The translations under genes were made by a program, and so were the position numbers. From the human T2T-CHM13v2.0 reference genome, Homo sapiens, in the NCBI RefSeq assembly GCF_009914755.1, contig NC_060931.1: a stretch of DNA of 64,000 bases, one strand, 5' to 3'. This document shows, piece after piece, positions 1 to 64,000 of this stretch. Under the pieces are notes generated by a model, which was not told where the DNA came from, did not search any database, and saw nothing but the letters and a program-made list of their open reading frames with translations. How positions within the stretch are numbered: position 1 is the stretch's first letter; every line of letters begins with the position of its first letter.

Positions 1-375
1 ACGGTTCACTGTGCTAAACGGGGTGGGGGTGAGAAAAAAACAATCCAGAGTGCTCTCTTCTACTGGCCTTAGTTCCGTATAGATCCGTCCTTGCTGGGCT
101 CTGTCTTAAGAACGATACAATTTAAAGTCAAAGAGGAATCGCTAGAGTTAGCTCTAGAGTAAACCTCGTTTTGCCTATTTTGTTCCCTTTTTAGAGATGT
201 GAATAAGGTAAGGTGTTTGGAGTTCTGGAGACCTTGGAGAGAATTAAGTGAGGTGCATTCAACTCGAGGCTGGAGACATGAATACCTATTTGGAAAATAG
301 TCTGTTTTTTTCCTTCAATTTCTGAGATGGGGAGTAAAAACTGAAATTTCCCTCTTTTGTCCTTTACAGATTCTA

Positions 376-386
376 AAAATGGCGGC
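376..386 (+). promoter_or_regulatory. YY1-type motif AAAATGGCGGC in promoter-proximal intron 1
   Basis: Matches the YY1 consensus AANATGGCGGC and retains its CpG in unique sequence near the 5' end of the gene. Confidence 0.55.
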
Positions 387-3300
387 CCCAGGCTGATGTT
401 GTGGTAATCTAATCAGCTCGGGTCCTCCACACCCCATGCAGTGCGTTTGTCTGCAGCATATTACAGGCTTATTATGTTTACATGAAAAGACTGGGCTGTT
501 TTTCCTTCCCCGAGCCAGTTACAAAAATGTGTTGATTTTTTACTGCAAATTACAGTGCTGTGTTTTAGCTGATTAATTTGATTCGTTTTTCCTGAAAGGC
601 AAATAAAATGTCTCCACTTTTGAAAAAAAAAAACAGCCTTGCAAATTTCAGTGGTGATGATGGGTGCGCTTCAACATTAAAAAAAAATTATTTGGGTACC
701 AATAATAGTTTTTGTTTGGTTTAATCCAACCATCTTTTATTCAATATGCCAAAGTAGATTAAAATGTTTAGTAACTGTATAAGTATCATCTATTTTATAT
801 GATTAAATGTTTCAATCTAGAGTAAGACATTTCCCAACCACCTCTTGACCCATTTTGTGGATTTTGGTTTTTGTATTGTGTTTTAGCTTAAATTTTAGGG
901 AGCTGTACAAACAAGCTTAAACCTGTTACTTCATTGGGTGTAGAGATGCCATTATATTTTGCCATCCATTTTTCCCATGTATTTAAGCTTTCCTTAAGAA
1001 TTTTCAAAGTTTATTGTGTATTTGGTAAAGTGAAGCTTCATGCTGCCTTTAACAATCGTCTTACAGCATACTATCATCATTATGTAAGTTAAAAGTAAGG
1101 CTCCGATTCTGGATTTTTTTCCTCTTCAAATATGCCCATTTACCTATTATAGGATTGTGGAATTTAGTCTGTTTTAATAGACCTTAAATAAAAACATTAC
1201 CATAATAGGGTCTTGAATCCATTTTATGCTATTTTCAGAAACTTACAGACTGAGACTGAAAATTAAATGGTGTCAGGTGTCATTTAACTGAATTTTTTAA
1301 AGTGTGAAAGATTAGAATTCACTTTCGTAGTGGGAGTTCTTTTTGGGTTGAACTAAGCAGTGAGATGTGAGTGGGCCATTAATGACATTTAATGACCATT
1401 CTGATTGTGGAGCAACGGAAAGATGAGTGCTTTTCAATCCAGTAGTACTTTAAAAGGTTGAAGAGTATACACTGTTTCATGATTCTTTTATTCCATTGTA
1501 AATATTTTAGAGCAGCATTTACTTCATATGGTGACTGTATCAACTAGGTTGATAAGGTTCTAGCCTACGAAATAATTAGAGAAATAACTGGCTCAAGGAT
1601 TTTCTACATACCAGTGAGCTTCATCATGGAAGACTGAGCACACAACCTTACTTAGAATATTTGAAATATTTTATTATAAAGTGAAATGTTGGTGGGTAGT
1701 GGGCGAAATTTGTGTAGGGTTTTGGGGTCAGTACTCATTTGTATTTTGATCTGAGCAAGTATTTAAGTCCAGATCATTCACTGCTGTGTAAAGATTGTGC
1801 ATTTATTTTAAAGGCTGGGTGATTAAGGTCTGTGGTTCAGAAGCTTGGTACTTTAAACTTACTATTCAATATACAAAATCAGTGTATTCTTAAAAATTTG
1901 ATTTATGTGGCCATAGGAGGGAACACTGCCTGTGCCCGATGGTTTTCTTCATAGAGACCTTGGTCAGGTCTAGACAGACAAAGCAATTGAACTTATTTGG
2001 CTTCAAATGAAAAATACCAAGTTAGAAATTATAGGAAAAGCTGTCTTCAGTTTACTAGCTTTCTTCATATTGGCTTGCTTTATTGCTTTAGGTTTTGTTT
2101 CTTTTTGGTGGTGGTGGTGGGTGGTTTTTTTTTGTTTTTTGTTTTTTTTTTTTTGATGTTTTAGTTCCTGTAAAATGATACTGGCTTTTTTTTTTTTTAA
2201 GTATTGTACCTTATTTTGAATGGTTACTTTATAAATCACGAGGCTATAATTGTTTGTTTTTTGTTAATTTACTATGTGTGTTTTAAGTTAGGATTGTCTA
2301 GGCAAATTTATTAGAAGGTTAGGCATAATTTTTGTTCCCAGAGAGTTTTGAAAGAATTTGGTTCCTTGGGGGAAACTAGTCAAATGGTCTTTGTTCTAGG
2401 ATAGCTGAGTTTGAAGGATTAGTTGTTTATCTGTTTAAGTGGATTTGTAGAGAACTATAATGTAATTGGAGAGTTAATTTTATTTTTAGAGCCTACATTT
2501 TGATCATACATCCTTTCGTTGTCAGTGTAAATGAAAGGATCTCTCTGATTCCAGTTTAAGTGTAGAGCCTTGACAGGTCTCCATTTCCCGTCAACTCTGT
2601 AAGACTGATAACTGCCCTACAATTTTGGCTCGTCTGACTTCCTCACAGCTTCCAGAGAGAAATCATTGCCATATATGCCCCCAGTAAGCTCTAGGACTTC
2701 TTGAGTCTATTGAGGCAGTAGGGAGAAAAGCTAATTAATAGGAGAAAAATTTCCCCTCAGTACATATCTTAGTGGTCTTAGGGAAATTATAATTTCTTAA
2801 ATTGGCTTCTTAATTTCCAAGAATAATGTACTCGTTTTCATTCATCAATCTTCTAAAGAAACCTGTGGTTTAATTTTTAAAGGTGTGTTTTATGTAAACC
2901 CTAACAGCTCTGCATTTCTGGAAGCTACTACTACTGGGACTTAAATGTGTACAACCATAGTGTGTTTAAAATGTGTAAAACTAACAGAACTTTGAAGAGC
3001 TATCAAAACTGGTTAGGAAATACTAGTATGCAGTTTTCTCAACAGATGCTATTTTATGTTTACTATTTTAAAAATATTTTAATAATGTGTAAAAGCTTTT
3101 ATCTCCAAAGGATTTGTTTTTAGCAGATGGTAGGTGCTTAATTATTTCTTGGATGTGAATCTTTTATTGAAGCAAACACATTTACATCTCAAATATGTAG
3201 GGTGATCAGGGACTGTTCCCTGTTATGTGTTAGAATAAATGTTAAATACTTGTATTCTGTGAGACTTGTTTCCCCCAATTTCATGATAGATTATCTATGA

Positions 3301-3613
3301 GACTTTTTAATATTGAAAATATAATTATTTTATGGTAAAATTAATTTTTATGTTGACTGGCAAATTAACGAGTGGAATACTATTTGAAATATTACTCTGT
3401 GAATGTTACTGGCTTTTAGGCTGGGTTTAAAATTGAAGTGGCTCGTATTTACTACCTGTTCTGTAATGTGCAGATGTTGGGAGGAGCCTTATTTTTTTCT
3501 TGACATTGAAAGAATAATTTTTTGTATTACCTACAAATTTACTTAACATGGAGGAACAGTATTTGTTGTTGAAATTGTTTTCTACACTAAACTGGAAGTG
3601 GATGGTATTTAAC

Positions 3614-3765
3614 TAAAAATCTTGCAATTGCTATTAAACAATGAGTATTTTGCATTATATAAAATAAACAGTATTTTACTTTGTATAATATAAAATGAGT
3701 ATTTTACTTTATATAAAATACTCTGTTTAATAGCAATTGCAATATTTTTAATAGCAATTGCAAGA
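3614..3765. repeat. AT-rich imperfect palindrome with internal direct repeats
   Basis: 3622-3640 is the exact reverse complement of 3724-3742 (19 bp); 3643-3651 pairs with 3715-3723; a third arm copy lies at 3747-3765. Confidence 0.9.
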
Positions 3766-4520
3766 GATAAGAATTAACCATATTATGATGCAAACAAATT
3801 GTTTTTTTGTTATTGTGAACTTCCATGCTAAGTGCTACATTAAAAATCAAATGAAGGTGACCCAGAGTAAGTTAATTAGATTTTAATTCATATCTTTAAG
3901 GATAAAAGAAGTTTTTATTAACCATTGGTAACTAGGATGCTTTTTACTTAAATCAGAGTCAGGAAAAGCAGTTGGTCTTATATTTCACGAGATAACATGT
4001 TTTCACTTGATATGAAATCAGTTCTTTTTTTCCCTCATGAACAGCTCATAATTGGATTTTATTTTTGGACAGAAAAACTTTTTTTATTGTTAGGTGAATT
4101 TTACAGTTTTATTGGAAATCTCGTTTGGTTATTTACCAAAACTATTTAAGCTTTTTGGGATGTTGGACATTTTCAATGCAACAGGTCAACAAAGAATTCT
4201 TTTTTGATGTGTTGCATTAAGATGCCATCAAAACAGACACTACGTCTTTTAATGAGTAAATAATTAACCTATAATATGTGTAAACTACTTGTTCATCATT
4301 TTTAATTAAAATATTTTGTATTTCAAAACTGTTTCAAATATGAAATCTGGGTTTAGAAAGGATCTGCATGCAGGTCAACGTGATAAGCAATGATCTATGT
4401 AGCTTTATTTTTACGACAATTGGACAGAGGTAATTTCTTAGCACCTCTTAGGCTGCTTAATTTAGAGTTAATCCAAAGGAAGAAACATTCCTTCAGAAGA
4501 CTAGGACATATCAGATATTA

Positions 4521-5335
<815 letters not shown>

Positions 5336-6589
5336 TTATCTGAGACCAAAAATGTTTAAATTTTTTCATTTATGTTGACTTTTGTTTTCATAGGGTATTT
5401 AAAATAATTTCCATTTAAAGTCTTAAAAATTTACACTTATAAATTATTTTAAACTTATTTGAGTTAAATAAGCTTAAAGATTAAATATCTTTTCCTTACC
5501 GTTTGGCCTAAGATGAAGCCTAGTGTCAGTGGTTTTTAGTAAAAAGTGAGGAATATGGTGAAAAGAAAAGAATTAACCATTACCACTTAGGATATTGTCA
5601 GGGAAACATAGTTTGGGTCTTTCAGAGAATGTGTATGAGAAACATACACTCTTCTAATATTTTTGTTTTCTTATTTCAGAGACTAATATATGTAATCGTT
5701 TCTATTTTTGAGTTTACAGAGAGATATCTCCAGTTCCTCTTACCATCTTGCTTTATGTAACATTTAAAGAAAGACAGCGTTCAGGAATTTGAAAACCCCA
5801 TTTCCTCTTTAATGAAGTGGCTGAGATGGGAAGATTCATGATGTGACTAATTTGAATGGTTAGGACTGTGGTCCAGTAGCCATAAATAGGGGTCTCAGGT
5901 TGGTCTGATACATAGTAACTCTTACCCAGAAAATAAGTCTCTGCTTCTTCTCTTTAAATGAAGTTGCTTAATTGGTTGCCTTGACACAGGCTTATTACAT
6001 CTTACATCATTAAGCCTTCGCTGTAACAATATTTTTGAAGCACAGACAAAAGATGAATTTGAGTAGCTATTATTTTCCTGGCACCACAGATGCAGAGAGA
6101 GATGAGACTGTCCCTGCTTTGAGAGAACCCGTAGTTTATTTCACCTTCTTAAAAGCCTGCTGTTTTAGAGTTTTTTGGATGCAAGGAACAGAAATCAGCT
6201 CTAGCTAGCTTAAATAAAGGATTTGTTATAAGGCTATAGGGAAATCTCACATAATTTATTTGAAGAAAGTACAGATGGGCCTCACAGGAATTGGCAAGGT
6301 GTCAAAGAGCCACTATTCACCATCTTGATCCCCTCTAATTATCTGAGACTAGTTAGAGAGATGGTGGTGGGGTGGGTGTTCATGGTTTGTAGAGTGGCGT
6401 TTCTCAGATGTAAAGCAAGAGAAAGACACGTTTAATTCTCCTGAAAACAATTACCTTTTTCCAGGAATGTTCAAAGGTACTTGGGAGGGCTTCCAAAACT
6501 AAATAATTGATATATCACACTGATGATTCAATTTTTAATTAAAAAATTGCCACACACACATGATGAGGAATGCTAAAAAACCAAGATAT

Positions 6590-7420
6590 TTTTGGTTTTA
6601 ACTTAAAAATAATGTAAAATTTACTGAAAATTTACTTGAATAGTACAAATAACTCTCTTATACTGTGTACCAAGATCACCGGACTTGTGACATTTTGCTG
6701 TTTGCTTTATTATTCTCTTTATATATACACCTGGTATTTTTCCTGAACCATTTGAGAGTGGGTTTCATTGCCAGTAGTACTAGCCCCCTTACAGCCCTTA
6801 TTACTGAAGTATGCATTTCCTAAGAACACGCATGTTTTCCTAAGTAACAGAGTAGTTGTCAAATTCAGGAAATTTAACATTGATGTAATACTAAATAGTC
6901 CATATTCTAGTTTTATCAGTTGTCCCTATTATGTCCTTTATTAGCATTTTTTTCAGTACCATTAGCCGATCCAAGATCACAGATTGCATTTAGTTTTGTT
7001 GTCCCTTAAGTCTCTTTTAATCTGGAACAGTTCCTCCATCTTTGTCTTTCATGACATTGGAAGGCTTATTATTTATATATTGCTCCTCAGTTTGGCTTGG
7101 TCTTAAGGTTTCTTCATTATTCAGATTATACATTTTTGGCTAGAATACTAGATTAGAAATATGTGTTTTTCTATCGTCTGGAGGCATATGATGTTTGTTT
7201 GCCCTTTACTATTATGTTCATTTTGATAGCTTAGTTAAGGTGTTGAGTAGTTTCTCTATTGTATAGTTGATGTTTTTTTGACATTACTAATTAATTTTTG
7301 GGGAAATACTTTGAGATTGTATAAATATCCACTTCCTCATTAAACTTTCCTCTTCAAGATGTAGCGTCTGTTGATGATTCTTGCCTAAATAAAGTTTTTA
7401 CTGTGTTGGTTGTAAATACA
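6590..7420 (-). mobile_element. Old L1MC-type 3' end fragment
   Basis: Recognisable L1MC4/5-like 3' UTR motifs (tttcctgaaccatttgagagt; aggaaatttaacattgat; tttaatctggaacagttcc). Boundaries approximate. Confidence 0.7.
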
Positions 7421-7876
7421 CGAAGGTTTTTCTTTTCTTTTGCTTAATTAAAAAAACTAATTTTCTTCTTTTCTTTACTTGGGTACATACATACACATAT
7501 ACACCAGGGTTTTTAACTGATTTGTTTCTGGATAGTTGGGATTGTGGGAGTTTCGTTTTCTTGTTTTTTCTTTTCCAGTTTTTCTGTAAGGCATATGGGC
7601 TGCTTTTTAAATCACAACAAATAAAATAAATTTTAAGGAAGAAAAGTATAGATAAGATAGACAGTAGTATATGTATAATATTCCTGTACAGTTTTCCACC
7701 GAAATGGGATTTAAATAGTTTCCTGGATGCTGATCTAATTTGAAATCCAGAACACACACACAAAAGATGTGCTTCTAGTTCCTTATTTAGTCTTTAAAAC
7801 TATTGCTAAATGAGTCTTGAGTTACAGTTGTATTGTTTAGGCTTATGATTTGCTAATGCCAGCAGCTTAATTTCTA

Positions 7877-8454
<578 letters not shown>

Positions 8455-9879
8455 CCGTTAAGCAATTTTTAAAAAGTAAAATATTTTTTGGAAAACATTA
8501 AGATAGGTTATTTTTCACATACATGCAAATTAATGCTTTTTAAAAGGGGGTTGGTGAGATGGTATATACACAGATGGTAATACAGCAGAGCATGAAACAT
8601 CTGTAATTCTAGGGCAAAGCGGTATATGGTTTCTAGAACTTTGTAGTTAAAGAAATATATACTCAGAAAGGTTAAGAAGGACAAGTAAAGGAAAAGAAAC
8701 AGAAAAACACTTAGACTTTCATTACATTATGATAATACTCATCAGTTTTATGTATTTTCAGTTATAGCAAAATGTTGGTAGTGAATTTGGATGATAATTT
8801 AATTTCTTTGGAAATTTTCAGACAGGAGAAGAAAATTTTGAGACTTACAGAGTACATATTCTCTAAAACTTAAAATTTTCTTCTGAGAAAATTAAGATAA
8901 TCATATTTCACAACAATGAAGATTAATGAAATACAGTGGATACTTAGCATTTGGTAGGTGCTTTAAAAAATAATTTGAATTGACTGTGTGCCAATATGTC
9001 TTAACAGATTGATGGAAGTTCAGTTTGTAGTACTACTAAGTCTTAATTCGGTGTTTAAACAAAAGGTATGGCGGAAGGTACAAAAACAAGCCCCATGATG
9101 AACGAAAGGATTTTCTTTCAGGCCAGAACTCCCATCCTGGATGTGTAAAGGAGTACCTTAATTGACTGAAGTTAAGAATCTACATTTAGAATTGACTTAA
9201 GAGAACTCTTTGTTATTTTTTTCTCACTGTGGCTCAAGGACCTCATGTATCAATTATATTAAAATGAACATTCTCAGACCAATCAAGTTTTTAGAGTAGG
9301 GCCTTGAATTTGCATTTTAGTACTGGCTCCAGCTCATTTTTATATTCCAGTTCTCTGCTTTTATTTTATAAGGAGATTGAGCTCCAGAGAGTTTAAATGA
9401 TTTTCCCAAGGTCGTAAAGTTACATAGTGGTTAATCAAGGTTTAAAATTTAGGTCCTGATTCTTGGTGCTTTATACTTTTCCAAGAAATCATGCTGGACA
9501 TTTCTTTTTAAAAGGCAGGCCACTATTTTCAGAGTCTGAAATAAGCAAATACTGGTCTTTGTACAGTGTCAAATGACAGACTCTCTGTCTACTGCTTGTG
9601 TATATTCCAGTTCAAGATGATTCATTGGTTTCCAGAACCTATAGGCTATTTGGATAAGGAGCTTGAATTAAAATCACAGCAGTACAAATTGGGATCAAGT
9701 TGTGGTTGAGCCTTGAATGCCAGATTAAAAGCATGTGTACTTAAGAGGAGTGCTACTGAAAAATTTGCACTGGAGAATGACATGTGGAACGTGGCTTATT
9801 TACCTCCAATTCTTAAGATGTAAAAGTAACATATGTTTATTAAAAGGACTCAAAACAGTACTTCTTTAGAAGCTGTATT

Positions 9880-10070
9880 GTATAGAGTAGAGATTCCAGA
9901 ACCATACCACTTTGGTTTGATTGCACTCAAACCAGGTTGTACTTCTTTGGGCAATGTTTTCTACCTCTTTGTGCTTTTGTTTCTTGGTCTGCAAAATGGA
10001 GATAATAATAGAGCCTATTTCATAGTGTGGTTTTGAGAATTCAGTAAGTTAATTTGGGTAAAATTCTTAG
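9880..10070 (+). mobile_element. MIR fragment
   Basis: MIR core tttcttggtctgcaaaatggagataataatagagcctatttcatag. Confidence 0.7.
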
Positions 10071-10439
10071 AAGCTCTGTAGCCTTTTCTGTGATAGTTGT
10101 TTCTGGAAAAAAGTAAAAAAGTAAATCTCTGACTTCTGTGTGTAAGGTCTATCATATGCTAAGGTGATCACTATTTATAGTTTATGTATTTTTTTCTAAA
10201 ATGTTTTATGTAGGTACTATAGATGTTTCCTTAATCTTCATTTAACCAATGTGCAGGATTAATAATTCTTCTTTTAAAAATACTAATGTCCATGTATGTT
10301 GAATGAATGTAAACTACTTTCTGCTGCTTCCACCAGTTGAGATGAATGCTCATGGAAGTTATAGGTTTCTTCCCAAATTGGCTAATTCTATTGTACTTGT
10401 AATGTGTTTATATTATTCTACTAAGTATTACGTAAACCA

Positions 10440-10790
10440 ATGATAAATGAATGTGAAAAGAGAACTGTTTAAACGCAAACTAAGTTAAATGCTTTGGAAA
10501 ACTTGATAAAGGCAAATTAATTGCTGAAGAAAATTGTAGTCAGTTTAGGTGTGGGCAAGATGACTAAAAGATTACAGGGAAAAAATAGAAATCTAGAAGG
10601 AAGTCTACATTCAGATTGCCCCACAAAGATCTAGGTAACTTATTTTGAAATATGTTGAACCAAAAACTGTGGACAATGCATTATTGATCTGGTTTATGTA
10701 GGAACAAGAAACCAGAATTCTAGTCAGGGGAGCTATACTCAAAGAATACATTTTGGCTTGAAACTAAAAAATTGATAAGGATATTTTAAA
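10440..10790 (+). mobile_element. Ancient Tigger/pogo DNA transposon fragment (degenerate CENP-B-type HTH)
   Basis: Broken translations TKLNALE..LDKG, LGVGKMT and VDNALLIWFM*EQETRILVRGAILKE resemble the Tigger transposase N-terminus. Confidence 0.7.
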
Positions 10791-11784
10791 TTACAAGTAC
10801 AGTATTTAAGATACATGTATTATAATTCTCCATGTTAACTTTGATGAACTCGCAAACATCTAGTCTCCTGTATATATGTAAATTTAGATTTCTGTAATTC
10901 AAAAGGGGATGGATCCAATTACATACTGTAACTCTTTTGATCATTTAGTGTCTTGGAAATCTAAAAATGGGACTTCAGGATCTGACTCTGGTTTATCCAG
11001 TGGGGTTTATAGGACTCTGCTAGATGAAATAAGAGATTTCAAGTGGTTCTGGAACATATCAAGATCCAAAGACCTTTGTTGTCGTGTGAGATTTAAATTC
11101 TTTTTTAGGGACCTTTTGAACTCTGATAATACTATAGATTAATTTAGTGGCAGATAGTTGAGTGCCTTCCTATGTAAAAGCATCATAGTAGCTATTAATT
11201 TTGTCTTGTTCATCTTGCACATACTGCTTCCTAAGGGAAATAACTGATGATTGTGTTGGTTAACATCGCTGGAGTCAGATTGTGTGGTTTTTTCAAATGT
11301 AAGCCTGTAATTGGTGTACAGTAACCTAGTTGCTGTATATTAGTATTAATCGTTAGCTATACAGTAATCTGTCAACCATTTGATCTTTGAATTGTATGTT
11401 TAAACTGGCAAATCTCATGGATGTGATATGGTTGTACCAAAAGACAAATGCTGTTTTATTGTGTGATTACTTTGAGAATAATTGTGAGAAACTGGTAATT
11501 ATCATTTAAATTGATCTACAGTGATAGTGGAAGTTATATGTCAAAGGAGATTTTGTCGACATAGCTTAAAATTTCACTTACAGAAGTTTAAAATTGATAC
11601 CTCTTACCTCCTAAAGTAAATAGTTCATTAAGGATTTTGGGAAAAGCAATTCTAGTTCAATCCCCAGCTACACACAGCAATTTCCTCATGCTTAAATGGT
11701 TTTTATGAGTGACTGATGAGCTCACTATATGTGGGTTATTTTTCATTTATATATAAAATCCCTTTGCAGAAAGGCCCCGCCCTC

Positions 11785-13508
<1,724 letters not shown>

Positions 13509-13686
13509 TGAGACTGAGACATTTCCTAGGGTCACATAGCTAAGGAGTGGCTGTTCAATAATTTGAATTAAAGTCATTTGAAAATTTTTGTAGCTTTCTG
13601 TTGATCCTTATAAAGGACTAATTCTTGACAAGGTATTGAGAATAAACATCATTAATCAAAGGCAGCTGCTTAAGAAAACTACTCTA

Positions 13687-13949
<263 letters not shown>

Positions 13950-13999
13950 CACTACTTGAAGGTACCCTTGATTATATTGGATTGCCATAGGTCATTTCA

Positions 14000-14570
14000 G
14001 GTGTCATAAGAGCAATATAATTTTGTTCATTGCCCATTCCCAAGAACCTAGAGCAGTATCTAGAACATAGTATATGTTCAATAAATATGTTAAATGAATG
14101 AATTTGATTTGATTTGGTTTTAAAATAGAATAGTTGTACTCTGAGGGAGGAGGGAAATGCTTAAACAATACTAAGAATTCCATTCTTTAGAGACAAATTA
14201 CTTAGAAGTTGATAGTGACATATTGAAAGGGTTGTTGATTGTTGGATTATTCAGGTGATGAAGATGATGGTAGGGGCCATGGCGGCTGAGGGAGAATGAG
14301 TCTTAAACACTGAGGAGGCACAAAAGATTGGGTGGCTGGATATAATAGGAAACTGGAACGAAAGAAGGAGAAGAGAATGGCGATACTGATAAAAAATAGA
14401 ATGAAAGAAGATGTGTGGAAAAGAAAGTTTCACTTTGAAGGCTTGATTTTTGAAGTGATGGCAGATATAGATATACATCCAATAGATGAGTGGGAAAAGT
14501 AAATCAAACAAATGAAAAATTGAGTCCAAGATTGATGGGAGACTAATAATGGGGAGGACTGAGCCTGGGG
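14000..14570. mobile_element. L2 fragments
   Basis: L2 3' terminus (ttcaataaatatgttaaatgaatgaat) followed by purine-rich antisense L2 ORF-derived sequence. Confidence 0.6.
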
Positions 14571-15777
14571 GCAACTACATTAGTAACAGTGGCAGGTTTT
14601 GTTTTTTCATGTTCATTTAAAGGAAGGAGGAGAGATTTATGTGTTAGAAAAAGGGAAATTGTGGTTTAATCAATAATAATTTAGGTGGGTATCCTAGCCA
14701 CTGAATTACAGGCTTTGAGGTAATATAGAAATACCTCAGTTCTTGCTATGGAGTCAAATAGATGATCTAATTGTGGAAGCTATACATTTAGCAGCTGTTC
14801 TAGAACAATGTCTGTCAAAATATAAACCAGTAGTTAATGTAAGTAGTGCATTCTTTAGGAGGTTAAGAAGGGAAGACATTAGTGTAGAACAAGTTTTATA
14901 GCTGGAGAAGTCTTTTGAGATAAAGTCTAGTCAAATTGTTATTTACAGGTGAGGAAACAGCCCTTAGGAGGTTGATTTGCCAGATATCTTAAAACTATCT
15001 AAAAAAATTGGGAAGGCTTCAAGGAAGCATTGGTTCTTGAAGGTCTAATATGATTTTTATTGGGTGGGAAAGAAAAGGAAAAGAAAATTAGTGAATTTGA
15101 AGAGGAATGAGCAAGGATATGCCAACAATAGCAAAAAAGACTTGCATAATCAAAGGAGTTATAGATTGGATTATTAGTATGGAACAAGATAACCTGATAA
15201 AATGTCAACATTAGGAACTTGACTGGAATTACTGTGAACTACACTTTTTTTGAATAGGTCAAAGTTATGAGGAAACTAGTGGCTTTTGAAGTATAATATT
15301 CTGTCCAATGTTGTAACCAGTACTAAAATAGAGCACTGGTGTGAATGCCCTTTTAGTTTTTTGATAAGGCATTCAGGCCACATCTCAGACCTACTACATG
15401 AGAATCTCTAGGGTAAGGCCTAGGAACCTATCATTTTCTACTCCTATCCCCAGGTATATGAAAAGTAACAGTTGTGGATCTATGTTTGGGAACCAGTGGT
15501 TTAAAAGCCACATTAGTATAGGGAAAGAAACTACTTAGGGAAGTATTCATTGCCCAGGTCTGAGATAATAAAATGTAGACAGTATCATCAGAAAGATTTG
15601 TTTAAATTCTATTAATTAGATTTTATGCACGTTGTTTTTAGAGAGGGAAAGAAGAAAAATCTCAAGTTTTCTAGTATGAAAGAAATGGATTCAAAATAGT
15701 GATAGAAAGCATACTTAGAAGGAGATAGAAGGAGAGTGAGGACACTGTTTTACTTGCGATTAAAGAATGACAGAATA

Positions 15778-17500
<1,723 letters not shown>

Positions 17501-18100
17501 CATCATAGGATTTTGTTGTTGTTTGATTATTAATTACAATAAGCTTTAACACTATTTTTTGCAAGAGTAAAAAATATTCTACTCAATATGTCCTTGGGAC
17601 AAGTAGAATATACCAGTGAAACAAGTTTTTCCTATCAGATTTTAAGTCAGCATTTTCTTTTAGCTATTGATTTTCAAACAGTTCTTCAGGAAGCCATAGG
17701 TGAGAGGGTGTACAGGCGTGGACATTCCCCTGGTATTTTTTTAAACCACAGATGTAGCAAACATGAAGTACAAATGCCTACTCTACCCATTGGCAGACAT
17801 CACTGTGGCATTCTCCCATTATATTTGGCTTTCTTAGTACAGCACTTCAAGTGGACACTAACAATTATTGGTTAAAGCACAGGAGATTAAAACTATTTTT
17901 TCATGTTACAATCAAAAAGGATGCCTAGATTTCTGTGTTAATATTTCATGTGTAGGCAAATTGCTACCAATGCTTAAAAAGAGTTTGAAGCCCACAATTT
18001 TAATGTCATTTTAAAACATTAAACTTTTAATTTTGTGATAATTATAGAGTTGCATATGGTTGTAAGAAATAATAGAGAAATTCTATGTATTTTTACCCAG

Positions 18101-18871
<771 letters not shown>

Positions 18872-19578
18872 CGCAGTTTCCCTCAATGGTAAAGTCTTGT
18901 AAAATTGTGGTACAATGTCCTGACTAGTGTGTGTGTGTTTGTTTGTTTGTTTTAAGAGACAGGGTCTCCCTTTGTTGCCCAGGTTGGAGAGTAGTATGAT
19001 CACAGCTTGCTGTAATCTCAAACTCCTAGGCTCAGACGATCCTCCTACCTCAATCTCCTGAATAGTTAGGACTACAGGCTTGCACCACCATGCCCAGCTA
19101 ATTTTTTTATTTTTGTGGAGTTTGGGTCACACTCTGTAGCCCAGGCTGTTCTGAAACTCCTGGCCTCACGTGATCCTTCTGCCTCAGCCTCCCAAAGTGC
19201 TGAAATTACAGACGTGAGCCAACACACCTGGCCAAGACCAGAATATTGACATTGATACAATCTTCTCCTTTTATTCAGGCTTCCCAGTTGTATTTGCACT
19301 CATTTGTTTGTCTAGATTTAGTTCTGTGCATTATGATCACATGTGTGGGTACCTGTACCCACCACCACAGTTAAGGTATAGAACAATTTTATCACCACAA
19401 GGATCCTTAATATTGTTCTCCTATGTAACCATACCTATCTTTCTCTACCCCTTCCCTTCTGAATAACCTATCCTCCATTTCTGTAATTTATTACTTTAAG
19501 AATGTTATATAAATGGAGTTAAATAGTATGTAACTTTTTGAGGTTGGCTTTTTTTTGGGGGGTGGGGGGGGTGGGGGG

Positions 19579-20172
<594 letters not shown>

Positions 20173-20279
20173 AGATCGGCTTTTTTTTTTTTCCACTCAG
20201 CATAATTACCTTGGATTCACCCAAGTTGTTGCCTGTATTGATAGTTTGTTCCTTTATATTGCTGAGTAGTGTTCCATTT

Positions 20280-23369
<3,090 letters not shown>

Positions 23370-24384
23370 AGTTTTTGACTGTTTTTTAAACTCACTGTGT
23401 TAAAGGTCACATCTTTTCTGCTTGCTACATTGGCTTTCCCTTTTTAAAAAAACTATGATTTGACCCTAACGAATTCATCATTTTATTAAATATCAACAAC
23501 ATTTTTAAGCGATGCGAATTTTCTCATTATAAGATTTTTTATATTAATGCAAATAGTGAAATACTTGCCTTAATGTCTTAATACATATGACCTCTTGTCT
23601 TCTGACCTCTTGTGAGTAAATTACTGAGATCTGCTTTTCCTGTTGAATCAAATTCAGAGTCTGCAGTTCTGTTTCAGATGTGATGATGTATCTTTGTCCT
23701 GAGGATAAGCTTCTGTGTTTTTAGGGAAAGGCAGTTATGGGGATGTCATGTAGTCGTTTTTAATGACACTTGATTATACAGGGTGATAGTTCATTTAGTT
23801 AATTAAGCCAGAGCTGCAGTTTCATCTCAAGTTCTCTAATGCATTCACCAATTCTTTGTAGAATGCTGTTATGTCCCAGGCACTGTGCAGTTTGGAAGAC
23901 AAGCAGCAATAGCACAAATAGAAGTCATTGTCTGAAGGAAGTTTGTGGCAAGCTCTTTACTGAAACATCTCAAGTGTGGTGTGTACTGAGGATGGCATAT
24001 TTATATAAAAAGGGACATACTAGTAAATAAATACCTAAGTAGATTATTTTAGATTGGAAATATCACTCAGTACTTAAAAGACTTTAATAATGACTTGATT
24101 TCCTTTCAATGTTTGCCTCTGGTAAATAAGTATACCACTAAATATAGTATATACCTAAAATACAAGACTTTTGTGAGTCTAACATAAAAAACAGTGTTTC
24201 TTCAAGTAGCAATTCTTATATCTGCCTGTAATATTTAGTTACATTTGAAAATATCTATTTAGGTTAATTCCTGTTTCACAGATTATACAGATTGTGAGTT
24301 CATACATTATGGGGGAAGATTACCAAAGCGGGTTAATAACATGTTAATAGTGGTTTGAATTCTCCAAGAAAACTAGCCTTGAAC

Positions 24385-25069
24385 TTTTAAACTATGTGTA
24401 ACTGGGAGAGAGCTACCAGATTACTAATTATTATAAGATAAAAATATACAGTAATAGACAATTGCACACTGCTTTTCAATATTTCAGGTATTACATTACA
24501 GAGACAAGGATAATGACTGTTGCTGTTTTCTAATTTATAGGATTATCTATATTGGTTTTGTTCCTGAGTTGCACCTGTATAATTTTTGAAAAGACTTTGA
24601 GTAGATATTTTATAAACATACCTGTAGCCACTGTTATGTAGTGAATTTAAATTAGAAAAATTGATGTTGAAGCTAAGTATCTTTTAGTTGCTATTGTAAA
24701 TTTGTTTAAAAAAAAACTTCATTAGTTTTTTCTACTAATTGAGTTAGGGAATATTAACTCTTTAATAACTGAACAATATTAATGGAAGAAAAAGAGAACT
24801 CCTTCAACAGTATACCTAGATTTACCTGTTATAGAAAATGACAACTACTGTACAGTAATCAAATTTTTACAAATAACATAGTTTCCCTTACATACAGATG
24901 CAAACAGTAGAGTAGAATTGGTTCAGATCCTGGTTTCATCTCTTAAGTGGAGTAGCCTTGATTAAGTTATTTTTAAACCATGTGTTGCTGGAGGAGAGCT
25001 ACCAGATTACTAATTATTATAATATGAAAATATACAATAATAGACAATTACACAGTGCTTTTCGGTATT
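24385..25069 (+). repeat. Dispersed direct repeat of ~100 bp (24385-24483 and 24971-25069)
   Basis: Identical 29-mer gagagctaccagattactaattattataa at 24408 and 24994, with similar flanks; the second copy splits a MIR (~24900-25200). Confidence 0.9.
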
Positions 25070-25547
25070 AGCCTGTTTTGGTTTTCTTTTCCTCAGTGGT
25101 AAAATGGAGATACCTACCTTAGAATTAGGAGGATTAAATAGACCATCCATGTAAAAAGCTGATTATGGTGCTTAGTCCATAGTAAGTACTCAGTATTTGG
25201 TAGTATATTGTTAGATCACTCACTGAACAAAGAAGACTTATTTTTGCATACTGGCACTTTAAGAAATTACATTTTATCTTTTAAAATGAATAATTTTTGG
25301 TTCTTCACTAAATATGCCGTAGTAATCTTCTTGTGGCATTCTAAATTCATTCCCTCAGAAAGATTGTGATTTAGAAACTTTTCTTTTGATCATGATCACA
25401 TAACTCAATTCCAGAAAAATTAATGAGAGAGACTCTAAGCAAATTTCAATTTATATTGAGATTTTAATAAAGAATGTTTTCTTCATGTTATTTTACTTAC
25501 TGTTATAGTGTGACTGTTGCTTTTTTGTCTCCTTTTCTTTTAAACAG

Positions 25548-25733
<186 letters not shown>

Positions 25734-26069
25734 TAAGTATTTAAATTGGTTACATAAGCAAAAAAAAAAAAAAAAAACCCTTCTGGAGCTAGAAAGTAGG
25801 AAGAAGTATAAGTGGAAAATATTAAATTTCTTCTTTCCTAGCCATTTTTTAAAGTAAAAAAAAAAAAAGCGAAGTTACCTTTCTTTCTCAAACACTGAGA
25901 ACGTGATTGCTAACTTTGTTTTCCTTTTAAATAGCATTACCACTAATATTCATTATTGGATTGAGGTATTGACATGACTTATTTTGACTCCAAATTTCTG
26001 AGAAGCGATACATTTTTTACCAACTGTATTTTCCTATAGTATTTGATATTGTTATTCCAGTGTCACTAG

Positions 26070-27023
<954 letters not shown>

Positions 27024-27873
27024 TAATGCTGAATTTTTCATTTGTTTCGTACTTAATCATAAACAATTTTTTCTTATAATTTTTTTCACTTGTAATACAT
27101 ACAGAGCTCATTGTATTCATATAATGTTCTGTAAGTGTTAAGCAGCTCCCCTACTTTGAGCAATGTGTTTTATATAAAATATCTTAATCATCCCAGCAAA
27201 AAGGCAGGTATTATTTTCATTTTATAAGAAATGCAGCTCAAGGAGATTAACACATTTGCCTATGGCCACATAATTAATAAAAGGTAGAGTTAGGTTTGAA
27301 CCCAGAGTTGCTTGGCTCCAGATTCATGCTGCCACATAGGTCAGAAGAGTCACATTTAGTTAATAGAGGAGTAAAATGAAGTGAAATGCCACATGTGATG
27401 AACTGAGGACAATTGTCATACCAAACTTCATTTGCTCTTTATTTTTAAATTTCTTACGTATTTTCATACAAATATTTAAAAATAATAGATTGTAAGAGAG
27501 AGAAAAGAAATGGACAGATTTTGATCGCAAATCTGAAGGAGTATATTGAGAAGTCATGGAGATTTTTTACACCTATTAATATAACAATTAGTATAACCTA
27601 TTCATGTTATGCCTTCAATAACATACACTGGCTATGGTTATATTATTGAAATGTATGTTATTGGAGGTCTTAACACTCAAAGGGAAAATTAGAGGTTTTA
27701 CCTAAGATCTAAGATGCTGGTATGAGCTTCTCATCAAAACCCACTTGCAGTTTGAGAGTTTATACAGAGAAGAAATTAAATTTTTAATTGGGAAGAAGAA
27801 CATCCTTTAAGTCCAGTTTCTGAGGAATTAGAGCTTATTTATTCCATCATTCTAAACTGTTCTTTTTCTCTAA

Positions 27874-28246
<373 letters not shown>

Positions 28247-28519
28247 ACTTACTTAAATTTCTGCATTAATAATATATGATGTGGCTTAGGTGATAATTTG
28301 TGATGGTTTTTTAATGAATAAGGACATTTTGGTATAAAACAAATAAGATTTTAAATTTGTAAAGTGGTTCCAGAAAAATGTGGCAATATCAAATAGATTA
28401 TTGCAAACAGAGTAGTGGTTGTTCTTCCTTTAAAGTTTTTGATGTTAATTTAGAATTACAACACATTTGGAAATAGCGTTTTTTCATTTTTAAGAATAGA
28501 AATATTACGTAAATAATTC

Positions 28520-28870
<351 letters not shown>

Positions 28871-29994
28871 TTAGTGAAGCAATGAAAATTAAAGTGGTAT
28901 AAATTTAGGACTACCAGAATTTAGGCTTTGGGTAACTCTAGTCTAAAATAATATCTAGTACCATTTTGTAACATAGGCTGTTTGCTTCATTAAGTAAATA
29001 ATCAACAGTCATAAATAGTACTCTGGTAAATTTCACAGGGATAGTAGGGACAATGCAGTTTGATGGGAAAAATGCTAAACCAATTTAAGGACTTTAAGGT
29101 ATTTTTTTCTTTGCTATTATAATACCATGTTGACTTAGAATTAAGAGTTAGTTTATTTTACAGATATGGGCACTGAGACCCCAGAGTAGTTATGTGGCAT
29201 GTCCCAAGGATATATAGTGACTTTAGTGGTAGAGGTAGGACTTGGAGGTAGGGTTTGTGACACTTAGATCAGTCATCTCCTGGTCTGTAAAACTGGAGAT
29301 TGGATTATCTGCTCTATAAAATACCTCCTAGGATAGTGCCTGATTATCAGTTTGGAGCAGCAGTGACCCTATTTCCAAGAATAATTCCAGTCCCACTGCA
29401 CTCAATCCCATACCAGGCAGGACACAGTAGCTGATCTACCAGTAGTTTTGTGACAGTGTTGTTGGGGGAGTCAATAAATTGCCCTCTGAAGATCCACTAT
29501 CACCGATTCTAGGCCAGGAGAATGCTACTTTCAGTCTTTGATATCTCTGAGGGAAAGGAAACCACACCCTGATACTCCTTGGAGCCAGATGCAAACCAGC
29601 CTTACCACACTATTTGTTCTACCTGCTTTACTTACCAAGGCTTAGGAGCAGCATTTCACCTTCTCCAGGCTCCCAGTATCACCTGAAGGGGTCAAAGGTA
29701 GGGCCTGGGTGACTCATTTGGATTAAGTCTTGACCCTTTGTCAATTTTATCTGTTCCTCTAATTCCTGTAATTGGGCACGGTCTAAAATGTAGGTCCATT
29801 CAGATGTCCAAATCCTTATGGTGTTCTTCCTTTTATTAATTCTTCCACCTGCTATGTATAATTTAGTTATTACAGTGACCATGCTACCATCACATTAAGG
29901 CCCATGCCTAGTTCTCAGATCTTCTTACATTGCCCGATCTTGCAGCAGAATTTGATACTATTGACTCTCTTTACCTTTGGCTTTAGTGAAAATA

Positions 29995-30580
29995 TATATT
30001 TTTAAGTTGTGGTAAAATAGATACAACATTTATCGTGTTAACCATTTTTAAGTGAACAATTCGGTGGCAGTAAGTACATTCACAGTGTTGTGCAGCCATC
30101 ACTACTGTTTTCAAACTTTATCATCCCAAATAGAAACTCCGCATTCACTAAATAACTCCTTCTTTCCCCTTCTCCTAGTACCTCATAACCTCTATTGTAG
30201 TTTCTATCTTTATTTGCCTATTCTAGATACCTCATATAAGTGGAATTATAAAATACTTATTCTCTTATGTCTGGCTTATTTTACTTAGCATAATGTTTTC
30301 AGGATTCAACCATGTTATAGCATATACCAGAATTCCATTCCTTTTTATGGCTGAATAATAGTCCATTGTATAGATGTACTATATTTTGCTTATCCATTCA
30401 TCTCTTGACGTACACTTGGGTTGTTCCTACCTTTTGGCTATTGGAAATAGTACTGCTATGAACATTGGTATACAGGTATCTGTTTGACTCCCTGTTTTAA
30501 ATTCTTTTGGTTTTATAGCTAGGAGTGGAATTGCTAGGTCATAACATAATTCCACATTTAACATTTTGAGGAATCGTCGA
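29995..30580 (-). mobile_element. L1MB-type 3' fragment inserted in L2-derived sequence
   Basis: L1M motifs (tggcttattttacttagcataatgttttc; ttatggctgaataatagtccattgtat; ctaggagtggaattgct). Confidence 0.8.
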
Positions 30581-31589
30581 TCTCTTTTTTCCATCTGGTT
30601 TTCTTTTTATGGCATGATCTCCTTTTTAAATGTTTCTTCTTTTTCTTAAATATTTGTGTTTTCTAGGGATCTGTACTTCCTTACTTTTTAAACTGTCCTG
30701 GAGATGTCATCTACTTCTATAGCTTTCACTGTTTTTGCATGCTCATGACTTCCAAATCATCCTTACCTAATTCTCTCGTGGGCTCTACTCACATAGCCCT
30801 CTGCATTACTAGACCACTTAGATGTTCTGTGAGTAGTTCAAACTTAATAAAATTAGTACTATACTAATTCTCTCTTCTTTCCCTCGTCCTCTCTAATAAA
30901 TTCACACCAAAAAAGCCGTCTTATTCATATATTCTATTTTTCACTCAAAGACAGCAATACACATAAGCCATAATTTTTCTAAAAACACATAAGTCATTTA
31001 ATTTTCCCAGGTTTTTACATCACTGCTTCTTTGTTGCCTTTAAGTCTAAATTCAGACTCCTTTTAATAGTATGCAAAGGCTTTCTTTTTTTCTTCCTTTC
31101 TTTCTTCAAACTCCTGTTTGAATGGTTTCATGGTATTCCAGTCTAGAGGTATACCAAAATTAAGTTTTAATCAGTCTCATTGAATATGTACGTTGTTTGA
31201 GCCAAATATTGCATTGAAATTAGCATTTTGGCATAATTTTTGTACATGTCTTTAATGATTTACTTAGAATAAATGTGATCTAGAATTACTAGGTCAAATG
31301 GAATGCAAGATCTTTTTAAAGGCTACTGATATATGTTGCCAGATTGCATTCCTGAAAGTTTGTGTCTACTCAGAAGAAGTCAGTGCCCTGGCAATTTGGG
31401 ACATTTAGTATAGGAGAAAGTAGGTTTATAGAATTTAACCCTTGAGAGTATCACATTATGATAGCATGTAAATACATCAAAATTTACCTTGCCATCTAAT
31501 TTTAAATGTAATATATTCTGAGAAGTTAGGACTATGTACAATACAGTTTAACAAAATTGCCATTAAAATAGTTGTATTTTAAAAGTTGA

Positions 31590-32142
31590 TGTGTCAAATG
31601 TGATCCCAAGACCGTCCACAGGCTCAAAGATTTGCTGGAAGGACTCACAGGATCCAGAATGTAGTTGTACTTATGGCTAAGATTTATTACAGCAAAAGAA
31701 TCCAAAGCGAAATCAGCAAAGGGAAAAGGTACATGGGGTGAAACCTGGAGGAAAGCAGGTGCAAAATTCTATGAGGCTTCTCCCCATTGAGGCACATAGG
31801 ATGCACTTAATTTCTTCAGCAATGAATTGTGACAACACATGTGAAATGTTGTCTACCAAGGAAGCTCATTAGAGACTGAGTGCCCAAAGTTTTTCTTGAG
31901 GGATGGCACGTAGGCATCTGCCTAGAATGTACCAAAATTCCAGACTCCCAGAAAGAAAATAAGTATACAACATAAACCATATTGTTTGTATAAACAGTGT
32001 AGGCAGAGTAAGCTGCCCTTATCATTTGAGGAAAGTTTCTTATCAATGTAGGGAACTGTTTACCAGCTAAATTCCCAAATGCCAGCCAAGGGCCACCCTT
32101 GTAAGGCGGCCTTTCTACCCTCTGGTAACTCTTGTCTGCACA
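31590..32142 (-). mobile_element. MER77/MER21-family solo LTR
   Basis: TG...CA termini; motifs cccaagacc..gaaggactcacag and gtaactcttgtctgcaca; 5-bp TSD gttga/gctga. Confidence 0.75.
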
Positions 32143-33357
32143 GCTGATTTTTGCAGGATTAAGTTGAACTATATGAATGCCATTTTTATAGGTCAGAATT
32201 GGTCTGGTATCAGTAATTCTGTATTGTTAAACTTAATAGTAAGAGAAGAAGGAGTGAATTACAATTTGTTGAGCGCTGCTGTGCCAGGTAAATGTTTTAC
32301 ATGTGTTACTGCATTATTTTTATACTGTGAGTCCAATGTTAACTTCTTCTCAAAGATGTGAAAACAAAGTTTCAGAAGGGTTAACTAACTTCCCTGAAGT
32401 CACGGATTGTAAGTTATCAGAACTAGGGTGATATTCCTGGTCTATTTTAGATCCATGTCTTGCTTTTTCTCACTAAACCAGTGCTGTTAGCTATTGGCTG
32501 AATTTATGACTACCTGTGCTTTTCAAATACTTCTGCAAAAACAAAATATATAAAACAGATAAAAGGAAAACAACTCTGGTTGAAATGGAAGTGAAGGGCT
32601 TAGAACACTTTTAACCCTTCTCCTACCATAAACATTCCCAAGGATTCTAAGAGCTAGCACAAGACAATAACTGCTCTTAGGAAAAAGAAATGGAAATACC
32701 GTTTGTTTCAGCAGCTATGGTAGACAATTGTGTGAAATCCTTTTTTTTGGGGGGTGGATAGGGACTCAAAAAAGGACCTCAAGGTCGCACAGACTGGAGT
32801 ACAGTAGTGTGATCATGGGTCACTGAAGCCTCCACCTCCCAGGCCCAAGCAGTCGTCCTATCACAGCACCCCAAGTAGCTGGAACTACAGGTACACACCA
32901 CCACACTTGGCTAATTTTGTATTTTTTTGTACAGATAGGGTTTCATCATGTTGTCCAGGCTAGTCTTGAACTCTTGGGCTCAAGTGATCTGTCTGCCTTG
33001 GCCTCCCAACGTGCTGAGATTATAGGCATGAGCCCCTGTGCCTGGCCAAAATCCTCATTTTTTAACACCAGGAAATCTCATGATAATTTTATTCAGCCAA
33101 ATGAAGGATTAAATACTGAGTTTTAAAAAAAACCCTATTGTGACTTTAAAATTTGATTATTTAAGGGGATAGAGTTTTAAAAACCTGGGTCAACATGTGA
33201 CATTTAATACTAGATTTTATAGCTAGCTCAGTTTCTCCATACATTTTCTCATTTTTAAATTTAATTTGGTTCCTGATTGTTAAAAAAATACGTGTGTGTT
33301 ATTGAAAATCCTCTTTTACTTGCCTAATTATTTTGGAATTTAGAATTAAATTTAGAG

Positions 33358-33574
33358 CAAGGATCAGCAGAACTTTCCTGTAAAGGGCTAAAGAATAAAT
33401 ATTTAAGACTTGCAATGATATGGTTTCTGTTGTAACTACTCAGCTCTGGTCTTGCAGCTGTAAAGCAGACTGTGTGTGTAAATGAATGGACATGACAGTG
33501 TTCCGATAACACTTTGTCTACAGAATCAGGAAGCAGGCTGGATTTGACCCAGGGTTCTAGTTTGCCTACCACTT
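33358..33574. mobile_element. MER58A hAT-Charlie MITE
   Basis: MER58 consensus body; perfect 8-bp TSD atttagag at 33350 and 33575. Confidence 0.85.
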
Positions 33575-33892
33575 ATTTAGAGCAAAGGAATCTTGATAAT
33601 ATACTGTTTCCAACGAAGAGTACTATTTTTTCTCTGATTTTATTGGCTTAAGCAAGTACTATTTCAATGGTATGACTTTCTTTAAATATAATTAGGTAGA
33701 GGGAACAGCAAGTACACAAGCTCCAAGGCAGGAACAAATTTAGATTGTCCTAAAGAACAGGGAAAAAATATCAAACATGGGAGTAATAGACCAAGGGAAG
33801 AATATTAAGAAGAGATGAGAGGAGTAGGGCCTAGGGGCCATAAGAAGTTAAGATTTTAAGTGAAATAAGTGCTGGCCAGGCGTGGTGGCTCA

Positions 33893-34174
<282 letters not shown>

Positions 34175-34492
34175 CTAATTCAGTGCTCTAAATTAGTAAA
34201 TATTTATTGAGGGCTTGTTATATGCCAGCTACTGTTTTGGGTCCTGGGGACACAACTTCAAATCTAAAATTTTGTATTTATATTCAAATTCTGTTTTTTC
34301 TCTTACAAAACAGAAAAATGGCCAGGCGCGGTGGCTCACGCCTGTAATCCCAGCACTTTGGGAGGCTGAGGTGGGCAGATCACCTGAGATCAGGAATTCG
34401 AGACCAGCCTGCCGAACTTGGCAAAACCCCATGTCTACTAAAAATACAAAAAATTAGCTGGCTGTAGTGGCGGGCGCCTGTAATCCCAGCTA

Positions 34493-34600
<108 letters not shown>

Positions 34601-35322
34601 TCAAAAAAGATAAAGAAAAAAGAAAAATGTCACTTTTAAAAAAATTGGAGTCCTGTTCCTCCACTTGCCCTCTGGATCTTACCCCTTCTCACCTTTTCAG
34701 AATCTTCATTCTTCCCTCTTGCCTGCAGTCATCCCATGTCTCTTGCATCTTCAGTTTCTCTATTAGATCATTCCTATCACATGTAAATATAACAGAATTA
34801 TTTCCCTTTTTTATTATTTCATTTCTCTAATCCTCTTAAGAGCAAAACTCCTTGAGAAAGCTGTTTGTATTCATTATCAGGTTGCACAACACTACTATAA
34901 CCTCCTGTGTTGTCAAACTAATTGGTAGTCTTCTATAATTTATATACATTTTTTCAGATTTGATGTAAATAATCATCCCTTCTCTTTCTTCCTACTAGGA
35001 AGGTTCAACTTTGGATTTCTAGGTACCACACTTAACTAACCACTATTGGTCATTTTTTCCTGGCTTATTCTGTTATGCCCAGGTGCTTTAAATGTCTAAG
35101 ACTCAACTGCAGTCCCCTCTCCTTTTAAAAAACTTGGTTTTTAGGTTATTACCTGACTTTAAATATAATCTCTGTGTGTGGTTACCCTCAATTTTTTATG
35201 TCCAGTCATAATCTTCCTAAGCTCCAGACTTGTATACCCAAGTTGACAGCTTCACTTGGAATTCTTGATGTTCTTCTGCCCCCAACTATCTACTTTTGGT
35301 TATTGTTTTTTAGGCTCATCTA

Positions 35323-36219
<897 letters not shown>

Positions 36220-36262
36220 TAAAACTCTAAGCTGTCAGTCTTGATTGGTCCTTTCCCCTTAA

Positions 36263-36647
<385 letters not shown>

Positions 36648-37230
36648 TAATCTCTTGACTAGACACTGGAGTGGAATACTCTCCATGTTTCTCTTTTGCC
36701 TTCTATCATTTATTTTCTGTAGAAGCTACTATGCTTCTTCTGAAGCATAAACCAGATCATACAATTCTCCCACTTAAAAAGCTTCCAGTGACTTTCTGTT
36801 TTACTTAAAATATTAACTTTTTATGACCATAAGGCCCTCCTTCCCTAATCTCGTCTCACTATTCTCTTATCTCACTATTACTTCCATATTGATTTTTTGT
36901 TGTTGTTCTTTTGAATATTTTACATTTGTTTCTGCCTTAGGGACTTTGTACTCGTGATTTCCTCTGCCTGGATCATTCTTATGTTCTTGGCATAATCTTA
37001 GCTAAACTCAAATATCACATACTAGTGAGGCCTCCCCTCTTCCATTATCTAAAATAGTATCTGAAATACTTGTTTTATTTCATTGCTGCCGTGCTTTATA
37101 TTTTTACTAAAACATAAGCTTTATGACTATAAACATCTTGTCTGTTTTATCACTAATATCATTGTATCTACAATGGCTAGCACAGGGTTTGGCATATAGT
37201 AAGCATTGAGTCATGAATCATATTGCTTGA

Positions 37231-37632
<402 letters not shown>

Positions 37633-39141
37633 TGAATGCCCATATCCTAACTATACTTCAGTTGTTAAGAAGAGATAGAACTACAGCTAAACGTATTTTA
37701 TAGCCTCTTCATTGTAGAAAGATGTACAAAAATACAGCACCTGACGGTGCTGTATAATTGAATGAAAAGTCCCTCATATATAAATAGTCTTTAAAAATTG
37801 GCATGATTTCAGTATATTGAATGCTAAGTTTTTTTAAGTCGCGGTTTTGGTTAATACCTGTTTTGGGAAGCTGGAAATTTTTTTAAAGGCATTAGGAAAC
37901 TGGCAGAATTAAAATAGTGATGAGAGGGAGATTGAAATTTATTATTAATATCTATGTTATCTAAGTGATTGTTTACTGACCATGATATAATAAATTGAGA
38001 CATAACGTAGGAAGAGAAGGGATGTAAAATTATTCAGTATAAAGAATTTTAACAAGTACTGGTATTTTTTGAGTGATAGTATTTTTACTATGAAATTTTT
38101 TGCATACTGTTTAATTGATGAAGGATTAAAGATCTAGTTTGCAGATCATATAGTTATAAGAATTTACGGACTTAAAATATATAATAATTTTATTCTCTCA
38201 ACTCTAAAGTCTATATAAAGATTGCTTTTCAGAATTTATAGTAATGTGCTATAGATCAAAGATAGGCACTTGAAGCTGATTCTTGCTGGGCACACAGTGG
38301 CTCATGCCTGTAATCCCAGCACTTTGAGAGATCAAGGTGAGGGGATCTCTTGAGCCCAGGATTTTTGAAACTAGCCTGGGCAACATAGTGAGACCCCTGC
38401 TGTCTACAAAAATTTTTTTAAAAATTAGCCAGGCATAGTGGCTCATGACTGTAATCTACTCAGGAGGCTGACATGGGAGGATCACTCAAGCCCCGGGAGT
38501 TTGATGCTATAGTTAGCTATGCTCACACCACTGCACTCCAGCTTGGGTGACAGAGTAACGCCTTCTCTCTTCAAAAAAAAGAAACAGGCGAGGCATGGTG
38601 GCACATGCCTGTAATCTCAGCACTTTGCGAGCCAAGGTGGGCAGATCACCTGGGGTCGGGAGCTTGAGACCAGCCTGGCCAACATGGCAATACCTGGTCT
38701 CTACTAAAAATAAAAAAACTTACCGGGCATGGTGGCACGTGCCTGTAATCCCGGCTACTACGAGGCTGAGACACGAGAATCACTTGAACCCGGGAGGTGG
38801 AGCTTGTAGTGAGCTGAGATACATCACTGCACTCCAGCCTGGGTGACAGAGCAAGACTCTGTCTCAAAAAAAAAGGCTGCGAAATTTTTTTTTTTTTTAA
38901 AGAAAGGCTGCAGAGAATTAAGAATTACTTTTGTTGATAGTGTAATTGATAGATTCATCAAAGTCTTTTATTTTCACAGGTCATTGTATCAGATGAACCT
39001 AATGATGGTTGATGTACCCTGTGTTCTGTACCTCATAAAAAATGAAGGCAAATCATTAAGACACTTGGCTCTGTAGTTGAAGGAACTCAAGGAAAAAAAA
39101 AGGAAAAAATTGGGGAATTATTTGTTGTAAAAGCAAGTTGC

Positions 39142-39196
<55 letters not shown>

Positions 39197-39213
39197 GTCT
39201 GTCTGTCTGTCTA
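39142..39213 (+). repeat. Compound STR (TCTG)4(TCTA)9(TCTG)4TCTA
   Basis: Read directly; it occupies an Alu tail inside TSD gcaagttgc. Confidence 0.95.
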
Positions 39214-41984
39214 TTTGAGATGGAGTTTTGCTCTTGTTGCCCAGGCTGGAGTGCAATGGTGCAGTCAGCTCACTGCAACCTCTGCTTCCTGGGTTCAAGC
39301 GATTCTCTTCCCTCAGCCTCCCGAGTAGCTGGGATTATAGGCATGAGCCACCATGCCTGGCTAATTTTGTATTTTTAGTAGAGTCAGGGTTTCACCATGT
39401 TGGTCAGGCTTGATCTCGAACTCCTGACCTCAGGTGATCCACCTGCCTTGGCCTCCCAAAGTGCTAGGATTACAGGCGTGAGCTACCACGCCCAGCCCGC
39501 AAGTTGCACATTTTAATATCTCTTTGTTAAATAAAAAAGTTACCACTTTGGACTCTGGATGCCATGCAGTCATGAGGATCACTTTGAAACTAGACATAGT
39601 GCCAAGTGCTTTTCAGAAAAGTGAAGAATTAGATTGAGCAGAGGAAATTTACCTATTTGTGAGTGAGGATGATGGAAGGAGTCTTGGAGAGGTAGTACTT
39701 TTTACCTTCTCTGATCAGTTTCAGGGCTTCTCCTGAGCCTACTGAATCTAGGAGAATTATTTACAGATTACCCAACCTCACATTTGAAGCTCTTAGTTTT
39801 ATTTTGTCATACTACTACTCCACTTACATCATTAACTTGCTTGGGAGAGAGACAACCCATTAGTGGCTCTGTGTGTGTGGTTTTTGTTTTTCTTTTTAGG
39901 TTTTTTTTTTTTTTTTTTTGAGATGGGGTCTCACTATATTGCCCAGGCTGGACTCAAACTCTTGAGCTTAAGTGATTCCTCCTACCTCAGCCTCCCAAAG
40001 TGCTGGGATTATAGGCGTGAGCTGTTGTGCCTGGCCCTCTGTATAGTTTTTCAGGATAAGAGATCATATTCATTTCTTAGCTGGATACGCAGGGTTCTTC
40101 TTGAACTAGTCCTTGTCTATTCTCATCTCTGGCACATCCTCCACTCCTTTAACTGTTCTGAATTTTAGTAATTCTTTTTCAGTCTGTTCTTCGTAAACTT
40201 CAGTGAACATAAAATTGAAGGTGTTTATTAAAATGTAGATTTCTAAGCTCAATCTTTAAACATTCTGGTTCATTACATTTAAGTAGAGCTGTGAAAAGTA
40301 ACATCTTGCACTACAGGTAATTGTGCTGCTGGTTGTCTGTAGATCATGCTTAGAGAAACGTGCTTAAATGTGTCATGTTGTTGTTATCTCTGACTGCATG
40401 TGTGCTTTCTGTCTGGAATACTTTCTCCATCTCTTTGCCTTCTCTATTTCATGGACTTGTTAAATTGCCATTCTTTAAAACTTGCTTAAATGTGACTACT
40501 ATTATGAAGGCTCCTGTGCATACCTCTGATGGCACTACTGTAATTATTGTTACACTTGTTTGTTTGCCTGTTAGTTTCTTAAGAAGAAGGATCACTTTTT
40601 TTTTTTTTTATTTCCAGCATTTGGTACAGTATCTCACTGCCTGGTGCTTACTGTGTGCTCAAATGTTTATTGATTGAAAGAAAACTATATTATTGTAAGT
40701 TCCTTGAAGGCAGAGACAGTGTCTTATCTTTGTATCTCTGATGGTTGCTAGTGAACATTAAGCCCTCAATATTTGTTTAATCAGTGCTATCAAAGTGGTT
40801 TAAATGGATGTAGTCTCCAGGGGTCTCTGAGCTTTTTGATGTTTTAAAAATTTGCTATTTAATTTGGAGCTAGGAAAAAAAATTAAGTATATTTAGAATC
40901 ATTCCGGATGACTACCATTTTATACCAAATGTTGCCATGAGATTTCAGTGCAAGTACTTGAATTTGTGTCAGATGTTTATGTTATAAACACACAGAGAGG
41001 TACAGTTTATTGTGAAGTTTTTCTAAATCCAAACCTCCAAAGGAAAATCTGGCTCTATCTATTACAAGGGTTTAGACATTACTTGCTTTTGAGAGACTGC
41101 TTACATGAATAAACACTATTCCTGAAGTCTGACCTTTACATGCTACTTGAAGATTCCACCTGCCATGTTTTCTTGTCTTTTTGCATATGCATGGGGTATT
41201 GTCTTCCTCCAGCATTACTGGGTTTTTCCTATATGTTATTTGTAGTAAATTTCTTTTACTAGGGTGATAGGTTCTGTCTCCTCTAGCAAAATTAGTGATT
41301 TATTTAAAACAGGTGTCATTGGGCTTGTACATAGAACCACTCTATTGGAAGTTTGAATTATTGTGAACTAAAGTTATAAAACAATTTTTAAGGAGCTTCA
41401 GACAGAGTATTTGTAGTTGTACTTGAGAACAAATTCTGAACAAGTAAGTAGTGTAATGTATCTGTGTAAGGCATTATAGTTGAGAAAATGCATTTTCACA
41501 TCCTTTATAACATTTGAACTTCATATTGCTGGGAAGAAGGTAAAACAAATATCCTTATTCCCACTTTACATATAAAAAACCTCAAGTTCAAGAGAGGTCA
41601 ATATGGCATTCTTTCTACTGGAGAAAATGCCTCGTTATAAAAGAGTTTGGAAGAAAAAATAATAGATGCATGACAGAAGATTGTTAGCAGAGCACAAAAA
41701 TAATTGTGTGAAAAGTAATAACAATACAGTAAATAAGTGCTTCATGAATCCTAAAATTATGGAGTTGAAGCAGTCAAGAAAGGACTCTTAAGAATACTTG
41801 AAATAAACCTTGAAAAATGTGTTGAAATTAAGGAGTAAGGGTTAAGAGTTATTCTACAAATAGGGGTTTAGAAATGCCCAGGACATCTTTGTGAGTGGGA
41901 GGAAAAGCGATAGACTACTATTCTTGCTGGCACCCAGTGTATAGAGATTCTAAATGTAAGATAAAAATGCTTGGAGAACTTTTT

Positions 41985-43200
41985 TATTTCCACTTTTTAG
42001 TATGGAAATGCAGATATATACATGACAGTATGTAAAACAGAATAGTAATCCCAGTTGGCCGTTACTTAGCTTCAACAGTATTCAAAGTTTTGCCAATCTT
42101 GTTTCATCTGTCTTTGAGTTGTTTTTTTTGTTTGTTTTTGTTTTGATACAGAGTCTCACTCTGTCAACCCAGGCTGGAGTACAGTGACATGATCATAGCT
42201 CACTGCATCTTCAACTTGCCTGTCTCAGGTGATCCTTTTGCTTCAGCCTCCTGAGTAGCTGAAGCCTAGGACTATAGGTGTGAGCCACCATGCCCAGCTA
42301 ATTTTTTCATTTTTTGATAGAGGTGGGATCTTGCTGTGTTGCCCCGACTGGTCATGAACTTCTGGCCTCAAGTGATCCTCCCTTTTGGCCCCCAAAAGTG
42401 CTGTGATCGTAAGCGTGAGCCACTGCGCCCAGCCTCTTAAGTATTTTAAAACAAATTCCCATTTCTCTCATGTATTATTTCACCCATGTATTATTCAGTA
42501 TCTATCACTAACAGTTGAGGACTTTTTTGTTCTGCTACAGTACTATTATATAACAAAATTAACATAAAGTATCCAGTTCATCTTCAAATTTTCTCACTCG
42601 TCTCAAAAATCTTTTTGTGATGTGTTCAAATTGGGATCCGATCGAAATTCACACATTGCGTTTGCTTGAAATGTCTCTTGAATCTCTCTTCATCTATAAC
42701 AACCCCCTCTTTTAAAATTTGTTTTCCTTTGTGCTGTAGACCTGGTGAAGAAACTGGAAAATTCAGCCTATAGAAGTTTTAACATTCTGGAGTTGGCTGA
42801 TTGCCTCCTTCTGGTGTCATGTAATATTCTACTTCCCCCATATTTCTGATAAACTGGTATTTGGATTTAGAGATATAATTAGCTTCGAGTTCTGTTCTTT
42901 TCCTTTTCTCTTTTTCTATTTTTCTTTTCAGTATGATATTTTATAGGTGGGACTGTGTGCTTCTTATCACATAGCATTAGGAGAGGCAAATAAAGCTTGG
43001 TTGTCTAACTCCTAATGATGATATTAATGATCAACAGATTCAGGTGTTGTCATCTTATCTACCTATCAACCTTCTACCTAAGAGTCTTAGCATCCATGGT
43101 TATTTGTTGCCCAGATATATAACCTCTTAAGGGTTGCAGTTTAGTTATTTTTCTAATTTATTTATTCCTTCTGCATTTTTTAGCTGTTGGGGAATTTCTA
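41985..43200 (-). mobile_element. Old L1M (MC5/ME-like) 3' fragment with a nested AluJ (42122-42434)
   Basis: L1M 3' UTR motifs (tttgccaatcttgtttcatct; gatttagagatataattag; tatcacatagcattaggagaggca). Boundaries approximate. Confidence 0.6.
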
Positions 43201-43430
43201 AAAGAAGCAGTCAGCACCTAAGTATTGGCTTATGTATTAACAAGAGAATATACTTACATTTTAGTTTTAGAGCTGAGTTGCATGTTAGAATCCCCTTTTA
43301 TGCATTTCAGTTGTTCTACTTGTTGGAAACAGAATTCAGAGTTTTGAAAAGGTGACTTCATCTACAAATTATGGTGGTTTTGACCATACCTTATTGCTTA
43401 TATATTGGGAATAATTTCATTACCTGCTAC

Positions 43431-43458
43431 TAGGTTGGTGCAAAAGTAATTGCAGTTT
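43431..43458 (+). mobile_element. MADE1/Hsmar1 solo terminal inverted repeat
   Basis: taggttggtgcaaaagtaattgcagttt matches the Hsmar1 TIR with one CpG decay. Confidence 0.85.
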
Positions 43459-44647
43459 ATTTTTGACCATTTTGAAAATTTTGAACATTTTGAATTCTTG
43501 GAGTATGCAATGAATATCTTTTGGGAAATTTCCCATGGATAAAGAGAAAATCTTTTTTGGATTCAGTGATTTTAGAACATATACATACTTCCTGCTGACA
43601 GGCTAAAAGAAAAAAAGAACATACAAAGCAGTATATGAATGAGTATAAACCACTATATAAGCTCTTCACTCTCTAACTGAAGAGTAAGATATCAAAATTA
43701 TGTATGTGAAATCTCATTTTTCTATAGAATGAACACTGCATCATGGATTATGTTTTGATACATAATTATATAAACACTTCTGTAAATAATTATGAAGTAT
43801 AACACTTAGAAATGTAACACTTCTGTCCTTACATTTGGGAAGAAGGAAAAAGAAATTCATGCTAGTTTTGCTGTTGGACCTCAGACTGCAAAAGTTATGG
43901 CTGCTACTCCAAAATATCCAAGTTTTGCCCACACCTTTTAGTAACATGTTTTGCAGAGTTTGATCTAAATTTTTAAGAGTGAATCTTTGTGCTCTGGCCA
44001 CAGTTCCTGCATGTTGCTTTAATAATAGTACTGTAAATCGTTGCTAAAACTTCACTTCTTCCTTCTGTGTAATTTTTAAAGAATTTAAAAAGTGTCACTG
44101 TTGTAATCAAAGGCAGTTTGGTAGTATCAGTTTTATGTACATTTACCCTTTTGTTCAGCAATAGTAGCTACAGGAACTCATGTTATAGAAATACTACCAT
44201 TTATGCAGAAAAGATAAATGGATGTACATTTGCAGTAGTACTTTTAATAGTGACAAATAGAAATAATGTCAATATTTACCCGTAGGGGAAATTGTTAAAT
44301 AAATTTATATTCATATAATGAAATAAGCAATTATTACCAAGAATAAAGTATATATGTTGACATTTAAAGATGGAAAAAGTAAATCATGAATACATATATT
44401 TTCGGATTTTAAAAAGCAAAAATTGTGTAGATATAATGATGCATAGAAAAGTTTAGAGAAAGATACATGGCAATATTAACATGAGAATGTTTGGGAGTTG
44501 GGTGGAGACATAGTCTTACATTTTCTTATTACTGCTATATTTAGATTTTCTACAATCAGCATGTATTAATTTTGAAATTAAGAAACATTTCTTTTAAAAT
44601 AATGAATAATTCTTAATGTAACAGCATAGACATTAGCTGAATATTGA

Positions 44648-44949
<302 letters not shown>

Positions 44950-44970
44950 TGAATATTGGTTTTCAAAGTA

Positions 44971-45689
<719 letters not shown>

Positions 45690-46791
45690 TATTCAGAACA
45701 TAATGGAGACTCTTCACAATCTCCTTTAGAACCATTAGATAACCTCAGTTTGTATCTCCTCTTTTTGCTGATTCTGGCACACAGCGCTTACAACAGCAGC
45801 CACTGAGAGCTAAATTGAGACTTCGTGAAGGGATGACAGTATATTAAGAAGCAGTTGACTGTAAAAAATGTTTTTTATGCTGCTAGTCTCATGACTAATC
45901 AGAATATAACCACTAAATATCCTTAAACTAAATAATAGTGCAAATAGTACTAAGTTCTAATGTAAAGTTTTAATAGGAGGTAGGATAAAGATTGTCATGA
46001 AAAATTTTTCAAGTGATGTTATAGTTTTGTAAAATAAAGGCACAGAAACAAATCATGTTATTGAGTATTTGCAAGGGAGAGATTAATTTTAGTGTGAACT
46101 GACCTCAGATGTAGGTTCACAACCTTGTTGATCAATAGGAATTAACCAAGTAGAGCTCAGGAGGATTGGTAAGAGTAAAGAAGTTGGGAAAGTGATGTAT
46201 GTAAAATGCTAGGCCAGGGAGCTTGTAAGTCAACAACAGTGGGCAAATTGTATCAGTAGTTGATCAGTCTCCATCATCTAAGACCAGAATTGCTCATCTT
46301 ACAGATAGCTGTTTATGTTTTTTTTCAGGTATAAATCCTGGTTTATTTTGAAACTTCCTATTACTTAAGTTTACTGACATTTCCAAGGCTTTATTATATT
46401 AATATCTGGTCACACTCAACACATGCATATATTTTTGAACACTGAAATGCATACTTCAGTTCCATTTGAGGTCCATATAGATTCTGTGTGTTTTAGTCTT
46501 GCTTAAATTATTTCTACTACTTCTTTGCACCCCTTTGCTAGTTTTCTCAGTGCCGTAGGGTTTATTAAATAATAATTGGACTCTAGTAATTTTTTTTAAT
46601 GAGAGAGAGGGAAACTATATTTGAAATTGGATTGGGACATTTATTTTACTTAAACAGAAGTTTGCTTATGACACATAATCTAGATGGGATATATCTTATC
46701 TATAGTGTATCCACCTGCTGTAAGTAGATACTGTATTTGTATAGCCATTATTTTGCTGTAAGTACTTTATCATTTTAATTAAATTGATTAA

Positions 46792-47019
<228 letters not shown>

Positions 47020-47966
47020 TGATACTGTGCTTGAAACGGCATGTTTGAAAAGCATGGTTGTTTCATACTATCAAAATAATTAGGCGTTTAATTTTTCATT
47101 AACCATTAAGCGATTAAAGTTCTATAAAAGTGAACTGTTTCTCTTATTATTTTGCAATTTATGCTGTTAATAGTTTGATATTATATTTCTTTACTTCCTA
47201 AAAGAATGCAGATAAGGTTGTATTGTACTACCTACTATTAATTTTGAATTATATAGTAATTAATTTTGTTTTAATTTTTTGATTTTTAGTTTTTGAATTA
47301 TATAGTAATTTATATAGTAAATTTTATAGTTACCATTTATTGAGCCCTTGTTATGTGTCAGACATATATTATTTAATCATTAAAAACAACTTCATGAGAT
47401 GTAGTTTTCATCTTTTATTTCATAGGTGAGAAAATAAAAGCCTATCTAACTTATTAAATATTGCATATCTAGTAAGAGGCAGCATTTAGATTCAAACGTA
47501 ATTACATAACAACACATTTATGATACTATGGAGGTAGAATTATGAGATACTTACTACTTGGACCAGAATAAAAATTACTAAATTTAAAAAACTATATTAT
47601 ATGTTTTATAGTGATAAATATGTCTTGTTTTATTATTCTTTAGGCTCCATATTTCTGAGATGTGTGTTTTTCTTTTTCTTTTTTTTTTTTTAACACTTCT
47701 ATTCTCACATCTTAATACCTTCTTTCATCTTGGAGGTGGAGCTATGTATGTGACCATAGGAACGTGAAGATATCTTATGATTTGGTAGGGAGGGAATGAA
47801 ATTTGGATGTGAATGTGACCACTCCCACTTTGTAGATAGATATATTCACTTACTGCTGTGGTTTAATAACTGGCTTCACCAAGTCATTTTTTTAATGGTA
47901 TTAAGGAAGGAATGAGCCAGTCTCATATCTCTTGAGTATTGAAATTAAGGGTTGAATTTTATTTAA

Positions 47967-48263
<297 letters not shown>

Positions 48264-48844
48264 TAAAATATTTTACACCATTATTTTATTTTTCTTGAAT
48301 GCTGATAACCTTTGGTAATGTTGGAAAAGATAACTAAAGTCACTTTCAAGGGAATTAATGGATACATATTTTAAGTGGGACTTCTACTATTGATGCAGTC
48401 CTAGAAAAAGCCTCCTATGTGAAAAAAGAGTTTACTAGAAATCCCTGTTGTTAACTGAGTAATAGACAGTCAGTTCTGAACTTTTTTTCATGTAGGATCA
48501 CATTTTTCTGTTCACTTAGTTCAATAGTAGTACAAGTACATAAACATAGCAGTAGACAAGATAGAAATGAGAGAATTTAGTCTTTTGTATTTCCTTTGGA
48601 ATAATTTGTGCTTAGTCAACTGTGATTTTCCAGTTTGCGGAAATTAAACATTTTCATTGATGTTTGTTTGACCTGACTCTCTCACCTCCTTTTGACTTGA
48701 ACCTTGCAGCACTCTGGAGTCTCCTTGAACCAGAACCACAGTCTCCCCTCCCCCAACCCTGGTTCAGCCACCAAGAAAGGCCTCCTCCCCTAGAGAAGGT
48801 GTGATTGGGACAGAAAGTGGGGTTTTGTATCATTTTTTTTTCTT

Positions 48845-48846
<2 letters not shown>

Positions 48847-48881
<35 letters not shown>
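48847..48881 (+). repeat. T35 homopolymer not attached to an Alu
   Basis: Read directly; embedded in unique C-rich/G-rich sequence. Confidence 0.95.
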
Positions 48882-48882
<1 letters not shown>

Positions 48883-50165
48883 ACTGGGGGGAAGGATTTG
48901 GGGAGGATGAAGAGGGAACAGTAGGATTTCAGCCTGAAAGTTACTGAGTTTATCCCCTGCATAGGGTGGGAAGCGCAGAGTACTTACGCAGTGCATTGTA
49001 GAGAGCAAGAAAGTTGGGGAGCTTTACAGAATTTCCTGGGTCTGGTCATTATGGTGTTGCTTAATTATTTGATGTGATGCAGTATGGCATATACCCATAT
49101 TTGAATGTAAGTATAAAAATGGACCCTAAAGCCAAGTATTACTTTGAATTACTTGTAATATTATCCCCATCTATTAGATTAGGTGATTAGGAGTTGAATA
49201 TTATTGATACAAACATGCAGTTAGCATTATGTTTCAAAAAGTTTGTTTACTCTTGCCAAAAAATGAGAAATTCAAATATTAAGTGGAATGTAAAATTTGA
49301 TATTTTTATGGAAAGTTGTAATATTAACACTGAGTTTATCTTAATAATAAAAACATATTGTAGTACCTTTCCAAATGTAAAAATAAACTTTCATAACCTG
49401 TAATACATTCTACCATGAATAATGACTTCAGTAAATTTATTTAGGAGGTAAATTAAAAAACTAAAAATAACTTCAGTGACACTTTGCTTTCCTCATAGTA
49501 GAAAATGTCAAATCATATTGTAGCCAGTCATATAGAAAAGCTTTCTCTTGGCTGATTTTGTCTAATGTGATAAATTACATACTTTGGTATGTAATTTTTA
49601 TTTTAATACATAATCTTAGCAGTGTTCTTCTTTTGATATAACGGCGATGGTCTATATATAAGATACAGTTATCTCTATTAGAGAATAGTAAAATTGTCCT
49701 TAGGAGTTTTTATATCCATCTACAAATTATTGAAGGACCAGTTCACAGTTTTTGGATTATTCAAGTTATTTGCTTCTCAGAGAGTACTTTTTGTTATGAC
49801 TCTAATATTTGTTACTCTGTTTTTCTGTTGCTCAGCCTGTAGTCTCCTGGAAGGCTCTATTCTAACTTTACGTTGGCTCATTATTTTTACATGTTCCTAC
49901 TACTTATACTCATCTCTTTGAAGTCTGACATCCACAGCTCTGATTATTTATTCATATTCTAGCTTTGTTTCTTCTGTTGTCTGCATGACATCATTACTTG
50001 CCCCACAAATTTAGTTTAATTTGTTATTCTAACCCTTGTCATTTGTGCTACTTTTCTTTTTCACATCTTTTTTCCACTTTGATATATATTTCACATTCTG
50101 TCAGTTCTTGCCCCAACATTCTCAGTTGAAAAGTAAAGAACAACACAGTAGCAGTTAGTTTGGTA

Positions 50166-50496
50166 CAGTAGTCCCTCCTTTCCCTGGGGTATATGTTCCA
50201 AGACGCCCAGTAGATGCCTGAAACTGCAGAGAGTACTGAACCCTACAGTACTTTGTTTTTTCCTATACATAAATACCTATGATAAAGTTTAATTTATAAA
50301 GTAGATGCAGTAAGAGCTTAACAACAATTGTAACAGCATACTGTAATAGAAGTAAATGTGGTCTTTGTCTCCTCTCTCTTTCCTTCTGCCCCCCTCTCTC
50401 CCTCTTCCTGAAAATATCTTAATATTTTCAGACTGTGGTTGAACACAGGTAAATGAAACCACGAAAAGCAAACCATGGATAAGGGGGAAGCTACTG
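50166..50496. mobile_element. MER44A (Tigger7-derived MITE)
   Basis: TIRs cagtagtccc...gggggaagctactg, TA TSD, MER44 body. Confidence 0.85.
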
Positions 50497-51387
50497 TAGT
50501 TATATATTAGAAGTAGTTTATTCTTATGTAAGGAATAACTAAGACTTTTTGGAGTCAGGCATATATATCAACTTCAGACAAATTAGTCTTGGCAATAAAA
50601 TACAATAGTAACAAATTGAGAAATTTGCCTCAAACTGGTCCATGTATTCTATTAAAAGTAATTAGGTTTAATCTCTGTCCTCATAGAATGCCTCTTACAT
50701 TCTTTAACTTATTTTTCTCTGGCGTTAATTCTGGTTCTGCCCTCCTTTAACTCAAGTGTGGAATGTTGGAAATGCCTCTTTAGTTGGTCTTTCTGCTTGC
50801 AGTTTCTTCTTTGAATTAATACTACATGCCACCAAAGCACCTGTAAAAAATTGTTACCTGTTGACAGAGGAAATTTACACATGTCTGCACATTCCAAGTC
50901 CTAAGTAATCTGACTGTACTTCATTAATCCAATTTTAACCTCCTTCTATTTCTCAAAATGAATATTTCTCTTCATATATGTTGAGCGCCTTGTGGCCACT
51001 TTCTCTTCATATCTGATAAATGATATTTGATAAATGTTGCTACACTGATAGCTTACTATTTCCCAAACGAGGTTCGAGTCAAGTTCATTATTCTCCAAGG
51101 TGCTTTTCTCATTAATTACAAATAGTGTGGCCGTCTCTACATTGTGATTTCTAATAATATTTGTAGAATAAATTATACATTTTATATTTTAAAATTGTAT
51201 CTGCTTTAAAAATTTATGTATCCTATATTTATCCTCTTGCTTTTGCATCTCAAAATTTTATCGCCTTGAAGACACGTTTCTATGAATTTCTCAGAGTACC
51301 TTTTAGGAGTACTAAGCTCAAAGTAGGTGCTTATTAAATGATAGTTAAATGGAATATCAAATCTTAATTTAAGGATGACTTAAATAA

Positions 51388-51501
<114 letters not shown>

Positions 51502-51593
51502 TAAGTTGCACATATCTGATAACATTGCCAGTAATTTTACTGAGGTAATACTAGTTAACAGAAATTCCTTTATGAATTCGAGTTAAAAAATTA

Positions 51594-58128
<6,535 letters not shown>

Positions 58129-58328
58129 ATCAGAGTGAAATGGAGTCATCTATCTGGCATCTACTGCTACTATTAGATTGTATGTAAACTGTATTGCAAG
58201 GGATTTTGTATATATTTTATACTGTTGGTTTTTCACTGAGAACATTAAATAAATTAAAAAGTTTATCACATTTAAGACAGATCTGCTTCATGTATTTGAT
58301 AAATAATTATGCTAATTTTTTAATGTAG

Positions 58329-58387
58329 GAATTTGGATAAAGAGAGGGCAGTGCTACTACAACGCCGGAAAAGGGAAAATATGTCAG
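58329..58387 (+). CDS. KMT2E: KMT2E exon 7 (NLDKERAVLLQRRKRENMS, 59 nt)
   Basis: Acceptor ttttttaatgtag; donor G|gtaggt; frame continuous. Confidence 0.96.
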
Positions 58388-59309
58388 GTAGGTAAAAAGG
58401 ACCTACACTAAATTAAAATTCGTGTGATTGAGAGAATAAACGGTTCTCTCAACTTTTAGTTAAATGTAAATATTTTTAGTTAAATGTAAATACCTTGTTG
58501 ATGAATGTTGATTGTACAGAGAGTATGCAATCTCTGGTATAGATTTCAAGTATTTTTTTTTTCACGTATTATAGAATAAATATGTACTTTGGGAAATAAA
58601 ATGGAAATGAGAGGAAAATAAATAATTTAAATCAGCCATAATTTTCCTACACATAGCTAACCTGTTGGTTTAAAAAAGTAAAATATGTTTGTTCTTCAGA
58701 AAGATATGATCCATTAGTTTATCATGTAGAATAGTACATCTTTTATTTATAGGAACAGAATTTTCTAACTTCTGTGTAACATATGCCACAATTTTTATTT
58801 TATCTTAATCATGTTGATACCAGTACTCCTGGTTTTAAATAATCATAATTTATTCAACTATTCCTCTTTGATGGAGATTTGGATTGTTTTCATTATTTCT
58901 GCTTTGTTTTATTTTTGTTATTAAAAACAGTATCCTCAGCAAGACCCTCTTGCATAAGTCTTTTTGTACTTTTGCTGTTTTATCTTTGGCTAGATCTCTA
59001 ATAATGAGATGGCTGGGTCAGAAGGTATGTACATATATAATTTTGCTAGATATGGCTGAATTGTCCTTTGTAGGGAATTTCAAATTTCCACTCGTAGTGT
59101 ATGAGAGTGCTGTTTCCCACAGGCACACCACCAGAGTGTGTTATCAGGCTTTTGGATCCTTTCTAGTTTAATGTGTGAGAAATCATATTTGTGCTTTGCA
59201 TGTAAATGTGTAAGTGAGGTGAGTGAACAAGTTAAAAAATGTGCTTATTTAGAAAGATGGAGACGACAATACTTTGTCATATGGAATGCTGTTTTATTTC
59301 ATTGTTTAA

Positions 59310-59561
<252 letters not shown>

Positions 59562-60391
59562 TAGCGGATAGGGAACTGAATTTTATAGGAGAGGCAGGAG
59601 AGTGAGAATAATCGATGATAGCTAAAAAGGATCTAGCAGAAGTTTTTTATTTTTAAACAATTAAACTTACTTGAACATTTTAACGTGTTTTAAAGATTGA
59701 AGCAGATTAGAGAAGAAACTTTGCAAACTGCTTTGAAATCATTTAATGAGATGAGTCACTATAATGCAGAAGCAAAAATAAAATAGAAAGCCTTCATAGT
59801 TTTCTGTACTACCAGGATTGTATTCCTTTCACTTGTCTGTCTGACATAATCCACTTAGCTTTTCTTCCCCATGTTTTACATAACGGTTCTTTGCCTCCTT
59901 TTTTTTTTTTTTTTAAACCTTGCTCTCTTGTAACGTATTGTCTACACACAAATTTATTTATTTGGATCTATATTGCTAGCTGTAGGTTTGTATTTGTTAG
60001 TCACTCTAAATGGAGTTCACACTTTTTAGGGGGTTGAGGGGGATAGGAATTAAGTCTTAAATACATCCTTCAGATCTGGCAGATGAGTGGGCTCTCGATA
60101 CATGTTTATTGAGTAAATACAGCTCTGTTTACCACAGTGCATATTACTTAAGGCCCATTATGGGCTCAAATATTACTTGCTAGTTGCTTAGAGAATTAAA
60201 GTAATATCATTATTTTACTCCCTCCCAAAACATGTCTTATCACTTCAACAAAATTATATGTCTAACACCCTCCCAATTTTTATCAGAAATATTTTTCCAC
60301 TGTTGTAATATTGAACACAGAGAATATTTGGAAATTTTTGTCTTTGTATTATATTATATACAGATTTTTATATTCTATATAGTCTATATAC

Positions 60392-60560
60392 TTTTTTTTT
60401 TTTAAAGACAGGATCTTGCTATGTTGCCCAGGCTGGAGTGCAGTGGGTATTCATAGACTGGCATGGTGCACTATGGCCTCCAACTCCTGGGCTCCAGTTG
60501 ATCCTCCTGCCTCAGTCTCCTGAGTAGCTGGGACGACAGGTGCCCGCCACCACTCTCAAC
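60392..60560 (-). mobile_element. FAM fossil Alu monomer
   Basis: Monomer carrying the FAM-type segment (gtattcatagactggcatggtgcacta). Confidence 0.75.
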
Positions 60561-60752
60561 CACATTCTGTTTTTATTAGAAAAGTATTTTAATAGATGCC
60601 TTTATTAAACATTCTCCTAGTGTCAGCTTTCTTGGTTACCAAATTTTTTGTTATGACACTTCAGTTAAAAGTTTCAATGAACCAATTAATTCTTAAATAT
60701 TAATTATGTCCAGTTTTTTAGGAAACTAACTAGAATTCCATGTTTATTTTAG

Positions 60753-60791
60753 GCATTTCGTGAAGGATCTAGGAAGTCATCAAGAGTTAAG
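60753..60791 (+). CDS. KMT2E: KMT2E exon 9 (AFREGSRKSSRVK, 39 nt)
   Basis: Branch-like AACTAAC at 60724-60730; acceptor tttattttag; donor AAG|gtaaat; phase 0-0. Confidence 0.95.
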
Positions 60792-61578
60792 GTAAATACA
60801 TTAATTTTAAGGTGTTGTTATCAACTGTCATTTATTCAGGAGCTACATGCTTGCTTGACCATATCTTTACTTAATGCTCTGTTTATTGTGTGTCATGTCT
60901 TTGCCTATTATCTTTACCAGGAGTGGGACCTTAGTTCTAATTGGAGTAATATACTACTCTTGTAGTTAACACTGTTAAAATATTAATCAAAAGGGGGAGG
61001 TATATAAGCAATTTCTAATTTTATAATTTTGGGCAATTTGAATTTCCTTTATTACTATAATCCATGTCTCTGATGCCAGTTAGTATTACTATACTGTACT
61101 TAGGAATGCAGAATCACATTTGGAACTTGAAAATTTGCACTTTTGCATAGTTGGGATTCTAGAGAGTTAGTCAAGTCAGTTGTCATACTATAAATTCACC
61201 ATAGAACAACCATATCAATACAAACCAGTCAGAATGATCGATGGTAGCTAAAAAGTATCTTGAATTAATTAATGTATGTCCTCACTTTTTTAGATGCTAA
61301 AATTGCTGAGAGAAGCGAGGCTCCTCGCCTCTGTCTGACCCCAAAACATAAGTTTGTCTGGGGTCACAGAGGTCAGCTGTATGCTGTTACTATAGTTTTC
61401 TGGCTTAGGTAGAAAAGGATAACAAATTTCTAAAATTGTCACATTAAATAGGATGTGGGGAGCATGTTACAGTGTATCTTTTGTCCCTGTGGTATTTATT
61501 ATTCCACATTTCTGGAAAAGAAACCGTTAAACAGCAGTTTCTAGTTTATATTATGTTCTTTTGTATAGATTGCCGTTA

Positions 61579-61582
<4 letters not shown>

Positions 61583-61616
<34 letters not shown>
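61583..61616 (+). repeat. (TG)17 microsatellite ending 45 nt upstream of exon 10
   Basis: Read directly. Confidence 0.97.
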
Positions 61617-61619
<3 letters not shown>

Positions 61620-61660
61620 GTCCGTAAGTCCAGATACTAAAGCTCAGTTTATGATTTTAG

Positions 61661-61918
<258 letters not shown>

Positions 61919-62000
61919 TAAAGCAGTTTTATATTGTGAATTTTTAGTTAAACTGAAAACAAGCAAGTTTATTTAATCTCAACATTTACTCTGATTTTAG

Positions 62001-62165
<165 letters not shown>

Positions 62166-63199
62166 TAGGTAAATATTGAACTTTTGGCTGTTTTACCTAG
62201 ATGTTGTGATTATATGTACTTTTTTTCCTACATGATCATTTCAGTATTTAAAGCTGTAGTGTGGTTGAACAGTGACTGATGATAATTTTTGAACTACGAT
62301 AAACTAAAACAACATAAAAAAATGCAAAGATATATTCCGGTCTCTTGCTCATGTCTGTCTTGCTGAAAATCCTAAAACAATCTACTTCAAAGATTAACCA
62401 ACAGCAATATAGGTTGGATATAGAAGGATATCAGTCAGGAATTCTGATTGATTGAGATTACAAGGAACCCTTTCCATCTGGGACTCATGATAATTCCTCA
62501 TAACGTAATAGCCGGAATGGAGAAAGACCATGGTAACCATAGGAGAAACCCCTTCCTCTTTATTAGACAGTGTTAGATTGGGTCCTACATTATTGCCACC
62601 ACTTTCAACACCCACTTTGTTGGTATTGGAATGGTATTGGAGGTCTCTTCTTTGGTTTGAGATTTGTATGCAGAATTAATATGACCCTTTGATAGGCGTT
62701 GCTTCCCTGTAGTCTAGAAGTATGTTCATATCTGTAGGAGAACATTCCTAGTCTGTGTCCTACAATTATCAAAAACATTTATTGTTTATAACTTGAATAT
62801 TTACTTAAGATATGAAAGATACACAGCAATTTCTCCCTATTATGTAGCAGATTTGATCTGAAACGGTATAAGACAGATACTTTTAAATGCACCAGGAAAT
62901 GTGAACTCTAAAGACATCAAATTAATCTTGTGAATGCAGTAGTCACTCTCTTTTTATCTTTCTTTGTAAATTGGAATTTCTACCTTCCATTAATTGCCTT
63001 TGATTTAGGTGAGGTTATGGGGCAGGTAAAAATCTCATTAGCATAAACTAGCATAAGATAAGAGTGAATTGTGGAGTCAGACTGCCTATATTCAAATCTT
63101 GGCTTCACTATGTCTTTTAGAAGTTTCTTAGACTCTGTGTTCTTAAGTTTCTTCATCACTTTGCCTCTGAAGAGTAACAGATTATTGTCCTAAAATGTT

Positions 63200-64000
<801 letters not shown>

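What the first reader, a model, noticed from the sequence alone, without database searches (positions are those of the whole stretch)
48634..48830. Candidate 89-nt poison exon in intron 5 that would cut the PHD finger in half
Seen: a ~75-nt AG-free zone with branch motifs (CTGAC 48673, CTCAC 48681) and a pyrimidine tract ends in ttgcag at 48709. The exon would be 48710-48798, with donor AAG|gtgtga. Spliced to exon 5 it reads ...DKC-S-T-L-E-S-P-stop (TGA 48726-48728; 144-aa product), far upstream of many junctions. The block is unique and GC-richer than the rest of the intron. Established: chromatin and splicing regulators often use conserved poison exons coupled to NMD, and KMT2E is haploinsufficient. 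Inference: a regulated unproductive-splicing switch and a candidate site for cryptic pathogenic variants or ASO upregulation.
Basis: partly seen in the sequence, partly recalled or inferred. Interest (0 to 1): 0.8.

Follow-up and report, generated by a model that had tools for sequence, protein, structure and literature searches.

The report
Known KMT2E intron-5 poison exon
The 89-base segment in intron 5 of the human KMT2E gene is a real alternative exon that stops the protein early, but it was already catalogued in 2020, and nothing yet shows that cells regulate it.

Summary
These are the acceptor ttgcag|C at 48709/48710, the 89-nt exon 48710-48798, the donor AAG|gtgtga, a 74-nt AG-free zone, the reading DKC-STLESP-TGA (144 aa), the GC peak and the uniqueness of the block.

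The exon is not new. Supplementary Data 2 of Lim et al. 2020 (PMC7347940) lists "KMT2E chr7:105064028-105064116:+ EI_NMD", also 89 nt. I mapped that entry to window 48710-48798 using published gene coordinates set against the hub table, and confirmed the mapping with a second KMT2E event. By Lim's stated method, the exon is a cassette in GENCODE v28/RefSeq whose inclusion junction occurs only in NMD or NR transcripts, and listed events had at least 3 junction read pairs and at least 3% inclusion. RefSeq also uses the same donor (hub table).

Three things remain unshown: stabilisation when NMD is blocked, conservation, and regulated inclusion. Sequence alone would not have singled this exon out, because 83 AG..GT pairs in the window score as well. 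SETD5 shares the intron position, but the NMD exons I could map lie in neighbouring introns.

Verdict: real, already known, modest interest.

The parts
48033..48262 (+). KMT2E exon 5 (NM_182931.3). It ends in phase 2 (..C D K C + AG) and encodes the first four Cys of the PHD finger.
   Evidence: Hub table; Pfam PHD_5 profile positions 8-29 of 56
48263..48709 (+). Upstream sub-intron of 447 nt, removed when the poison exon is included. Apart from its first 8 nt it is retained in the RefSeq 'other transcript' exon 48271-48798. If read through from exon 5 it gives AGG TAA, a stop after one codon.
   Evidence: Hub table
48634..48707 (+). AG-free zone of 74 nt holding candidate branch motifs (TTGAC 48668, CTGAC 48673, CTCAC 48681, TTGAC 48692) and a CU-rich stretch (CTCTCTC 48677-48683).
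   Evidence: gaps this long occur in 41 of 4184 AG-AG gaps
48708..48709 (+). 3' splice-site AG (ccttgcAG|C)
   Evidence: matrix score 1.82, higher than 6 of the 11 annotated acceptors in the window
48710..48798 (+). 89-nt poison (NMD-type cassette) exon, equal to hg38 chr7:105064028-105064116 and T2T chr7:106378710-106378798.
48726..48728 (+). In-frame TGA, codon 145, 70 nt upstream of the exon's 3' junction.
48799..48804 (+). 5' splice site gtgtga. The same donor ends the RefSeq exon 48271-48798.
   Evidence: hub table; matrix score 3.99, higher than 6 of the 11 annotated donors
48807..48881 (+). Downstream intronic G-runs (48807, 48819) and T-runs (9 T at 48833-48841, 35 T at 48847-48881). 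Any role in splicing control is inference only.
51420..51500 (+). KMT2E exon 6. It holds the His and last three Cys of the PHD finger and is the acceptor for both the skipping and the inclusion junctions.
   Evidence: Hub table
48271..48798 (+). RefSeq 'other transcript' exon that shares the donor at 48798. It has 8 upstream ATGs with ORFs of 1-26 codons, the first KMT2E-frame ATG lies at 51442, and there is no CpG island.
   Evidence: Hub table

Best explanation
Window 48710-48798 is a genuine, already annotated alternative cassette exon in intron 5 of human KMT2E. When the spliceosome uses the acceptor at 48709 and the donor at 48798, 89 nt are inserted between exons 5 and 6. The frame then runs S-T-L-E-S-P and stops at TGA 48726-48728. 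The stop lies 70 nt before the next exon junction, and that junction is followed by the junctions of the remaining 21 exons of the 27-exon transcript. By the 50-55-nt exon-junction rule, such an mRNA is expected to be degraded by nonsense-mediated decay. Any protein made would be 144 aa with half a PHD finger, which could not bind zinc. Shown: the sequence anatomy, the identity with the catalogued event, and the annotated use of the donor. Taken from the catalogue's stated method, not seen for this exon itself: the annotated cassette, the junction reads and the 3% inclusion. Inferred: that the included mRNA is really degraded, and that inclusion is a low-level, mostly constitutive leak that lowers KMT2E output by a few per cent rather than a tuned switch.
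For: Anatomy.

Catalogue entry: 'KMT2E chr7:105064028-105064116:+ EI_NMD', 89 nt, in Supplementary Data 2 of PMC7347940 (header read).

Method, read: SUPPA2 skipped-exon events taken from GENCODE v28 and RefSeq, with an inclusion junction found only in nonsense_mediated_decay or NR transcripts. Thresholds were at least 3 junction read pairs and at least 3% non-productive splicing in liver, kidney, CNS or eye RNA-seq.

Mapping:
- Table 1 of PMC11255198 gives KMT2E 7:105014205-105115019, KMT2E-AS1 7:105010542-105014141 and LINC01004 7:104981747-104991165.
- Against the hub table these six boundaries give T2T-minus-table offsets of 1,314,685 to 1,314,707.
- That places the event's start at window 48710-48735.
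- Of the 11 89-nt AG..GT frames in intron 5, the only one within 250 nt is 48710.
- Independent check: Lim's second KMT2E event (115 nt, 44,516 nt downstream) predicts T2T 106423226. A 115-nt AG..GT frame with good sites lies at 106423229, a difference of 3 nt. This is the best pairing among 44 frames tested.

Donor: 48798 ends a RefSeq exon (hub table).

PHD finger: Pfam shows that intron 5 bisects it.
Against: - I did not see the GENCODE transcript itself, nor a per-event PSI, nor the cycloheximide result for this exon. Lim et al. validated 1985 of 2831 events assayed, so about 30% of assayed events failed.
- The review of KMT2-family ASO targets names only an intron-21 poison exon for KMT2E and notes that poison exons are reported inconsistently between publications.
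- Table 1 of PMC11255198 does not name its genome build in the passage I read. I take it to be the same frame as Lim's hg38 coordinates because both Lim events fall inside its KMT2E span.
- The splice-site scores are only middling, and 83 pairs in the window score as well.
- The local RNA fold is no more stable than shuffled sequence (z = +1.24).
Confidence: 0.85

Rival explanations
1. The exon is a selected, conserved and regulated dosage switch. Its inclusion would vary with tissue, development or KMT2E level and set KMT2E protein output through NMD.
For: - The exon passed a 3% inclusion threshold despite expected decay.
- The AG-free zone is unusually long, in the top 1% of gaps.
- The exon is the GC peak of an AT-rich intron and is unique in the genome.
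- It is flanked by a CU-rich tract upstream and by G-runs and long U-runs downstream, which are the kinds of sites bound by splicing regulators (the link to regulators is inference).
- KMT2E was named one of ten 'core' genes with pan-tissue regulated splicing, though for an intron-retention event.
- SETD5, its paralogue, also carries several NMD-type events.
Against: - I found no data on regulation, conservation or NMD sensitivity. Six full-text searches found no main-text mention of an intron-5 KMT2E poison exon.
- There is no sequence similarity with the equivalent SETD5 intron beyond poly-T/poly-A runs.
- The two SETD5 exon-inclusion NMD events among the three SETD5 rows I saw map to neighbouring introns.
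- There is no unusual RNA structure.
Confidence: 0.2
2. The functional unit is not the 89-nt cassette but the longer RefSeq exon 48271-48798. That exon could be an alternative first exon from an internal promoter, or an extension of exon 5 by retention of the first 447 nt of the intron with use of 48798 as an alternative donor. It would yield an N-terminally truncated KMT2E starting at ATG 51442, without an intact PHD finger.
For: The hub table lists an exon 48271-48798 in another RefSeq transcript. The first ATG in the KMT2E frame downstream is at 51442, and the frame stays open to the end of the window. The SPLASH+ preprint reports an intron-retention event in KMT2E predicted to trigger NMD, but does not name the intron in the passages I read.
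Against: - The exon starts 9 nt after the exon-5 donor, as expected for a 5'-incomplete cDNA from a partly spliced pre-mRNA.
- Eight upstream ATGs with ORFs of 1-26 codons precede ATG 51442.
- There is no CpG island: 0-3 CpG per 200 nt across 47600-48999.
- Read through from exon 5, the intron gives a stop after one codon, so this form is also unproductive.
- It does not exclude the cassette, which is listed separately with its own acceptor.
Confidence: 0.1
3. It is a chance pseudo-exon that is never spliced in, and the match to the catalogue is a coincidence of length.
For: 83 AG..GT pairs in the window score as well on a simple matrix. 89-nt AG..GT frames are common: 11 in intron 5 and 236 in the window.
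Against: The gene-boundary anchor places the catalogued event within 25 nt of 48710, and no other 89-nt frame lies within 250 nt. The second event fits to within 3 nt. The donor is in RefSeq (hub table).
Confidence: 0.03

Closest known systems
KMT2E EI_NMD event chr7:105064028-105064116 (hg38) in Lim et al. 2020, Nat Commun, Supplementary Data 2 (the TANGO catalogue)
   Same: Same gene, same strand, same 89-nt length and same position after mapping. It has the same predicted consequence, a stop more than 50 nt before a downstream junction, and the same proposed use, ASO block to raise productive mRNA.
   Different: Nothing differs. It is the same object. The catalogue gives no PSI, tissue, conservation or cycloheximide result for it in the files I could read.
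KMT2E intron-21 poison exon (review PMC11925151, Table 3). This is probably Lim's second event, chr7:105108544-105108658, 115 nt.
   Same: Same gene and the same class of event. Both are in Lim's list.
   Different: It lies 44.5 kb downstream at T2T chr7:106423229-106423343, outside the window. It has a stronger donor (TGA|GTGAGT). It is the only KMT2E poison exon named in the review. That Lim's 115-nt event is the review's intron-21 exon is my inference, and I did not check the exon numbering.
SCN1A exon 20N/21x and PCCA exon 14X, the validated poison exons used for ASO upregulation in Lim et al. 2020
   Same: Cassette exon in a haploinsufficient or loss-of-function disease gene, with a premature stop and predicted NMD.
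   Different: Those exons were shown to rise with cycloheximide (post-inhibition abundance 30% for PCCA and 89% for SCN1A) and to respond to ASOs with more productive mRNA and protein. None of that is shown for the KMT2E exon.
SETD5 (paralogue) NMD-type events
   Same: SETD5 has an exon homologous to KMT2E exon 5 that ends at the same point and phase (..CDKC + AG|gtaag) at T2T chr3:9426400. It carries six catalogued NMD events.
   Different: Two SETD5 exon-inclusion events (193 and 137 nt) map to T2T chr3:9425285-9425477 and 9425960-9426096. That puts them on either side of the homologue of KMT2E exon 4, upstream of the equivalent intron. No homologue of KMT2E exons 6 and 7 was found in the 20 kb searched, which includes the stretch before the exon-8 homologue. 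I saw only 3 of the 6 SETD5 rows.

Membership tests
Poison exon (alternative cassette exon coupled to NMD) | An internal exon with its own 3' and 5' splice sites, for which both inclusion and skipping junctions exist | tested here: met
   AG at 48708-48709 and GT at 48799-48800. Listed as a SUPPA2 skipped-exon event from annotation; the catalogue required at least 3 junction read pairs and at least 3% PSI. Mapped to the window. The donor is in RefSeq (hub table). I did not see the reads or the transcript record myself.
Poison exon (alternative cassette exon coupled to NMD) | Inclusion creates a stop codon more than 50-55 nt upstream of a downstream exon-exon junction | tested here: met
   TGA 48726-48728 is in frame. 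It lies 70 nt before the exon's 3' junction, with the remaining exons of a 27-exon transcript downstream (hub table).
Poison exon (alternative cassette exon coupled to NMD) | The inclusion isoform is stabilised when NMD or translation is blocked | not testable with these tools
   No expression data are available here. Lim et al. validated 1985 of 2831 assayed events with cycloheximide, but the result for KMT2E is not in what I could read.
Conserved or regulated poison exon (as in SR proteins and chromatin regulators) | High cross-species conservation of the exon and its flanking intron | not testable with these tools
   No other vertebrate genome is held. There is no similarity to the equivalent SETD5 intron except poly-T/poly-A runs, which is not informative at that evolutionary distance.
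Conserved or regulated poison exon (as in SR proteins and chromatin regulators) | Inclusion changes with tissue, development or the level of the gene's own product | not tested
   No data were found. Six full-text searches gave no main-text mention of this exon.
PHD finger (Cys4-His-Cys3) split by intron 5 | The two halves of the domain lie on exons 5 and 6 | tested here: met
   Pfam PHD_5: exon 5 residues 55-76 match profile positions 8-29 of 56 (E 0.0009) and exon 6 matches positions 32-55 of 56 (E 3.7e-05). The Cys/His pattern is visible. Both half-matches are below the curated cut-off of 27 bits.

The most novel reading that the evidence does not exclude
The intron-5 exon could be a conserved, actively regulated brake on KMT2E dosage, for example held down or released by CU-, G-run- or U-tract-binding splicing factors during neural development. 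Blocking it with an antisense oligonucleotide would then raise KMT2E from the healthy allele enough to matter in O'Donnell-Luria-Rodan syndrome. Variants that strengthen its middling splice sites would be an unrecognised class of disease alleles. The published review of KMT2-family ASO targets overlooked this exon.
Probability: 0.15. Interest if true: 0.55.

Novelty: already known. Interest (0 to 1): 0.22.

Why it matters
KMT2E loss of one copy causes a neurodevelopmental disorder (listing; review). A naturally included poison exon is a possible handle for raising output from the intact allele, and a place where deep-intronic variants could cause disease.

This exon is already in the public catalogue made for that purpose. 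Even so, the 2024 review of ASO options for KMT2-family disorders names only the intron-21 exon. The practical value of this report is therefore a reminder that a second catalogued KMT2E target exists in intron 5, together with its exact T2T and window coordinates. It is not a discovery.

A methodological point follows too. Sequence features alone could not have separated this exon from 83 equally good-looking AG..GT pairs in the same window.

Tried and rejected
- **RNA structure.** The fold of 48700-48810 has a 9-bp hairpin across the stop codon, but it is less stable than shuffled sequence (z = +1.24; 183 of 200 shuffles fold at least as well). Rejected as a feature.
- **Repeat origin.** There are no other copies in the genome at the tool's sensitivity. 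An ancient, diverged transposon fragment cannot be excluded.
- **Paralogue comparison.** blastn of KMT2E intron 5 against the SETD5 intron after the CDKC exon gave only poly-T/poly-A matches.
- **Internal promoter for the RefSeq exon 48271-48798.** No CpG island and 8 upstream ATGs, so unlikely.
- **Literature.** Searches for KMT2E or MLL5 with poison exon, nonsense-mediated, UPF1/NMD, unproductive splicing, antisense oligonucleotide/NMD, and NMD exon/PTC-containing found no main-text description of an intron-5 exon. PMC9931756 and PMC1949830 mention the gene only in passing.
- **Anchor hunting that failed.** (searches; papers without coordinates).
- **Papers not held.** Felker 2023, O'Donnell-Luria 2019, and Yan 2015 PNAS, tried by DOI and by a PMC id recalled from memory.
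[quoted passage not shown] The last of these may well bear on conservation and regulation.

Full report
**1. The observation**

- Exon 5 of NM_182931.3 ends at 48262 (..TGC AG|gtaaaa).
- The nearest upstream AG before the proposed acceptor ends at 48633, which leaves 74 nt free of AG (48634-48707). CTGAC lies at 48673 and CTCAC at 48681, and TTGAC occurs at 48668 and 48692.
- The acceptor is ccttgcAG|C at 48708-48709. The exon runs 48710-48798 (89 nt) and the donor is AAG|GTGTGA.
- With 416 coding nt before it, the junction reads S-T-L-E-S-P-stop, with TGA at 48726-48728 and 144 residues in all.
- The stop is 70 nt before the exon's own 3' junction.
- The 100-nt window 48700-48799 has GC 0.58, the maximum in intron 5.
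- The block has a single match, itself, in the 3.1-Gb genome held.
- Pfam places exon 5 on PHD_5 profile positions 8-29 and exon 6 on positions 32-55 of 56, so the intron does cut the PHD finger in half.

**2. Is it more than chance?**

The answer is mixed. An AG-free gap this long occurs in only 41 of 4184 AG-to-AG gaps in the window.

I also scored the splice sites with simple weight matrices whose frequencies I recalled from memory. The acceptor (1.82) and the donor (3.99) each beat 6 of the 11 annotated exons in the window. However, 297 of 4185 AG sites and 79 of 3760 GT sites score at least as well. These form 83 AG..GT pairs of 40-250 nt, a count that includes the candidate itself and several annotated exons.

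Sequence alone therefore does not single out this exon.

**3. What it is**

Supplementary Data 2 of Lim et al. 2020 (PMC7347940) lists two KMT2E events. They are chr7:105064028-105064116:+ EI_NMD (89 nt) and chr7:105108544-105108658:+ EI_NMD (115 nt) (header).

The paper's methods define EI_NMD as a SUPPA2 skipped-exon event from GENCODE v28 plus RefSeq annotation. At least one inclusion junction must occur only in transcripts labelled nonsense_mediated_decay or NR. The paper says events were kept at 3 or more junction read pairs and 3% or more non-productive splicing in liver, kidney, CNS or eye RNA-seq aligned to hg38.

**4. Mapping to the window**

*Absolute anchor.* Table 1 of PMC11255198 gives these coordinates:

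| Gene | Coordinates in Table 1 | Hub-table window places | T2T-minus-table offsets (start / end) |
|---|---|---|---|
| KMT2E | 7:105014205-105115019 | -1088..99704 | 1,314,707 / 1,314,685 |
| KMT2E-AS1 | 7:105010542-105014141 | -4751..-1152 | 1,314,707 / 1,314,707 |
| LINC01004 | 7:104981747-104991165 | -33548..-24132 | 1,314,705 / 1,314,703 |

The six offsets lie between 1,314,685 and 1,314,707. Lim's 89-nt event therefore starts at window 48710-48735. Intron 5 holds 11 89-nt AG..GT frames, and the only one within 250 nt is 48710. Its neighbours are at 48330 and 48965.

*Independent check.* If 48710 equals 105064028, the 115-nt event should start at T2T 106423226. A 115-nt frame with a good acceptor (..TTTTTATAACAG|) and donor (TGA|GTGAGT) starts at 106423229. 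This difference of 3 nt is the best pairing among the 44 89-nt frames within about 4 kb. The next best pairings, at 7 and 9 nt, belong to frames more than 2.5 kb away, which the absolute anchor excludes.

*Caveat.* The passage of PMC11255198 that I read does not name the genome build of its table. I take it to share Lim's hg38 frame because both Lim events fall inside its KMT2E span and the offsets agree to within 25 nt.

The hub's RefSeq table adds an exon 48271-48798 in another transcript, which uses the same donor.

**5. How it most likely works**

Shown here:
- The anatomy.
- The premature stop and its position relative to downstream junctions.
- The identity with the catalogued cassette.

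Taken from Lim et al.'s stated method, not seen for this exon itself:
- The annotated cassette.
- Inclusion above the 3% threshold in at least one tissue set.

Inferred from the established exon-junction rule of NMD:
- The inclusion isoform is degraded.
- Each inclusion event removes one pre-mRNA from the productive pool.

Any translated product would carry the first four Cys of a cross-braced Cys4-His-Cys3 finger without the His and the last three Cys. It could not bind zinc (general knowledge of PHD fingers; pattern).

The flanks hold a CU-rich tract upstream (48677-48683). Downstream lie G-runs (48807, 48819) and U-runs of 9 and 35 nt (48833-48841 and 48847-48881). Regulatory splicing proteins bind such elements, but nothing here shows that they act on this exon.

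The local fold is unremarkable (z = +1.24).

**6. What is not shown**

I saw no per-exon PSI, no cycloheximide result for KMT2E, no conservation score and no evidence of regulation. Overall, Lim et al. validated 1985 of 2831 assayed events.

The 2024 review of ASO options in KMT2-family disorders lists only 'PE (intron 21)' for KMT2E. It also warns that poison exons are reported inconsistently between publications.

The SPLASH+ preprint reports an intron-retention event in KMT2E predicted to cause NMD, but does not name the intron in the passages I read.

Six full-text searches found no main-text description of an intron-5 poison exon.

Several sources that may bear on conservation and regulation could not be read:
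- Felker 2023 and Yan 2015 are not held.
- The exon lists of PMC13078869 are in its supplements, which were closed.

**7. The RefSeq exon 48271-48798**

This exon begins 9 nt after the exon-5 donor. It has 8 ATGs with ORFs of 1-26 codons before the first KMT2E-frame ATG at 51442, and it sits in CpG-poor DNA.

Read through from exon 5, the intron gives AGG TAA at once. I read the exon as a 5'-incomplete record of a molecule that retained the first 447 nt of the intron and then used the 48798 donor. I do not read it as a true internal promoter. It supports the donor and does not compete with the cassette.

**8.

The exon-5 peptide finds a homologous exon at T2T chr3:9426192-9426398 (E 8.4e-7). 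That exon ends ..CDKC + AG|gtaaga, the same position and phase as in KMT2E.

tblastn finds homologues of KMT2E exon 4 (9425761-9425865) and exon 8 (9427645-9427815). It finds none of exons 6 and 7 at E below 1 in the 20 kb searched.

Lim lists six SETD5 events, of which I saw three. The 193-nt and 137-nt exon-inclusion events are 675 nt apart. Of the 15 frame pairs within 10 nt of that spacing, only one is exact and it has good sites: 9425285-9425477 and 9425960-9426096. These lie on either side of the exon-4 homologue, not in the equivalent intron.

The two equivalent introns share no sequence beyond poly-T/poly-A runs.

**9. Verdict**

The exon is real, but it has been annotated and catalogued as an ASO-targetable NMD event since 2020. 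The 'regulated switch' reading is untested. Novelty: already known. Interest is low to modest. The residual value is the reminder that the KMT2-family ASO review omits this second catalogued KMT2E target.

Noticed in passing
L003 (G000:C3:9422001-9432000), T2T chr3:9426192-9426400: SETD5 has an exon homologous to KMT2E exon 5 that ends at the same codon phase (..CDKC + AG|gtaaga). No homologue of KMT2E exons 6 and 7, the second half of the PHD finger, was found in the 20 kb searched, which includes the stretch before the exon-8 homologue at 9427645-9427815. SETD5 therefore seems to keep only the first half of the finger.
   Followed up: partly
L003, T2T chr3:9425285-9425477 and 9425960-9426096: These are the probable T2T positions of Lim et al.'s SETD5 EI_NMD exons (hg38 chr3:9433370-9433562 and 9434045-9434181; offset -8085). 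They flank the homologue of KMT2E exon 4.
   Followed up: partly
L002, T2T chr7:106423229-106423343 (window place 93229-93343, outside the window): This is the probable position of the second catalogued KMT2E poison exon (115 nt; acceptor TTTTTATAACAG|, donor TGA|GTGAGT). It is presumably the 'intron 21' exon of the review, but I did not check the exon numbering.
   Followed up: partly
window 48271-48798: A RefSeq 'other transcript' exon starts 9 nt after the exon-5 donor. It has 8 upstream ATGs and no CpG island, and it looks like partial intron retention rather than a true first exon (hub table).
   Followed up: partly
window 48833-48881: T-runs of 9 and 35 nt begin 35 nt downstream of the poison-exon donor. 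A mononucleotide run of this length is likely to vary in length between people, and it sits where U-tract-binding proteins could affect the weak donor. This is speculative.
   Followed up: no
window 23117-23234: One of the 83 well-scoring AG..GT pairs shares its donor (23234) with the RefSeq alternative exon 23094-23234 (hub table).
   Followed up: no
G000:C1:154486194-154486319 (- strand): A stretch on chromosome 1 matches residues 36-76 of the KMT2E exon-5 peptide at 51% identity (E 2.8e-4). It is presumably the first half of the PHD finger of another gene. I did not identify it.
   Followed up: no
literature: The review PMC11925151 lists one poison exon for KMT2E (intron 21), whereas Lim et al.'s table, which it cites, lists two NMD-type exon-inclusion events.
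   Followed up: yes
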